Source of the DNA: Candidatus Bathyarchaeota archaeon
GTDB taxonomy: Archaea > Thermoproteota > Bathyarchaeia > 40CM-2-53-6
Direction of reading: 5' to 3'
NCBI GenBank assembly: GCA_963733055.1
Contig: CAVTBR010000001.1
Location: forward strand, 672,001-736,000
Length of the DNA stretch: 64,000 nt
Made by a program: the position numbers and the translations under genes. Positions 1-64,000 of this stretch are shown here, piece by piece (position 1 is the first letter of the stretch; each line of letters begins with the position of its first letter). The notes beneath the pieces were generated by a model. That model ran no database searches, was not told the DNA's origin, and saw only the letters and a list, made by a program, of their open reading frames with translations.

Positions 1-118
1 ATCAAGAATGACTCCTTGAGATGTTTCAGTATGCGATTGGTCGCTAGATAAAGGATGAGTGGAAGCCAAATTAGTTTCATTAATCTCTGTAGTTGATTAA
101 TCCTCTATCACCTTCCAG

Positions 119-1447
119 ATGCTGGTTGCTCGATTGATTCAGGGCTTGGATTGGATTCAGAAACGAACTGGGCTTGACCCCGGAGCGAACTCTGATGCCC
201 TGAGTTTTGTGCAGACCACATCCTCGACCATGTGTATGGAATGCCGGGGGAGTCGCATGCTCTGCGGAAAGGCCTACTGCCCAATCCTCTCCAAAGCTGA
301 CATGTTAGTCAAACACTTACCGAAGCTCTCAAAGGAAGAGATCGATGGTTCCAGTCCACCTGGCGTGTTCGTGGGTCGTGTGGGCTATCCGAAAGTCTAC
401 CTCGGTCCACTGATTCCTCCGGAGAAAGGTGACACACGAATTCTAGATACGCCAGAATTATGGATGGGTATCAGTATTCAAACCATAATCGATTATCGAT
501 TCCGTTTGATCCGCGGCAAATCGCTGGTTGAAGTTCACGACGCGCAAGATCCCGGGAGGTATTTGCTTGATCTTCACGACTTGGCGCTGTCCTCGGCTTC
601 GGTTGAAGTGAACGCGAAATTTAAGAAGAAACCCAGAATGGCTGTAACGTTGAGTGAGGAAACACAACCCTTCGGCCCATCGGCATTGATACAGAATCTG
701 GAGATCGCTCCAAGTTCTGGGGACCAGAAGCTCGAAGCCGCATACTATGACGGCGACTTGCTTGCTGCAAACGGCATGGTCGAATTATACCGGGATGGGG
801 TTGAAGTCTCGCGCATTCAGAAGACCCTCAGTCTCGGCATGCTTGGTGTTCAGGATCAAAGAAAGGTTGTTCCAACCCGCTTGAGCATAACCGCGGTCGA
901 CGACACTCTATCTAAGCACCTACTCCAAAAGATCTACCACTACCCAACCCTCGACAAGTATCAGGTCTACAAGTTTGAGTATCTTGATAACTGGTACGCC
1001 GCGATCTTGTCCCCGCGAAATTGGGCTTTCGAGTGGATTGAAGCCTGGTTTCCAGGAACGGCTTGGAATGAGGCTGGGAGCGTTCCAGCACTAATGGGTG
1101 ACCATGAACCTTACGAAGGGAGGACGACCTACGCGTCGGTGGGAGGGTGCTATTACTCCACTAGACTTGCGGTGGCTGAGGCTTTAGAGCGTATGGGTAA
1201 ACAGGCGTCAGCTTTGGTTCTCCGTGAAATCCGGCCGGGATACGTTCTTCCTGTAGGCGTCTGGAATGTGAGGGAGAGCGTTCGCGCGGCGCTTAGAACT
1301 CAACCCACCGTATTCGACGACTTCCAACACGCGCTCCAGTTCGCCTGTAGAGATTTCAGAATTCAGCCGGGAGTCTGGGTTAGGAATAGTCACTTGATTC
1401 GCGAAGAAATGTTTCAGACTCGTCTGAATCAATACTTTCGTGTATGA
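119..1447 (+). CDS. nreA: Nre family DNA repair protein (NreA)
   Basis: N-terminal CxxCxGxxxLCGxxxCP cluster, GSSPPGVFVGRxGYPKV motif, C-terminal PCNA-interacting PIP box QTRLNQYF. Confidence 0.92.
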   Translation: MLVARLIQGLDWIQKRTGLDPGANSDALSFVQTTSSTMCMECRGSRMLCGKAYCPILSKADMLVKHLPKLSKEEIDGSSPPGVFVGRVGYPKVYLGPLIPPEKGDTRILDTPELWMGISIQTIIDYRFRLIRGKSLVEVHDAQDPGRYLLDLHDLALSSASVEVNAKFKKKPRMAVTLSEETQPFGPSALIQNLEIAPSSGDQKLEAAYYDGDLLAANGMVELYRDGVEVSRIQKTLSLGMLGVQDQRKVVPTRLSITAVDDTLSKHLLQKIYHYPTLDKYQVYKFEYLDNWYAAILSPRNWAFEWIEAWFPGTAWNEAGSVPALMGDHEPYEGRTTYASVGGCYYSTRLAVAEALERMGKQASALVLREIRPGYVLPVGVWNVRESVRAALRTQPTVFDDFQHALQFACRDFRIQPGVWVRNSHLIREEMFQTRLNQYFRV

Positions 1448-1567
1448 GAATATGTGTGGCGCAGTGTAGCGGTTAATGCTTAACGGTTAGTAGTGGAATC
1501 CACACAGGCTCTTTTTTTAGAATAGTGTTTAAAATGCAGATGCATGGACTCATCTATGTGATTTTCA

Positions 1568-2188
1568 ATGGCGCCCCGAAGTAAAGGACCCACTATCGTC
1601 TACTTGATTCTGTTAATCGCCTTAATCGTCACTTTAGTGCCGCAGACTTTTGCCGCATCAGCAATGAACTATGGGGATCAGAACGTGGAACAGTGGACGA
1701 GCACGATTGGTGGCAACATAGTTCAAGCCTACGTCATGTTTTCCGCTCCAGGCCCGATTGTAATCCGATCCGTCTCAATTTATATTCAGTATTCAGGTTC
1801 CGATGGGAGCCAATGCATGAGGTTCGGTATCTACCAAGACAACGGTAACGGCAGCCCGGCCGGACAAGCCCTCGTCGCCTCGACAGCATCCACTTACTGC
1901 CTACACGGCTCTGCAACCTGGGGGCCTGCTTGGGAAACTTGGAAACTACGGCCGAACGACACCCTAAGCATCCCTGCCGCTGGGGATTATTGGCTTGCCA
2001 CCCTCGCCTCACAAACCTACGGAAGCGTTTACCATTACGCATACAGTTCAAGCTACGACTATACCTACGGATACGCAACATACTTCTTCACCACGCCATA
2101 CGCTCAAGGCTTCCCAACTATCTTCAACAGTAACCCAGGCTGGGAAGGCAACGGCCCTTACAGCGCCTATGTAACCGCAACGTCATGA
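1568..2188 (+). CDS. Secreted hypothetical protein
   Basis: N-terminal signal-peptide-like hydrophobic segment; Tyr/Ser/Gly-rich, beta-rich mature region. Confidence 0.7.
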   Translation: MAPRSKGPTIVYLILLIALIVTLVPQTFAASAMNYGDQNVEQWTSTIGGNIVQAYVMFSAPGPIVIRSVSIYIQYSGSDGSQCMRFGIYQDNGNGSPAGQALVASTASTYCLHGSATWGPAWETWKLRPNDTLSIPAAGDYWLATLASQTYGSVYHYAYSSSYDYTYGYATYFFTTPYAQGFPTIFNSNPGWEGNGPYSAYVTATS

Positions 2189-2231
2189 GCGGGACAAATC
2201 GAACACACCCATCTAGGATTGTGAACAAATA

Positions 2232-3494
2232 ATGCAGAAACCACGGATCTGGCTCCTCGTAACAGTTCTCACTATGCTATCTATCGTAATGTTCTCTAGT
2301 GTACCAGTTCATGCCGATCTAGCACTCACAACGGGCAGAATTTTTGGCTCCGCCGCGACCATTGACAGCGAGGGGAACCTGATCGCAATCGGAAGCAGTA
2401 CACCCTTCAGTAATGGACAATCCCAAGCATTCTTGATGAAGTATGTGCCTTCGCTGCCCGATTCTCCTTTACCCCAACTTTCCTGTTACAGGACCTTTGG
2501 AGACGGTGAACCGCTAGATACCTTCGGGTATAGCGTGGTCACAGACAGTTCGAACAACATCTACATAACCGGATCAACGCAAACTTTCGGTGGAGAAAAT
2601 TACAACGTGTTCCTTCAGAAGTATGATCAATCGTGCAATCTGCTCTACACTAAACAATGGGCAGGACAGGGCAACGATATCCCTCGTGGAATAGCCGTTG
2701 ACGCGGTGGACAACGTCTACATAACAGGGTCCACGGACAGCTTCAATAATGGCACAACCCAAATCTTCCTGCTGAAGTACACCTCCTACGGCGATCTCCA
2801 ATTTTCGAAGATCTGGGGAGGACTAAGGAATGATTACGGTAATGCCGTGGCCGTCGATCTCTTCGGCAACGTATACGTTGTAGGGACTACCGACAGTATC
2901 GGTGCTGGTGGCTCAGATATCATTCTTCTCAAATACGATTCGTCGGGTAGCTTACTATTCCAAAGGACGTGGGGCGGAACCCAGAACGATTTTGGAACTG
3001 GTGTAGCCGTTGACTCAGGCGGGTACGTTTACGTGACCGGTTACACCTACAGCTTAGGGCCAACGCCGGGAGTATCAGCAATCGTCTTGCTAAAATACGA
3101 TCCATCCGGCAACCTGTTGTTCCAGAAAACCTGGGGAGGCACGATGAACGATTTTGCAACTGCAATTACCACTGACATTGACGGGAACGTATACGTAACG
3201 GGTTACACGAAGAGCTTCAGCATAAACCGAGGCGTCCCGAGCGCTTTGCTATTGAAATTCGATCAATCCGGCAATTTGTTATTCCAGAGGAGTTGGGGCG
3301 GCAATAGAGGCGATTTCGCATATGGCGTCGCTGTCGATGCTGCAGAAAACGTCTATGTGACGGGATACACGTACAGCTTTGGCCCGAATGCTCAAGGCGC
3401 CAATTATTTCTTCCTGAGATATGACATTTCAGGTAACCTAGCATGGCAGAACATCTACGGCGGCGGGATTCCAGAAAACGGCCCATTCTCGTAA
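2232..3494 (+). CDS. Secreted SBBP-repeat beta-propeller protein
   Basis: Signal peptide; tandem ~50-aa repeats of type WGGxxNDxGxxVAVDxxGNVYVTGYTxS...LLKYDxSG. Confidence 0.85.
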   Translation: MQKPRIWLLVTVLTMLSIVMFSSVPVHADLALTTGRIFGSAATIDSEGNLIAIGSSTPFSNGQSQAFLMKYVPSLPDSPLPQLSCYRTFGDGEPLDTFGYSVVTDSSNNIYITGSTQTFGGENYNVFLQKYDQSCNLLYTKQWAGQGNDIPRGIAVDAVDNVYITGSTDSFNNGTTQIFLLKYTSYGDLQFSKIWGGLRNDYGNAVAVDLFGNVYVVGTTDSIGAGGSDIILLKYDSSGSLLFQRTWGGTQNDFGTGVAVDSGGYVYVTGYTYSLGPTPGVSAIVLLKYDPSGNLLFQKTWGGTMNDFATAITTDIDGNVYVTGYTKSFSINRGVPSALLLKFDQSGNLLFQRSWGGNRGDFAYGVAVDAAENVYVTGYTYSFGPNAQGANYFFLRYDISGNLAWQNIYGGGIPENGPFS

Positions 3495-3626
3495 AGGACG
3501 TTGTGAATAGTCTCCCAAATCCTAGTTCATAGTTCAACAAACAGGCGAGCAGTACATCCATTAGTCATCAAGACCGACTTGATGACTGGCCATGCAGTAA
3601 CTCCCTGAACCCTGGCGCTAGCTGTC

Positions 3627-4406
3627 ATGAAACTAAAATCAATCCGCGCGTTCATGTTCGACCTTGATGGGACACTTTGGATTGGTAAAGAAAACCCTCG
3701 TTACTTGGGTGGGAAGCAACTCGTGAGGAGGCTCAAGGATTCTGGAAGGAAAACATTGGTCCTAACCAACGATTCCACACATTCGCGCGAAGAAATACAT
3801 CGAAACCTCACCAAACTTGGGTTTAGTTTTACGATTAATGAAATATTGACGTCAAGCTACTTGACCTCTCAGTATTTGACCAAACACTTTGGCAATGTAT
3901 CGTTCTTCCTGATTGGCGAAAACGGACTTAGACATGAACTGGAGACCGCGGGGCATTATGCGTCAGCTGAACCGGGAGTTGTGATCGTAGGTTTGGACAG
4001 GCAGTTGACCTATGAGAAACTCGACAATGGTCTGCAATTTCTCCGAGCCGGGGCTCGTTTGATTGGAAGCTATGGAGGAGCAGTATACATGAGCGATCGC
4101 GGACCTGCCCTGTCGGCAGGGTCTATAGTCAAGACGCTGGAGTTTGCAAGCGGGAAGAAAGCAGTAATGATTGGGAAACCATCCCCCCGAATGTTCACAC
4201 TCGCCCTTCAACTTGCCAAGGAAAATGCCGGCGAGGCCGTGATGATTGGAGACCAGATAGAAACAGACCTGGTCGGAGCGCGAAAGGCTGGAGTTCACAC
4301 AATCCTCGTCTTAACAGGAGTCGAGACCCGAGAATCAGTAAACCGTTCTAAAATTCAACCTGAGATGATCCTCGACAACCTAGACGAGCTCGGAAGTATT
4401 CTCTGA
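3627..4406 (+). CDS. HAD-IIA family hydrolase (NagD-like)
   Basis: FDLDGTL motif I, LTN motif II, GKPSP, MIGDQIETD motif IV. Confidence 0.9.
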   Translation: MKLKSIRAFMFDLDGTLWIGKENPRYLGGKQLVRRLKDSGRKTLVLTNDSTHSREEIHRNLTKLGFSFTINEILTSSYLTSQYLTKHFGNVSFFLIGENGLRHELETAGHYASAEPGVVIVGLDRQLTYEKLDNGLQFLRAGARLIGSYGGAVYMSDRGPALSAGSIVKTLEFASGKKAVMIGKPSPRMFTLALQLAKENAGEAVMIGDQIETDLVGARKAGVHTILVLTGVETRESVNRSKIQPEMILDNLDELGSIL

Positions 4407-4504
4407 ACTCTTCTTGCACCACGCGTCCCCTCAACTCCTGCATAACCCTTAAGACTACCCCGCCCGTGTTCATCCGTTACCGTTTGAACAGAGTCGACTT
4501 GAAA

Positions 4505-5104
4505 ATGTCAGAGGAAGAAGGACATGCAACCGGCAGAGCCGGCGTTTCGGCACCCAACGTAAAAGTCAGCGAACTCGGCCCCTACTCGAAACAGGTCAAT
4601 ACATCCGTCAAAGTCGTCCAGAAGGGCGAGGCTAGAGAAACAGTGTCACGACAAGACGGTACAACACACCGTGTGTTAGATGCACTTGTCGGGGATGATA
4701 CTGGAACCATCTACATGACGCTCTGGGACGAAAACATCGACAAAGTCAACGAAGGCGACAGCGTCAACGTCAAGAACGGTTACGTGAGACCGTTTAAGGG
4801 ATCAATGCGCCTAAACATTGGACGATACGGATCCCTGGAACCCGCTGAGACCCCACTTGGCGACGTCAACACAACGAACAACCTATCCGACAAAGTAGTC
4901 GAAGAACAACCCTACCGTTCCTATGGAGGCGGAAGACGCTTCGGAGGCGGCGGTGGCGGCTACGGCGGCGGACGGGGAGGCGGGTACGGCGGACGAGGCG
5001 GCGGCGGTGGCGGTTACGGACGAGGCGGCGGTGGCGGCTACGGCGGCGGACGAGGCCGGGGCAGAAGCTACGGCGACAGAGATCGCGGACGCGACCGATA
5101 CTAG
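4505..5104 (+). CDS. ssb: Single-stranded DNA-binding protein (single OB fold, crenarchaeal SSB type) with Gly/Arg-rich tail
   Basis: OB motif LVGDDTGTIYMTLWD...KNGYVRPFKGSMRLNIGRYG; GGRGGGYGG tail; start moved to ATG 4505. Confidence 0.88.
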   Translation: MSEEEGHATGRAGVSAPNVKVSELGPYSKQVNTSVKVVQKGEARETVSRQDGTTHRVLDALVGDDTGTIYMTLWDENIDKVNEGDSVNVKNGYVRPFKGSMRLNIGRYGSLEPAETPLGDVNTTNNLSDKVVEEQPYRSYGGGRRFGGGGGGYGGGRGGGYGGRGGGGGGYGRGGGGGYGGGRGRGRSYGDRDRGRDRY

Positions 5105-5144
5105 CATCCGAAATGGCAGCTGAATGCTGCGAATAATCCCCCCA

Positions 5145-5166
5145 GAAATTTTCTTTTTCTGTTTTC
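5145..5166 (+). terminator. Pyrimidine/oligo-T tract after ssb
   Basis: ATTTTCTTTTTCTGTTTT about 45 nt after the stop; typical archaeal intrinsic terminator. Confidence 0.5.
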
Positions 5167-5222
5167 CAACAGGTTAGCTAGGTATTTTCAAGAAGCAAGC
5201 ACAGGCCGAGTTTTGGAAGTAC

Positions 5223-5444
5223 CTAATCCAATTTTGACAGGGTTAGAATGAGTTCACGGAGCTTCTTGGGAAAACGTTTGGATTGGACCGTGTAGCCCTT
5301 CTGACGCAACATCTCTCCTAAGCGCGAGGACCCTGACCAAACCTCCTCCCTCGTAGTCCAACAGATCCTCCCATCCTGAAGGAACCAGATTTCGTTGTCA
5401 TTCGCTATGACCTCGACACCATCGATCCTTCTTCGCAAATCCAT
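5223..5444 (-). CDS. Small hypothetical protein
   Basis: Non-overlapping 73-aa ORF with protein-like composition, divergent from the ParB gene. Confidence 0.6.
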   Translation of the reverse strand: MDLRRRIDGVEVIANDNEIWFLQDGRICWTTREEVWSGSSRLGEMLRQKGYTVQSKRFPKKLRELILTLSKLD

Positions 5445-5528
5445 ATCCGGTAGCCCTGCTCGAATTCCTTAAACAGAACGATTTAAGATTGTATACTTAC
5501 TCCTTGATGTGTCTGGGGTACCCACAAT

Positions 5529-6401
5529 TTGGCAATATTATCCGAGTTGGAAACGAACAAACTATTCGTCGGCGACATCAACGTCCGAAAATCCGTTGGG
5601 GATATAAATGAACTTAAACTCTCCATAGAAGAGAAAGGCATCCTTCAACCGCTCCTAGTCAGGCCCTTAAAGAATCGGTTCGAGATCGTGGTTGGTTCAA
5701 GGCGCTACGAAGCGGCCAAGTCCTTGGGCCTAAGGAGGGTACCCGTGATAATTAAACCGATGAGCGATACGGAAGCAGTCTCACTCTCACTAGTAGAGAA
5801 CATTCAGAGAAGCGACCTTGAGCTCGAAGAAGAGGCAGAGGGAGTGCTAAGGTTGATGAAGCTCGATCAGAAACGATTTGCCAACGCGAGATCAGTTGCG
5901 AAAGTTCTCGGCCGTTCGGAGAGCGCCGTCCGAGAACTCCTCGAAGCTTACGAATTAACCTTCAAACTTCGAGAAAAAGGAATGCAGATTCACGCAGGCA
6001 GAGCCCCACCTGAAGAGCAACGGCAACGAGGGGAAGCAATCCCACTCAAGCACACTGAACTCATCGCACGTGCCATAAAGTCTGCAGAAGTGAAAAGGCT
6101 GCCGACGCGCGAGTTCGACCGCAAGCTTCCAGAAATTGTCAGAGCAATAGCTCCTCTCCCTGAAGTGGATGCGAGGAAAGTGGTGGATCGCTTCAAGATG
6201 TTCCCCGAAAAATCGATTCAATCGATAAAGGAAGAAGCTCTTGCAAAGCAGACTGGGGTTGCTGTCAAGGTATACTTCTCACCAAAGATCGCCCGAGCCC
6301 TGAACCAAGCTGCCGAGGAACGAGACCTCTCTGAAGAGGAACTAGCCTCAATCGCCGTAGAAGAATGGCTCGTGCTGAAAGGATACTTGAAATCCGTCTG
6401 A
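5529..6401 (+). CDS. ParB/RepB/Spo0J-family protein with C-terminal RHH-like segment
   Basis: SIEEKGILQPLLVRP...IVVGSRRYEAA...SLVENIQRSDL; HTH-like VAKVLGRSESAV; C-terminal VKVYFSPKIARALNQAAEERDLS. Confidence 0.88.
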   Translation: MAILSELETNKLFVGDINVRKSVGDINELKLSIEEKGILQPLLVRPLKNRFEIVVGSRRYEAAKSLGLRRVPVIIKPMSDTEAVSLSLVENIQRSDLELEEEAEGVLRLMKLDQKRFANARSVAKVLGRSESAVRELLEAYELTFKLREKGMQIHAGRAPPEEQRQRGEAIPLKHTELIARAIKSAEVKRLPTREFDRKLPEIVRAIAPLPEVDARKVVDRFKMFPEKSIQSIKEEALAKQTGVAVKVYFSPKIARALNQAAEERDLSEEELASIAVEEWLVLKGYLKSV

Positions 6402-6451
6402 CACCTCAGCAATAATTCGAAAGTTTTGAAATATCAACCTGGGTTGCGGGA

Positions 6452-7090
6452 TCAAAGCTTCGGCAGAACGTATTGTGTGATTAGGTAGAGCGCCACGAAA
6501 TAAACCAATAACAGTACAAGCGAAATTGCGAGGTTCTTCTTCCAGTTAGGGCTCCAAGCTATCCCGAACGGTATCCCCAACGAGAAGCCGATGACGTGTG
6601 AGACATAGGCGACATTGCTCTGAAGGCTGAAGTAAACAGCCAACGCATTGTACAAGAAATATACTATCGCCACCATTCCGACGGGCATCAAGAGCAGCCA
6701 AGAGAACCGTAGGGGCTTCAACAACATCACTACGGCCGCCAAAGTGAATATTGCAGCCGACGCGCCCACAAACGTGGAGTTAGGAGGAAAGAACGGAAGG
6801 CTAAGTGGGAAACTAAGAAGGCCTCCAACGAAGAACACAATCAGCATTTTCTTCGAATTCGTAACGCTCTCCAACGTGTTGCCGAATACGTATAGAAAGA
6901 TCATATTGCCAAGTAGATGAATCAGGCTCGCGTGCACGAAAATTGCGGTTACTAGAGTCCATACCCTCCCCTCTTGCATATTCTTAAGACTGAAGACCAA
7001 GTTGCGTTCAACGCTAGTCGGATCCGCCCAGTAGAGGGCATAGAGAGTAGCGACAGTACAGATCAAGATCAGAACATTGGTGGCCCTCAT
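6452..7090 (-). CDS. Rhomboid family intramembrane serine protease
   Basis: WTLVTAIFVHASLIHLLGNM, catalytic GASAA, downstream SHVIG; start probably ATG 7090. Confidence 0.9.
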   Translation of the reverse strand: MRATNVLILICTVATLYALYWADPTSVERNLVFSLKNMQEGRVWTLVTAIFVHASLIHLLGNMIFLYVFGNTLESVTNSKKMLIVFFVGGLLSFPLSLPFFPPNSTFVGASAAIFTLAAVVMLLKPLRFSWLLLMPVGMVAIVYFLYNALAVYFSLQSNVAYVSHVIGFSLGIPFGIAWSPNWKKNLAISLVLLLVYFVALYLITQYVLPKL

Positions 7091-7121
7091 GAGTGAGAAC
7101 ACGAATCCGGCAATGGACGCT

Positions 7122-7829
7122 ATGAATCAAAGCCTCCACCAAAAAAGTTTCTCTAACATTCTTCTGCTCATTCCAACGCGGAACGAGGAAGCAGCAGTCG
7201 GAAGCCTTGTTGTGGAAGCGCGCCAATCAGGCTTCACCAACATACTTGTGGTAGATGGGTTCAGCACCGACGCCACACGAAAGAACGCTGCAGCCGCGGG
7301 TGCAACGGTCATGGAGCAGGAGTTCGGCAGAGGGAAAGGATGTGGAGTAAGGACGGGGATGAAACTATTTCTTCAAAGCAGCAGCGATTTGCTTGCCATC
7401 ATAGACGGAGATGGAACAAACATTCCATCGAATTTGAAAGAGATGATTCCTCTCATCGAAGACGCCCGAGCCGACGTGGTTCTTGGCTCACGAACGTGCG
7501 GCAAGAGAGATTCCCGCTCCATGAACCTATTGTCTATTGCCTCCAACCTAACCGTGTCATTCCTCTTAGGTGCGAAATTCAAACGACTCTTCACGGACGT
7601 GCAAACTGGGTACTGGCTCTTCTCAAGAGGAACGGTGGAGAGACTATACCCCTTAATTCATTCGACAGGCTTCGAGATTGAACTGGAACTCTTTGTTACA
7701 GCCCTCCGGGAGAAATTGTTGGTTTGTGAGATACCGGTCGGGTTTCGGTGCCGTATTGGGACGACAAAATTTAGTTTCGTATTGAGGCTGAGGAACCTGT
7801 ACTTCGCATTCAAGTATCTCCTATCGTGA
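7122..7829 (+). CDS. Glycosyltransferase family 2 (DPM synthase-like)
   Basis: IPTRNEE, VVDGFSTD, GKG, DGDG, DVQTG, FEIELE motifs; start uncertain (7077-7122). Confidence 0.88.
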   Translation: MNQSLHQKSFSNILLLIPTRNEEAAVGSLVVEARQSGFTNILVVDGFSTDATRKNAAAAGATVMEQEFGRGKGCGVRTGMKLFLQSSSDLLAIIDGDGTNIPSNLKEMIPLIEDARADVVLGSRTCGKRDSRSMNLLSIASNLTVSFLLGAKFKRLFTDVQTGYWLFSRGTVERLYPLIHSTGFEIELELFVTALREKLLVCEIPVGFRCRIGTTKFSFVLRLRNLYFAFKYLLS

Positions 7830-7846
7830 ACTACCACAATCGATAG

Positions 7847-8260
7847 GTGCCCAGATTGTCCGCCCGAACGGTCATCGGCGTTCTGATGTCGATATTCGGT
7901 TTGTTACTGCTTTTGTACAGTGGCTACGAATTTAACAACCTTTTCTTCATCGATAGGATGCTTGCCGTTTCTGATATTCCAGCCTACAACAGCTTCGTTG
8001 TAACACCATTCCTACTTGGAATCCTAGCCCAATTGGATGGGTCCGTAGTTTTGGGGCTAAAGCGCTCGTTCAGCCTAAGCCTTCACCTGCTTGGCAATCT
8101 TGTGTGGCTATATGCGCTCTACCTGCTCTACGACAACCTGGCAATTCCCATCGCTGACGTCGCAGCATATCATCAAGTCTTCTTGCTAAGTTTCTTGGGC
8201 TTGATCTTCTTCGTCATAGGTGTAATAGCCAACGACGTACCCAAACGCAAAACACCTTAA
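7847..8260 (+). CDS. Four-helix membrane protein
   Basis: Four hydrophobic segments; directly follows the GT2 gene. Confidence 0.7.
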   Translation: MPRLSARTVIGVLMSIFGLLLLLYSGYEFNNLFFIDRMLAVSDIPAYNSFVVTPFLLGILAQLDGSVVLGLKRSFSLSLHLLGNLVWLYALYLLYDNLAIPIADVAAYHQVFLLSFLGLIFFVIGVIANDVPKRKTP

Positions 8261-8865
8261 CAACGAAATCTCCGTTCCCTCGCGCTTCTCCTTGACACAT
8301 GTGCGTTCCCTTTGAGATAGAATCTCCAGAATCTATTCAGGCCCTCTCGGATTCCCACTCGAGGCGAACTCCAAATCTCCAAGTCGTTTTTCCGGGAATC
8401 TCCAATGAAAAGCGGCCCGCCGATGGTCATATCCTGCTCATTCAGCGACTTATCTATCGCAAAAGCCTGGGTAAGCTTACCAGGGCCGTTCGTCAACTCA
8501 GAATCCAGCACATTCGGTCTGAAACGCCTCATTGCGTTAATTCCTTCTACAGGCTCAAGGGCTCGGAGTAAGACCGCTCCAGGAGTTCCGGCCTTCTGCG
8601 TTGTAACGTTCAAACAAAAATGATGCCCGTAGGTGAAGTAAACGTAAGCGTGTCCCGGCTCTCCAAACATGGGTGCATTGCGAGGAGTCAAACCCCGAAA
8701 GGCGTGACTTGCCGGATCATCGTGTCCCCGATATGCCTCGACTTCCACAATTCGACCAGTCAAGCGTTCATGGCCCTTCAATCTAATGAGATATTTTCCC
8801 AGAAGATCAGGAGCAACTTTCACGGTGTCCCTCGCGAAGAAGGTTGAAGGGAGTAGTTTAGCCAT
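8257..8865 (-). CDS. DNA-3-methyladenine glycosylase (MPG/AAG family)
   Basis: GRIVEVEAY, DPASHA, YVYFTYG, AVLLRALEP, GPGKL, PRVGI motifs. Confidence 0.93.
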   Translation of the reverse strand: MAKLLPSTFFARDTVKVAPDLLGKYLIRLKGHERLTGRIVEVEAYRGHDDPASHAFRGLTPRNAPMFGEPGHAYVYFTYGHHFCLNVTTQKAGTPGAVLLRALEPVEGINAMRRFRPNVLDSELTNGPGKLTQAFAIDKSLNEQDMTIGGPLFIGDSRKNDLEIWSSPRVGIREGLNRFWRFYLKGNAHVSRRSARERRFRC

Positions 8866-8996
8866 GCAATCGCTTCCCTACGACGTGCATTTGATTCCCC
8901 TCAAGGCAATACTTATTTCTAAACCACCAATACCGCGTGCCAACTCGCGAAACAGCAGTGTTAACGAATCAAATTCGAAAATGGACTTTGAATCAT

Positions 8997-9548
8997 ATGG
9001 ACAAGAAACGGATGGAGAATATAACAGCATCACTGATCGAAGCCATCGGTGAAAACCCCAAGCGCGAAGGCCTCAGAGATACGCCTCGGAGAGTGGCTGA
9101 TATGTTCGCTGAACTCACCGAAGGCTACTCTATGAATCCGAAGGAGATTCTATCGAGAGAGTGGAGCGAAGTCAGCGGCATGGTTGTAGCAAAAGAGATC
9201 GGGTTCTTCAGCCTCTGTGAGCATCATATTCTCCCGTTCTATGGAAAAGTGCACATTGGCTACATCCCTTCTAAGGCGGTTGTTGGCTTGTCGAAACTCG
9301 TTAGGGTGGTTGATTGCTTCAGTAAGAGGCTTCAACTCCAGGAACGAATGACGAAGCAGATTGCTGACGCAATAAATGAAAGCCTGAAGCCGCACGGCGT
9401 TGTGGTCGTGGTTCAGGCTAGGCATTTGTGTATGGAGATGCGGGGAGTAAAGAGCGGGGCCGACATACTTACCTCGGAAATCCGAGGCCAGTTTGAGAAA
9501 TTTGAAACTCGTAATGAGTTCTTTAACATGCTCCGCAAAGAGGTCTAG
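8997..9548 (+). CDS. folE: GTP cyclohydrolase IA
   Basis: REGLRDTPRRVA, SLCEHHILPF, GLSKL, RLQLQERMT, HLCMEMRGV. Confidence 0.95.
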   Translation: MDKKRMENITASLIEAIGENPKREGLRDTPRRVADMFAELTEGYSMNPKEILSREWSEVSGMVVAKEIGFFSLCEHHILPFYGKVHIGYIPSKAVVGLSKLVRVVDCFSKRLQLQERMTKQIADAINESLKPHGVVVVVQARHLCMEMRGVKSGADILTSEIRGQFEKFETRNEFFNMLRKEV

Positions 9549-9553
9549 AGGAA

Positions 9554-9892
9554 TTGTCCCACCCAGCGGAACCCGATGTGGCACGCCTATATCGTCGCGA
9601 ATTTGCGGCCGCCCACATAATAGCTGGACACCCCAAGTGCGGCCGCCAGCATGGCCACAATTACACGCTTCTAACCAAGGTCTATGGTAGTAGCCAAGAA
9701 TGGCTAGATTTTGAGGACATCAAGCGAACCGTGGACGGGTTCATTGACGAACATTATGATCACCGGGACATGGGGAACATGACCTGTGAATCCCTGGCGC
9801 GGCACCTACAAGAACAGCTCAGTATCCTGTTCAAGACTAGGGTCAAAATTGAGCTATGGGAGACTGGAAAATTCGGCGTCGAGACTGCGTAA
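9554..9892 (+). CDS. queD: 6-carboxytetrahydropterin synthase / PTPS family
   Basis: FAAAH, CGRQHGHNY, DH, TCE, WET motifs; follows folE. Confidence 0.85.
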   Translation: MSHPAEPDVARLYRREFAAAHIIAGHPKCGRQHGHNYTLLTKVYGSSQEWLDFEDIKRTVDGFIDEHYDHRDMGNMTCESLARHLQEQLSILFKTRVKIELWETGKFGVETA

Positions 9893-9928
9893 ATTCGCCT
9901 ACAAACTTGCAATTTTCCGTATTCTAAC

Positions 9929-10348
9929 TTAGTACTTTTCCACTTCTCCGCGTACTTGACCTGCCTTCAGAAGGGCGAAGTGGTGAACGTCAGTGGGGAC
10001 GCGTAGTTTACCTGTGTTGTGGATTCGATCAATCTTCTGGAACGCTTCCCGGTCAACGTCTTTGTCGAATGTTAGTTCTCCACTGTTCTCGAGGTGGAAG
10101 TTTCCAAGTTCCTTATGGAGCCCCATGATGTCGGCCTTGGAGAGGAGGACTGAACCAGCGATCACTAACCTTTTCGTGTCAAATACATCGGGGCTTTCCG
10201 ATGGAGACTGATGCATATATTGGGTCAAGGCCTCGTTTACGAGGTCTGCAACGTTCTTTCCTTGTTGCTTTGCTTTGGCTACCACGTTGTTGTAAGTATC
10301 CCGATCTAACCCGCGAATCAGGACAGCATTGTTTGCCATGTTAGCCAT
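9929..10348 (-). CDS. Hypothetical protein with N-terminal ribbon-helix-helix-like segment
   Basis: VLIRGLDRDTYNNVVAKAKQQGKNVADLVNEAL has an RHH pattern. Confidence 0.7.
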   Translation of the reverse strand: MANMANNAVLIRGLDRDTYNNVVAKAKQQGKNVADLVNEALTQYMHQSPSESPDVFDTKRLVIAGSVLLSKADIMGLHKELGNFHLENSGELTFDKDVDREAFQKIDRIHNTGKLRVPTDVHHFALLKAGQVRGEVEKY

Positions 10349-10482
10349 CTCACAAAGTTACCGTGCTTAATTTGATATCTTGATTACATTGATAACATCG
10401 CTTTCTTATAAATCTTGTTAATTCTAATAACACCCGTTAACTTGTATTATGTGATTGCCTCGTTTGCACATGCAAACGTGGC

Positions 10483-10683
10483 ATGGGCCAGAAAAAAGGA
10501 GGAAAAACAAGTTTGGTTGAAGACCTGGAAAGATTACTGTTCGAAGAAATCCCTGAGATGGAGACCCCTGGTATCAAGCGATGCGAGTGGTGCAAACAAC
10601 CCCTACCTAACGACCGGTACCACCTGAAGATATGCCCCCAGTGCCGCAAGGAATCCATCGACATCTTCATGAAAGCGCACTAG
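10483..10683 (+). CDS. Small zinc-binding protein
   Basis: CEWC-x11-CPQC; followed by hairpin CCCCGT/ACGGGG. Confidence 0.7.
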   Translation: MGQKKGGKTSLVEDLERLLFEEIPEMETPGIKRCEWCKQPLPNDRYHLKICPQCRKESIDIFMKAH

Positions 10684-10982
10684 AACCCCGTTTCAACACG
10701 GGGATCTCCCCTCCGAACAGGAATATCGAACACAAATCACCAATTTTGAATATCATTTATCCGTTCACGTATGATTCGATACTTCCACATCCATCATAGC
10801 GGCCGGACAACGCCCTCAGTTCACGTCCAAGGGATCCGGAAAAGATAACCGAGTTTTGTACGTGTCCCAAGATTCGTTTGACATTTACAAGATGCGAAAG
10901 ACAACTAACGGGCGGGGGTGATCTCTCTGGCTTTGAGGTCATCTAAGTTTTCGTTCAATGATCTAGCTGGATCGGAGTGAGG

Positions 10983-11528
10983 TCATTTTACTATGGATTC
11001 GAGTGGGACGTAGGTGTCGGTGTCATGAACGGCACCAAGTTTGGCGATTTTGTTCTCGACGAGAGAAGCTATTCTTTTGGGTGGGGGATTTACGAAGCTT
11101 TTTTCAACCTCCAGTTCAGCCAGGACATCCGCTTTTCCGAAAAGCAGGTAGACGCCACGGACCTCTGGCAAGGCCAGCAATTTGCTCATTAGTTCTTTTT
11201 CCTTGCCTGCCTCGCTCATGACAAAGACGAAGCCCTTCTGGGTCGGGCGTTCAGGCGCGGTTGAGGGACGAACCTCCGCCTCGATAGGTATGATCGTTCT
11301 CGTGTCGATAATGCCGCCAGCCTTCCTCACCTTATCAATGACAACCTCGGCAACTCGTTGCCTCGGGTCAATCTCCGTTTCCTCGGATTCGAGGGCTACC
11401 AATAGGTCGAATTTGCCTGTAATCAGATGAATCTCGCGAACTTCGGGCAGAGCCTTGAAGCGATCAAGGATCTCCCTTTCCATCCCCGGTTTCGTCTTTA
11501 CGAGAAGAAAACTCCTCAAATTAACCAC
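10983..11528 (-). CDS. Tandem Lrp/AsnC ligand-binding (RAM) domain protein without HTH
   Basis: Two repeats: LPEVREIHLITGKFDLL and LPEVRGVYLLFGKADVL. Confidence 0.85.
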   Translation of the reverse strand: MVNLRSFLLVKTKPGMEREILDRFKALPEVREIHLITGKFDLLVALESEETEIDPRQRVAEVVIDKVRKAGGIIDTRTIIPIEAEVRPSTAPERPTQKGFVFVMSEAGKEKELMSKLLALPEVRGVYLLFGKADVLAELEVEKSFVNPPPKRIASLVENKIAKLGAVHDTDTYVPLESIVK

Positions 11529-11764
11529 TAACTCTCAGTTCGACGGGGTCTTGACGTTTTAGCGTCATATAAGGTTTGGAGAAATCACGACCCTCCAAAA
11601 CTTGGGCCTCATGACAGGAAACCGGAACCCGATCAAACGTGATTTCCTAATCTGCGATTCATTGCTAAGAATCGATCATTTCTCCGCGCCGACTGGTTGG
11701 ACCTGAACGAATCATCCACAATCCGTTTTATTCAGAATATTATCGATGCGTCGAGGTGAATGCG

Positions 11765-11905
11765 ATGGTTTCAGCTGGTCTGATATTCCTGGGTTTACTG
11801 ATCAGAACGATCCTCGGTGCCGCAGTTGTCGTTGCATTAGTCTGGTTGATCTTCAAACTCGGTAAACTGGCGGAAGCATACACTAAGAAGCTTCAGCCAA
11901 AGTAG
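11765..11905 (+). CDS. Small membrane protein (46 aa, MVSAGLIFLGLLIRTILGAAVVVALVWLIFKLGKLAEAYTKKLQPK), not in ORF track
   Basis: GAGGTGA SD just upstream, TTTTAT TATA-like element near 11727, one TM helix, abuts next gene. Confidence 0.7.
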   Translation: MVSAGLIFLGLLIRTILGAAVVVALVWLIFKLGKLAEAYTKKLQPK

Positions 11906-12562
11906 GTGAACTTTGCCATGTTCTGTTCTAACTGCGGTGCCGAACTACCGACTGGAGCTCAAACCTGCTCGGGATGCGGCATGGCGACCACCCGGCTCTC
12001 GCCCATTTCCCCAACTGCACCGGAGAACACCGACCAGATAATTGCCGAGAATCCTTCATCTGATCTACAGCAGGTTCAATCCTCAATCCCGCTTAATGAT
12101 GGTGAAAGAATTCTTTGGCATAAGGAGACCACTCGAGGGTTGGTCCATAAGGAGGTAGTTATGGAGGAGGCGGTTACGAACAAGCGCTGCCTGAAATACA
12201 ACACGGAGAGCAAGCAGACCGTTGCTCAAATAGGAATGACACACTGGCCTGAGGTTGTAATAATGAACCTCCACAGGATCAACGACTCCCTCGGAGGTGG
12301 CGTATTTCTGACCCCTCGGATGTTCGGGCTACCAGGACTAGGCGGCTTTGGAGTTTACGGAGGGCCCAGGCGCGGGACGCTCAAGGTTTTCGGGGACATT
12401 TCCTTCCTTAGCGAGGGCAAGGTGATTATGACTTTCGAGAACGTGAAGGACCCGCAAGGGGTTAAGCAATTGGTGGAAGCGTTGAAACGTCAAGAAGGCT
12501 TTCAGGGTCCGGCTAGGGTCCGTCCTTGGTTAGGGCCACGGTTTAGGCCTCGGCAGCAGTAG
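11906..12562 (+). CDS. Zinc-ribbon domain protein
   Basis: MFCSNCGxxLxxGAxxCxxCG N-terminus; C-terminal part resembles bacterial PH-like domain (GDISF...FENVKDPxxV). Confidence 0.75.
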   Translation: MNFAMFCSNCGAELPTGAQTCSGCGMATTRLSPISPTAPENTDQIIAENPSSDLQQVQSSIPLNDGERILWHKETTRGLVHKEVVMEEAVTNKRCLKYNTESKQTVAQIGMTHWPEVVIMNLHRINDSLGGGVFLTPRMFGLPGLGGFGVYGGPRRGTLKVFGDISFLSEGKVIMTFENVKDPQGVKQLVEALKRQEGFQGPARVRPWLGPRFRPRQQ

Positions 12563-12620
12563 AGCAATTCACGTTATGGTTGCTGTTGATATGGAATAGA
12601 TGGGGAGCGTAGCGTCTTTC

Positions 12621-13772
12621 TCAACTAGCCAGCAAGGAGTGGTTTGCAGCCGCCACCGCGGATCCTGGTTGAAACCGGTACCCCTGCTTCTGGAGTGACC
12701 CTTCAACTGCCGAAAGGGTGGATAGGATATCGCTTCTGTTTACATTGCCCATATGCCCGACCCTGAATGCCTTATCCTTCAGTGGCCCCAACTCACCTGC
12801 AACAACAACGCCATAATCCTCGGCCATCGATTTGCGAAATTCGACGTCACTAACTCCCTTGGGATGATATGCAACGGTGAGAGTGTTTGATGCTACCGAA
12901 TCTTCACATAGAAGCTGAAGTCCCATTGCTTTGAGACCTGCGCGGAACGCGGTAGCGAGTTTTGTGTGGCGTTTGAATCTCTCCTCTAACCCTTCGGTTA
13001 GGATCATCCTGCAGCTCTCGTGTAGAGCGTAGACCATGTTAACAGCTGGAGTTGCGAAGTACTTCGTAGGTTCTTGAAGTATAGGCAGCCAACGCTTGAT
13101 GTCTCCGTAGTAGGTTGACGGCGGGGTTCTGCGTTTCTCCCTAGCCTCGAGAGCTTTCGAGTCAAAGGAGACTACCGTCATGCCTGGTGGTGCCGCGAGG
13201 GCTTTCTGTGATCCGGTGAAACAAACATTTATTCCCCAATCATCAACTCGAACATCCATCCCACCCATCGAACAAACCGAATCGACAACAAGCAACACCC
13301 CCTTCGCCTTTGCCAACGATCCAAGTTCTTTAACTGGATTGGCTACGCCGGTTGAAGTGTCGACATGGACCACCATCGCAACCTTGTAACGGGTCTCTGA
13401 TAATTTCCTCTCGAAATCTTCCAAGCGTGCAGCTGAACCCCACGGCACTTCCAACTTGTCCACGTTAGCTCCGAGGTTGTTGGAAATCTCTGCGAGGCGG
13501 TCGCCGAAATATCCGGCTGAAATAGAGAGTACTTTGTCTCCGGGTTCAATTATGTTTGAAAGTGCGACTTCAGCTCCGAGGGTACCCGTCCCCGCCAACG
13601 GGAGTATAGTCCCCTTCGTCTGGAATATTTTGCCGAGATCGGCAACGGTTTCCTTGAACATCGTCGCGAACGTCGTACTTGTGTGGGAGAGCGTGGGACG
13701 GGCCATCGAACGTAGAACCTTTGGGTCAACGTTCGTTGGGCCTGGAATCATTAGTAGATCACGTTCAGTCAT
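12621..13772 (-). CDS. Alanine-glyoxylate/serine-pyruvate aminotransferase family (class V PLP enzyme)
   Basis: LLMIPGPT, HVDTSTG, VDSVCS, GSQKAL (PLP lysine), FRVGHMG. Confidence 0.93.
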   Translation of the reverse strand: MTERDLLMIPGPTNVDPKVLRSMARPTLSHTSTTFATMFKETVADLGKIFQTKGTILPLAGTGTLGAEVALSNIIEPGDKVLSISAGYFGDRLAEISNNLGANVDKLEVPWGSAARLEDFERKLSETRYKVAMVVHVDTSTGVANPVKELGSLAKAKGVLLVVDSVCSMGGMDVRVDDWGINVCFTGSQKALAAPPGMTVVSFDSKALEAREKRRTPPSTYYGDIKRWLPILQEPTKYFATPAVNMVYALHESCRMILTEGLEERFKRHTKLATAFRAGLKAMGLQLLCEDSVASNTLTVAYHPKGVSDVEFRKSMAEDYGVVVAGELGPLKDKAFRVGHMGNVNRSDILSTLSAVEGSLQKQGYRFQPGSAVAAANHSLLAS

Positions 13773-13922
13773 TACGAAGACCTCGACGTGCGTGGGCCGA
13801 CCAAACGAGATTAAGCTTTTCGCCGTATTGCAGGGATACTAATTACTGGAAGCTGTCCCTGGTGCGAGAAAGATGAGTCGGACCCACACTTATTATGCCC
13901 CGTAGGAAGATTTTTCGGCGGT

Positions 13923-14063
13923 GCCGGGGTAGCCTAGCTAGGTAAGGCGACAGAGTCCCAGCGGATACTTGGGACGTTGAGCCTCGAGATCTGCTAACAG
14001 TTTGGGCCAAGATAGCTGTTGGTCCTCTGGGCCTCGTGGGTTCAAATCCCACCCCCGGCGCCA
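13923..14063 (+). tRNA. tRNA-Ser(CGA) with two introns (~13954-13981 at 30/31; ~13989-14013 at 37/38), CCA encoded
   Basis: Acceptor GCCGGGG/CCCCGGC+G+CCA; T arm GTGGG-TTCAAAT-CCCAC; variable arm GGTCC/GGGCC; removing both inserts gives ACAGC-CTCGAGA-GCTGT. Confidence 0.9.
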
Positions 14064-14265
14064 AAAGATCAGATTATCGAGCATTCTGCTAACGAAACGA
14101 GCACGTCGTTTAGAGTGTGCGCACCATCCGACCCACCTATGATTAACATTAAGGATTAGTCAGCGTCACAATTCCGGGCTGCCATGGACCAGTTTCTAAC
14201 CGCCGGGTACGCATTTCTGTGCGCTGGGACAAATCATATCAGCGTTCACGACCTTCTACTGAGGC

Positions 14266-14634
14266 ATGCCAGTTGAAGACATAGTCAAGAACCATGACCT
14301 CCTAGCTAAAGTGATGAGCCACTACAGGCATCACCTCGAACAGTTGCATAATGACAAGGAACTCCAATCTTTCATGAGCAACGCGATGAAAGCAAATCTA
14401 ACCTTCAACCACACAATCAAACAAATCGAGCAAATCCTAGCAATCAAAGGGGCCAAAACCATGGAAGAAGCAAAGAAGCATGCGGGACTTCTGACCCTCG
14501 CCATCTCCCAATACGCAAAAGACCTCGAAGCCATCCTCGAAAAAGCGAAGACCCTCCTTCCCGATATACTGGAAGGCGACCTAACCCGCCTAGAAACTGA
14601 GCTAAAAACGGTAAAAGCCTACCTAACCCAATAG
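14266..14634 (+). CDS. Hypothetical alpha-helical protein
   Basis: 122-aa ORF with amphipathic helical pattern, no overlap with real genes. Confidence 0.7.
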   Translation: MPVEDIVKNHDLLAKVMSHYRHHLEQLHNDKELQSFMSNAMKANLTFNHTIKQIEQILAIKGAKTMEEAKKHAGLLTLAISQYAKDLEAILEKAKTLLPDILEGDLTRLETELKTVKAYLTQ

Positions 14635-14665
14635 GGCGAGCATATCTCGCCGTTCAATTCGAGAA

Positions 14666-15121
14666 TCATACCAGCGACTTTTCCTTCCAATTCCTTGTGT
14701 TCGGGGCACCGTCTTCGTAAGTGTTGGTCATGCACTCTTCGAGTTCGAACTCAAAAAAGATGTACCTCTCCTTCGGAGTGTAAGGGCATCCCTTGACTGC
14801 CAAGTCTCGGGTGGCTGAATCGGTCACTAAGTGTGCGCGACCGGCTATGGTGAATTCGCCGTTTGTTCCATTCATGTCAGTGACGAGCGAGTGTATGGCG
14901 TAAAGTCCGTTGCGTTGCAAATCGCGCCCTTTAGGAGAGGTAGGCTCCATGAAAGCAAAGAGGTGGCCTGATGCGACAAACGGAGTGAATGGATGAACTC
15001 TTGGATATCCGTTCTTGCGGACGGTTGCCAAATACATAACGTGGTATTCCAGTCTCTTCAATCCGAACTCTGCCATCTCTGGCTGAACTGTCGCGAATTC
15101 TTCCCACGTTAACAACTTCAC
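14666..15121 (-). CDS. Pyridoxamine 5'-phosphate oxidase-like (split-barrel flavin-binding) protein
   Basis: YLATVRKNGYPRVHP, SPKGRDLQRN. Confidence 0.85.
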   Translation of the reverse strand: MKLLTWEEFATVQPEMAEFGLKRLEYHVMYLATVRKNGYPRVHPFTPFVASGHLFAFMEPTSPKGRDLQRNGLYAIHSLVTDMNGTNGEFTIAGRAHLVTDSATRDLAVKGCPYTPKERYIFFEFELEECMTNTYEDGAPNTRNWKEKSLV

Positions 15122-15136
15122 TCGGGTGCCTCATCG

Positions 15137-15412
15137 CTATACTCTGGTGGGCAACTCTGCTGGGCACTTTTTCCCCAAACACGACAAATACTCAGGACAC
15201 TGTTCGTTTGTTTCCCGAAATGGCCAAAGTCCGTGTCGAGCTAGAATTACGTTGATTTCTTTCAGGTTCCTGGGTTCCCGGAAAGAGCCGAATCCTTCGA
15301 TGGATAGACGGTATTCTGAATTGCGAACCTTTACCTGAGCTTTGCTCTTCGGCATACCATTTTCAAGTACGCAGTCAAGGCGGTAAATCCCATCTGGACA
15401 TTTCGTCCACAT
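15137..15412 (-). CDS. Hypothetical protein (Cys-containing)
   Basis: 91-aa ORF co-oriented with neighbour; no recognised motif. Confidence 0.4.
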   Translation of the reverse strand: MWTKCPDGIYRLDCVLENGMPKSKAQVKVRNSEYRLSIEGFGSFREPRNLKEINVILARHGLWPFRETNEQCPEYLSCLGKKCPAELPTRV

Positions 15413-15752
15413 TTTCTTAGCACTCTCAGTTACCCTTCACGTAAGCGTGACGGGGGGTAACTTTTCCTTTCAAACATATTCATTTGCCATGAAGTAGTAT
15501 ATGGAGATTTACAGTCGTTACGGCAATCGGAAAGGAGTTACAAGAAGTCTGTTTTGTCAATTCTCCAGGAGGTCTCGTCTGTATGCAATTTTTCACGCAC
15601 CGAGAAAGATACCAACGGATTCGAAGCAAATTCAACTACCCTCCTTAAACCATCCATCCCCCACCACTTGCCTTCTGTCTCAATTGGACACGTTTTTGAC
15701 AAGCAGGTAAATCATAAAAGGAGAACACAGCTTCTAGGTTGACTGAGAAACT

Positions 15753-16148
15753 ATGGCGCAGAAAAGTCGACCTATGGGGGTCACGATACTCGCGGTGCTT
15801 CAGGCGATTGGCGGATTATTGTTTCTGCTAGGTGGAGCTGGAATGATGATGGTCGGTTCACTTATGCCGATGGAGGGTTTTGCGATGCCGTTTCTTGGGG
15901 CTTTGGCGGGCGCGGTTGGAGGCATTTTCCTAATTCTCGGCGTAATCTCCCTGGTGATCGCATTCGGTCTCTTCACTGGCAGGGGTTGGGCGTGGCTTTG
16001 CTCGCTAATCTTTGCTGTAATAGGCATAGTCCTAGCACTCTTACAAGCAATCGGCAGCCTAGGCTCAGCAATTCTACCCATTGTAATCTACTTGATAATA
16101 ATCTACTATCTAACCCGACACCACGTGAAAGCCTTCTTCGGAAAGTAG
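15753..16148 (+). CDS. Small four-TM membrane protein
   Basis: RPMGVTILAVL start, GLFTGRGWAW, YYLTRHHVKAFF; a common archaeal membrane family pattern. Confidence 0.85.
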   Translation: MAQKSRPMGVTILAVLQAIGGLLFLLGGAGMMMVGSLMPMEGFAMPFLGALAGAVGGIFLILGVISLVIAFGLFTGRGWAWLCSLIFAVIGIVLALLQAIGSLGSAILPIVIYLIIIYYLTRHHVKAFFGK

Positions 16149-16185
16149 ACAAGCTCACGAGGCTTGTCCCACCCCTTTTCTGGGT

Positions 16186-16659
16186 CTACTTCAGTTGAAG
16201 TAGAGATTCGGTTTCATTTATCTGATCAGAGTAAATCTTCTTGTCTTCTTCGTCTTTGATGGATTCCAATTCCTTGCGCGCTTTTGCGAGGTATTCCCTG
16301 GCAAGTTGATGCTGCTGCGCAACCGCATAGGCCCGGGCGATTCCTTCATAGACGGACGGCAGTAAGTCGGATAGATTATTCTTGATCACCAATTCTAGGG
16401 ACGACTTTGCAAATATTAGGGAGGGTTCTGCCTGTTTGAGGTCAGCGTAGACCCGCGATATTTGCCATTCTCCGACGGCTAGATTTCGGGCGTTCCCGAC
16501 CAACCCCCAATGGTACCTTGATGCGTGTGCCAGGTTAAGCATCTGGATATTGTCGGCCGGTGTTCGATTCTTCTTATCGAGATAGTCCCAAGTCTTGTTG
16601 AAGCATTGTTTCGCCGTTTTTCTATGAAATTCCGATTCCTGCTTTGATAGTGTTGGCAT
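16186..16659 (-). CDS. Conserved hypothetical helical-repeat protein
   Basis: FNKTWDYL...AHASRYHW...GEWQISRVYA...YEGIARAY. Confidence 0.8.
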   Translation of the reverse strand: MPTLSKQESEFHRKTAKQCFNKTWDYLDKKNRTPADNIQMLNLAHASRYHWGLVGNARNLAVGEWQISRVYADLKQAEPSLIFAKSSLELVIKNNLSDLLPSVYEGIARAYAVAQQHQLAREYLAKARKELESIKDEEDKKIYSDQINETESLLQLK

Positions 16660-16696
16660 AGCTTCGAACCAAATTGCAACGAGTTAGTGTACGATA

Positions 16697-17116
16697 TCAA
16701 GTCTTGTGAACGGTTTTCTGACTCCATTCGCCTTTCTTCAGCTTAAGCCCTGGAATACCCCAACTCCAGGAAATTTGCGGAGTTATCCGCAGATACTTCC
16801 CAGGTCCGAACATACCTTCACGCTCCACGACCTCCGCCGTTCCGAACAACTTTATTCCCCGTGGCTTCCACGGGTCAACTGACTCGAGATCATCGATTAC
16901 TAGCCCAACCCGGCGATTGCCGGCTGTGACGCTCTTGTATTTGCGGGTCCGAAGAAAAATGTCCTGACTGTGGCTTCCAACGTAGAAATACTTGCCATCA
17001 AACTCGAAGGCGACTGGGACAACTTCAGGCTGACCCTTAGTGGACACAGTCGCAATCCTAGCGAGTCGCTGGGACTTCAGGTATTCAATCTCTGGCGTTG
17101 AAAGTGACAAGGCCAC
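16697..17116 (-). CDS. PPOX class (putative F420-dependent) oxidoreductase
   Basis: YLKSQRLARIATV...GQPEVVPV...IDDLESVDPWKPRGI...SWSWGI. Confidence 0.88.
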   Translation of the reverse strand: MALSLSTPEIEYLKSQRLARIATVSTKGQPEVVPVAFEFDGKYFYVGSHSQDIFLRTRKYKSVTAGNRRVGLVIDDLESVDPWKPRGIKLFGTAEVVEREGMFGPGKYLRITPQISWSWGIPGLKLKKGEWSQKTVHKT

Positions 17117-17223
17117 TCGCCTTGTAACTTGCCTAACTATGATTTATTGACTTACCTCTAACCGGTGATTGAAGTCGACCCTAGAATCCGCACATCTCCT
17201 CTACATTCCCGAGTACTCTAATT

Positions 17224-17247
17224 GGTCTACTTTTATCTTGGTAGACC
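17224..17247 (+). promoter_or_regulatory. Inverted repeat GGTCTAC-N10-GTAGACC flanking a TATA-like TTTTAT upstream of the VIT1 gene
   Basis: Perfect 7-bp arms; spacer holds the TATA-like element about 45 nt before the start. Confidence 0.4.
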
Positions 17248-17278
17248 GCCTATTCAGAAAACATCAGAACAAGATTGA

Positions 17279-18190
17279 GTGAAAGAAATGAGTAGTGTAA
17301 GCCTCGCGGATTTCGCATACATGAGCGCTGTGGACGAATATACGGACTATGTGGTCTACAAGAAACTGGCGGGCCTAGGGTTTGAGAAACGACACAGATT
17401 CAGCGGCACATTGAAACGACTGTCTGGGATGGAGTATGGACACTACCGTTTTTGGAGCAAGTATTGTCCTGACAGAAAGATCGGCGTAAGCAATCTGAAG
17501 GTTTACTTCATAATTCTCATACGATTGCTGCTCGGAGTCACATTCGCGGTCAAGTTTCTTGAAAGAAACGAAATGGGCACAATCAAGAAGTACAAAGACG
17601 TCGCGCATCAAATTCCACAAAGAGACCGCGCACAGTTCAGAAGGATGGTAGCCGATGAAGTGGAGCACGAGAATAAATTCGCAGAACAATTCGATGAACC
17701 CCACATAAAGTACATTTCATTCATTGTTCTCGGTCTGGCCGACGCCTTAGTGGAGATCGCAGGAATCCATGCAGGTTCACTAGGAATCTATAACCACACG
17801 GAGCTGGCAGGCTTAGCAGGGATCATAGCAGGTGCAGCAGCCTCTATAGCCATGGCATCAGCAGCCTACGCCCAAGCGAAAACCGGCTTCAAAGGGTCAG
17901 CAACTCTTTCAGCAATCTACACGGGAATATCCTATTTCATTACCGCCGTAATCCTAGCCACGCCATACTTTCTCACAACAATTATGGTTGACGCTCTAAC
18001 CGCCTCATTGCTACTCGCGGTTCTATTGATAGCTTTCATAAGCTTCTACGGATCAGTAATTTCCGGCGCCGCATTCAAGAAAGACTTCATCGAAATTACA
18101 AGCATTATGTTCGGTGCAACGGTTGCCCTCTACCTAATTGGAATCGTCATCAGATACCTCGTCGGACCAACCGTTCTAAAACTACTTTGA
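17279..18190 (+). CDS. Rubrerythrin/ferritin-like domain fused to VIT1/CCC1 transporter
   Basis: ExxH motifs (MEYGH, DEVEHE); VLGLADALVE, GAAASIAMAS in TM domain. Confidence 0.88.
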   Translation: MKEMSSVSLADFAYMSAVDEYTDYVVYKKLAGLGFEKRHRFSGTLKRLSGMEYGHYRFWSKYCPDRKIGVSNLKVYFIILIRLLLGVTFAVKFLERNEMGTIKKYKDVAHQIPQRDRAQFRRMVADEVEHENKFAEQFDEPHIKYISFIVLGLADALVEIAGIHAGSLGIYNHTELAGLAGIIAGAAASIAMASAAYAQAKTGFKGSATLSAIYTGISYFITAVILATPYFLTTIMVDALTASLLLAVLLIAFISFYGSVISGAAFKKDFIEITSIMFGATVALYLIGIVIRYLVGPTVLKLL

Positions 18191-18252
18191 TTCTGGCCAC
18201 CTTTCGACAAAAGGAACAAAGCTCATTAGGGGAAATTCATTCCTTATTGAGT

Positions 18253-18347
18253 GCGGCTTAGTCCGTGTGGTCAACTTGACGCGCAAACCACAAGACGAAG
18301 AGGAATTCCGGCCTGCGTTGGCCGCCTAACTCCCCTCTTTTCTTTTA
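18253..18347 (+). other. Candidate small structured transcript with micro-ORF 18276-18329 (MTRKPQDEEEFRPALAA)
   Basis: Helices GCGGCT/GGCCGC and TGTGGT/ACCACA, short ORF, CTCTTTTCTTTT terminator-like tract. Confidence 0.35.
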
Positions 18348-18355
18348 CTTGAGAG

Positions 18356-19889
18356 CTAGCTTGGCTCTTTGATCAGATCCGCCCATACTTTAGCTGGTTT
18401 CCAGTTGTGAACGATAGTTTTGAGTCGGGTCATTTCCTCGATGCTGTACCCAATACCTTCCCTGCCCATCCCCGAATCCTTGTTACCTCCAAAGGGATAG
18501 TAGCCAACACCATGACGAGGGGCGGCATTTATCGTCACTTCGCCGTCCTCCAAACGTTTGGCAACTTTCCTTCCGAGATTCATGTCGTTTGTGAAAACGC
18601 AGGAATCCAACCCGAACCTCGACTTGTTGGCAAGCTGAATGGCCTCGTCAACGTCTCTCACATTTCCAATCGGGATAACAGGCCCGAAGGTTTCCTCCCA
18701 CATAACTCGAGCTTCAAGAGGCACTTCGTTTAGAACGGTAGGTTGATAGTAATTTCCTTCGAACTTTCCGCCGGTCAGCAACTTTGCCCCCTTACTTACA
18801 GCGTCGGTCACTAACCCATGCACTCGTTCTACAGCAGTGTGGTCTATTAGCGGGCCCAACGTAACGGTTGAATCACGTGGATCCCCCATTTTGTACGAGC
18901 CAACTTCCTTCATCAGCTTCTTTACGAATATGTCCGCGACTTCTTTCTCGACAAGTACTCTTGAAATCGCGTCGCATCTTTGGCCGCTGTAGCTCAGCGA
19001 CCCCTTGACAGTTTCAGTCGCGGCAAGGTCTAGGTTGGCGTCTTTGAGTATGATTGCACATCCTTTTCCTCCGAGTTCCATATGCAGCACCTTGAGACCC
19101 GCGACTCGCGCGAGGGTTTTTCCAACCTCAGTACTGCCGGTGAATGTCAGCATGCTAATTTTATCATGGGTTGCGAGGTATTCCCCAATGGGACCTCTCC
19201 CGGTTATCACATTTAGAGAGCCCTTTGGTATACCTGCCAGTTCCAGTAGCCTTGAGAACATGAGGAAGGAAAGTGGGTCTTTGCTTGAGGTTTTTACTAC
19301 GACTGAATTTCCTGCCAGAAGCGCGGGAATAACTTTGGTGGCGGTTATGTATAGTGGGTAATTGAATGGGGCGATTGCCAGAACGACTCCCAACGGTTCC
19401 CTTAGCACATCCGCATCAGTTCCAACCGTCTCATCAGACCAGTCCCCCGGTATGTGTTCCCCTCGGATCTTTCCGTACTCTTCGGGGGTAAGTTTCAACC
19501 GTTCCGCGGTTGCTTTGACTTCGCCTTGAGCATTGGACTTGGGCTTGCCGGCTTCTAATGTTAGGATCGACACGAATGATTCCGAGTTCTGTAGTAGCAG
19601 TTCGCGTGCGCGTTGGAAGATCTCAATCTTGTTCACGGCTGGGATGACTCTGATGGAGCTGCGGTTAGTGTACGCCGCCTCAACTGCGCAGTCCAGCCTC
19701 CTGCTCCGATGAGCTCGGGACGGTTGCAACTAAGCCCTCGTCAATGGGGCTTCGAACTTCAATTCTCTCCTTTAACGAAACCCAGTTTCCCTCAAGAAGC
19801 ATTTTGAATTCTAGGACCCCGGAATCGGCCAATTCGTAGATTGGCTCGAAAACCTTTGCAAGCTTTGTCTCGTGTTGATTTGTTTTCAT
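18356..19889 (-). pseudogene. gapN: Non-phosphorylating glyceraldehyde-3-phosphate dehydrogenase (GAPN-type ALDH), one frameshift near 19692 (likely assembly error)
   Basis: Two ORFs join (EQEA/DCAVEAA); IPGDW, PFNYP, FTGSTEVG, ELGGK, GQRC, EETFGP, PRHGVGYYPFGG. Confidence 0.85.
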
Positions 19890-19911
19890 CACTAAAACCT
19901 CCACCAAAATT

Positions 19912-20307
19912 CTAATCGAGTATAGCTTCAGCCTCTATTTCAACGAGAATTTCTGGGCTGATTAACTTCTTGACCTCGACCATGGTAGTCGTCGGCCTGA
20001 TATCCTTGAAGACAGCGCCATGGGCTTTTGCGACCTCTTCCCATCGACTTATGTCGGTGACGTAAATTCTCGTTCGAACCACATCTTCGAGCTTGGAGCC
20101 AACCGATTCTAGCGCTCCTCGAATATTACTTAAAGCCTGAGCGGCCTGCTGCCCCGCATCTCCAATGCCGATCACTTTTCCTTTGGAGTCTGTCGCGGTT
20201 GTGCCGGAGACGTGCACGATTTTACCGACTCTGATTGATCGCGAATAACCTACGATCGGTTCCCATTTTGTCCCTGAAGAATACTTCACTCTATCAGACA
20301 TGTTCAT
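19912..20307 (-). CDS. RidA/YjgF family protein
   Basis: WEPIVGYSR, VSGTT, VVRTRIYV, IRP, LVEIEAEA. Confidence 0.92.
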   Translation of the reverse strand: MNMSDRVKYSSGTKWEPIVGYSRSIRVGKIVHVSGTTATDSKGKVIGIGDAGQQAAQALSNIRGALESVGSKLEDVVRTRIYVTDISRWEEVAKAHGAVFKDIRPTTTMVEVKKLISPEILVEIEAEAILD

Positions 20308-20375
20308 CCACGTTCCATCCGACTTTGACCGCGTCTATAAAGCGGTCCCTACAGGTTTGGTGTTGGGACTAAGGC

Positions 20376-21239
20376 CTAAGCTTTCGCGGCCCTGATGAAC
20401 GAAACGGGCCAGTCAAAGCTGAAGTTTTTGTTTCTTGTGAACTCTCTTAGGGCATTGGCAAGTTCACTGTACAATACTCTACGCTCTTTCTTGGGTAATT
20501 CTTTGAACTCCCGTCTGAGGCTCGCACTACTGAATCGCATGTCAAGGAAATCGTATACCCCGCCAAGGCGAACATGGTATATTCTTTCCTTCACGGTTAA
20601 TCGTGTGAAACCGGCACGTCTAAGCTCCCGAAGCTGAAAGCTCAGGGACATTTTCCGATAGCCGTACCGCTCGAAAGTGGCGAGAGCGGTTCGCTGAGTT
20701 CTCAGCGTAGCCGAAGGATTAACGGTTCGATGTCGTTGCAGGACCTCTCCGAAAATCCTGTGAACTTCAACGTTCTTCAGACGCCAATTACTGTAAGCAA
20801 AACAACCACCCTTCTTGAGAACCCTGTAGGATTCCGTAGCTACCTCATCGAAATTTACGCCCGATATTCCGCAATTCGAGAACACTGAGTCAAAAAGGTC
20901 GTCTGGCAAGTACAAATGCCTGGCATCCATAAACAAGAACCTCAGATTCCTCCGGCTAGTCTTCGAGGCTTTGCGAATTGCCGCGTCCAACATCTGCCTC
21001 GATCGGTCGAAACCGAAAACAAAACCTCCGTGCCCCACAAGCCTAGCCGCCTCTAACGCGGCGACACCGGTCCCAGTCCCAAGATCAAGTGCAACTTGCC
21101 CTCCAGAGACTCCAGCGTCCCTGACCAGATCACGCGCGAATCTACGAAAGATCGGAACCCAATGAAGCTCCCATGCCTCCGCATCTTTGTCCCAGAAACT
21201 CTGGCGAAGTCTATCGGCCTCCTCAACCGTCATCCTCAA
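20376..21239 (-). CDS. Class I SAM-dependent methyltransferase (UbiE-like)
   Basis: ALDLGTGTG, FD, MDA, RVLKKGG. Confidence 0.88.
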   Translation of the reverse strand: MRMTVEEADRLRQSFWDKDAEAWELHWVPIFRRFARDLVRDAGVSGGQVALDLGTGTGVAALEAARLVGHGGFVFGFDRSRQMLDAAIRKASKTSRRNLRFLFMDARHLYLPDDLFDSVFSNCGISGVNFDEVATESYRVLKKGGCFAYSNWRLKNVEVHRIFGEVLQRHRTVNPSATLRTQRTALATFERYGYRKMSLSFQLRELRRAGFTRLTVKERIYHVRLGGVYDFLDMRFSSASLRREFKELPKKERRVLYSELANALREFTRNKNFSFDWPVSFIRAAKA

Positions 21240-21353
21240 AGAGTAGCCACTTCACCGTCCGGACCGCGGGCTTGTCAACTTAACGTTTATCACGGCTCAT
21301 ATTAGCGGAAGCAGAATGGAAAATTGGGGAGAGATTAAAGCGGGTAGTTGGTT

Positions 21354-21863
21354 TCAGCTGGTTTGGTAGCGGATAGCTGCGAGTTCTACGTCCCACTGTG
21401 CGTTGTATTCGCCGAGGAAGTCACTGGAAGCGTGCATCAGCACACCACCTGAGCCGTTGCCAATATCCTGTCCGTAGATTACGAAGTAACCTATGCCGCC
21501 ATCTGGAGCTGTGGCTGGGCCCTGGTATACGGAAGTGTGTGCGTCAAAGTTGTAGTCGCCTCTCCACCGTCCGACGTCGACGACGTAATTCTTGTTCCTG
21601 ATTTGAAATGTACCTGACAGTATTTGGAAGATGACATTGTGTGGGCCGACGAAGGTAACTTGCACTGTGAGTTCAAGATTAGCTGGGCCAGTGAGCAATT
21701 GTCCGTTGACCCAAGCCTGGGCTAAACCGTGGAGCGTAACGATTGAATACTGATCTCCGACAGCCAAGGTTCCAGTGTATAACGGATCAGCGAAGACGGA
21801 GGTTATTGAGAGGTTCAGCAGCGCGACTCCGAGCACTATTGGGAGTAGACGTTTTGTCTGCAT
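21354..21863 (-). CDS. Secreted hypothetical protein
   Basis: Signal peptide ending VFA; GGTGGTGA SD; beta-rich. Confidence 0.75.
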   Translation of the reverse strand: MQTKRLLPIVLGVALLNLSITSVFADPLYTGTLAVGDQYSIVTLHGLAQAWVNGQLLTGPANLELTVQVTFVGPHNVIFQILSGTFQIRNKNYVVDVGRWRGDYNFDAHTSVYQGPATAPDGGIGYFVIYGQDIGNGSGGVLMHASSDFLGEYNAQWDVELAAIRYQTS

Positions 21864-21932
21864 TTTTCTATCACCACCTAGCCCATTGGCTCACCTAATT
21901 TAAGGCGGTTCAGAAGGAATGATCTGGACGAA

Positions 21933-23582
21933 TTGTCAATGACCGTTCGGTCGCCAGAAAGGCCGTGGATGGGTAGTTGGCCTCAACATGTGCCTAAGTC
22001 GATTGATTATCCGGAGATCTCACTAGGTCAGATGCTTCACAAAGCTGCACGAAACTTTCCCAAAAGCCCGGCTTTGTACTATTCGAAGCAGAAGATTACT
22101 TTCTCTGAACTAGAAACGCTTGCGGGAAGGTTTGGAAGCGCTCTCCAAGAATGCGGGGTCAGGAAAGGGGAACGAGTCGCTCTTTATCTCCCGAATATTC
22201 CCGAGTTTGTCGTCGCATATTATGGCCTGCTAGCGATAGGCGCGATCGGGGTTGCAATCAGCCCGCTCTACAAAGAAAGAGAACTTCTCCATATCCTAAC
22301 AGACTCAGAAGCAAGAATCATTGTTTGCTGGGACAGACTCCTAAAAGTGATCGAAGCGGCTCGAAACAAGTGGAAACTCGATCGCATTATCACAGCCACT
22401 GGCCGCGATGAATCGTTGCGATCCCCTACTCGAACTCAGGAAAACTCTACAATAGGAACTGAGAATATGAATACACTTATCGCGAAAAACACCACTCCCC
22501 CATCTCTCGCTGACGTTCAACCCACGAAAGATATCGCGCTCCTTCAATATACCGGGGGAACGACTGGCGCGCCTAAGGGCGCGATGTTAACCCACCATAA
22601 CCTGGTGGCTAACGCGAGCCAGTTCGCCACCTGGCTGGGGATGAAAGCTGGAGAAATTCACGTGGCTGCGTTGCCACTATTCCACATCTACGGCATGACG
22701 GTGGCGATGAACGCGCCCATCCTCACGTCCGGTTCGATCGCCCTTATCTCTGACCCGCGGGACATTGACGCAATTCTTCAAGCCATCGATGATCTGAAGC
22801 CTACTGTATTCTGCGGCGTCCCAGCCACCTACCTCGCAATCATCCATCGACCCGACGTGAACAGAGATAGGATGAGCTCAATTCGCGTTTGCGTATCAGG
22901 AGCGTCACCCCTACCCATGCAAATTCAACAAGAATTCGAACACTTGACCGGGGGGAGACTTGTTGAAGGATACGGTTTGACCGAGGCGAGCCCCGTTACA
23001 CACGTCAACCCACTTGACCGCCCAGGAAAAAATCGTTCGGGTTCAATCGGCATACCAATTTCGGACACGGAAGCGAAGATAGTGGACGCAGAAACGGGAA
23101 TGCATGTTCAGCCAATCGGCACTCCTGGAGAACTCGTGATACGCGGACCACAGGTGATGATCGGTTACTGGCGCAACGCAAACGAGACCTCAGTAACCTT
23201 ACGGAATGGTTGGCTTAACTCCGGCGACATCGCGAGCATGGATTCAGACGGATACTTCCGCATAGTAGACCGCAAGAAGGATATGATCAATGTTTCCGGA
23301 ATGAAGGTCTGGCCGAAGGAAGTGGAAGAAGTACTGTGTGAGCATCCGGCCATCAAAGAAGCGGCCGCAGTATCAACTCCCGACCCTACCAGCGGGGAGG
23401 CTGTTAAGGCGTATGTGGTTCTGAGAGACAATTACAAAGTTACGGCCACAGAAATCGTTAATTTCTGCAAGGAAAAAATTGCCAACTACAAAGCCCCGAA
23501 GATAGTGGTGTTCCGAGAAGCATTGCCAAAGAACTCGATCGGCAAGATCCTTAGAAGAGAACTCAGAAACGAAACAGTCTAG
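21933..23582 (+). CDS. Long-chain fatty acid-CoA ligase
   Basis: LQYTGGTTGAPKG, EGYGLTE, SGD, IVDRKKD, LPKNSIGKILRR. Confidence 0.93.
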   Translation: MSMTVRSPERPWMGSWPQHVPKSIDYPEISLGQMLHKAARNFPKSPALYYSKQKITFSELETLAGRFGSALQECGVRKGERVALYLPNIPEFVVAYYGLLAIGAIGVAISPLYKERELLHILTDSEARIIVCWDRLLKVIEAARNKWKLDRIITATGRDESLRSPTRTQENSTIGTENMNTLIAKNTTPPSLADVQPTKDIALLQYTGGTTGAPKGAMLTHHNLVANASQFATWLGMKAGEIHVAALPLFHIYGMTVAMNAPILTSGSIALISDPRDIDAILQAIDDLKPTVFCGVPATYLAIIHRPDVNRDRMSSIRVCVSGASPLPMQIQQEFEHLTGGRLVEGYGLTEASPVTHVNPLDRPGKNRSGSIGIPISDTEAKIVDAETGMHVQPIGTPGELVIRGPQVMIGYWRNANETSVTLRNGWLNSGDIASMDSDGYFRIVDRKKDMINVSGMKVWPKEVEEVLCEHPAIKEAAAVSTPDPTSGEAVKAYVVLRDNYKVTATEIVNFCKEKIANYKAPKIVVFREALPKNSIGKILRRELRNETV

Positions 23583-23722
23583 CGACTGGCAATCAAGACT
23601 TCCATCTCTTCATCAGTGTGGAAGGTCTATACAAGTTTCTGCCGCGCATCGTCTGGTATTTAGACTAAACAGTTAAGAAGCCGCCAACTTCGAGCCCATA
23701 CAGATTCGCTAAGTGATCCAAG

Positions 23723-25675
23723 ATGGCCCTTCGTGAAATACTTCCAACTACGACGCTGATATTCCCTGAAAACCGTCCGAACATAAAGAAACTCGCCGAG
23801 ATTCATCGAGAAAGCTTGGAGAAACCCGACGCTTTCTGGCGAAAGATTGCTGGTGAACTCTTCTGGTATGAGAAGGAAGGGCCCGCCTTTGAAGAAATGG
23901 CCCAGCCCCCTTATGGTCGTTGGTTCCCGGCGTGGAAGAGTAATATTTCGTATAATGCACTCGATCGCCACGTCTCTGGGCCGAAGAAGAATAAAATCGC
24001 TTACTATTGGGAAGGAGAGAACGGAGACAAACGAACGCTCACTTACAATGAACTTTACGAAGAGGTTAACAAGCTTGCTTCCGCTCTAAAGAAGCTGGGA
24101 ATCAAGAAAGGCGATAGGATCACAATATACCTCCCCATGATTCCTGAACTTCCAATCAGCATGCTGGCAGCGGTTAGAGTTGGAGCGATTCACTCCGTAA
24201 TCTTCGCAGGTTTCACAGCTCAATCAATCGCGAACAGAATAGATGACTCGAAATCAAAGCTTGTCATAACCGCAGATGGGTCTTTCAGGAAAGGAAAGAC
24301 GCTGGAACTCAAAACAATCGTAGACGCAGCCATCAAGCAAACGATTGGCGTCGAAAAAGTCATCGTCGTGAGAAGAGCGAAGAACCAAGTCAACATGGAA
24401 GAGGGACGTGATCTTTGGTATCATGATCTGATAGCTTCGGCTGAGAAGTTCGTCGAGCCGGAACCTGCTGAAGGTATCCACCCAAGCTTCATCCTCTACA
24501 CTTCCGGTACGACTGGAAAACCAAAGGGAACAACCCACAGCAACGGCGGCTATATGACGTGGGCGTATTACACGATGAAAGCGGTTTTCGATGTTAATGA
24601 CAGTGACATCTACTGGTGCACTGCTGATATCGGTTGGATAACCGGACACACGTACATCGTCTATGGGCCTTTGATAAGAGGGATTACCTCACTCATTTAC
24701 GAGGGCACCCCAGACTATCCACAGCCTGATAGATGGTGGGACCTCGTCGAGAAGTACAAGGTCACAATCATCTACACAAGCCCTACGGCAATTAGAATGC
24801 ACATGAAATTCGGCGAACAATGGGCTCAGAAACACACCCTAACAACCTTGAGGCTACTCGGCTCGGTGGGCGAACCAATCAACCCTGAAGCCTGGAAATG
24901 GTACTTCAAGAACATCGGGCGGGAGAAAACGCCCATCGTTGACACTTGGTGGCAAACCGAGACGGGAGGAATCCTAATCAGCCCTCAACCTGGAATCACA
25001 CCGATTCCGCTGAAACAAGGATCGGCAACATTGCCACTTGCTGGCGTTGATGCTGATGTTTACAGTGAGAACGGTACCCCAACCAAACCAGGCGAGAAAG
25101 GTTACATGGTCATTAAACGGCCTTGGCCGGGGCAATTCATGACCCTTTGGCATGATGCTGAGAAGTTCAAACAGGTCTACTTCACAAGGTTCCCAGGGAT
25201 ATATTACGCCGGAGACTTCGCCATGAAGGACGATGACGGTTACTTCTGGCTCCTGGGTCGAGCTGATGAAGTGTTGAAGGTTGCGGGCCATAGAATAGGA
25301 ACAATCGAACTTGAGGATAGTTTGATCGCACACCCCGCGGTGGCTGAGTCTGCTGTAATCGGAAAATCCGACCCCGTGAAGATGGAAGTACCGGTGGCTT
25401 TCGTCGTCCTCAGACCTGGCTTCAACCCAACCCCCGAACTCAAGAAGGAACTCGCAAACCAGGTAAGAAACACAATCGGCCCAATCGCGGTCCCCGAGAC
25501 AATCTACTTCGTCAGCAAACTACCCAAAACACGCAGCGCCAAAATAATGCGACGAGTGATGAAAGCAGTTGTTGAGAATAAGGCCATCGGCGACGTTACT
25601 ACGATCGAAGATGAAACCAGTGTAGAGGAAATGAAGAACGCCTACAGCGGTCTGCAGGCCGAGATTAAGAGCTAA
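23723..25675 (+). CDS. acs: Acetyl-CoA synthetase (AMP-forming)
   Basis: YTSGTTGKPKG, TADIGWITGH, VGEPINP, DTWWQTETG, LPKTRSAKIMRR. Confidence 0.95.
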   Translation: MALREILPTTTLIFPENRPNIKKLAEIHRESLEKPDAFWRKIAGELFWYEKEGPAFEEMAQPPYGRWFPAWKSNISYNALDRHVSGPKKNKIAYYWEGENGDKRTLTYNELYEEVNKLASALKKLGIKKGDRITIYLPMIPELPISMLAAVRVGAIHSVIFAGFTAQSIANRIDDSKSKLVITADGSFRKGKTLELKTIVDAAIKQTIGVEKVIVVRRAKNQVNMEEGRDLWYHDLIASAEKFVEPEPAEGIHPSFILYTSGTTGKPKGTTHSNGGYMTWAYYTMKAVFDVNDSDIYWCTADIGWITGHTYIVYGPLIRGITSLIYEGTPDYPQPDRWWDLVEKYKVTIIYTSPTAIRMHMKFGEQWAQKHTLTTLRLLGSVGEPINPEAWKWYFKNIGREKTPIVDTWWQTETGGILISPQPGITPIPLKQGSATLPLAGVDADVYSENGTPTKPGEKGYMVIKRPWPGQFMTLWHDAEKFKQVYFTRFPGIYYAGDFAMKDDDGYFWLLGRADEVLKVAGHRIGTIELEDSLIAHPAVAESAVIGKSDPVKMEVPVAFVVLRPGFNPTPELKKELANQVRNTIGPIAVPETIYFVSKLPKTRSAKIMRRVMKAVVENKAIGDVTTIEDETSVEEMKNAYSGLQAEIKS

Positions 25676-25697
25676 TCGTCCGAGGAGTTGAGCTAAG

Positions 25698-26273
25698 ATG
25701 AGCCAAAAAGAATCTCTGCTAGCGAACCCCGCGCCCCTTGGCTTAATGGGATTCGGGATGACGACGATCTTACTGAATCTAGCTAACGTCGGTCTATTCG
25801 GAGTTAGCAGCATAATCGTCGCAATGGGAATCTTCTACGGTGGTCTAGCACAGATAATAGCTGGCATAATGGAATTCCGAAAGGGCAACACATTCGGAAC
25901 TCTTGCCTTCACCTCCTACGGACTCTTCTGGCTAACCCTCGTCTTCATCATCATATCCTCGGTCGAACGACCCGCCGTTACCCCCGACAACACCGCGTGG
26001 GCAGCATACCTGTTCATTTGGGGGCTCTTCACTCTAGGGATGTTCTTCGGGACACTAAAAACAAACAGAGCCCTTCAAACAATATTCCTATCGCTCGCAA
26101 TACTCTTCTTCCTACTCACCGCCGCACACTTCATCCCACAACTGCAACTAATCGCCGGAATCGAAGGAGTCTTCTGCGGCTTCAGTGCATTCTACCTCTC
26201 CATTGCAGAAATCATAAACGAAGCCCATAAACACGTCATCCTCCCCATCGGCCCCATAAAAGTCAAACAATGA
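25698..26273 (+). CDS. satP: Acetate uptake transporter SatP (GPR1/FUN34/YaaH)
   Basis: ANPAPLGLMGFGMTT, YGGLAQ, GNTFG, SYGLFW; follows acs. Confidence 0.93.
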   Translation: MSQKESLLANPAPLGLMGFGMTTILLNLANVGLFGVSSIIVAMGIFYGGLAQIIAGIMEFRKGNTFGTLAFTSYGLFWLTLVFIIISSVERPAVTPDNTAWAAYLFIWGLFTLGMFFGTLKTNRALQTIFLSLAILFFLLTAAHFIPQLQLIAGIEGVFCGFSAFYLSIAEIINEAHKHVILPIGPIKVKQ

Positions 26274-26669
26274 GCAAATAATCAGAAAAACGGCTTCCAA
26301 TTCGTCAAGACTTGCGTCGGCAAGAACACCATACCACGAATGACATTCTTCATTTCTCAGGGGCAGGCTTTGGACTCTCACAATATCAGCGAATAAATCC
26401 GGAACCATTGAGTCTGGAACAAGGGCTTCCGTGTCGGCCTCTATCTCCTGCACACCAAACATCGGTTCCTAACATGCGGCATGCCCTATGGCATGTTCAA
26501 TCTCAACTATGCTACCCGGCGAAAGTGTATCTTGAGCACTGCTCGGTTTACGACTCTAACAAAAAATTAGATTGCAAAACTTTCAATCATCCATGATTGA
26601 CTTGGTTGGCTACTCGGTGTGCAAAGCGATATATCCACACTGAGAGGATATTTTGTCGAGGTGAATGTT

Positions 26670-27007
26670 TTGCCACATGGATTTTTGATGATGCCAGCTC
26701 CTTGCCCTGAATCAGGTAAGAAAGCGCATTATTTCATTACAATGGTAAAATTCAATCCGGGAAAGGTGCGATGGACTTTATGAAAGCAGCGGATAGCGCG
26801 GATAAAACGCTGCCCGGTGGAACCAGACATAGTCGCGGTATACATGAAGAGATGACCTTCGTAACCTTGGGGCAGTATGATATGGTGATGATATGGTACG
26901 CACCGGATCTGTCTACTATGGTCAAGTACTGGCAGGAACTGCTGGACGCGTGCGGCGCCGACCTTGGAAAAACTGAGACGCTAGTAGCAGTTTCAAAAGG
27001 CGCTTAG
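26670..27007 (+). pseudogene. GYD-domain protein with -1 frameshift at 26759-26765
   Basis: SD GAGGTGA then TTG 26670 reading ...YFITMVKFNPGK; continues in -1 frame with TLGQYDMV...APD...KTETLVA. Confidence 0.7.
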
Positions 27008-27112
27008 TCACATCGCGGCGACTGGAGACGTAATCTGGCTCCCTCTCTTTTTCTATCTCTTAATGTGAAGAGTTAAGTCAAGCATCGGCGCTTTCCTATC
27101 GGGGACCCGCTC

Positions 27113-27820
27113 GTGCAGATCCCGATAATTGACCGCTTAACTACTAGTGCCGTTCCAACCGGTTCGAACTTACTAGTCGAGTTCGATCCCGCCTCGCAAT
27201 GGTTTAACGCCTCCCTTACGATTGCCGCGGGATGGATAAAGAGCGGTGGAGGAGTCAGCTACAGCGTGTCCACGCAACCACCGGCCAAGATTCGGCTTAA
27301 ACTCAAACGTTTGGGGGTGGATACAGAGAGCTTAGAGGAGGAAGGGATGTTACGCATTTGGGATTGGTACTCTGCCACCCTAGGTCAGAAATCGAAGGAG
27401 AAACTCGCAATTACTTCGTTGAAAGTATCGGATCTGAGTATTTGGTATGCGCAACAGCAGTTGCAGGGTCCGTCACTATCGAACAAATTACTAATCATCG
27501 ATGATGGCTCGGTGGGAACTCGGTTCAACGATGAAAAGAATTGGACTGAATTTTCTATTACTCGAATATTCCCAATGGCTAAACTGCGAGATTGCACACT
27601 CCTGGGGAGCCTCTGTAGAGGGATTCATAGCGACTTTACCTATAGGCGGTTCGAAGCCGCGGCGGACGGTGTAATTGATTTCAAGTTAGATGAGACGGTT
27701 GATCCAGTTCAGAACTTGGTTCGAGTCAGATCGATGAAAGATATCGGGTTTGATGGACGTTGGCACCGGCTCAAAATTGGAGAGAACTTCGAAGTAACTC
27801 TGGAGCAGAGTGGGTCATGA
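27113..27820 (+). CDS. KaiC/RAD55-like RecA-fold protein with degenerate Walker A
   Basis: VPTGSNLLVEFDPASQW in place of GxxGxGKT; LIIDD; AADGVIDFK...VRVRSMK. Confidence 0.8.
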   Translation: MQIPIIDRLTTSAVPTGSNLLVEFDPASQWFNASLTIAAGWIKSGGGVSYSVSTQPPAKIRLKLKRLGVDTESLEEEGMLRIWDWYSATLGQKSKEKLAITSLKVSDLSIWYAQQQLQGPSLSNKLLIIDDGSVGTRFNDEKNWTEFSITRIFPMAKLRDCTLLGSLCRGIHSDFTYRRFEAAADGVIDFKLDETVDPVQNLVRVRSMKDIGFDGRWHRLKIGENFEVTLEQSGS

Positions 27821-28009
27821 AACGAAAGGCTGCCGCGGAGCAACGAATTTTGGAGCCATTTGTGGTCGATTAACCAACTTGTGAGTCTGACTCAGGTCCA
27901 GTTTCGCTCATTCGGTAAAGAAGGGTCTTCTATGTAGAAGTATATGCTAAAAGTGCAGGATAATTAAAAGACGACAGTCTATTTTCATACTTTCCTTCAG
28001 GTATGAGAT

Positions 28010-29359
28010 TTGCAGACACTTACGAAAGAACAGCTTCTTGAGAAAGCGAAGAAACCCGCCCTAGACGCAATGAAACTCCACCCCTTCTACCACGGGAAGA
28101 TGGAGATTGTGCCCAAATGTGCGATACGCGACTTCAACGACTTCGCAATATGGTACACGCCCGGGGTTGCTGAACCGTGCAAGGCTATTGAGAAAGATGA
28201 GCGGCTCGTCTACGATTACACGAATAAGTGGAACATGGTTGCCATCGTAACTGACGGAACGAGAGTTCTAGGCTTAGGGGACATCGGCCCCAAAGGCGGA
28301 CTTCCGGTCATGGAAGGTAAGTCAATTCTATACAAGTATCTCGGAGGCGTAGACGCATTTCCAATATGTCTCGGAACGAAAGATCCCGACGAAATCATTA
28401 CGGCCGTGAAGTGGCTTCAACCCACATTCGGCGGAATCAACCTCGAAGATATCTCCCAGCCCAAATGCTTCCGTATACTAGACACCCTCCGGGCCACGGC
28501 TGAGATTCCAGTGTGGCACGACGACCAGCAAGGAACCGCAACAATCGTTCTCGCCGGACTCATAAACGCCCTACACCTAGTCGGCAAGAAGGCTCAGGAT
28601 GTAACGGTTTCATTGATCGGCGCGGGCGCATCAAATGTTGCATGCAGCAGGTTGATGTTCGCTTACGGAATCAAACCGGAGAATACCTTCGTGGTAGACA
28701 CGAAGGGTATACTTGGGCTCGAGAGGAAAGATATCGAAATGCGCAAGGCAGAGTTTGTCGACAAATGGCGCCTCTGCAGAACAACCAACAGCGAACAACG
28801 CAAAGGCGGACCGGCCGAAGCAATGAAAGACGCCGACGTATGCATAGCTCTGTCCAAACCTGGCCCTGACACAATCAAGAAGGAATGGGTCGCATCGATG
28901 AACAAAGATTCCATTCTCTTCGTCTGCGCAAACCCGATCCCGGAAATCTGGCCTTGGGAAGCGAAAGAGGCCGGTGCACGAGTAGTCGCCACGGGTCGAT
29001 CGGACTTTCCAAACCAAGTAAACAACTCGCTAGGATTCCCCGGAATATTCCGTGGAGCCCTGGATGTCAGAGCGCGGACAATAACCGACGATATGTGCAT
29101 CGCCGCCGCGAACGAACTGGCCCTATGCGCCCGCGAGAAAGGCCTGAGCGAGGATTACATCGCCCCCACGATGGACGAGTGGGAAGTCTACCCTAGGGAA
29201 GCGGTTGCGGTCGGGCTCAAAGCGCAGGAGGTGGGCGTGGCAGGCTTGAAACTCACGAAGTCCCAATTGCTTGAGACGGCTACGGCAATTATCAAGAGGT
29301 CAAGGGACATGACCCAGAATTCGATGAAGATGGGCTACATTCCTAAGGTTCCAGATTAG
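28010..29359 (+). CDS. NAD(P)-dependent malic enzyme
   Basis: YTPGVA, VTDGTRVLGLGDIG, PVMEGK, NLEDI, HDDQQGT, GAGA, ATGRSDFPNQVNN. Confidence 0.95.
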   Translation: MQTLTKEQLLEKAKKPALDAMKLHPFYHGKMEIVPKCAIRDFNDFAIWYTPGVAEPCKAIEKDERLVYDYTNKWNMVAIVTDGTRVLGLGDIGPKGGLPVMEGKSILYKYLGGVDAFPICLGTKDPDEIITAVKWLQPTFGGINLEDISQPKCFRILDTLRATAEIPVWHDDQQGTATIVLAGLINALHLVGKKAQDVTVSLIGAGASNVACSRLMFAYGIKPENTFVVDTKGILGLERKDIEMRKAEFVDKWRLCRTTNSEQRKGGPAEAMKDADVCIALSKPGPDTIKKEWVASMNKDSILFVCANPIPEIWPWEAKEAGARVVATGRSDFPNQVNNSLGFPGIFRGALDVRARTITDDMCIAAANELALCAREKGLSEDYIAPTMDEWEVYPREAVAVGLKAQEVGVAGLKLTKSQLLETATAIIKRSRDMTQNSMKMGYIPKVPD

Positions 29360-29374
29360 GAGGAAAAAAGAAAA

Positions 29375-30313
29375 ATGAAAAAAGAAACATCACAAAAAGC
29401 ATACGACCTAGTCATTATCGGCGGAGGCCCCGCGGGGCTAACTGCGGCAGCATACGCGATCAGAAAGCGAATTGAGACAATGCTCGTTAGTGAGAACTTG
29501 GGAGGAAAAACGAACTACAAGTTCACATTACCAGGCGTTGAAACCCACCCAATTATCGATGGGAAGGAACTCGTCAGTAAATTCAAAAGCCAAATCGAGT
29601 ACCTCGACTTCGCCCGTCAGCTAGACAAAGTCACGAAGATCGAGCGAACCAGCGATGAGTTCATTGTATCGACTAAGGGCGGCAAGACATTCAACAGCAG
29701 GGCCGTAATCATAGCCACCGGTGTAATGCCCAAACGACTAAACGTCCCCGGCGAAAAAGAGTTCTTGGGACGCGGCGTCAGCTATTCTGCAGTAAGCCAC
29801 GCCCCATTGTTCATCGATATGGAAGTGGCAGTTGTAGGCGATGGAATCACCGCGCTTCAAGCCGCAGCCGAACTCGCGCAGATAGCCAAGGAAGTGAAAG
29901 TAATTGGGGCGCAAAGCAAACTTGCCGATTCCGAGCTAGGCAAGAGGCTCAAAGCATCCGGCAAAGTAGAGTTCTTCGTCGAGTATGAGGTAGAGGAGAT
30001 TCGAGGAAAAGACGCAGTCGAGGAGATACTAATCAGACATAAGACCAACAAGACTGAGAAAGAGCTCAAGGTAAGTGGCGTCTTTGTCGAGTTGGGATAC
30101 GCTCCTGAGAAGGATCTGTACTCGCGCATGGTGAAAACCACGGCAGAAGGAAGAATCCTGATAAGCGAAAACAACCAAACCAACATACCAGGACTATTCG
30201 CAGCTGGAGACATAACAGACGTAAATGCACAGCAAGTCGTCATAGCAATAGGGGAAGGAGCAAACGCAGCCCTGAGCGCATGCAACTACTTATTGAGCCT
30301 CAAACCTCGATAA
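29375..30313 (+). CDS. Thioredoxin reductase-like FAD-dependent oxidoreductase lacking CxxC
   Basis: IIGGGPAG, IIATG, GRGVSYSAVSHAP, TNIPGLFAAGD. Confidence 0.85.
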   Translation: MKKETSQKAYDLVIIGGGPAGLTAAAYAIRKRIETMLVSENLGGKTNYKFTLPGVETHPIIDGKELVSKFKSQIEYLDFARQLDKVTKIERTSDEFIVSTKGGKTFNSRAVIIATGVMPKRLNVPGEKEFLGRGVSYSAVSHAPLFIDMEVAVVGDGITALQAAAELAQIAKEVKVIGAQSKLADSELGKRLKASGKVEFFVEYEVEEIRGKDAVEEILIRHKTNKTEKELKVSGVFVELGYAPEKDLYSRMVKTTAEGRILISENNQTNIPGLFAAGDITDVNAQQVVIAIGEGANAALSACNYLLSLKPR

Positions 30314-30324
30314 ACAAAGACCCT

Positions 30325-30630
30325 TCACTCTTTACGCACGATATCCCTAAGCTGACCCTCACCTCCTCCAGGGGGGGTACCGCCCAACAGCCATAGTACC
30401 ACCAGCCTACCGTAAGGGTCATTCCAGTAACTGCTTAGCCAGACAAAACCTCGCCATCCATCCAGCATGTCGAACCCGCCTAGAGAGAATCTAGTGGCCC
30501 ATCGTAGCACTCGATGTTTACAATCAGCGTTCATCTTGCGTCCGAAAATCCTTACTAATCTACCGAGTAGAATTTGCGGAGACTCTCCCTCTCTGATCGT
30601 TTCTCCAAGCCCCCTTAATACCGAGGTCAA
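30325..30630 (-). CDS. Possible hypothetical protein or remnant
   Basis: Only sizeable ORF in a ~480-bp gap; no motif recognised. Confidence 0.25.
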   Translation of the reverse strand: MTSVLRGLGETIREGESPQILLGRLVRIFGRKMNADCKHRVLRWATRFSLGGFDMLDGWRGFVWLSSYWNDPYGRLVVLWLLGGTPPGGGEGQLRDIVRKE

Positions 30631-30797
30631 TGCTCCAATTATTGGTAGAACTAATGGTCAGAGGTGTTTACAATGAAGAAAAAGCAGAAAGTCAAAATGA
30701 TTAGAGCTCAAACGGAACCGATCCAACCGTCAACCCAAAGCGAGCAAGTAGCGTAAACCATCAATAACCGTCAGTCGAAGTCCCAAATGCCGCTGCC

Positions 30798-32195
30798 CTA
30801 CGGCCAGTCGCTATGGAAGTGCCCTGGCCTGTCTATTCGTTCGTATCCGTGTGCTCCGAACCGGTCTCGAAGTATCTGGATGAAGTTTGCGGGTGAACGT
30901 TCGGTCCGTAAACCATCATAATAGTCCAATGACGCTCCAATCGCCGGAACTGGCAAGCCTGCCTCCTTAGCAGTCCTGACCGAGTCCCGCCACCGATTCT
31001 CTAAACCGACGAGTAACTTTGCGAAGCCTTGATCCATCACTAGGTTCGGGAGATTGCCGTTGGTCTCGAAAGCATGCTGGATAGGATCAAGCATTCTAGC
31101 GCGGATTATGCAACCCCCTTTCCAAATTCGAGCTACATCCGCGAGCGGAACCATGTACTCATGCTCTTTGGATGCCGCACGCATCAGATGAAATCCCTGC
31201 GCATACGACATGCAGATCGAGGCGCGAACTGCGCCCTCTAACCTTTCCGTGAAATTCCCTGGAATCGAAACTTGATGTGGCTTTCTAAGCGGTTTGAATA
31301 TTTCGGCGACTTTCACACGGTCCTCTTTCAAACCCGAGAGGTTACGTGCGCTGACGGCTGCGTCGATTGTAGGTGTTGGAATTCCTAGGTCCATTGCGTT
31401 TTGCGAGGTCCACTTGCCAGTTCCCTTTTGTTGGGCCCGGTCCAGAATCAATGAAACTAATGGACGTTTTGTCGTTGGATCGATCTTCTCAAGAACTTCT
31501 ACTGCAATTTCCATTAAGAACGAGCTGAGTTCGCCCTCGTTCCATTCCTTGAAGACGTTTCTTGCTTGCTTAATGTTCAGGCCGGCGCCGCGTGCAAGCA
31601 GGTCATAGGCCTCTGTGATAATTTGGATTATGGCGTATTCGATTCCATTATGAACCATCTTAACGTAGTGACCGGCTCCTCTGGGGCCGAGATATTCGCA
31701 GCAAGGCCCATCAACTTGGGCCGCTACGCGTCCCAGCATTTCACGAACCAAATCGTACCCCTCACGCGACCCCCCGACCATAATACACGGTCCTTTCAGA
31801 GCCCCCTCTTCTCCACCGCTAACCCCAACGCCGAGGAACTGAATTCCCCGCCCCCCCATGTCAGCGCATCTTCGTTCAGTATCCTGGAAGAACGAATTGC
31901 CACCATCTATTACGACATCTCCACTCGACAGAAGCCCTGTCAAACTCGTGAGAGTTGCGTCTACTGCGGTTCCAGCCGTTACCATAAGGAAGATCCGACG
32001 GGGCTGTTTCAGCTGACTAACGAATTTCTCCAATGAATACTCCGACAAGAATCCAGGATACTTTCCAACGAAATCCCTTGTCCTCTCGCCCGTTCGATTA
32101 TAGACGGCGACGGTATACCCGTGATTTTGGATGTTTCGGGCTAGGTTTTGCCCCATGACTCCGAGTCCGATCAGGCCTATGTCTCCATCAACCAA
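30798..32195 (-). CDS. gndA: 6-phosphogluconate dehydrogenase, decarboxylating (long GndA type)
   Basis: GLGVMG, YNRT, DGGNS, GVSGGEEGA, KMVHNGIEY, QKGTG, WKGGCIIRA, RDRFGAHGY; start moved to TTG 32195 behind GGAGG. Confidence 0.93.
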   Translation of the reverse strand: MVDGDIGLIGLGVMGQNLARNIQNHGYTVAVYNRTGERTRDFVGKYPGFLSEYSLEKFVSQLKQPRRIFLMVTAGTAVDATLTSLTGLLSSGDVVIDGGNSFFQDTERRCADMGGRGIQFLGVGVSGGEEGALKGPCIMVGGSREGYDLVREMLGRVAAQVDGPCCEYLGPRGAGHYVKMVHNGIEYAIIQIITEAYDLLARGAGLNIKQARNVFKEWNEGELSSFLMEIAVEVLEKIDPTTKRPLVSLILDRAQQKGTGKWTSQNAMDLGIPTPTIDAAVSARNLSGLKEDRVKVAEIFKPLRKPHQVSIPGNFTERLEGAVRASICMSYAQGFHLMRAASKEHEYMVPLADVARIWKGGCIIRARMLDPIQHAFETNGNLPNLVMDQGFAKLLVGLENRWRDSVRTAKEAGLPVPAIGASLDYYDGLRTERSPANFIQILRDRFGAHGYERIDRPGHFHSDWP

Positions 32196-32244
32196 ACGCG
32201 ACTTTCCTCCAGCTACTCTCTCGTGGCCGGAGTTGGAAAAAGGT

Positions 32245-33357
32245 TCAGGTCGGCCGTCGTGAACGTCTTCGTCGTCTGGTTCGCGTCCGGGGCCGCCTCG
32301 CGGGTTTAGTTTTTCTCCGGCGGAAGACGAGGTACGCCAAGACAAATGCGGCTAGGATTCCTAGTGTAATTCCCCCCGGAACGGTGTAGTCAACCTGCCA
32401 AACCGCAGTTAGGCTGTGGGGTTTGTCCATCGAAATGGTTCCATTCGGTGAATTGGTGACGAGTTGAGTGTTCTCGTACCAACCTTGGAGTGCTGACCTC
32501 GCCCCTATCTCTCCCAGTGGGCCCGTGATTGGTTGATACGGGTTCGTGGAGAAGGTTGCGACGGTGTTGTTGTCATACCATCCCGCCCCTGTGGCGTTCT
32601 CTCCTGCTCCAACTAGAGTAAGTAGGTGCTGGGTTACGTAGGTCGCCTCGATGCTTGCGTTTCCTGTTACTACGATTGTGTCAACTGTTCCGAGAGTACC
32701 ATCCGACCAATGGTCAAACCTCAAGCGGGTCGTTGGGTCCACCTGCACGAGGGCTGGCACTGTGATGTTATGTTGACCTAACCCTACCCCTACCGTTGCT
32801 GGGCCAGGAACTTGTTGTACTCCATCCACGAAAGCAGCCACAGGTCCGGGCACGACTACGTTTAACGTGATGCCAGTCAGGTTGATACTGAATATGTCAC
32901 TGCTCGTTGAATGCGGAATGAGACTTCCCTGCGCGTCCTCGAGTACTGAAGTCATATTCAGTTGCCACAAACCTGGAACACTATTCCCTCCGAAGATACC
33001 CCCGATCTGAAATTCAATATGTTCAACTCCGGACGCCGCGGGAAGTTTGATCACACAAAGAGCGCCAAATTCCCCTTGATTGATGCAAGGGTCAGTAGCA
33101 GTGACAACGATTCCAGGAACGATTGCTTGAGAGGAGACCCCTACGCTGAGTATTCCGACCGCAAGCCGGTAACCGGGAGTTGTGTCATTGTAGTAAACCG
33201 TTGCTATCACAGGTATGGGATCCTGACCACCGGCGACAACGCCGGGCGGATGAACGATTTGATAAATCCTAGTTGACTGCGCAGCTTGAACGTGCGGGTA
33301 CATGCATATAATGGCAACCAGAAACAAACAAACAATAGAAGCATTTGACGACTTCAA
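32245..33357 (-). CDS. Membrane-anchored secreted protein with Arg-rich cytoplasmic tail
   Basis: Signal peptide; FDHWSDG and GAGWY beta-sandwich repeats; C-terminal TM plus RRRKTKPARRPRTRTRRRRRSRR. Confidence 0.8.
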   Translation of the reverse strand: MKSSNASIVCLFLVAIICMYPHVQAAQSTRIYQIVHPPGVVAGGQDPIPVIATVYYNDTTPGYRLAVGILSVGVSSQAIVPGIVVTATDPCINQGEFGALCVIKLPAASGVEHIEFQIGGIFGGNSVPGLWQLNMTSVLEDAQGSLIPHSTSSDIFSINLTGITLNVVVPGPVAAFVDGVQQVPGPATVGVGLGQHNITVPALVQVDPTTRLRFDHWSDGTLGTVDTIVVTGNASIEATYVTQHLLTLVGAGENATGAGWYDNNTVATFSTNPYQPITGPLGEIGARSALQGWYENTQLVTNSPNGTISMDKPHSLTAVWQVDYTVPGGITLGILAAFVLAYLVFRRRKTKPARRPRTRTRRRRRSRRPT

Positions 33358-33483
33358 TGTGAACTACCCAGTTGTGAAAGCTCCGCTACTGGATGTAGTA
33401 GAAATTCCTTCCGCTAAGAAGGCCCTGAATTCAAAGAACCCTAGTCGTTTTCAAGTAGCGAGCTATCCTAGTTCTCTTCCGTT

Positions 33484-36301
33484 TTAATGCTGCAGAAGCT
33501 TAGCAACCCTGTTTGAGGTGGCTAGGGCTGCTAGGAGGAGAGTTGAGAGGACGATTGTCGCTGAACTGATCATCAGTATGCTTGAGGACGCGAGCGCTTC
33601 ACCGACTGTGAGTGCGGTGATTCCACCCAACACGGTTAGCGCGAGATATTTCTCCATTGCAACCAAACGACGAAGCCGTCGCACTCTTGATCGGATCAAG
33701 CTGAGTGGTAACCCGAGGTAGAAGGCGCCGATTAGACTACTGGCAATCAAACCGGATAATAGAACTGCTAATTCGGGGAAGCTGGCTGTTGCGGAGTAAA
33801 GGTTCGAGGTTAGGTAGAGGACGCCTACAAGCGGGTAGAGCACTGCTTTCATTACTGTTCGTTCCGCTGAATGTGCGGATATGTAATTTGCCACGCCTGG
33901 GCTGAAGGAGTAGTACCAGGCATTGAACACGACCATGAAACTTGAACCTGCTTGAGTCTTCATGATTGACTTGTCGCGGAAGTTGCGGAGTAGCTGAACT
34001 TCCGGCGCGACTTGAGAGCCGTATGTCGCCGTGGCGATCAAACAGACCGGCGCACCCGCGGCCGAGGATGTGCTGCTGGTGCTAGTCGTAGTTGCTGGCG
34101 TCGTAATGAGAACGCCAACGTTGGTGCTGTGAGTAAGCGAACCGCTCGTTCCAGTAACCTGCACTGTAAACGAACCCGTTGATGAAGAAGCCGTCGCGCT
34201 GATCGTGAGAGTTGACGTCGCGGGCGTTGCAGTCGGAGTAACCGGGCCAGGGAGAGTTATTGAAACCCCAGTAGGCGCCGTGCCAACCCACGAATAGCTC
34301 AACGTGACGGCGGAATTGAATCCGTTGATCGCGCCGACACTAATCGTTGACATTCCACTGCCACCTTGAACGAGCGATACCGTACCAGGAATCGCAGTAA
34401 TTGAGAAGTCCGCCGTTACAGTGACGGTTAGCATGAGAACTTGCGAATGAGTAAGGCTGCCGCTTGTGCCGGTGAATGTTATCGAAGATGTTGAGGCTGG
34501 TGTTCCTGAATCAACACTGACCGTCGCAACTGAGGAAATGGTACCACCCGAGGGTGGCGTTACCGGATTTGGATTGAAGGAGACATGTACGCCAGCCGGT
34601 AATGATCCATAGCTAAGAGTAACGGGAGAATTGAAAGATCCGATCGAAGTTATCGTGACTGTATCCATTCCTGAACCTCCTGCACCCACGCTCAGGGTGG
34701 GGGAAGTTAGCGAGATGGAGAAATCAGCGCCGGAAGTGATTGTAAGTGAGAAAGAGGTTGTGTGGGTCCCAGATGCCCCGGTCCCACTAATCGTGATCGG
34801 AAAGGTTCCTGTGGGAGCGGCTGCCGCAACGTTCACCGTCAACGAAGCGGAGGCGGTTCCCCCTGAAGGGAGAGAGATTGGATTCGGGTTGAATGTCGAG
34901 AAAGTAACTCCACTGGGAACAGAACCCGTCACCGATAAAGTAACTGCACCCGCGAAACTCAATAACGAACTTCCAATGACAGTCACTCCCGCAGATCCTC
35001 CCTGTGCAATCGAAATCGTGGGCGTTGTGACGCTCAGGCTAAAGTCCGGCGTTGTGGGGGTTAGCTCCCCAACTTTGTTTGTTCCGCTTTCGAGGAACCA
35101 AATGTTCCCAGAGGCGTCGGCTGCAACATCATGAAGCTGGCTTCCGCTTCCCGTTGACCACTCCGTGAACTGCCCGTTCGGCAGCTCCGGCACTTGGCCC
35201 GCTCGTGGGCACGACGACATGGGTTGATGGAGCAACTGTTGCTGTTGTTGACGTAGCCGTTCCGGAATTGCTGACAGTGGGCGCGTTTGTTGGTACTGAA
35301 GGAACAACATTGCCTCCCGAGGACGGGTCTAGTTCAGCGACTTTTCCATTCCCCGCATTCTGTGAATCTTCAGCTATCCAAGGATGTTGAGTGAGAGGAT
35401 TGATGCTAACCACTCTTGGGTCGGAGCCTATCGTCGGAATCTGCCATTCCTTAATCGTGTTATCACCACGCAGAACGCCAACATAATTGTCAGCTCCACT
35501 TGCGTCGCTGACACCCTGAGTGTACCAAATTTGACCTAGAGCATCGACGGCTAGAAATCGGCCAATAGCCGACCCGTGAGTTGGTAACGGCCAGTAGGTG
35601 TACTGATCGGTCGCCCTGTCCCATTTGATCAGCGATGAACTCTGGGCAAACCAGATGGTTCCGGGACCAGCGTAGACGCCATTAGCGCCACTCCCCGATC
35701 CGGCAGGAAATGGGTCCTCAAATAAAGTCGCTGAGGAAGGTGTAGAAGGGTCGAAGACTAATTCACCCAGATTGTTTGCTAGAATTTCAGTGAACCAAAC
35801 TCTAACACTTGATCCGGCTGGCTCGACGGAAAGGTATTCTGGGCCGGATCCCGCCTTAACTGGGAATTCGTAGAACGTGTTCGTGCTGGGGAGGAAGACG
35901 AAGATCTTGTTTGTCGTGAACTCTGTTCCCCAAACCTCCACTTGACCATTGAATGTGACGGTAGTGATCCCGGTGGGGTTTGCTGCAGCCGTCGGCAATG
36001 CCCATTCTTGGAACGTACCGGTTGACGGGTCGATGTGCGCGAGGTTGTTCGCGAAGTATTCTAGGAACCAGCAACACTTGCCCGACGGATCCAGGGCCAT
36101 GCCGTAGGGGCCGCTTCCAGAAATTGGGTCAGTCCACTCGGTTAGCGTGTAGCTGGTAGCAGCGTAAACGGGTTTGAGCGGGACGATTCCCATCCCAATT
36201 ATAGAGATAGAAACTAGAAACAAAGACATGAGCAGGAATGCCTTAACCGCGATAGTGCGGTTTCGACCTGCATACGGCTGTCTACTACGAGATGAATTCA
36301 A
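33484..36301 (-). pseudogene. Large surface protein: Vgb-like beta-propeller + Ig-like repeats + CFI-box-CTERM; one frameshift near 35181 (likely assembly error)
   Basis: W(F/Y)xE/Q...EWxxPT repeats; three DFSxS...VTLS...GTSGSLTHS repeats; CLIATATYGS...VQLLRNFRD then TM helices. Confidence 0.8.
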
Positions 36302-36524
36302 GGCTAGAACATCTGAGGACTACATTCTGAAGGAAGTAGATTATATGCTTTCTATACCGAGGCACCATATCAACAATGTAGATTCAAGAACAGCTTCGGC
36401 GGTCAACGCGTCGACGAGTCTTCAATTCAGGAATGGCTGAGTCTTTAGTCTCGGTGAACATTAAGGCGCCTTAGAAATCGAAAGTAATTAGTAAACCACC
36501 GGCAACACTTTCTAGGAACAACTC

Positions 36525-37409
36525 TTGAATCTCCATCCATCTGAAGGCTATCTGAACGTTCTCGGGTACAAACTATTCTACAAAACCTTCGGCGAACCGG
36601 AGAGGGGTACGATTCTTTGCCTTCATGGTGGTCCCGGCGGAACGCATGATTACATGCTGCCGCTCGCGGATCTTGCACATTCCGGTTACCGAGTAGTCTT
36701 CTATGATCAGATAGGATGCGGGAAATCTGAACTGCCGAAGAACATCACTCTCTTCACGGTTGAACGGGCAGTCGAAGAGGTAGAAGGAATGCGCCAGGGA
36801 CTTGGCTTGGGGAAGGTCAACCTGGTTGGGTCAAGCTGGGGTGGTATGTTAGCCATCGCCTATGCTCTCAAGTATCAAAGGAACCTCAAGAGCATGGTTA
36901 CGATAGGCGGCCTAGCAAATGTCCCACTCGCAACAGCCGAAATGGAGAGAATGAAAGGTCAGCTACCAGCCGACATCATTGAAGTGCTAAACAAATATGA
37001 GCAAGAGGGAGACTTCGAGAATTCCGAGTATCAGAAGGCTGTTGAAGTATTTTACCGGCGACACCTTTGTAGGTTACCCCAATGGCCCGAAGAATTAGTC
37101 CATACGCTGGAACATGTGAGTCGGCCAGTCTATCACACAATGAATGGACCTAACGAATTCACAATCATAGGCAACATCCGGTACTGGGACGCTACAAATC
37201 AGCTCAACAAGATCCGTGTCCCAACCCTCGTGACTGGTGGAAGGTACGACGAAGTATCCCCGAAAGTAGCGCGAAGTATCCACAGAGGAATAAAACGATC
37301 CAAACTAGTCACCTTCCCCAATAGCTCCCACCTACCGTTCTGGGAAGAACGAGAGAAGTTCATGGGAGTAATTCGACGTTTCCTGGATAAGGTCAATGAA
37401 CCCGCCTAG
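36525..37409 (+). CDS. Proline iminopeptidase (tricorn-interacting factor F1 type)
   Basis: LHGGPG, YDQIGCGKS, GSSWGG, MNGPNEF, DE, SH. Confidence 0.92.
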   Translation: MNLHPSEGYLNVLGYKLFYKTFGEPERGTILCLHGGPGGTHDYMLPLADLAHSGYRVVFYDQIGCGKSELPKNITLFTVERAVEEVEGMRQGLGLGKVNLVGSSWGGMLAIAYALKYQRNLKSMVTIGGLANVPLATAEMERMKGQLPADIIEVLNKYEQEGDFENSEYQKAVEVFYRRHLCRLPQWPEELVHTLEHVSRPVYHTMNGPNEFTIIGNIRYWDATNQLNKIRVPTLVTGGRYDEVSPKVARSIHRGIKRSKLVTFPNSSHLPFWEEREKFMGVIRRFLDKVNEPA

Positions 37410-37417
37410 CTGAAGGT

Positions 37418-37876
37418 TTGGCACCACAATTGGCGCTTGAGAACTACAAGAAGAAGAGAAATCTCTCCCGAACCCCCGAACCTGGTCCAAAGGTCAAGAA
37501 GACTGAACAAAATCGCTTCGTGGTGCAGGAGCACCGAGCAACCCGATTGCATTGGGACTTCAGGTTAGAGTTGGACGGAGTGCTGAAGAGCTGGGCGGTC
37601 CCGAAGGGGCCGCCTGAGGAACGGGGACTGCGAAGATTGGCGGTCGAGGTTGAAGACCACCCTGTCGATTACATCACATTCGAAGGCACAATCCCAAAGG
37701 GGGGATACGGAGCGGGCACCGTGAAGATCTGGGATAAAGGGAGTTTCAAGCTGAAGATCCGGACGAAGGACATGTACGAATTCTGGCTCAAAGGCAAACG
37801 GTTGAACGGCAAATATGCCCTCGTGCGGTTCAAAGAAAAGAACTGGTTACTGTTTAAAACGAAAACTGACGATTAA
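37418..37876 (+). CDS. Stand-alone LigD 3'-phosphoesterase (PE) domain
   Basis: RTPEP, FVVQEHRATRLHWDFRLE, SWAVPKGP, EDHP, YGAGTVKIWDKG. Confidence 0.93.
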   Translation: MAPQLALENYKKKRNLSRTPEPGPKVKKTEQNRFVVQEHRATRLHWDFRLELDGVLKSWAVPKGPPEERGLRRLAVEVEDHPVDYITFEGTIPKGGYGAGTVKIWDKGSFKLKIRTKDMYEFWLKGKRLNGKYALVRFKEKNWLLFKTKTDD

Positions 37877-38580
37877 CGGATTAGCATTTTATTAAAATCG
37901 GCCGCCATGTTGGCAGCGTCACCGGTCTCGTCATGCATAAAGTAGACGAAACAGTTCTCTAGGTCGACCGCGAATTTCATCAGTTTCTCTGACCATTCCT
38001 TCAGCTTTCCTTTCGAGTAGCGTTCATGGCGTAGCCTTGCATAGGTGAAGTTGGCAGTCTTCTCGAATACGGGTTTCATATCTTCGGTATCAGCGATGCA
38101 TAGTGCAGCATTGTATTTGGACAGTAGGTTGTTCAATTTGTCACCGAACCATGAGTTGTGTCGAAACTCGATCGCGATGGAAGCCCAATCAGGTTTCTCT
38201 TCGAGAAAGGTTTCAAGCGTCTCATAATCCTGTTTCATGTACGGCGGTAACTGTACGAGAACACACCCAAGCTTCGCCTCAACGGGCTTCAACCCCTTCA
38301 GAAAGAACTCGAACTCAGCCTTAGCGCCTTTCAGTTTCTTGAAGTGGGTAATTTTGCGGCTCGCTTTGAAGCTGAACCTAAAATCTTGTGGCGTTGAATT
38401 GCCCCATTTTGAGGTCGTGGTTTGCGTTGGCATGTGGTAGAAACTGGAATTGACTTCTACGGAGTTCAACTTCTTGGAGTAGGCTTCCAACATTTCGTTC
38501 GATTTTGTGGTTTCAGGGTAGAAGACCCCCTTCCAGCTGGCATAGCTAAAGCCCGACACGCCGACCCAAAATCGCACCAT
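37873..38580 (-). CDS. DUF72 family protein
   Basis: GVSGFSYASWKGVFYP, VEVNSSFY, FSFKASRKITH, QLPP, IEFRH, YARL, VYFMHD; start ATG 38580. Confidence 0.92.
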   Translation of the reverse strand: MVRFWVGVSGFSYASWKGVFYPETTKSNEMLEAYSKKLNSVEVNSSFYHMPTQTTTSKWGNSTPQDFRFSFKASRKITHFKKLKGAKAEFEFFLKGLKPVEAKLGCVLVQLPPYMKQDYETLETFLEEKPDWASIAIEFRHNSWFGDKLNNLLSKYNAALCIADTEDMKPVFEKTANFTYARLRHERYSKGKLKEWSEKLMKFAVDLENCFVYFMHDETGDAANMAADFNKMLIR

Positions 38581-38606
38581 CGCACTCACCCTCAGTCTGA
38601 TTGGGG

Positions 38607-39563
38607 TTACAATACGCACTCTGACGGAGTCTTGTCGAAGCGAAACCTCTCGAACCTAGGCAACCGAAGTTTGCGGTCCCTTGTCATGTTCATATAACCA
38701 ACTTCAACCACTAACTGAGGTTTCACCCATTTGACCGGAGCTGGAGCTTTGACCTCGCCGGGCACAGTTTTAGTTTTCGTTTGAAGCGATTTCAATAGTT
38801 TCATTAATCTACGAATGAGAGCGTCCGTGAACCCGGTCCCCACGTTTCCTAAATGGATAAGCTTTCCATTTCTCTCGTACGCGGCCAATACTAGAGCTCC
38901 GAAGCTAGATGAGCGCAAACCCGCGCCCACTGTGTAACCTGCGACAATGCAATCCAGAGTCTTAACCTGTTTCAGCTTTAGCCAATCTTCGCTTCTCGTT
39001 CCGATCTGGTAGGCGGAATCGGCTTTCTTAGCCATAGCTCCTTCGAATCCGAGCTTTAACGCGTTTTTGAAGTAGGATTTTCCATGCGTGGACACATACT
39101 GACTGAGCAGCATGTGAGGCCCGTTTGAAACTATCTTGGCCAGTTTTTGTCTACGATCTATGAGAGAGCCATTTACGAGGTCTTGGCCGTTCAAATGCAG
39201 AAGATCGAATACTATGTACGTGGTAGGCGTTTTTCTCGAAAGCATTCTAATCTGAATAGGATTGTTCGCGCCGAAACGGTACTGAAGTAGTTCAAAACTT
39301 GGTAACCCTTTGTCGAGTATAACAATTTCCCCGTCGAGAACTACCCTATTTGATTTGACGTTGTTGGCGATTGTTTCGAGTTCGGGATATGATTTTGTGA
39401 CATTTCTCAAATTGCGGTTTTGCAGTTCCACTTTACCGTCTTTGAGGTAGGCGATGCACCTCATGCCATCCCATTTCGGCTCGAAAACGTGTTGCTCAGA
39501 ATCGAAAGGGTCTGATGTTTGCGCCAGCATTGGGCGAATGTTGCGTTCGTCCAGTAAGGTCAA
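38607..39563 (-). CDS. ligD: NHEJ ATP-dependent DNA ligase (LigD ligase domain)
   Basis: PMLA, EPKWDG (motif I), LDGEIV, FDLL, EGAMAK, WLKLK, GNVGTGF, LRLPRF. Confidence 0.92.
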   Translation of the reverse strand: MTLLDERNIRPMLAQTSDPFDSEQHVFEPKWDGMRCIAYLKDGKVELQNRNLRNVTKSYPELETIANNVKSNRVVLDGEIVILDKGLPSFELLQYRFGANNPIQIRMLSRKTPTTYIVFDLLHLNGQDLVNGSLIDRRQKLAKIVSNGPHMLLSQYVSTHGKSYFKNALKLGFEGAMAKKADSAYQIGTRSEDWLKLKQVKTLDCIVAGYTVGAGLRSSSFGALVLAAYERNGKLIHLGNVGTGFTDALIRRLMKLLKSLQTKTKTVPGEVKAPAPVKWVKPQLVVEVGYMNMTRDRKLRLPRFERFRFDKTPSECVL

Positions 39564-40339
39564 CCTTTAGCACTGACTTTGATGCTGGCCTTCAGGGCTT
39601 CCATCAAATCCTTCGTGGCCTCAATCTCCGGAACCTTGGGTTCGAAGACCTCTTCCTTCCCCTTCATTTTGGCTTCTACCATTTCTGTCAACGCTTCCTG
39701 GTACCGGTCCTTGTACTCCTTCAGGTTGAACGGTTTCTTCATGATTCGTATGAGCTGCCCGGCGAGTTCCAGCTCCTCAGGTGAAACTTCGACCGGTTTT
39801 CTGAGTTCTTCAAAGTCGCTCGGGTCCCGGATTTCGTCCGCGTAATGCATCGTCTCCATGAGGATTGAGTTTCCGTAGGGTCGAATGGCTACCAAATGTT
39901 CCCGTTCATGCATGACGACTCTGCCTACGGCGACCTTTCCGTTTGATTGGAGTGCTTCGAGTAGGAGGAAGTATGGTTTCTTTGAGTCTTCAGTAGGGAC
40001 GAGGAAGTAGCCTTTGTCGAAGTAAATCGAATCGAGCTTATCCATGTCAACGAAGCGGAGGATCTCGATTGCTTTGCCGGATTTGATCTCGATCGTTTCA
40101 AGGTCTTTGTTTGTTAGAGCAACGTACTTTCCTTTCTCTACTTCATACCCTCGGAGGATGCTGTTCCATGGGACTTCTTTCTTATCCTTCGCGCAGACGC
40201 GCTTGAATTGTATCGGGCTCTTATCTCTGGGACACAGCAAGCGTAGGCCTACTTTGTGCTCAGAAACTGCTCCGAATCCCTTGACTGGGATGCTGACGAG
40301 GCCGAAGGTTATGGATCCACTCCAAGTAGCTCTTGGCAA
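39560..40339 (-). CDS. ku: Ku DNA-end-binding protein
   Basis: WSGSITFGLVSIPV, RGYE, IYFDKGYFL, MHYADEIR, YKDRY, DLMEALKASI. Confidence 0.95.
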   Translation of the reverse strand: MPRATWSGSITFGLVSIPVKGFGAVSEHKVGLRLLCPRDKSPIQFKRVCAKDKKEVPWNSILRGYEVEKGKYVALTNKDLETIEIKSGKAIEILRFVDMDKLDSIYFDKGYFLVPTEDSKKPYFLLLEALQSNGKVAVGRVVMHEREHLVAIRPYGNSILMETMHYADEIRDPSDFEELRKPVEVSPEELELAGQLIRIMKKPFNLKEYKDRYQEALTEMVEAKMKGKEEVFEPKVPEIEATKDLMEALKASIKVSAKG

Positions 40340-40518
40340 GGTTTGACCGATGGGATGGGGAGACGGGTGTACTTCAACAGTGTTCTTCCAATGCTACCCA
40401 CTTAGCTAAATCTTGCCAAACTCGGCATGGCCGGGCGGATGGTTTAACCCGCAGACAGTGCAATGTTCAATGAAAATAGAACCGTTAGGTTCATCCTCAA
40501 ATTCCCTGGGAACGTTTC

Positions 40519-41415
40519 TTGGCAAATAAAGAACAACTGGTTCGAGTCGACGGCCGCGACCTCAAACTCACTAATTTAGATAAGGTCCTCTGGCCGGATG
40601 AGAAGATAACTAAGGCTGAAGTGATAAAATACTACGCGGACCTAAGCGAGTACATCATATCGTTTCTCAAAGACCGGCCCATAATGACGCGCCGTTATCC
40701 TCAGGGGATAACTGAACAATACTTTGTTCAGAAACACTTTCCCCACGTTCCTGAATGGGTGAAGCTCTTCTCTTTCAAATCCGAACACTATGTTCTCTGT
40801 AACGACCTTCCCACTCTGATTTGGTTAGGAAATCTCGCGGCAATTGAGATCAACCACATGCTCGCGAAAGCACCCAACGTAACCAGACATGACATGGTTC
40901 TCATAGACCTAGACCCACACCTACCGGCCAGTTTCGACGATGCGAGAGTCGCTGCTCGCGGCGTGGCAACCGTGCTTGAACGGTTAGAACTGGAATTCCT
41001 GCTGAAGACGTCGGGTGCAGACGGAATACACTTCCTAATTCCGATCGAACGACGTTACAGTGTTGAGAAGATTAGGAAGTTCGTGTACCTAATCGGAAAA
41101 CTCATCGAGAAAGCAAATCCAGATTTGGCCACCGTGTCAACGAAGGCGGATGGGAAGAAAGGCCACGTGTACGTGGACTTCCTGCAAAACGGTCTAGAGA
41201 AAACGATTACCGCCCCGCTAAGCATTCGGGCACTTCCAGGAGCCCCTGTCTCCTATCCTCTATCAGTCAAACAGTTGGACGACCATAAACTGAACCCACA
41301 AAATTTCACGGTCCGAAAAGCCCCTCGAAAATCCGCTGCGCTCCGAAAGATGCTTCGCATCAATCAACCCCAAGACCTTGGCCGGGTCTTCGCCAAACTG
41401 GGCATTAAGACCTAA
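40519..41415 (+). CDS. NHEJ primase-polymerase (LigD PolDom)
   Basis: LTNLDKVLWP, RYPQG, IDLDP, KTSGxxGIH, VDFLQN, S(I)RALPGAPVSYP. Confidence 0.92.
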   Translation: MANKEQLVRVDGRDLKLTNLDKVLWPDEKITKAEVIKYYADLSEYIISFLKDRPIMTRRYPQGITEQYFVQKHFPHVPEWVKLFSFKSEHYVLCNDLPTLIWLGNLAAIEINHMLAKAPNVTRHDMVLIDLDPHLPASFDDARVAARGVATVLERLELEFLLKTSGADGIHFLIPIERRYSVEKIRKFVYLIGKLIEKANPDLATVSTKADGKKGHVYVDFLQNGLEKTITAPLSIRALPGAPVSYPLSVKQLDDHKLNPQNFTVRKAPRKSAALRKMLRINQPQDLGRVFAKLGIKT

Positions 41416-41467
41416 TCTATCCAGTGACGTTTTCGGCGTGTTTGCGTGGAAGTTTCCGGTAGCGAAC

Positions 41468-42454
41468 TTAGAGCCACAAATGCCTTTCTTTCAAAATGGT
41501 TTTTCCATCGATTTCGACGTGTGCTCGCTTGAAGACTAGGTCTATGTGAAGAGGCGCTTTGTTCTTGCCTCCCAACTTACCGTTGTCCCCTAACGCGATG
41601 TGTGCTGTTCCAAACGCTGCCTCATCCTCAATAATAGCACCTCGAATTTGCGCGAGTGGATTCAGCCCCATCCCAAACTCCGCTACGTTGAATACGGCTC
41701 CATTTCGCGCATCCTGAAGGACCTTCAATAGCAAACGTGCCTCGCGTCCCCCCGTGATCTTTGTAGCTCTGCCTTGTGAGAATTCAATTTTGATGGGTTG
41801 GCGCACGACGCCGTTCACTGAGGTGCTGCCATCAATTACTAGGGTCCCATTTGTTGACCCTTCAACGGGGGCTACGTACGCCTCAATATCAGGAACTCCG
41901 GTTGCATCGCCTGGACGTTTGGACATTCCGGTTACCGCACCCCCTCTTCTTCCAAACACGCTCAAATCGAGATCAGTGCCTGCCCGATTTCTTACTCTGA
42001 TTCTTCTCGCAAGAGTCAAACGGCGCGCTACCTTCTTAACGAGAGTTTCTTGTTTTTCGAAGTCAGCAAACATGGCGTTGGAAGCCAAGACCGGCAGAGT
42101 GCAGCAAGCCATTGATAGAAACCGAGCCCCCGCACTGCAGGCTGCAATCCTCGCGTTGGAATGATAGAGCGTCGTACTAGCGACGGATATGATGATGTCA
42201 GAGGATTGCATCGCAGAGACGACGGGACCGGGTGGCTCGCTTCCGGGCAGCGATCTAGGTCTCATCGTAATCATGCTTGCTTCTATATCCAGCGAATTCG
42301 CGGCGGCGACTATCATATCGCCTATGCGCGGATCGGTCTCAGAGTCCGTCACGATTAGAAGGCTCTCATTAGGTCTCGCGCGAGCGCAAACTCGAAGCAG
42401 ATTCACCGCACCTTTGAAGGCTCTCGTCAGAGTGTTCACCCGATCGACAAACAC
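41468..42454 (-). CDS. Leucyl aminopeptidase-like (aminopeptidase T / M29 fold) protein
   Basis: EPP, GTDL, PDIEAYVAP, AEFGMGLNP, EDE, HIALGDN, HID. Confidence 0.8.
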   Translation of the reverse strand: MFVDRVNTLTRAFKGAVNLLRVCARARPNESLLIVTDSETDPRIGDMIVAAANSLDIEASMITMRPRSLPGSEPPGPVVSAMQSSDIIISVASTTLYHSNARIAACSAGARFLSMACCTLPVLASNAMFADFEKQETLVKKVARRLTLARRIRVRNRAGTDLDLSVFGRRGGAVTGMSKRPGDATGVPDIEAYVAPVEGSTNGTLVIDGSTSVNGVVRQPIKIEFSQGRATKITGGREARLLLKVLQDARNGAVFNVAEFGMGLNPLAQIRGAIIEDEAAFGTAHIALGDNGKLGGKNKAPLHIDLVFKRAHVEIDGKTILKERHLWL

Positions 42455-42543
42455 AGAATTGGGCTAATGTAAGGAATATTCAATCTACGTGGCCTCGAAG
42501 GGACTCCGCTCGCAAAGGGAGCGGTGAAATGAAACATTTCGTA

Positions 42544-43512
42544 TTAAATTGGAGCTAAACGCTTAATGATTCGTTCCAAGAACGCGGTTCGTTCTTCCAA
42601 CTGTTCTATAGCCGCTTTCTGTTCCCCTATCTGTGCCTGCTGTTCATTATTCGTGGTCGTTAGTTCCTTTATCGCTTGCACTGCGACAGCTAGTATCGCC
42701 AGATGGTCGTAGCCTTCAGCGTAGCCCGGTTCTGCTCGGTCCCAGTCTACGACGGTTGGTAGAACTTTCCCTACTTCTTCAGCTATGAAGCCCATTGTCT
42801 TCTTAGCAGGGGTTTCTTTGCGGTTGTAGGCGACCGGGTGAAGTTGCTTAAGCATCTCAACTCCAGCCGTTAAGGGTTCAATGTTCTCCTTCCAGCGCAC
42901 AGATGAACCCGAGATCCATGCACCTGTCCCATCGCAGTATGCTCCACCATTAAGGTGAATCAGGTGCGAAGGATGAGCCGTACCAACACCGATGTTCCCT
43001 TTCGAATCGATTAACAGTCTTATGGTTCCCGGCGGATTCTCGAGGTAGAACTGCCCTGCCGTTAGCCCGAAACCGTTGTTGGTTCCTCCTACAGCCACGC
43101 GCCATCTCACGTTGTCTCCAGAAAGCCAGTCTACAAGCGCAGTCCTGTCCCGATCTATGCGTGCGACGTTCTTGAACTGTGCAACAAGGTAGCCGCCAAA
43201 GGCCTCTGCGCTGAGAGCGTATTCATTCCCTTCGTCGTTGGTAGCTCGAACACCTATGCCTGAGGAGGAATCACCCTCGACACCAATCCCGCTCTTTGAA
43301 GCGCCATTTACGCCTACGCGGGAATCCGACCAACCTTGGACACCGGTGTTGTCCGAGGAATTACCATAGACGCCCGCCCCGCCTGACGAGTTGCCATAGA
43401 CACCATAACCCAAATCTGAATCACCTTCGACAGCTGTTAAACCTGAGGTACTGGTTGCGCGGAGAACCGGACTCTTTGCGTCAGAGTATGAGGCAGTGGT
43501 CAAACTCATCAC
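42544..43512 (-). CDS. Tail-fibre-like protein with C-terminal intramolecular chaperone (peptidase S74) domain
   Basis: GVxGxS repeats, GNIGVGT, SSVRWKENI, GFIAEEV, QAIKEL plus coiled coil. Confidence 0.85.
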   Translation of the reverse strand: MMSLTTASYSDAKSPVLRATSTSGLTAVEGDSDLGYGVYGNSSGGAGVYGNSSDNTGVQGWSDSRVGVNGASKSGIGVEGDSSSGIGVRATNDEGNEYALSAEAFGGYLVAQFKNVARIDRDRTALVDWLSGDNVRWRVAVGGTNNGFGLTAGQFYLENPPGTIRLLIDSKGNIGVGTAHPSHLIHLNGGAYCDGTGAWISGSSVRWKENIEPLTAGVEMLKQLHPVAYNRKETPAKKTMGFIAEEVGKVLPTVVDWDRAEPGYAEGYDHLAILAVAVQAIKELTTTNNEQQAQIGEQKAAIEQLEERTAFLERIIKRLAPI

Positions 43513-43573
43513 GTAAGATTCGTATGACGAAGTCTTAATTCTTCCGGAAGTCCAACAAGTCTCTTCGAATACC

Positions 43574-43590
43574 GAAGTAATGCTTACTTC
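43574..43590. promoter_or_regulatory. Palindrome GAAGTAA-TGC-TTACTTC upstream of the S74 gene
   Basis: Perfect 7-bp arms; a second palindrome CTTCCGGAAG at 43541-43550. Confidence 0.3.
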
Positions 43591-43642
43591 AGAGTTGACG
43601 AATTCTACCTGACCTTCTAAAGAAGGTTAAAGCGAAGATGGT

Positions 43643-44227
43643 TTAGAGGATGAACGGAATCAATCGCTTCGTTCGCTTCAAGTATTGCAGGTATTCGTCT
43701 CCAAGTTCTCCAATGAGCAGCTTTTCTTCCACTTTAATTCGGTAGGTAAAGGCAAGGGTGAACAGAACGGCGAGAACGAGGACACCCGCCAAAGATCGAA
43801 GCGCGAATCCTAACCCAATAATGGTCAGCATGGTACCAGTGTATGCGGGATGACGCACGACGCTGTAGGGACCGTTTTGTACGACCTTGTGGTCTTCACG
43901 AACTCGAACGCTGTAGGAGAAATACCTTCTCAGCGTCACAACCGCCCATTCTCGGACAAAGATTCCTAGCAGCATCATTACGATGCCGAGGTAGAACACC
44001 CAGCCAGTTAGAATCCATACTCGAGTCTGGGCGAAATAGAAGGCGATTGTGATGGAGATGAAGATGCTTCCGTATATTATCAAAAGTGAGCCCCTGTCCC
44101 GTCTAACCCTTGTCCCGCTCTGACCACTCCGAAGGATGATAATTCGTTCCAATATGAGACTGAGTATCCAGCCGGCGTAGACCACGTAGAAGGCTGCTTG
44201 ATCGAGTTGCGATGCGAACGGGGACAT
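43643..44227 (-). CDS. Isoprenylcysteine carboxyl methyltransferase family protein
   Basis: HKVVQNGPYSVVRHPAYTG, RIKVEEKLL, YxxYxKRTKRLIP; start probably ATG 44227. Confidence 0.9.
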   Translation of the reverse strand: MSPFASQLDQAAFYVVYAGWILSLILERIIILRSGQSGTRVRRDRGSLLIIYGSIFISITIAFYFAQTRVWILTGWVFYLGIVMMLLGIFVREWAVVTLRRYFSYSVRVREDHKVVQNGPYSVVRHPAYTGTMLTIIGLGFALRSLAGVLVLAVLFTLAFTYRIKVEEKLLIGELGDEYLQYLKRTKRLIPFIL

Positions 44228-44320
44228 CTGAGCCTGAGCCCTGCTCCCCTTGTCGATCCCTCCTTCATAATGCCTAGCGAAGGCAAGTATCACTCTCTAG
44301 AAAGGATCTAGGCATGGAAG

Positions 44321-44580
44321 TTTGTTCCCCCAGGAACAAATTCAGTTTCCGAGCCGCCTCGAACACGGGGCTGCTGGGGTAGGGGTTTCGAGAAGGCGTG
44401 TGTGTGATACACGGTGAATTACACCAATCTTTTTCCCGGCACAATGGGGCGGCGACAGCCTGATTTGTGCACATCCTAGGAACCCTCTACCCCAAGTCCA
44501 CGTATTCTCACGTACTGCGGGTGAACTTGGACACAGTTGAACTGAACTGGGTCCTGGTTCGTTCCTTCGTTCTGTTCCTG
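44321..44580 (+). ncRNA. Candidate structured non-coding RNA (~260 nt), family not recognised
   Basis: At least seven nested helices with G-U wobbles on the + strand; pyrimidine-rich 3' tract. Confidence 0.55.
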
Positions 44581-44582
44581 AG

Positions 44583-44960
44583 TTAGAGGTATTTTCTGAT
44601 CTGGGTCTCGAGTTCTTCTGGGCTGACGATGTGGACATTGGACCCTACGTCGCCTAGAAGTTTGCGTGCTTTCTGGCGAAGCTGGGATGGGGCAATCAGT
44701 AGGACCGGTATGTTGTGTGTTTTGCAGGCAACGAGCATGTTGTTCAGCATGAGCTCGAACATAGCCGTACGCTCTTGTTCGGCGGGTATAATCTTGTGGA
44801 GGTATCCAACAACTACGTCCACCTCCCCTTTGCCCAAGTGATTAACGGGTTTCCCGTGTGCGTCCCACGTGTTTGCTATGGGAAGTGTTTCAATTCCTTC
44901 AACAGCGAGCGTGGCCAAGAGAAGAGGGTCAGTTCCCTCGAAATATCCCACCCTACCCAT
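44583..44960 (-). CDS. Conserved hypothetical protein (alpha/beta)
   Basis: GYFEGTD, NxWDxHGK, VVGYLHK pattern; clean ORF. Confidence 0.8.
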   Translation of the reverse strand: MGRVGYFEGTDPLLLATLAVEGIETLPIANTWDAHGKPVNHLGKGEVDVVVGYLHKIIPAEQERTAMFELMLNNMLVACKTHNIPVLLIAPSQLRQKARKLLGDVGSNVHIVSPEELETQIRKYL

Positions 44961-45094
44961 ATTTTCAACTTCTAATGAAACCGACCGTTAAGTTCGGACT
45001 GCTTCAACTAATGAACATAACGTACCCCTGAGCCTTTGAAGTCAAGGTTTTCATGAACGATCTGAATGATGCTGACACCTAAGGAGATCGGACT

Positions 45095-45934
45095 TTGAAA
45101 TCTCAGGTTGAGAAAGCTGAGGAATTCCGCTCGCTTCACCACACGAAACGCCTGCTTGTCCTTCCGAATGCTTGGGATGTCCCGAGCGCTAGAGTATTCG
45201 AAGACGCCGGTTTCCCCGCCATCGCAACATCAAGCGCAGCCCTATCAGTGTCTCTCGGCTATCCTGATGGGGAAAAAATAGACAAAGACGAACTATTTGC
45301 GGTGGTAAGGAAGATCGCGGGCATTCTCACAATACCCCTCAGCGCGGACATAGAGGCGGGATTCGGTGCCAGCATAGAGCAGCTCTCCGACACTATTCGT
45401 CGAGTAATCGAATCCGGTGCGATAGGCGTAAACGTCGAGGACATATCTGACTTCGAAAAGAAATCTCTCGTTCCGATCGAGAAGCAGGTTGAGAGGCTTA
45501 AGGCCGTCAGGAGAATTGCGGATTCTATGGGCGTTCCTCTCGTGATAAACGCACGCACCGATGCCTACCGGTTTGGCGCTGGGGACGAGAAGTCTAAGCT
45601 TGAGGAGACGATTCGAAGGGAGAAAGCCTACGAAGCGGCAGGTGCAGACTGCCTGTACCCGATGGGGTTGACAGACAAAGAAACCATCGCTACTTTCGTC
45701 AAGGCTGTAAACAAACCGGTGAATATTATGGCGCGCAAAGGGGCACCCACAATTTCTGAGTTAGAGAAGATCGGCGTCAAACGACTCAGCCTCGGGCCGG
45801 GGCCAATGTATGCCTCCGTAGGCCTCTTGAGAAGGATTGCGCAAGAATTGAAGCAGAACGAATCTTACGAGAGTTTGCTTGCTGGTGCGATTACCTTTGA
45901 CGAGTTAAACGCCCTCGCCAAGCCTAAACCCTAA
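45095..45934 (+). CDS. Isocitrate lyase/PEP mutase family protein
   Basis: LPNAWD, ATSS, ADIEAGFG, NVED, INARTD, AGADC. Confidence 0.92.
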   Translation: MKSQVEKAEEFRSLHHTKRLLVLPNAWDVPSARVFEDAGFPAIATSSAALSVSLGYPDGEKIDKDELFAVVRKIAGILTIPLSADIEAGFGASIEQLSDTIRRVIESGAIGVNVEDISDFEKKSLVPIEKQVERLKAVRRIADSMGVPLVINARTDAYRFGAGDEKSKLEETIRREKAYEAAGADCLYPMGLTDKETIATFVKAVNKPVNIMARKGAPTISELEKIGVKRLSLGPGPMYASVGLLRRIAQELKQNESYESLLAGAITFDELNALAKPKP

Positions 45935-45944
45935 TTGGAGCACC

Positions 45945-46166
45945 TCAACCCGCATGCTTGCCATTTTGAGCAGTTACTCCGTAGAGCAGAAGGAGTGCGG
46001 CTAGGAGGATTAAGGGGATCGCGATCAACAGGTTCGGGTAGATTGTCACGTCGCGTGTTGGGTTCTGTAACGTTACAACGAGTGGAATAGGAGCCGCAAC
46101 CAAAACGACAGCTAGAACCACTACCCCGAGCAAAAGCCCAAGTCTATTCAACGCACCATACCTCAA
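45945..46166 (-). CDS. Small two-TM membrane protein
   Basis: Two hydrophobic helices; TATA-like element upstream. Confidence 0.65.
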   Translation of the reverse strand: MRYGALNRLGLLLGVVVLAVVLVAAPIPLVVTLQNPTRDVTIYPNLLIAIPLILLAALLLLYGVTAQNGKHAG

Positions 46167-46239
46167 TACTCTCTAGTCGCGAGCGTCGATAAACTATAAG
46201 CGTAGGAAGATAATTCTTCCCTAAGAGCAGTTAGCCTTG

Positions 46240-46350
46240 ATGTCTAGGTTCGAGAAAGAAGGCCAGCGTCTTGCTTGCGATAAGTGCGGTTTCGAAGCGA
46301 ACAGTCAAGAAATCTTCGCCCTCCATAAGAAAAACTGCCCTAGAATCTAG
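46240..46350 (+). CDS. 36-aa C2HC zinc-finger microprotein (MSRFEKEGQRLACDKCGFEANSQEIFALHKKNCPRI), not in ORF track
   Basis: C-x2-C-x12-H-x3-C spacing; TATA-like TATAAG near 46195. Confidence 0.6.
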   Translation: MSRFEKEGQRLACDKCGFEANSQEIFALHKKNCPRI

Positions 46351-46414
46351 AAATCAGACTCAATCTAACCCGATATAGATTCAAGGCACATACAGAAAAC
46401 AGGCGTATGCTTTC

Positions 46415-46675
46415 ATGGTCACAACTGTGGAAGGGTTTTCTTTCAGCGAATTCTGCCTAAAGTGCCAGAAAGTTACGGAACACAGAGTCGAAGTTGAGGG
46501 TAAGGACTTCTTCGGAGCCTGCTCTTCATGCGGCCAAAGTCGAATAATGACCGGTTTGAACCAGGTCTATTACCCGAAAACAGAGCTATGGGTCACTCGG
46601 TTCAAGATCGGAAACCTAGCGGGCGTCGTGACTGGAAAGCTCCTAGACGCCGCCAAACACGTGAGCAGGAATTGA
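46415..46675 (+). CDS. Small zinc-ribbon protein
   Basis: FCLKCQKVTEH...CSSCG. Confidence 0.7.
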   Translation: MVTTVEGFSFSEFCLKCQKVTEHRVEVEGKDFFGACSSCGQSRIMTGLNQVYYPKTELWVTRFKIGNLAGVVTGKLLDAAKHVSRN

Positions 46676-47070
46676 AGATCGGAAAGTAAACCATGAGGAT
46701 GATAAGAGATTCAAACCGACATTACGCGTAAGTGAGCACGTATTTCCCCGCAAATTGCAGCAAAAGGATCACTGCTAACGTCGCGAAAACACTCACAGCC
46801 GATGAAACGTTTCCGAAAATTTTCATTCGAAATTCGGAATCTATGAGCATTCGCTGAGATTATTCTCGCAAAAGAAAATTCTAGTTTAGGGATTCGCTGT
46901 AGCATTTCGGGCCTGCAAGGGAATGCGAACCGATTTTCGTGATGCTACGGAAAATTTAGGAAGAAAAAAATTTCTTGAAAATAATTTTTCGTCGAGGTAA
47001 CGCTTATATCTCAATTATTTAATCATAAGGAAAATAGGGATTTCTAACCGGAGGACCTTGAGTACAAACA

Positions 47071-47523
47071 ATGTCTCCTAGACCTTACGCTTACAGACAT
47101 GTTGTCGCAACACTCCATGGATGCCGCGCAGACATGCTCGACGACAAATTGATGCTCGACACAACCTTGAAAGCAATTCACGACGCCAACATGCACTTAG
47201 CCAAAACCAAGACCTCGAACCCACTCGTCTACCGAGTCGGAGACGACATCATGGGTGGAGGAGTAAGCGTAAACGCGTTGATTACAACCAGCCACCTCAC
47301 CGTCCACACGTCCAGAAAATTCCGAACGGTGGAGTTCGACTGCGCCACATGTGGGTGTGACAGTAACCCGTGGGCGTCTCTGGACACGTTTAGGCAAGCA
47401 TTGGGGCCGACGCACGTGACTATGCAGTACCAACACGGAGAACGCCCGTTGCTAACCCTTCCTCCAATTCCGGCGATTTCGCGGCCAAGGCGAAGTAAGC
47501 AGGAAGCTGCGCTTAGCTACTAG
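47071..47523 (+). CDS. S-adenosylmethionine/arginine decarboxylase (SpeH-like) family, divergent
   Basis: HVVATLHGC, GGVSVNALITTSHLTVHT, FDCATCG, P; TATA CTTATATC near 47003 and GGAGG. Confidence 0.75.
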   Translation: MSPRPYAYRHVVATLHGCRADMLDDKLMLDTTLKAIHDANMHLAKTKTSNPLVYRVGDDIMGGGVSVNALITTSHLTVHTSRKFRTVEFDCATCGCDSNPWASLDTFRQALGPTHVTMQYQHGERPLLTLPPIPAISRPRRSKQEAALSY

Positions 47524-47944
47524 GCCCTTTTTCCTCGTCCTCGGCTACTGCTAACTCTAGTTTTCTTACAGAATTCCCTATTTCGTCAAGCAATGCTTGG
47601 TCTACTTGCGGCTCAAGGCTCAGGATCAGTAGGTGCGCAGCCGTTCGATAGAGCGCCAAGAACACCTTATCATAACGAACCGTTAAACGCCTCATTGCTC
47701 CGCAGAACGGCCGCAGCTTTTCTGCCGAATCGACCATCAACGGCGCGGCCATTCTTATGAAATCGCGGTCAGTTTGAGCTGGAGTAAGAGAGGAAACCCC
47801 TTCCCGCATCTTTGATTCGAGCAGATCATATCGAGGGTTCAGGATTGCAACGTATCTGATCCGCTTGTCAAGTTTGAAGACGTTTTCAGTTATTCCCTTG
47901 ATGTCAACCAAGCCATTTCGCATCTGATTGTTTATCCGTTTCAT
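47513..47944 (-). CDS. Roadblock/profilin-like small protein of the TACK-expanded type (DUF6659-like)
   Basis: IRYVAIL...KMREGVSSL...VRYDKV...LILSLE. Confidence 0.7.
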   Translation of the reverse strand: MKRINNQMRNGLVDIKGITENVFKLDKRIRYVAILNPRYDLLESKMREGVSSLTPAQTDRDFIRMAAPLMVDSAEKLRPFCGAMRRLTVRYDKVFLALYRTAAHLLILSLEPQVDQALLDEIGNSVRKLELAVAEDEEKGPSS

Positions 47945-48031
47945 ATATGAACTTCAACCGCCAACCCAGATTACCTGGCGTAAACGCTTAATTCAAAGCA
48001 GCCTTGGAAGGCGCATAGAAGCGTTCGAACA

Positions 48032-48550
48032 TTGCTCGACTCAACCAAGATAAGACGTGAGATAGGAAGACAATACGAAAAAGACCCCCAAGGGTGGCGG
48101 GTTTTAGTAGGAAAAGATGGGTCGGGCTTCTACGACGCCCTGATCTCACACGGAAACGAAGCTTGGCAAGTAAAAGAGTACCAGGTCAACCCGTACAAGT
48201 TCGTAGGCCTCGGTTCACGACTCCCAAGCCTAAGCTCCAGTCCGCTGATACCTCAGGAACACCCATTCGGCCTTAGGGCGATCGGGTTAGACCAAATTAA
48301 GGAAATGGCGTCCATAATCGATGATCCCAAGACCATGAATGAATTCGCGGCCAAACTTCTCAGTCGAAGCCCAGTAAGCGCTAGCGAGGCAGTAGAAAGC
48401 CCAGCCATCTTACAGGGCCCAATACTTCAGTCCCCAAGGCCCTTAGAGGCCCTCTCCTCTGCTCACACAGTATTAGACGACAAACTAAGGAAAGAGCTGC
48501 AGAACCTTATCCGCAGAGACTACCGCCACACGCTCACCCCATACATTTGA
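48032..48550 (+). CDS. Conserved archaeal hypothetical protein
   Basis: DPQGWRV, WQVK, NPY, FGLR pattern. Confidence 0.75.
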   Translation: MLDSTKIRREIGRQYEKDPQGWRVLVGKDGSGFYDALISHGNEAWQVKEYQVNPYKFVGLGSRLPSLSSSPLIPQEHPFGLRAIGLDQIKEMASIIDDPKTMNEFAAKLLSRSPVSASEAVESPAILQGPILQSPRPLEALSSAHTVLDDKLRKELQNLIRRDYRHTLTPYI

Positions 48551-48632
48551 CGAGATTCCCACCGCGAGATCCTGCCAATTGGCGGAAAGTTACGAGTTGA
48601 GATAGTTCAGGAATCCCCTACGATGAGTACGG

Positions 48633-50405
48633 TTGGTTGAAGTTCGGAAGACTGCTGAAGAAAGAGAAGAAGCAAGAATCGGGCTTCTCACTCTCATTGC
48701 AGGCATAATCGGCTTTGCGGCCGGAATAATCGCTTTCATACTATACCACCTTATCGGATTTCTCACGAACCTCTTCTTCTACCAAAGACTTGACTTCTCG
48801 TTCGTATCTCCTCAATACAACCACCTAGGCCCGTTAGTTGTACTGATTCCTGCATTCGGCGGCCTGATCGCGGGATTGATGATAAAATATGGGTCAACTA
48901 GAATAATCGGCCATGGAATTCCTGAAGCTATCGAATCCGTCCTACTTGGAAAGAGCAAGATCGAACCAAAAGTTGGAGTGCTGAAAGCTCTATCGGCTGC
49001 GTTCACGATAGGCTCAGGCCAACCGTTCGGCGCTGAAGGTCCTATAATTCAAACCGGCGGTTCATTCGGCTCCCTGATTGGCCAGCTCATAAGCGTAACC
49101 GGGTCAGAAAGAAGAATCCTCTTGTCGTGCGGTGCTGCCGCGGGAATGGCGGCTACATTCGGCACCCCGATCTCAGCCGTCTTCCTGGTAATCGAACTCT
49201 TACTCTTCGAGTTCAGAGTGAAATCGTTGGTGCCGGTCGCTATTGCATCCGCCATCGGTGCGTGGATGCATATCTATCTAATCTCCCCCAAACCTCTCTT
49301 CTCAACACCAGTCTACAGTTTCGGCGGCCTCAACACACTCCCATTCTATGTCCTCCTGGGTCTTCTATCCGGCATAACGGGAACGATACTTTCTCGCGGG
49401 TTGTACAAAACTGAGGACCTATTCCGAAAGCTACCCCTCGGACAACCATGGCTCCCAATGCTTGGCGGCATAGCTGTGGGTGTGATTGGATTTTTGGTGC
49501 CGCAGATTCTTGGGGTTGGCTACGACGTGATTAACTCCCTTATTGACTCGAAGATCGCTTTAGAGTTGGCAGTTCTAATTCTGATTGCCAAAGCCGTGGC
49601 TTGGGTGCTGTCCATGGGTTCTCAAACCTCAGGGGGAACTTTGGCCCCGCTCTTCATGATAGGGAGTGCATTGGGACTCGTCTTCGGCACGGGAGTAGTA
49701 GCCTTGTTTCCAGGGCTCGGGGTTGTCCCAGGTGTATTCGCGATTGCGGCGATGGCCGCAGTTTTCGGAACGGCATCAAGGGCTCCTTTCGCATCCATAG
49801 TCTTCGCCTTGGAGGTTACGCAAGCCTACCAAGGAGTTCTACCTGTCATAGTAACGGTAGTGATCGCAGAACTAGTTGGAGAATACCTGATGGCAGACTC
49901 AATCATGACTGAGAAACTGGCGAGAAGAGGTCTCAGGGTCAGGCACATTTACGAATTCAACCCCCTCAGGCAAACCCGGGTGAGAAGCATAATGTCACCA
50001 TTGATCACAGTTGACAGTAAGGAGCGCGTGATGGAAGTTTTCCGGTTCATGAATTTGCCAGACCATCAATTCGCGAAGAGAAAGAGGCTGGTGGTTCTCA
50101 AGGACGGAATCGCTGTCGGCACGGTTGATAGATCTCAACTGTTCTCTGAGGCTTCCAAAGCAGACCCTGAATTGAAGGTGGGACAGGTGGCTTCGAAATC
50201 GTTCCTAACTATTAGAGAGGATGAGTTTGGTTTCGAGGCGCTAAGGCTAATGACCCTGAACGATGTGCCTTTCCTAGTCGTCGTCAATAAGGACCACAAA
50301 GCCGTGGGCTACATCTCGCGCGGGGATTTGATCAGGGCTCAGAAAGAGAAAATCCGAGACGACACGATTATTGAGAATGGCATTTGGACACGGTTATTCA
50401 AGTAA
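48633..50405 (+). CDS. CLC family chloride channel/transporter with CBS domains
   Basis: GHGIPE, GAEGP, GAAAGMAATF, GGTLAP, TEKLARRG, two CBS repeats. Confidence 0.93.
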   Translation: MVEVRKTAEEREEARIGLLTLIAGIIGFAAGIIAFILYHLIGFLTNLFFYQRLDFSFVSPQYNHLGPLVVLIPAFGGLIAGLMIKYGSTRIIGHGIPEAIESVLLGKSKIEPKVGVLKALSAAFTIGSGQPFGAEGPIIQTGGSFGSLIGQLISVTGSERRILLSCGAAAGMAATFGTPISAVFLVIELLLFEFRVKSLVPVAIASAIGAWMHIYLISPKPLFSTPVYSFGGLNTLPFYVLLGLLSGITGTILSRGLYKTEDLFRKLPLGQPWLPMLGGIAVGVIGFLVPQILGVGYDVINSLIDSKIALELAVLILIAKAVAWVLSMGSQTSGGTLAPLFMIGSALGLVFGTGVVALFPGLGVVPGVFAIAAMAAVFGTASRAPFASIVFALEVTQAYQGVLPVIVTVVIAELVGEYLMADSIMTEKLARRGLRVRHIYEFNPLRQTRVRSIMSPLITVDSKERVMEVFRFMNLPDHQFAKRKRLVVLKDGIAVGTVDRSQLFSEASKADPELKVGQVASKSFLTIREDEFGFEALRLMTLNDVPFLVVVNKDHKAVGYISRGDLIRAQKEKIRDDTIIENGIWTRLFK

Positions 50406-50438
50406 TGGTCATGTTGAATGGTGTAAGGATATGAGAGT

Positions 50439-51623
50439 TTGAAAATCACTAACGCAGACGTTTACGAGCTAGGTGCCAAAACAACACCGGGCAGCGCGGC
50501 TTGGGCTGCAAACTCGATCATTCTGAAACTCACCACGTCCGACGGTATGGTTGGTTACGGGGAGGCTGTTCCGACTCTGAGAACCCAACCGGTCATTCAA
50601 GCATTGCATGAAGTTGCCCGAGTATACGTCGGTAGGGACCCAATGAAGGTCGAAGAAAATTGGCATGAATGGCATAAGCATGACTTTTACCTCCCCGTCT
50701 CATTCGAGTCAACAACAGCAGTCAGTGCTTTCGACATCGCATGCTGGGACATTATCGGAAAACACTTCGGCGCACCATTACACCAACTCCTAGGCGGCGC
50801 CATCCGACCTCGGATTCGATTGTATTCGAATGGCTGGTACAACGGATGCGTAACCCCCGAACAATTCGGCGACCGCGCAAAACAATACACCAAAATGGGT
50901 TACACCGCCCTGAAATTCGATCCTTTCGGAGACTATTATGATTGGATCGACGAGAGAGGCCTAAAGATTGCTTATGATCGAGTGAAAGCCGTCAAAGACG
51001 CAACCGCCAGCAAGGTCGATCTCCTCATCGAGCACCATGGCAGATTCAACCCCAATTCCGCAATCGCGATCGCCAAGAGACTGGCAGAATTCGACCCCTT
51101 CTTCATGGAGGAACCGATACATCCAGAAAACCTTGAAGGATTGAAGAAATACCGTGCCGCGACGAGTGTAAGGATCGCTGTCGGCGAAAGGATACTTACG
51201 AAGGAGCATGTGGCCACTCTTCTTTCAGGGAATTTGATAGACTTCCTCCAGCCTGACATTACGAATATTGGAGGAGTAACACAGTCAAAGAAGATCGCAG
51301 CGCTAGCCGAAGCCTACGGAGTGGAGATCGCCTTCCACAACGCCTTCGGCCCAATCCAAAACGCCGTAACCATTCAAGTCGACGCATCGATTCCGAACTT
51401 CCTCATACAGGAATCATTCTACGACGTCTTCCCACCATGGAAGAGGCAACTGGTCAGGGATGAACCCAAGGTTGAGAATGGACACTCTCCCGTTCCAACA
51501 AGGCCTGGCCTCGGCGTTGACGTAGATGAGAAATTCCTAGAGGAACACCGAACCGAAGGTCAGGAATTTTTCGACCCTGCAGAGCCCGTCTGGGTCGTGA
51601 AAGACACTTGGAAATCACCTTGA
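50439..51623 (+). CDS. gad: D-gluconate/D-galactonate dehydratase (enolase superfamily, Sulfolobus Gad type)
   Basis: GYGEAVPTLR, DFYxxxSFES, KFDPFG, EHHGRF, EEP, GER, FHNAFG, EPVWVVKxTWK. Confidence 0.88.
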   Translation: MKITNADVYELGAKTTPGSAAWAANSIILKLTTSDGMVGYGEAVPTLRTQPVIQALHEVARVYVGRDPMKVEENWHEWHKHDFYLPVSFESTTAVSAFDIACWDIIGKHFGAPLHQLLGGAIRPRIRLYSNGWYNGCVTPEQFGDRAKQYTKMGYTALKFDPFGDYYDWIDERGLKIAYDRVKAVKDATASKVDLLIEHHGRFNPNSAIAIAKRLAEFDPFFMEEPIHPENLEGLKKYRAATSVRIAVGERILTKEHVATLLSGNLIDFLQPDITNIGGVTQSKKIAALAEAYGVEIAFHNAFGPIQNAVTIQVDASIPNFLIQESFYDVFPPWKRQLVRDEPKVENGHSPVPTRPGLGVDVDEKFLEEHRTEGQEFFDPAEPVWVVKDTWKSP

Positions 51624-51678
51624 ATGGAACTGGAGCTAGAGAACGGGTTAAGTTCCCGAAAGCAACCCCTCCTGATCC

Positions 51679-52685
51679 ATGCGAATACAATTTGGTTACA
51701 GAGCCGAAGCTGAGGGCCATCAACCCGACGATCTGCTAAGATACGCTTCCTTAGCTCAGAAAGTTGGTTTCGATTTCATTCCAATCAGTGACCATTTTCA
51801 ACCATGGTTCGACACCAACGCAGCCTGTCCGTTTGCGTGGTCATGGATCCCAGCCGCTGCGGCATCAATACCCAACGTCAGGTTTGGAACGATCGTTACC
51901 GCACCAATCGGAAGATACCACCCCGCAGTAATCGCCCAAGCTTACGCAACCATGGGGGCAATGTTTCCTGGTAGAATCTTCATTGCGCTGGGAACAGGGG
52001 AGGCAATGAATGACTTTCCGCTAGGCTACCCTTGGCCTAAGTTCCCAGAAAGGCTAGGACGGTTGACGGAGTGCTTAGAAATAATGCGCAAACTGTGGAC
52101 GGAGGATTTCGTGAATTATTCTGGCAAATACTACACGTTGAAGGAAGCTAAGCTCTACACGAAACCAAAGGCCCCAATCCCTGTCTACGTTGCAGCCAAC
52201 GGCCCCCAAGCGGCAGCCTTGGTAGGGAAATACGGCGATGGTTATGCCACGTTCGATAGCGCCATGGGGAACATCAAATCCCTTTGGCCCATAATCGATG
52301 AAGCGGCTAAGAGCGCTGGCCGTAACGTCGGCGCTACTGAACAAGAACGTTGAACTCTTCATATCATACGCTGAGGATTACGATGAGGCACTGGCCTCGG
52401 CGAGGAGATGGAAATCCGCTTTGATACCAAACATATTGAACCTCTCAATCGCAGACCCGCGAAGAACTCGAGCGACTCGGAAGTCGGATCCCTGATGCAG
52501 AGTTTGCCAAGGTCTGGACGATCGCAACCAGTCCAGAAGATGTAATCAAGAAAGCCGAGAATGCGATCGGTTTGGGTTATAACGAAATTCAATTCCACAA
52601 CACAGGCCCTTCAGAAGAAAACTTTCTGAACATGTGTCAGAAAGAAGTGCTTCCACCCCTCAAACAGAAATACGCTTCCGCCTGA
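51679..52685 (+). pseudogene. F420-dependent LLM-class oxidoreductase (FGD/G6PDH-like), two frameshifts near 52331 and 52463
   Basis: SDHFQPW, RYHPAVIAQA, GTGEAMN, AKLYTKP; C-terminus recoverable in two further frames (ADPRELE...EVLP). Confidence 0.8.
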
Positions 52686-52717
52686 TTGAGAGAACCTGAA
52701 TCGATGAGGATGAACGC

Positions 52718-53497
52718 TTGCAGAATATTGATTTACTATTCATTATCGAACCCGCAATCGTAGTCGCATTTAGCGTTGGCACAGTCCTGTACTGGCATCG
52801 GAAACACGGTTTCGCCAGGGCCGTGCTTGGATTCTCACTATTGGCCTACGGTGGCGCAATAGGGCTCAAAGTGATCCTTCAATATCTCACCGCCCCGGTT
52901 ATTCTGGCAGCGTCCCAAGCCTCCGTGTGGTGGCTGGGACTCTACATCGGCCTTCAAACGGTAGTCTTCGAGGTAGGGGGCGCATTCCTAGTTGCCCGCT
53001 TTGCAATCTCAAGAGGTAAGATGAAGCAAAGCGATGCCGTAGCATATGGGTTAGGCTTAGCCTTCTGGGAGAACGCGGTCCTCCTCGGAGTAATCGCGCT
53101 ACTGAGCACAATTTCCTATTTCATAGTAATCTCACAAGGTGGGCAGGCCGCCGAGAGCATGTATACTCTTCTTTCAACGACACAACCACAGCTCTTCTAC
53201 CCGCCTCAATCCGCATTGCCACTCGCAGGATGGGGTTTGCTGGAGAGGGTTTCATCCTTGATGGTCCATCTGTCATGGGGATACCTATGCGTAAACTCAG
53301 CCACGCAAGACAAACGAGAATTTCTATTCCTCGCGTTGCCAATGGGTTTCGTAGACTTCCTCGTTCCCTTCGTTCAAATCCTGACAGCGCCCCTATTCGA
53401 AATCACAGTTTTCATGCTGGCGTCAATATGCGTCTTCGTAACCGTTTACTTCACGAGAGTTAGGGTAGGCCCCAAAAGAGGGAAATCGAGCAAATGA
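52718..53497 (+). CDS. YhfC family intramembrane glutamic protease
   Basis: FEVGG, YGLGLAFWE, ERVSSLMVH; multiple TM helices. Confidence 0.8.
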   Translation: MQNIDLLFIIEPAIVVAFSVGTVLYWHRKHGFARAVLGFSLLAYGGAIGLKVILQYLTAPVILAASQASVWWLGLYIGLQTVVFEVGGAFLVARFAISRGKMKQSDAVAYGLGLAFWENAVLLGVIALLSTISYFIVISQGGQAAESMYTLLSTTQPQLFYPPQSALPLAGWGLLERVSSLMVHLSWGYLCVNSATQDKREFLFLALPMGFVDFLVPFVQILTAPLFEITVFMLASICVFVTVYFTRVRVGPKRGKSSK

Positions 53498-53509
53498 AGT
53501 CAATGTAAT

Positions 53510-54559
53510 TTGGTAGGTTGGATGAAGGCCGCCAGACTTCATAGGATTCATGAGAAACTGAGTCTGGATCAGGTTCCAATCCCCAAGATCACGGCTTTGG
53601 ATGTTTTGGTAGATGTCCGGGCTAGCGGAATCTGTCACTCCGACATAAACTACCGTGATGGTGTTGCACCCGTAGCGAAGCTACCAATCATTCTGGGGCA
53701 TGAGATTGCAGGAGTAGTCGTTGAGAAAGGAACCCGGGTTAAGGGCTTGGAGATAGGCGACCCGGTGCTTGTTCACTATGTGTCAAGCTGTGGTCGATGC
53801 AGGTATTGTCTCACGAACAGGGAAAACTTGTGTATCAAGTATGGGATGATAGGAAAGGATGTTGACGGCGGATTCGCCGAATACTCCCGCGTCCCAGCCT
53901 CAAGCACAGTACGATTGCCTGAAAGGATACCGTTCGATCAAGGCGCGATCATAGGTTGTGCGGTCTCGACTGCGTACCACGCTCTCAAAAGGGGACGGTT
54001 GAAGCGTGGAGAAACCGTAGCAATCATTGGAATTGGTGGTCTTGGCATGCACGCGGTTCAACTCGCCAGAAAGATTTTCCATGCAAGCCAGGTCGTTGCC
54101 GTGGATCGATTCGACTGGAAACTAAAGCACGCCAAACGGCTTGGGGCAACCGACACTGTAAATGTTGAACACCAAGATGCGACTGAAGCGATGAGAAGAT
54201 TATCACACGGCAGGTTCGCGGATGTGGTAGTCGATTTCGTAGGACATGAGAATACTATCCGACAGGGCATCAATCTTGTAGCAAAGGGAGGTAGGTTAGT
54301 TGTGGTTGGCATAGGCGCCAAATCAGTGACCATCTCCCCCTACGAGAGCCTGATCGGTAAGGAGATGGAAATAGTCGGTGTTGATGACCATTTGAAAAGC
54401 GACCTGATAATACTGATCGATCTCGTCAGGACCAGGAAATTAGATCTCTCACATTCCGTTACGCACAAGGTTAGTCTTGAGGACATTAACGCTGGCTTCA
54501 AGATTCTTGAAAACCCGAAGGAACAGCCGATAAGAGTCGTAGCCTCGAAGACAGGATAA
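53510..54559 (+). CDS. Zinc-dependent alcohol dehydrogenase (MDR family)
   Basis: GICHSD, GHE, CGRCRYCxxxxxxxC, GIGGLG. Confidence 0.92.
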   Translation: MVGWMKAARLHRIHEKLSLDQVPIPKITALDVLVDVRASGICHSDINYRDGVAPVAKLPIILGHEIAGVVVEKGTRVKGLEIGDPVLVHYVSSCGRCRYCLTNRENLCIKYGMIGKDVDGGFAEYSRVPASSTVRLPERIPFDQGAIIGCAVSTAYHALKRGRLKRGETVAIIGIGGLGMHAVQLARKIFHASQVVAVDRFDWKLKHAKRLGATDTVNVEHQDATEAMRRLSHGRFADVVVDFVGHENTIRQGINLVAKGGRLVVVGIGAKSVTISPYESLIGKEMEIVGVDDHLKSDLIILIDLVRTRKLDLSHSVTHKVSLEDINAGFKILENPKEQPIRVVASKTG

Positions 54560-54568
54560 CTAAACGGT

Positions 54569-55033
54569 TCAGCGTTTTAGACGTCTTGAGACGAAGCAGG
54601 TTGCCCCGATCACTAAAACGACTACGAAGACCGACAGGTTGGGTTGAAATTCTGGTACAGCCGAAGAAGGCTGTTGCTGTAAGTAGAAATTGACAGTGCT
54701 CGAAGAACCATCTGTTACATTTACGTTAGCGTTCGGAGCCCAATACTGGGGGCTGTAGGGATCGTATACGGAGACATTGTATGTTCCAGCTGGAACCCGC
54801 ATCAAATAGAACCCACTAAAACCTGAAAAAGCTTCGAAAGTCTGATTGCCACTAACCGCTGAGATTTGAGTCCAATCGACAACCATCCCGGTCGGCCCAA
54901 TCACCGTCCCACTTATCGTCCCTCCTGCTCCACCATAATAATTTGGCACGGGGGAGGCGAACACGAAAGATTTGCCTGCCAATACCAATGCGACGACCAC
55001 GAGGAAACATGCGAAAATTGTCAAGTTCCGCAA
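54569..55033 (-). CDS. Secreted carboxypeptidase-regulatory-like domain protein with PEF-CTERM
   Basis: Signal peptide, GTISGTV...VPAGTYNV, VPEF + TM + RRLKR. Confidence 0.82.
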   Translation of the reverse strand: MRNLTIFACFLVVVALVLAGKSFVFASPVPNYYGGAGGTISGTVIGPTGMVVDWTQISAVSGNQTFEAFSGFSGFYLMRVPAGTYNVSVYDPYSPQYWAPNANVNVTDGSSSTVNFYLQQQPSSAVPEFQPNLSVFVVVLVIGATCFVSRRLKR

Positions 55034-55139
55034 ATCGATTCACAGAAGAATCACTGTGTTGTGGATTAATGATAAAAGAGTTGGGAAAACCACGAGTAAG
55101 TACTCTCAACCGTATTGAAAAACTGCACCGAGTGCTCCG

Positions 55140-55931
55140 TTAGGTGCAATATCCTCCTCCACGTCGCAGGAATCGAAGAGAGACGGCGTGCGTTAGTAAG
55201 CTCACTCCAATAGCGGCCAGGAAGGATGCGGCTACTCCCAATGCAACCAGCGTCAAGGACACTACCAGAAAGAACGCTATGAACGTGAAAGAACCTGCAA
55301 TGACTCCCCTAAGGAGCAGCACCGCCTGATCTCTGCCCTGAAACCGATGAGTGAAAGCAGCCAACGTTGCGGCATACACTGGAAAAGGGGAGATGAGCCC
55401 CGTTAGTTGCGGCCCAAGCGACTGAGCAACCCCGGTGATCAAGAATACGAGCGCAGTAGCGGAAACTACTCGCGCGGGAAGCTCCCACCGTAAATTCAGC
55501 GCCCGCGCATTGAAGCTGTGTACGCGCGGCAACAATTGAAGAGAAACCAGTAGAACGAGTATTGACAATGCGAACCCGGTCGCCAACGACAAACTAGCCA
55601 TTTGTAGGAGATACGTGCATGCAAGAAAGGCTCCAAACCCCAATAGCAAACTCGGCAACACCGTTAATCGTGCTGCCGACCAGCTGTAGACCAAGCAGAA
55701 AATAAATACGGACATGATTCCAACCATTATGGACTGAGACGCCTCAGAGGCGAAGGTTGATCCCTGCTCCAAAGCCAAGAAGAAAGCTACCGGTCCAGAA
55801 GTTAATGGGAGTCCGATAAGCCAACCACTGACAGTTAGCCCCCAGCGCCGACCTGCGAGAGTCACCGCGGCGATGAAAATTGGCACAAGGATGAGCTTGA
55901 GTACAATGGTAACTAAGTCGACGCTGATCAT
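55140..55931 (-). CDS. Multi-pass membrane protein with internal duplication
   Basis: AGRRWG..GWLIGLP / LGPQLTGLISPFP; about 9 TM segments. Confidence 0.82.
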   Translation of the reverse strand: MISVDLVTIVLKLILVPIFIAAVTLAGRRWGLTVSGWLIGLPLTSGPVAFFLALEQGSTFASEASQSIMVGIMSVFIFCLVYSWSAARLTVLPSLLLGFGAFLACTYLLQMASLSLATGFALSILVLLVSLQLLPRVHSFNARALNLRWELPARVVSATALVFLITGVAQSLGPQLTGLISPFPVYAATLAAFTHRFQGRDQAVLLLRGVIAGSFTFIAFFLVVSLTLVALGVAASFLAAIGVSLLTHAVSLRFLRRGGGYCT

Positions 55932-56068
55932 TCAGAAATCAAATCGACGTAATCCATAGTTCACTGAATCGAATCTCCACCGATCGGTCACGCGAATATT
56001 AGAACGAGCATAACTGTATATCGTGTCGAAGCCTCAATTGGGGACGACGTCTCGATAAAGAAGGTGAC

Positions 56069-56904
56069 TTGAGTTCGCAGCTTCCGCATCGCCAGTAAAG
56101 ATTTGTCCTCTCTGCAACGAGCCTTCCGCTTACGATGAGTTAACTGATTTTTACTTTTGCAACCACTGTGACCAATTCATTCAGTGGGTGCCCGATAGCT
56201 ACGCTTTGATAATGACTGGCCCAGCGGGAGCGGGTAAGACTCCGTCATTTAACGCTTGGTCCGACTTCTACGTCCGAAACTGTCGGCCCGTAGTCCTATT
56301 TGCCTTCGATGACTTTCCTTCGAACATTCGCACCGCCTTTTCTGATTACTACCAGCAGAAACTACCCGATTACGAAAGAGCAGGGTTAGTTACAATTGTT
56401 GACTGTTACAGCTCAATCGCGGGCGCCCCCAGTCAGGAGAAATATGCGCTGAAGAACCGTGCGGACCTGAATGAGTTAAGCCTCATGATTTCTGACTTGG
56501 TAAACGCGAAAGCGAAACTTGGGAGTCCGAAATTCATCATCGATTCTGTTACGCCACTGTTCACTTACAAGGATCCGCAGGTTGTTGTGCAGTTCCTGGC
56601 ATCCACTGCCGTGAAGGTTAAGTCGAGAGGAGGAGCGTTAGGAATATCGCTAACGAGCGGGACCGTTAACGAAGAAACTTTTAGACGATTGGAAACGCTG
56701 ATGGATTTTGCCATCGAGATCCGGCTTATCGACGAGGAGGGGCGAAAGAAGAGGCTTATGCGCTTCGTAAAAGCTCGCGGACAACGGATCTACGAGGAGT
56801 GGGTCCCAATATACATCGGAGGAAAAACTATCTCAATCGACGTTGGGGAAGATCCGGAGAAATATGAGAGGCTTAAGAAGGCTCTTTACCCGAAGCCTTC
56901 CTAA
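56069..56904 (+). CDS. KaiC/RAD55-family ATPase with N-terminal zinc ribbon (5' frameshift)
   Basis: GPAGAGKT, IIDS, FVKARG; in-frame upstream CPLC...CNHC; AAGGTGA SD + TTG 56069 is one frame off. Confidence 0.8.
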
Positions 56905-56905
56905 G

Positions 56906-56989
56906 TTACATTTGCTTCATCTGTTGCCCACAACACATACCCGCAGAGCTAGACTCTTTCCCGCACGACGCACACTTGTACATGGCCAT
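56906..56989 (-). CDS. 27-aa desulforedoxin-like microprotein (MAMYKCASCGKESSSAGMCCGQQMKQM), not in ORF track
   Basis: YKCxxCG...CCGxxM motif; strong GGAGGTGA SD upstream. Confidence 0.72.
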   Translation of the reverse strand: MAMYKCASCGKESSSAGMCCGQQMKQM

Positions 56990-57242
56990 TAGGAACTCAC
57001 CTCCACACCAAGAAGAAAACAGCCCAACATACCTAGAGGCTCATCCGTCTGTATATTTGATTTTTCCATAGGAAAATTCCATAGAATGATCCATACATGC
57101 CCACAAATATTCGTGTGTCGAGCCACGACACGCCTTACCCCGGGGAGAGCAGTTTTCTAAGCGCCGGGACTTCTGGCTGGCTAGCGAACCTAAATAACCA
57201 CATTCCAAGTGGTTGCCTTCTCCTCCATAAGGTAGACCTAGC

Positions 57243-58238
57243 ATGAATCCAGTCGAAGTCAAACAGCTCTCAAAAACATTCGAAACCCGAGAGGGAGGGG
57301 TATTTCGGAAGGTTTCGAAGAAGATCGTAGCGGTCGACGCGATAGACTTCAGCGTGCCCAAAGGTGAAATCTTTGGCCTACTCGGCCCCAATGGCGCCGG
57401 CAAAACCACGAGCGTCAAGATGCTCTGCACTCTGATTACACCCACCTCGGGTGACGCATACATCAATAACTTCAGCATTGCCAAAGACCAACAGAAAGTC
57501 CGCGAGAACCTGGGAGTAATGCTAACCGGGGAACGAACATTATACTGGAAATTGACGGGGCAGGAGAACCTCGAGTACTTCGCCGCCCTTTACCATATGG
57601 ATTCCACCTACGCAAAGAAACGCATCCACTCACTCCTTGACCTGGTTGGGTTAAGCGAACGCCAAGACACGCTAGTTGAAAATTATTCAACCGGCATGCG
57701 GATCCGACTGTCATTCGCAAAGGCGTTACTGAATGAGGCACCCGTGCTTCTATTCGACGAACCTACCGCAAGCCTTGACCCACAATCCTCCCACCTGATA
57801 CGCGACATAATCAGGAACCTGAAACGGCAGGGGCACGCAATCATCCTAACCACCCACAACATGGAAGAAGCCGACGCCTTGAGCGACCGAGTCGCCATAA
57901 TCGACCACGGAAAAATAGTCATACTAGGGTCTCCATCAGAACTGAAACAGAAAGTGAAAAGCTCAGACATAATCGAGATCGAAGCCAGGAATATGACTGA
58001 CCAGATAGTAAATGCACTTCAATCCTTCAGCGAAGTATCAAAGGTTGCAATCACATCCCCCAATCAAGGACGCGAAACACAACTACTTCGCGTGCACGTC
58101 GAGAAAGGTAAAGAGGTTCTTCCAAGAATACTCGAATTCCTCGTCCGTAAGCAAGTCACCATAACAAAGGTCAGCTTCATTGAACCAACCCTTGAAGACG
58201 TCTTCATAGCTGAAACCGGCAGGAGCCTGAGAGACTAA
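57243..58238 (+). CDS. ABC-2 type exporter ATP-binding protein
   Basis: GPNGAGKTT, YSTGM, LFDEPT, TTH, PTLEDVF. Confidence 0.93.
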   Translation: MNPVEVKQLSKTFETREGGVFRKVSKKIVAVDAIDFSVPKGEIFGLLGPNGAGKTTSVKMLCTLITPTSGDAYINNFSIAKDQQKVRENLGVMLTGERTLYWKLTGQENLEYFAALYHMDSTYAKKRIHSLLDLVGLSERQDTLVENYSTGMRIRLSFAKALLNEAPVLLFDEPTASLDPQSSHLIRDIIRNLKRQGHAIILTTHNMEEADALSDRVAIIDHGKIVILGSPSELKQKVKSSDIIEIEARNMTDQIVNALQSFSEVSKVAITSPNQGRETQLLRVHVEKGKEVLPRILEFLVRKQVTITKVSFIEPTLEDVFIAETGRSLRD

Positions 58239-59078
58239 GTGCGAACAACTTCAGGCGTGAAGATTCATGTACAGGCTTTGGCCGCAATTTTTTGGAAGGG
58301 ACTGAAACATCACATCAGATACCCGGGGGAATTCCTAATCTTCTTGCTGTTGCCTTTCCTTTTCACATTCCTAATTCTCGGAATGGGAAACGCGGTTGGA
58401 GGAACCAATGCGGCATCATACTTTGCAACTCGAACAGGTACGACGAACATAGTCATTTACGAGGTCCTTGGTAGCGCGGTTTGGATGACCAGTTGGGTTG
58501 TCATTGAAGATGTTGGAGCAGGCATACGAGATGAACAGATCAAGGGAACCCTTGAACAGAATTTTCTGGCACCTGTCAACCGTTTCACCTTACTTGTAGG
58601 CCTGAGCCTGACGGACATCGTGATCACGTCAGCACTCTTCCTCATCGTGGTCGGCGTTTCCGTTGCCATCGTGATCCCGTCAAGTTTCCTGACCATAATT
58701 CCAGCGTTTCTTACCTTACTACTAGGACTAATCCCGTTGTTCGGGATTGGATTTCTCTTTGCAGGTTTTGTGGTGCGCTTCAAGGAACCTTACATCTTCA
58801 TTCAGATAGCCAACCTCCTTTTCGCCACCTTAACGGGAACATATTACCCGGTAACCTTTCTACCCTATTGGGTTCAATTCCTCTCAGGTGTACTACCTCA
58901 AACCTATGTGATCGACGATATGCGTCGAATCGTAATAGCGAATCAGACATTGGTGAATCTCTATGGGAGCATTTTCATCCTTCTGACCCTCGCTCTCGCT
59001 TACCCACTGATAGGTTACGGTGTGTTCAGGAAGATTGAGAAAAGGGCGGCTGTGACCGGTGAATTCTCGAAATACTAG
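58239..59078 (+). CDS. ABC-2 type exporter permease
   Basis: EQIKGTLE...APV, GTYYP..LP.W, six TM. Confidence 0.9.
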   Translation: MRTTSGVKIHVQALAAIFWKGLKHHIRYPGEFLIFLLLPFLFTFLILGMGNAVGGTNAASYFATRTGTTNIVIYEVLGSAVWMTSWVVIEDVGAGIRDEQIKGTLEQNFLAPVNRFTLLVGLSLTDIVITSALFLIVVGVSVAIVIPSSFLTIIPAFLTLLLGLIPLFGIGFLFAGFVVRFKEPYIFIQIANLLFATLTGTYYPVTFLPYWVQFLSGVLPQTYVIDDMRRIVIANQTLVNLYGSIFILLTLALAYPLIGYGVFRKIEKRAAVTGEFSKY

Positions 59079-59901
59079 TTACTCTCTTAGGTTATTTGAG
59101 GAATTCAAGGCCTCCTTCCTCAAAGACCTCCGGTCCTACATCCGATATCCAGCATGGCTCATAGGGGAATTTGTAAGTACCCCACTCTGGTTCTTCTTTT
59201 TCGCACTAGGCGTAACCCTCTTCGCGCCGGTCGCTTCAACCGCGTCCAACGTCCCTGGCGGTGGCTCTGGGATGGCGTACTTCTTTTTCGGGTTTATTTT
59301 CATCATACTATTCAGCACCTCGGTCTGGGGAGTTGGTCAAAGTGTCAGAAACGAACAAACATCTGGAACATTGGAACAATTCTTCCTCGCCCCCGCCAAC
59401 CGCGCCACACTGATCCTCGGTCGGTGGGCTAGAATCTTCTTGACCGACTCACTCATCATCGGTTACACGACTTTGATACTTTATCTGCTCGGCGGAACCG
59501 CCGTCAGCGTTCTCAACCCTGCGCTCTTTCTCGTCTCTCTAGCACTTTATGAGGTCAGTTTGATTGGTTTCGGGCTTTTCATGGCGGGTTTGACTATGCG
59601 AATCAAGGCTTTCAACTCGGTTGGAAACTTGATTTTCTTCGGGTACATGATTCTTACAGGTGCACTCTTCCCGATCACCGTCCTCCCTACTCCGGTTCGC
59701 TACTTCTCGATGGTGATCCCATTCACATACCTAAACGACGTGATGAGACATGCAGCGTTGGGTACGTCTACCATTTTTCCGTTGAATCTCGAGTATGTCG
59801 CCGCGGTAGCGTCGTCTTTGTTCATGCTAGTATTCGGTTTTGTTTCATTCAATAGAATTGAGCAAGACGCTAGGGTCAAGGGCAGCATTGCCTCCAGTTA
59901 A
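59059..59901 (+). CDS. ABC-2 type exporter permease
   Basis: EQTSGTLE...APA, GALFP..LP, PFTY; start uncertain. Confidence 0.9.
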   Translation: MNSRNTSYSLRLFEEFKASFLKDLRSYIRYPAWLIGEFVSTPLWFFFFALGVTLFAPVASTASNVPGGGSGMAYFFFGFIFIILFSTSVWGVGQSVRNEQTSGTLEQFFLAPANRATLILGRWARIFLTDSLIIGYTTLILYLLGGTAVSVLNPALFLVSLALYEVSLIGFGLFMAGLTMRIKAFNSVGNLIFFGYMILTGALFPITVLPTPVRYFSMVIPFTYLNDVMRHAALGTSTIFPLNLEYVAAVASSLFMLVFGFVSFNRIEQDARVKGSIASS

Positions 59902-59919
59902 CTAAGCGACCATCACTCA

Positions 59920-60903
59920 GTGTTACTCTTGGAGTTCAAGGAACTCGGTAAATCAGGAATCAAAACCTCAGCCGTCGGGCTTGGTACCTGGCAGTGGGGA
60001 AGCCGCGAATGGGGGTGGAACCGAAACTACGGAAAGAAAGAGGTGCTCGAAGCATTTCAAAAGGCTCTCGAAGTTGGAATCAATTTCATAGACACAGCTG
60101 AGATTTATGGAAGAGGAAAATCCGAGCAACTGATCGGTGAGGCGATCAAAGGGTACCGTGACGAAGTCGTCATAGCCACAAAGGTATGGCCTTGGAATCT
60201 AACATCCGGAGGAATCATTCGATGCGCGGATAGGAGTGCATACAGGTTGGGTGTAGATGTAATCGATCTTTATCAGATCCACTGGCCAAATCCGTTCTTC
60301 CCAATCCGCAATACAATGAAAACTATGAAAAAACTCGTACAACTTGGGAAGGTGCGTTGCGTCGGCGTTAGCAATTTCAATCTGGCGAGAACTAAGGCGG
60401 CCCAGATGGCTCTGTCGCCGCTAGAACTGGCGTCAAACCAAGTCAAGTATAACTTGCTCGACAGAAAAATTGAGAGCGACCTTCTCCCTTACGCTCAGAG
60501 CTCTAATGTTACAGTTATCGCATACAGCCCATTGGCGCACGCCTTGCTAACGGGCAGGTACACGCCTAAGACTAGACCAACGAGCCTAGTCCAGGCCGCC
60601 AACCCGAGATTCTCATCCCAAAATTTGACTAAAATGATTAACTTCTTGCAATTACTCTCATCAATAGCGAGCGAGCACAACAGAACGGTTTCGCAAGTCG
60701 CGTTGAACTGGTTGATAAGCAAACCAAACGTGGTTGCCATACCCGGGTCCAAGAGACCCGAACATGTTGCTGATATGGCTGGAGCTGTGGATTGGCGGCT
60801 CAGAGAAAACGAAATCAAGAGACTCGAGTTGGCGGCCTCAGAAATAAGGTTCGATTGGTTGAGTGGAATTCCAAATCTTCTCAGAGCCGTATTACATCTC
60901 TGA
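59920..60903 (+). CDS. Aldo/keto reductase
   Basis: GLGTW, DTAEIYG, ATK, DLYQIHWP, GVSNF, AYSPL, IPG. Confidence 0.93.
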   Translation: MLLLEFKELGKSGIKTSAVGLGTWQWGSREWGWNRNYGKKEVLEAFQKALEVGINFIDTAEIYGRGKSEQLIGEAIKGYRDEVVIATKVWPWNLTSGGIIRCADRSAYRLGVDVIDLYQIHWPNPFFPIRNTMKTMKKLVQLGKVRCVGVSNFNLARTKAAQMALSPLELASNQVKYNLLDRKIESDLLPYAQSSNVTVIAYSPLAHALLTGRYTPKTRPTSLVQAANPRFSSQNLTKMINFLQLLSSIASEHNRTVSQVALNWLISKPNVVAIPGSKRPEHVADMAGAVDWRLRENEIKRLELAASEIRFDWLSGIPNLLRAVLHL

Positions 60904-60985
60904 TCATTGAAATGTGGCTGCTGGGTGATTCTGGAAACTTTAAGCCAAGGTTGCGGTAAGTAGACGTTCTTCAGGGCGCGTATAG

Positions 60986-62026
60986 TTGGTTGCCACGCTT
61001 CGGCTAGGTTATTGGGCGGCTCAGGAACAGTACGATCCTCAACGCCTGCTCCAATACGCGGTGCATGCCGAGGTCGTAGGCTTCGACATGATAGTTACCA
61101 GCGATCATTTTCACCCATGGGGCGACACTGGCGGCCAGTCAGGGTTTCCATGGATATGGCTTGCGTCCGCCGCCGAAAAGACTAGGAAAGTTGAAGTTGG
61201 AACAGCGGTCACAACTCCCCTCTTCCGTTACCATCCCGCGATAGTGGCGCAGGCGTTCGCAACCCTCGATAATCTCTACCCCGGACGAATCTTCGTAACA
61301 CTCGGTACAGGGCACTCGATGAATGAAACACCGCTCGGATTCAAGTGGCCTGGTTTTGAGGAAAAGGTCGTGCGGTTACAGGAAGCAGTTGAGATTATAC
61401 AGAAATTATGGGCGGGGGATTTTGTAACTTACGAAGGGAAGTACTATCACCTGAACAAGGCGAAGCTGTACACGAAACCTAAGACTAAGATCCCCGTCTA
61501 CCTAGCCACCTCCAACGAAAGGATAGCCCGCCTTGCGGGACAGTTCTGTGATGGCATCCTAACCAACCCTAGGGGACTCGACAGGTTCAGAAAGATTGTA
61601 AGCGCAATGGAGAGGGCAGCCACAAGGGTGGGACGAGACCCGTCGAAACTTAGCAAAAGCATGGAGTTCAAAGTCGCTTACGACATAGACTACAACCGCG
61701 CACTAAAATCAGCCATGTTCTGGGCCACCACCGCGATACCGAGAGAAAAACGGGAAAACGTCTGGGATCCCAGGGAGCTTCAGGCCCTAGTTGGACCAGA
61801 AGAGGAGAAGAAGATCAAGGAATCCTGGCTCATCACGACCGATTCGGATGATATCATCAAACGCCTTGGAGAATTCCTCAAAATGGGCTTCGATAGAGTG
61901 TACATACACAGCGCGAGTCCGATCGAAGAACGATTTCTCAACCTTCTAGGACGCGAGATACTCCCGTGGATGCGCGAATACTACGAGAGTCTCTTCCGGC
62001 CGGTGCGCACCGTAGCCGTCGAATGA
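60986..62026 (+). CDS. F420-dependent LLM-class oxidoreductase (FGD/G6PDH-like)
   Basis: EQY, SDHFHPW, RYHPAIVAQAFATL, GTGHSMNE, AKLYTKP, DPRE. Confidence 0.88.
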   Translation: MVATLRLGYWAAQEQYDPQRLLQYAVHAEVVGFDMIVTSDHFHPWGDTGGQSGFPWIWLASAAEKTRKVEVGTAVTTPLFRYHPAIVAQAFATLDNLYPGRIFVTLGTGHSMNETPLGFKWPGFEEKVVRLQEAVEIIQKLWAGDFVTYEGKYYHLNKAKLYTKPKTKIPVYLATSNERIARLAGQFCDGILTNPRGLDRFRKIVSAMERAATRVGRDPSKLSKSMEFKVAYDIDYNRALKSAMFWATTAIPREKRENVWDPRELQALVGPEEEKKIKESWLITTDSDDIIKRLGEFLKMGFDRVYIHSASPIEERFLNLLGREILPWMREYYESLFRPVRTVAVE

Positions 62027-62125
62027 CTATGGGCTCAGCACACGTTGGAGCACCGTCTGTGGCCCTGTCAGGCTAATGGCACAATAGAGAGGAGAAAGGG
62101 ATTGCACCCCTTCGGTTCGAGACGA

Positions 62126-63140
62126 CTACTTAGGTGAAGTTTTGTCGCCTTGCTTCGTTGTTCCTGCAAGAGGTACGGGGATCATCTGTCGCGCGTGTTC
62201 TAGTTCGCTCAGGATCAATGAAATTGCGTTTCCTTGTGGAACAATGATCTTCGCGTTGTCCTTCAAGGATGTCGCGATTGTATCAAGTTGCTTGAAGGTG
62301 ATCGCGGTGTCTTTGAAGTAGGTCGTTAGCGCTTCGTTACGCAGCCTAGTTGCTTCAGCGTCGCCTTCAGCAATTTTTATCGTCGCTTGCCGTTGACCCT
62401 CGGCTTCAAGAATTGCGGACTGCTGACTCCCTTCCGCGTTCTTGATTGCGGCTCGCTTGAAGCCGTCGGCCTCAAGTTCTTCGAGCGTTTGCTTGGTTCT
62501 GAGCGGCTAAGCGTAGGTTGTCGGCTTTGATGACGTTATTCATCGATTCTTGGATGTCGGGGGGAGGCTGGAGGTCTTTCAACTCCGCACGCATGATTTC
62601 AATCCCCCAGTCGGCGGATTGCTGAGATAGTTGATCCTTCAGTTCTGCATTGATTTTCTCTCGGCCAATGTTCGCTTCGCTCATTTCCATTGTACCAATG
62701 ATGTTTCGAAGAGTGGTGCGCGCGAGCATTTCGATCTGTGCCTCGAAATTATTCACGTTGTACTCGCTGGCCTTAACCGACTGCTCGTCAGGCTTGACTT
62801 TGAAGAATACAACCGCATCGACGTTCAGTACTACCTTATCCTTTGTTATGACCTGCTGAGGTTGGACTTGGCTCATGCGCTCGGTGATGTTAATGCGAAT
62901 AAGGCGATCGATCAATGGTCCGAGAAATGTTAGGCCAGGTTGAACGAATTTATGATATTTACCGTATCTTTCCACTAGGCCTCGTTCCGTGGGCCTAACT
63001 ACTCTCGCGCTTTTGCTCACAAGCCATAGGATAAGTACCACTATAAACAGCAGTGGAAGCCAAATCCAAGCAGCTGTGCCAACGTCTGGCGAAAGATTGG
63101 TCTGCGAAACCGAACTTAACTGATTCAGATAAAAGATCAT
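62126..63140 (-). pseudogene. SPFH/band 7 (QmcA-like) membrane protein, one frameshift near 62481 (likely assembly error)
   Basis: ERGLVERYGKY, VITKD, TTLRNIIG, WGI; coiled-coil tail EADGFKRAAIKNAEG...AEG in the next frame to TAG 62126. Confidence 0.85.
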
Positions 63141-63390
63141 TCTTTACACCTGCGTGAGAGAATGCTCAGTTTCGAGGACATAAGAGCAGTCCCTAACAGT
63201 GGGTATATGACATCGACCGTTTCAAGGTCCCAACCAAAGTTCGACTTACAATATGCAAAATCTATAGAAAATGCAAGGGCGTTTCCCACCGAGGAACATA
63301 TCAAATCAGGATAAATGGGGCAGCGATCTTAAGTCTCGCGAATAAGGAAACCCCAATATTCCACGAATCCTTGTGCGGGCTTGAGTGTTC

Positions 63391-63678
63391 ATGTCGAAAC
63401 CGGATGATATTGGATTTAGCCCATTGGATGAGCTTGACCGTAGTGAAGCTCGCATTGTTGTAAAATTGGAGTTTAGGCGGTTTCGCAAGCCCGTGACTAT
63501 AATACAAGGTCTGCCGGACGCGCGACTTGCGGACATTGCTCGTGAACTCAAGCGCAAGTTCGGTGCGGGAGGAACGACGAAGGGCAATGAGGTTCTACTT
63601 CAGGGGGATCATCGGAATCATGTTAAAGACGAGTTGGTCAAGCTGGGGTTCCCAGCCGACCACATTGACATGATCTAA
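63391..63678 (+). CDS. SUI1/aIF1-family translation initiation factor
   Basis: RRFRKPVTIIQG, LKRKFGAGGT, LQGDHR. Confidence 0.9.
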   Translation: MSKPDDIGFSPLDELDRSEARIVVKLEFRRFRKPVTIIQGLPDARLADIARELKRKFGAGGTTKGNEVLLQGDHRNHVKDELVKLGFPADHIDMI

Positions 63679-63692
63679 GACGTTCGATTAAC

Positions 63693-64000
63693 TCAGGATG
63701 TTACCGAGTGGTGCCATCGGAGGATGTACTCCGGTAGTCTGAGTCCCCGTTCTCCAACCTTCTCGACAAGGTAGATTGGTAGTGGGCTTAGTGCGAAGGC
63801 GGTTTTGATGTAGAAGCTATTCGGTTTTCCTTCCACACCGTTGCCCTTTATCGTGAAAGAGAGATCGGATGTTGCGGCGATGGTGCTGTCGGGGTTTCCG
63901 ACAATTGAGGCGACGGTGGCTCCCATGCGCTTGAAGTTTTTGCACCACCCTGCAACAATCTCCGTCTCCCCACTATTCGAGATCACTAGCAGTACGTCGC
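63693..64000 (-). CDS. SIS-domain sugar isomerase-like protein (partial, runs off the window)
   Basis: DVLLVISNSGET...GATVASIVGNPDSTIA..SD. Confidence 0.75.
   Translation of the reverse strand, partial: DVLLVISNSGETEIVAGWCKNFKRMGATVASIVGNPDSTIAATSDLSFTIKGNGVEGKPNSFYIKTAFALSPLPIYLVEKVGERGLRLPEYILRWHHSVTS

Follow-up and report, generated by a model that had tools for sequence, protein, structure and literature searches.

A fully split bacterial-type NHEJ gene set with an adjoining DUF72 gene in a Bathyarchaeia genome

A stretch of 64,000 nucleotides (the window), spanning 672-736 kb on a Bathyarchaeia contig of 1,572,808 bp, was found, as judged from its sequence, to carry a genuine, intact and fully split bacterial-type NHEJ set in which every catalytic residue that was checked is kept. 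Bathyarchaeota belong to the TACK lineage. The locus is a real NHEJ locus of ordinary mechanism, and its freshest lead is an adjoining DUF72 gene, for which gene linkage suggests a role in the pathway. The cluster is probably a chromosomal, vertically kept archaeo-prokaryotic NHEJ system of Bathyarchaeia, in which each activity has its own polypeptide and DUF72 most likely serves as an accessory.

Gene layout and active-site conservation

The first-pass annotation had placed all four NHEJ parts within positions 37418-41415 as separate intact genes, and the open reading frames agree. The features of the locus are as follows.

37418..37876, plus strand: PE, a stand-alone LigD-type 3'-phosphoesterase; 152 aa, intact ORF
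37873..38619, minus strand: DUF72 TIM-barrel protein (PF01904); 248-aa ORF from the GTG at 38619
38607..39563, minus strand: stand-alone ATP-dependent NHEJ ligase of the LigD ligase-domain type (TIGR02779); 318 aa
39560..40339, minus strand: Ku end-binding protein (TIGR02772); 259 aa
40340..40518, no strand: divergent intergenic region between Ku and Pol; 179 bp, both promoters presumed here
40519..41415, plus strand: Pol, a stand-alone LigD-type primase-polymerase (PolDom; PF21686); 298 aa

The Ku, ligase and DUF72 genes overlap or nearly abut on the same strand, DUF72 being the last of the operon. The Ku stop and the TTG start of the ligase share a TTGA overlap and Pol is transcribed divergently from Ku, both as originally described. 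The PE gene, which starts 8 nt downstream of a proline iminopeptidase gene, is convergent as had been claimed, but its partner is not the ligase; the gap between PE and the ligase is occupied by the DUF72 gene, which had been overlooked, and PE is therefore convergent with DUF72, the two 3' ends overlapping by 4 nt. Alignment of the Ku-Pol intergenic region with its relatives showed conserved blocks within the genus only and no motif common beyond it. Ku, PE and Pol are each present as a single copy in the 2.88-Mb genome. A multidomain LigD would hold PE, ligase and polymerase on one polypeptide, whereas here they are three separate ORFs on two strands.

Profile searches assigned each protein to its family, and the catalytic motifs EPKWDG, DLD and HRATRLHWDFRLE were located at the places claimed for them. 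The ligase scored 283.2 bits against TIGR02779 (cut-off 227.75), and its best solved relative was 1vs0_A, the ligase domain of Rv0938 (E 1.1e-45), with KWDG aligned. EPKWDG spans residues 28-33 and contains the motif I lysine, K30; together with LDGEIV, FDLLHLNG, EGAMAKK, WLKLK and LRLPRFERFRFDK, which the protein also carries, it makes up what we take to be the ligase motifs. Pol matched PF21686 (LigD_Prim-Pol) with 216.8 bits (cut-off 27.4) and the equivalog TIGR02778 with 206.6 bits, 8 bits below the cut-off of 214.7. In the alignment with its best solved relative, 5dmu_A (E 1.5e-44), the catalytic aspartates D130, D132 and D220 are kept, as are H171 and R59; DLD corresponds to residues 130-132. 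PE scored 136.4 bits against LigD_N and 189.6 bits against TIGR02777 (cut-off 144), with 3p43_A (E 5.6e-47) and 3p4h_A as its best solved relatives. PE residues H39, H45, D47, R49, H81 and Y85 align with H36, H42, D44, R46, H78 and Y82 of MbaPE, which have been named as catalytic (PMC3082917), and residues 39-51 constitute HRATRLHWDFRLE.

Ku matched TIGR02772 (Ku_bact) with 289.2 bits (cut-off 150) and the solved chains 9vnq_A (E 1.9e-48) and 8v53_A (E 4.3e-47). It does end soon after DLMEALKAS (residues 244-252 of 259) and lacks a basic tail, the short C-terminus carrying no net charge (7 basic and 7 acidic among the final 34 residues). There is, however, no support for treating the short tail as an oddity; model positions 1-259 of 259 are all covered, and one solved Ku chain of 295 residues is aligned as far as its residue 286.

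The DUF72 protein and its linkage to Ku

The DUF72 protein, a xylose-isomerase-like TIM barrel, scored 204 bits against PF01904 in the profile search (cut-off 25.3) and matched TM1631 (1vpq_A) with an E value of 8.2e-20, the alignment running from residue 17 on. Because of this alignment and those with relatives, the true start is likely to be the ATG at 38580 (residue 14). An AF2 model with a pLDDT of 93.9 superposed on 1vpq_A with a Z of 27.9 and an rmsd of 1.9 over 229 residues at 31% identity, and on 1vpy_A with a Z of 25.7. All of the family-invariant polar residues, E55, K85, H92, Q123, E151, R153 and R195, are present. The protein shares PF01904 and the fold with TM1631 (PDB 1VPQ; E. 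coli YecE family), to which no function is assigned; a structure of the family was released in 2004. Endonuclease IV chains fitted the model no more closely (Z 12.5-13.9) than did sugar epimerases and MbnB (Z 13-14.6). When three DUF72 proteins were searched against Pfam at E values up to 10, DUF72 and noise were returned, with no AP-endonuclease or UvdE match. An endonuclease-IV-like role for DUF72/TM1631 has been proposed computationally only, according to passages of PMC3828134.

Twenty loci of the class were picked for long contigs and family spread, and DUF72 lay no more than about 5 kb from Ku in 15 of them; it was also near Ku in both loci sampled from another class. The gap to the gene upstream was mostly <40 bp in the class loci. 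Furthermore, among the best 12 metagenome matches to the DUF72 profile alone, the gene was cluster-linked in all 11 testable loci. The 12 linked DUF72 proteins of the common cassette of the class (described below) group in a single starred clade (100/98), to which the unlinked paralogues of the same genomes do not belong. The two other DUF72 paralogues of the window genome also have repair-type neighbours: one adjoins a 589-aa replicative-type DNA ligase and the other lies two genes from a Y-family polymerase. DUF72 genes beside DNA-repair genes elsewhere are mentioned in part of PMC11791011.

This linkage suggests that DUF72 may assist the pathway as an accessory enzyme that processes DNA ends or lesions. 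Tentatively, DUF72 could be a fifth archaeal NHEJ enzyme, a nuclease or phosphodiesterase that would act at Ku-bound ends to clear blocked or damaged termini, or nearby lesions, beyond the reach of PE, and its paralogues could act likewise in ligase-coupled and translesion repair. If true, the widespread DUF72/YecE family would receive its first function. Titles, abstracts and passages naming DUF72 made no mention of membership in an NHEJ operon, and in the partial texts found no function had been assigned. Among the matches listed for YecE and DNA, which mostly concerned Shiga-toxin E. coli and prophages, no DNA-repair study appeared. For a family without a function as far as the literature was searched, the conserved DUF72 partner is a concrete and cheap biochemical hypothesis.

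The possibility was considered that the pathway has only the usual four parts and that DUF72 is a passenger, a housekeeping or metabolic TIM barrel that merely sits in the operon. This is a possibility of some weight, although we would not call it probable. DUF72 occurs in 353 of 401 genomes of the class, with or without Ku; since it is near-universal and multi-copy, its mere presence or absence carries no signal. The fold search does not separate it from sugar isomerases, among the 20 class loci, five with Ku of the window type (genera g2, g3 and g15) have neither DUF72 nor PE nearby, and in a bacterial phylum sample the linkage was weak, DUF72 being found within 10 kb of Ku in only 2 of 42 citable Ku-bearing genomes. 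However, a dedicated clade that has stayed beside the cassette in no fewer than seven families from two classes, the consistent linkage and tight spacing described above, and the recurrence of repair-gene neighbours for other paralogues argue against a passenger.

The free tree placed the window-type DUF72 outside the common linked clade. A separate recruitment of the window type was considered and not adopted, one clade not being rejected by the AU test (delta lnL 3.48, p 0.279).

Proposed pathway and known systems

By homology to Methanocella paludicola and mycobacteria, a Ku homodimer would thread onto the double-strand break, the primase-polymerase would extend or fill the ends with a preference for ribonucleotides, the phosphoesterase would remove surplus 3'-ribonucleotides and 3'-phosphates, and the nick would be sealed by the ATP-dependent ligase. 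Ku, ligase and DUF72 would be supplied by one tight operon, Pol by the divergent gene, and PE by the opposite strand behind the peptidase gene. The AP-NHEJ system of Methanocella paludicola, reportedly reconstituted in a 2013 study, likewise has Ku, Lig, Pol and PE on separate polypeptides; the PE active-site residues of the window are identical, and the best solved relative of its Pol bears the name 'NHEJ Polymerase'. However, M. paludicola belongs to the Euryarchaeota, whereas the host of the window is of a TACK lineage. A mechanistic template for the four-part pathway is given in passages of PMC4797286, where the M. paludicola PE shares an operon with Pol and Lig, whereas in the window it is Ku that shares one with the ligase, and with DUF72. 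Bacterial Ku with a multidomain LigD (e.g., Rv0938 of M. tuberculosis) has the same four families and the same motifs, but PE, Lig and Pol are fused there, in ORFs of 813-899 aa (L013-L016), whereas the window has one gene per domain.

That the locus would be new to TACK archaea is not supported. Passages of PMC7554672 describe a complete bacterial-type NHEJ complex in Nitrososphaerales, attributed to bacterial transfer, and Ku of Nitrososphaera and Nitrosocosmicus has been listed (PMC11936186). That set is likewise complete and within TACK but belongs to another class, the comparison being by its published description only.

It is also conceivable, but unlikely, that the parts act mainly outside break joining, in the repair of gaps, abasic sites or ribonucleotides, or in a defence-like handling of mobile-DNA ends. 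Excerpts of PMC4245934 report abasic-site processing by Ku, excerpts of PMC12848934 report mycobacterial antiphage defence by these families, and the interval that contains the cluster varies within the genus. However, the joint presence of Ku and the full trio of end-processing and sealing activities is the hallmark of NHEJ. Moreover, none of the five cluster proteins matched a PADLOC family, and no close relative was seen on viral contigs: the 49 Ku loci there were all at or below 37% identity over full-length matches, and none had DUF72, PE or Pol. A ligase-like neighbour was present in 5 of these 49 loci. One flanking peptidase gave a marginal PADLOC match (E 0.00097). As had been stated, no mobile-element marks are evident, no transposase or integrase being seen among the window ORFs of at least 130 aa.

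Host genome and distribution in the class

The cluster DNA is archaeal and not chimeric, and the host is a member of Bathyarchaeia by record labels, in keeping with the earlier reading of the contig. Archaeal SSU and LSU rRNA genes lie on the same contig as the cluster, the genome has a RadA match of 430 bits, and within the window itself are a gene for Nre and a tRNA with an intron. The named proteins nearest to Nre (89% and 72% identity) bear the label Candidatus Bathyarchaeia, as does a related MAG locus (L010); those nearest to Ku are also labelled Bathyarchaeia or Bathyarchaeota. A conflicting bacterial label is borne by one related contig, L011 (8.7 kb). The composition is ordinary, the tetranucleotide distance ranking at the 93rd percentile among 720 windows and the GC content being 48.9% vs. 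50.6 +/- 1.8%. Of the read sets listed for the cluster, none was RNA, and the best DNA set had a word share of 0.32. None of five genomes checked had an amoA signal, but no control gave one either, so that this result carries little weight.

Two congeners (L041 and L042) have the five-gene block with the same surroundings. The flanking genes are syntenic with congeners both with and without the cluster, and the cluster interval is variable within the genus; AdoMetDC served as the synteny anchor, the M29 peptidase anchor having matched paralogous places and being uninformative. Four genera of the family have Ku of the window type, with identities of 64-95%. That bacterial DNA was misjoined to an archaeal contig, or is a very recent non-functional import, is highly improbable: the parts are bacterial-type, L011 is bacterially labelled and the estimated contamination of the genome is 5.28%, but the cluster is mid-contig with archaeal rRNA genes, its composition is no outlier, its flanks are syntenic in congeners and its Ku type recurs across genera.

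To our knowledge, reviews regard Ku-dependent end joining in archaea as close to absent. The survey does not support a rarity of the set in this lineage: Ku was found in 116 of the 401 genomes sampled from the class vs. 12 of 401 across the phylum, and about one quarter of the sampled Bathyarchaeia species have the full set (109 of 401 above the family cut-off; 60 of 219 high-quality genomes). Public records already bear the name 'Ku protein [Candidatus Bathyarchaeia/Bathyarchaeota archaeon]'. Among the papers listed by the literature search, none dealt with NHEJ in Bathyarchaeia; the matches concerned paired-end read joining, the Nitrososphaerales complex or, by their titles, lignin. No donor of the window Ku emerged, its nearest relatives outside being at 42-48% identity.

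The class has at least two forms of NHEJ cassette. The common one (Pol, Ku, a Lig::PE fusion and DUF72; L047, L050-L059, L090 and L091) has the same four activities and a terminal DUF72. However, its ligase and PE are fused in one ORF of 461-499 aa, whereas they are separate genes in the window; all of its genes are co-directional, whereas the window set is on both strands; and its Ku shares only 34-40% identity with that of the window. In the tree, the Ku of the common cassette groups with Solirubrobacterales-labelled sequences in a starred clade (100/98), with the window type outside. Two Ku origins in the class, which the tree favours, were considered and not adopted; the AU test did not reject a single origin (p 0.087), and the groups had been chosen after seeing the tree. 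The class is a natural place to study the gain of NHEJ, its rebuilding in split or Lig::PE-fused form, and its loss.

Gene content and integrity of the NHEJ locus

The locus is a real, intact and fully split NHEJ set on a Bathyarchaeia chromosome; its genes, the integrity of their motifs, the packing of the operon and the host are all established. The first-pass annotation had described four parts, and Ku, ligase, PolDom (Pol) and phosphoesterase (PE) are indeed all present; the number of open reading frames is, however, five, with a DUF72 protein (PF01904) as the addition. A profile search against Pfam and NCBIfam gave family matches well over threshold for all five, save the strict Pol equivalog TIGR02778, where 206.6 bits fell below the cut-off of 214.7, the sole shortfall among the profile matches.

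Genes of the NHEJ locus (window coordinates)
37418-37876, + strand: PE, 152 aa; LigD_N 136.4 bits, TIGR02777 189.6 bits (cut-off 144)
37873-38619, - strand: DUF72, 248 aa; Pfam DUF72 204 bits
38607-39563, - strand: NHEJ ligase, 318 aa; TIGR02779 283.2 bits (cut-off 227.75)
39560-40339, - strand: Ku, 259 aa; Ku_bact 289.2 bits (cut-off 150)
40519-41415, + strand: PolDom, 298 aa; LigD_Prim-Pol 216.8 bits

The Ku stop and the TTG start of the ligase overlap in the sequence TTGA, as originally read. In its longest reading frame DUF72 overlaps the stop of the ligase; since DUF72 alignments start around residue 14-17, translation more likely begins at the ATG at 38580. The PE and DUF72 genes share their last 4 nt, and a proline iminopeptidase gene ends 8 nt before the PE start.

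The best solved match of Pol was 5dmu_A, 'NHEJ Polymerase' (E 1.5e-44), probably the M. paludicola enzyme described in PMC4797286; in the alignment D130, D132, D220, H171 and R59 are retained. The ligase could be aligned from end to end with 1vs0_A, the ligase domain of Rv0938 (E 1.1e-45); it has K30 within EPKWDG, and the remaining nucleotidyltransferase motifs are also present. Ku matches every position of the Ku_bact model, and its alignment with chain 8v53_A (295 residues) reaches residue 286 of that chain. The Ku of Bacillus has an extended lysine-rich C-terminal tail. The earlier remark that such a basic tail is missing here was accurate, the last 34 residues containing 7 basic and 7 acidic residues, but its absence is a normal family variant and not a defect. 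PE aligned with the solved chains 3p43_A and 3p4h_A, the two accession codes of PMC3082917. Its residues H39, H45, D47, R49, H81 and Y85 are retained and correspond to His36, His42, Asp44, Arg46, His78 and Tyr82 of MbaPE, in which alanine mutants of the first five are inactive (PMC3082917).

The NHEJ systems of M. paludicola and mycobacteria, as described in PMC4797286, are the characterised template for a mechanism. By analogy with them, Ku would bind the broken ends, Pol would fill in or extend them with ribonucleotides, with strand displacement, PE would trim to a ligatable 3' end, and the ligase would seal.

Host and chromosomal setting

The genome comprises 2,884,337 bp in three contigs (96.04% complete, 5.28% contamination), and the window is C1:672001-736000 of a 1,572,808-bp contig. 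C1 has rRNA genes of archaeal type, SSU (1452.5 bits) and LSU, whose archaeal models were preferred over bacterial models of the same clans. RadA scored 430 bits, above a cut-off passed by the four archaeal controls only. The closest named relatives of the Nre protein encoded inside the window (89% and 72% identity) both bear the title 'Nre family DNA repair protein [Candidatus Bathyarchaeia archaeon]'. The length of a 138-nt tRNA and its detection by Rfam but not ARAGORN suggest an archaeal intron.

Other features of the window
119-1447: Nre (Nre_N + Nre_C)
4466-5104: SSB-like OB-fold protein
5529-6401: ParB-N domain protein
8257-8865: methylpurine-DNA glycosylase
13923-14060, + strand: tRNA, 138 nt; Rfam 42 bits, no ARAGORN match
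33484-36301, - strand: two large, secreted-looking proteins rich in Thr/Ser, of 608 and 390 aa, with overlapping ORF ends
42544-43512, - strand: Peptidase_S74 (endosialidase chaperone) protein, 322 aa, glycine-rich, domain C-terminal

The first four of these genes form a loose DNA-handling group that opens the window.

Related loci carry concordant labels with one exception. A metagenome-assembled locus labelled Candidatus Bathyarchaeia (L010) has a Ku 91% identical to that of the window and the five genes in the same order, and the names of two Ku clusters (65% identity) read Ku protein of Candidatus Bathyarchaeia or Bathyarchaeota. The exception is an 8.7-kb contig labelled Candidatus Acidiferrales bacterium (L011), whose Pol, Ku, Lig and DUF72 are 70-88% identical to those of the window, a probable labelling conflict. 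The composition of the NHEJ cluster is unremarkable, with a tetranucleotide distance at the 93rd percentile of 720 4-kb windows and a GC content of 48.9% vs. 50.6 +/- 1.8%.

The gene order in the window is 6PGD, hyp370, hyp608, Vgb-like, peptidase, [PE, DUF72, Lig, Ku, Pol], M29, S74-domain, ICMT, h125, PEP mutase ... AdoMetDC. One congener locus (L042) shares both flanks, and in another (L041) the five genes are placed directly between hyp370 and h125. In the five Ku-negative congeners checked, NHEJ genes were absent between the left anchors and AdoMetDC in all five; the interval measures 1.4-1.8 kb in three, and other genes fill 12-13 kb in two. The comparison therefore places the NHEJ block in an interval that varies in content, with conserved anchors on either side. 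Decay does occur, as the congener genome G019 shows with a Ku remnant of 48 residues (E 1.3e-4). Both Thr/Ser-rich proteins, the shorter a Vgb-lyase-like beta-propeller, are kept beside the variable interval in congeners. The Peptidase_S74 protein is two genes away from the NHEJ cluster; its C-terminal domain type is usual in phage tail fibres. The Pol of L042 (6942-7839) gave matches in two frames joining at about residue 148, which may be a frameshift or sequencing error.

Distribution and two cassette forms

The NHEJ set is common in its class. In samples that include incomplete genomes, so that an absence may be a gap, Ku was found within the order in 7 of 24 other genomes of the same family and 0 of 16 from nine other families; within the class in 116 of 401 genomes (109 over cut-off), 60 of 219 high-quality genomes and 20 of 131 genera, the matches being concentrated in families f1 (31/58), f17 (45/104) and f22 (32/71); and within the phylum in 12 of 401 genomes (E <= 1e-20), only two of them outside the class, both of family f44 (2/32). 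The literature search found no published account of NHEJ in Bathyarchaeia. Elsewhere in the archaea, a complete NHEJ complex is described as gained from bacteria by the Nitrososphaerales ancestor (PMC7554672), Ku is listed for Nitrososphaera and Nitrosocosmicus (PMC11936186), and a preprint reports all four parts in 97 archaeal species of six classes by BLAST, with no TACK group named.

The departure from known NHEJ sets is the conserved DUF72 partner and the occurrence of split cassettes alongside Lig::PE-fused ones. Twenty class Ku loci, picked from the 109 positive genomes for long contigs and family spread, were compared with the window proteins. In the window type, Ku identity across genera g1, g2, g3 and g15 is 64-95%, Pol is divergent from Ku-Lig, and the ligase stands alone (318-326 aa). 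PE and DUF72 are attached only in g1 (L041, L042 and the window); neither lies within ~5 kb in the five g2, g3 and g15 loci, and PE is encoded elsewhere in all five genomes, over cut-off in four. The common type, found in f17, f22, f32, f27, f1/g14 and two f44 loci of another class, has Pol, Ku, a Lig::PE fusion ORF and DUF72 in that order, all on one strand. The fusion ORFs (461-499 aa) were seen at L050-L053, L055-L059, L090 and L091 and among the metagenome loci L099-L110. The ligase precedes PE in this cassette, whereas PE precedes the ligase in the LigD fusions of the bacterial loci L013-L016. No PE lies close to the Pol, Ku, Lig and DUF72 genes in two more loci (f2, f30). Matches were split in L042 Pol, L047 and L049 Lig, and L054 PE, which may be frameshifts.

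In a Ku tree of 50 rows, the window type formed one starred clade and the common type another (both 100/100). The latter lies inside a further starred clade (100/98) with Solirubrobacterales-labelled Ku, a Halobacteriales-labelled MAG and two other proteins; the window type lies outside. This topology favours two separate histories. For this unrooted tree, with groups defined after it was seen, the AU test did not reject a single clade (delta lnL 15.5, p 0.087). Among the outside relatives found, no donor of the window-type Ku was identifiable, because the nearest (42-48% identity) are without names. In the Solirubrobacterales-labelled loci L013-L015, a complete LigD fusion of 813-888 aa comes first and a tandem pair of Ku paralogues, which have diverged deeply, comes after it.

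The DUF72 partner

Several linkage results favour a role of DUF72 in NHEJ. DUF72 was present in 15 of the 20 class Ku loci and in both loci of the other class, and the gap from the preceding gene is usually <=40 bp. A profile built from 12 linked copies and scanned over metagenome contigs gave 80 loci. The 12 best (L099-L110, 45-64% identity) have Lig::PE, Ku or Pol directly upstream in 11 cases and lack an upstream flank in one; in the remaining 68 (36-45% identity) an NHEJ gene was absent from 66 and weak ligase-like matches were seen in 2. In a DUF72 tree of 37 rows, from which a 154-aa ORF (L056) was excluded, the 12 linked copies formed a starred clade (100/98) separate from unlinked paralogues of the same genomes.

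Other results speak against such a role. DUF72 is frequently multi-copy and present in 353 of the 401 class genomes, and is thus no marker of NHEJ. The window-type DUF72 is a long branch apart from the linked clade; since one origin of both was not rejected (AU test, p 0.279), it cannot be claimed that the protein was recruited twice. In the bacterial phylum of L016 (121 genomes), Ku was found in 44 genomes and DUF72 in 97; in the 42 of the 44 Ku-bearing genomes taken in, DUF72 lay within 10 kb of Ku in at least 2 (3.6 kb, 6.2 kb) and within 20 kb in at least 1 more. DUF72 was absent from all three Solirubrobacterales genomes carrying the nearest common-type Ku.

The DUF72 model is a confident TIM barrel (pLDDT 93.9) and matches the two solved DUF72 proteins with Z of 27.9 and 25.7. 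These were followed in the structure search by a plateau of xylose-isomerase-like barrels, in which endonuclease IV (Z 13.9, 12.5, 12.5) and the ASFV AP endonuclease (13.6) rank level with MbnB (14.6) and sugar epimerases (~13.7). The predicted fold allows a DNA-repair nuclease and gives no indication of one. Computational studies describe an endonuclease-IV-like DNA-binding model for Tm1631 (PMC3828134) and an enrichment of DUF72 genes around PolB2 damage-response operons (PMC11791011). Gene linkage alone is the reason to place DUF72 in NHEJ, where our best guess is that it would remove damaged or blocked termini or nearby lesions.

The two other DUF72 paralogues of the window's genome have DNA-handling neighbours, which also counts in favour of a role.

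DUF72 paralogues and their neighbours
L067, 5174-6943 (-) and 7137-7988 (+): 589-aa three-domain DNA ligase and divergent DUF72 paralogue
L068, 2452-3546 (-) and 5008-5820 (-): DUF72 paralogue two genes from a Y-family polymerase

The same genome has a third ligase (530 aa) after a FEN1/XPG gene (L069, 3112-5745).
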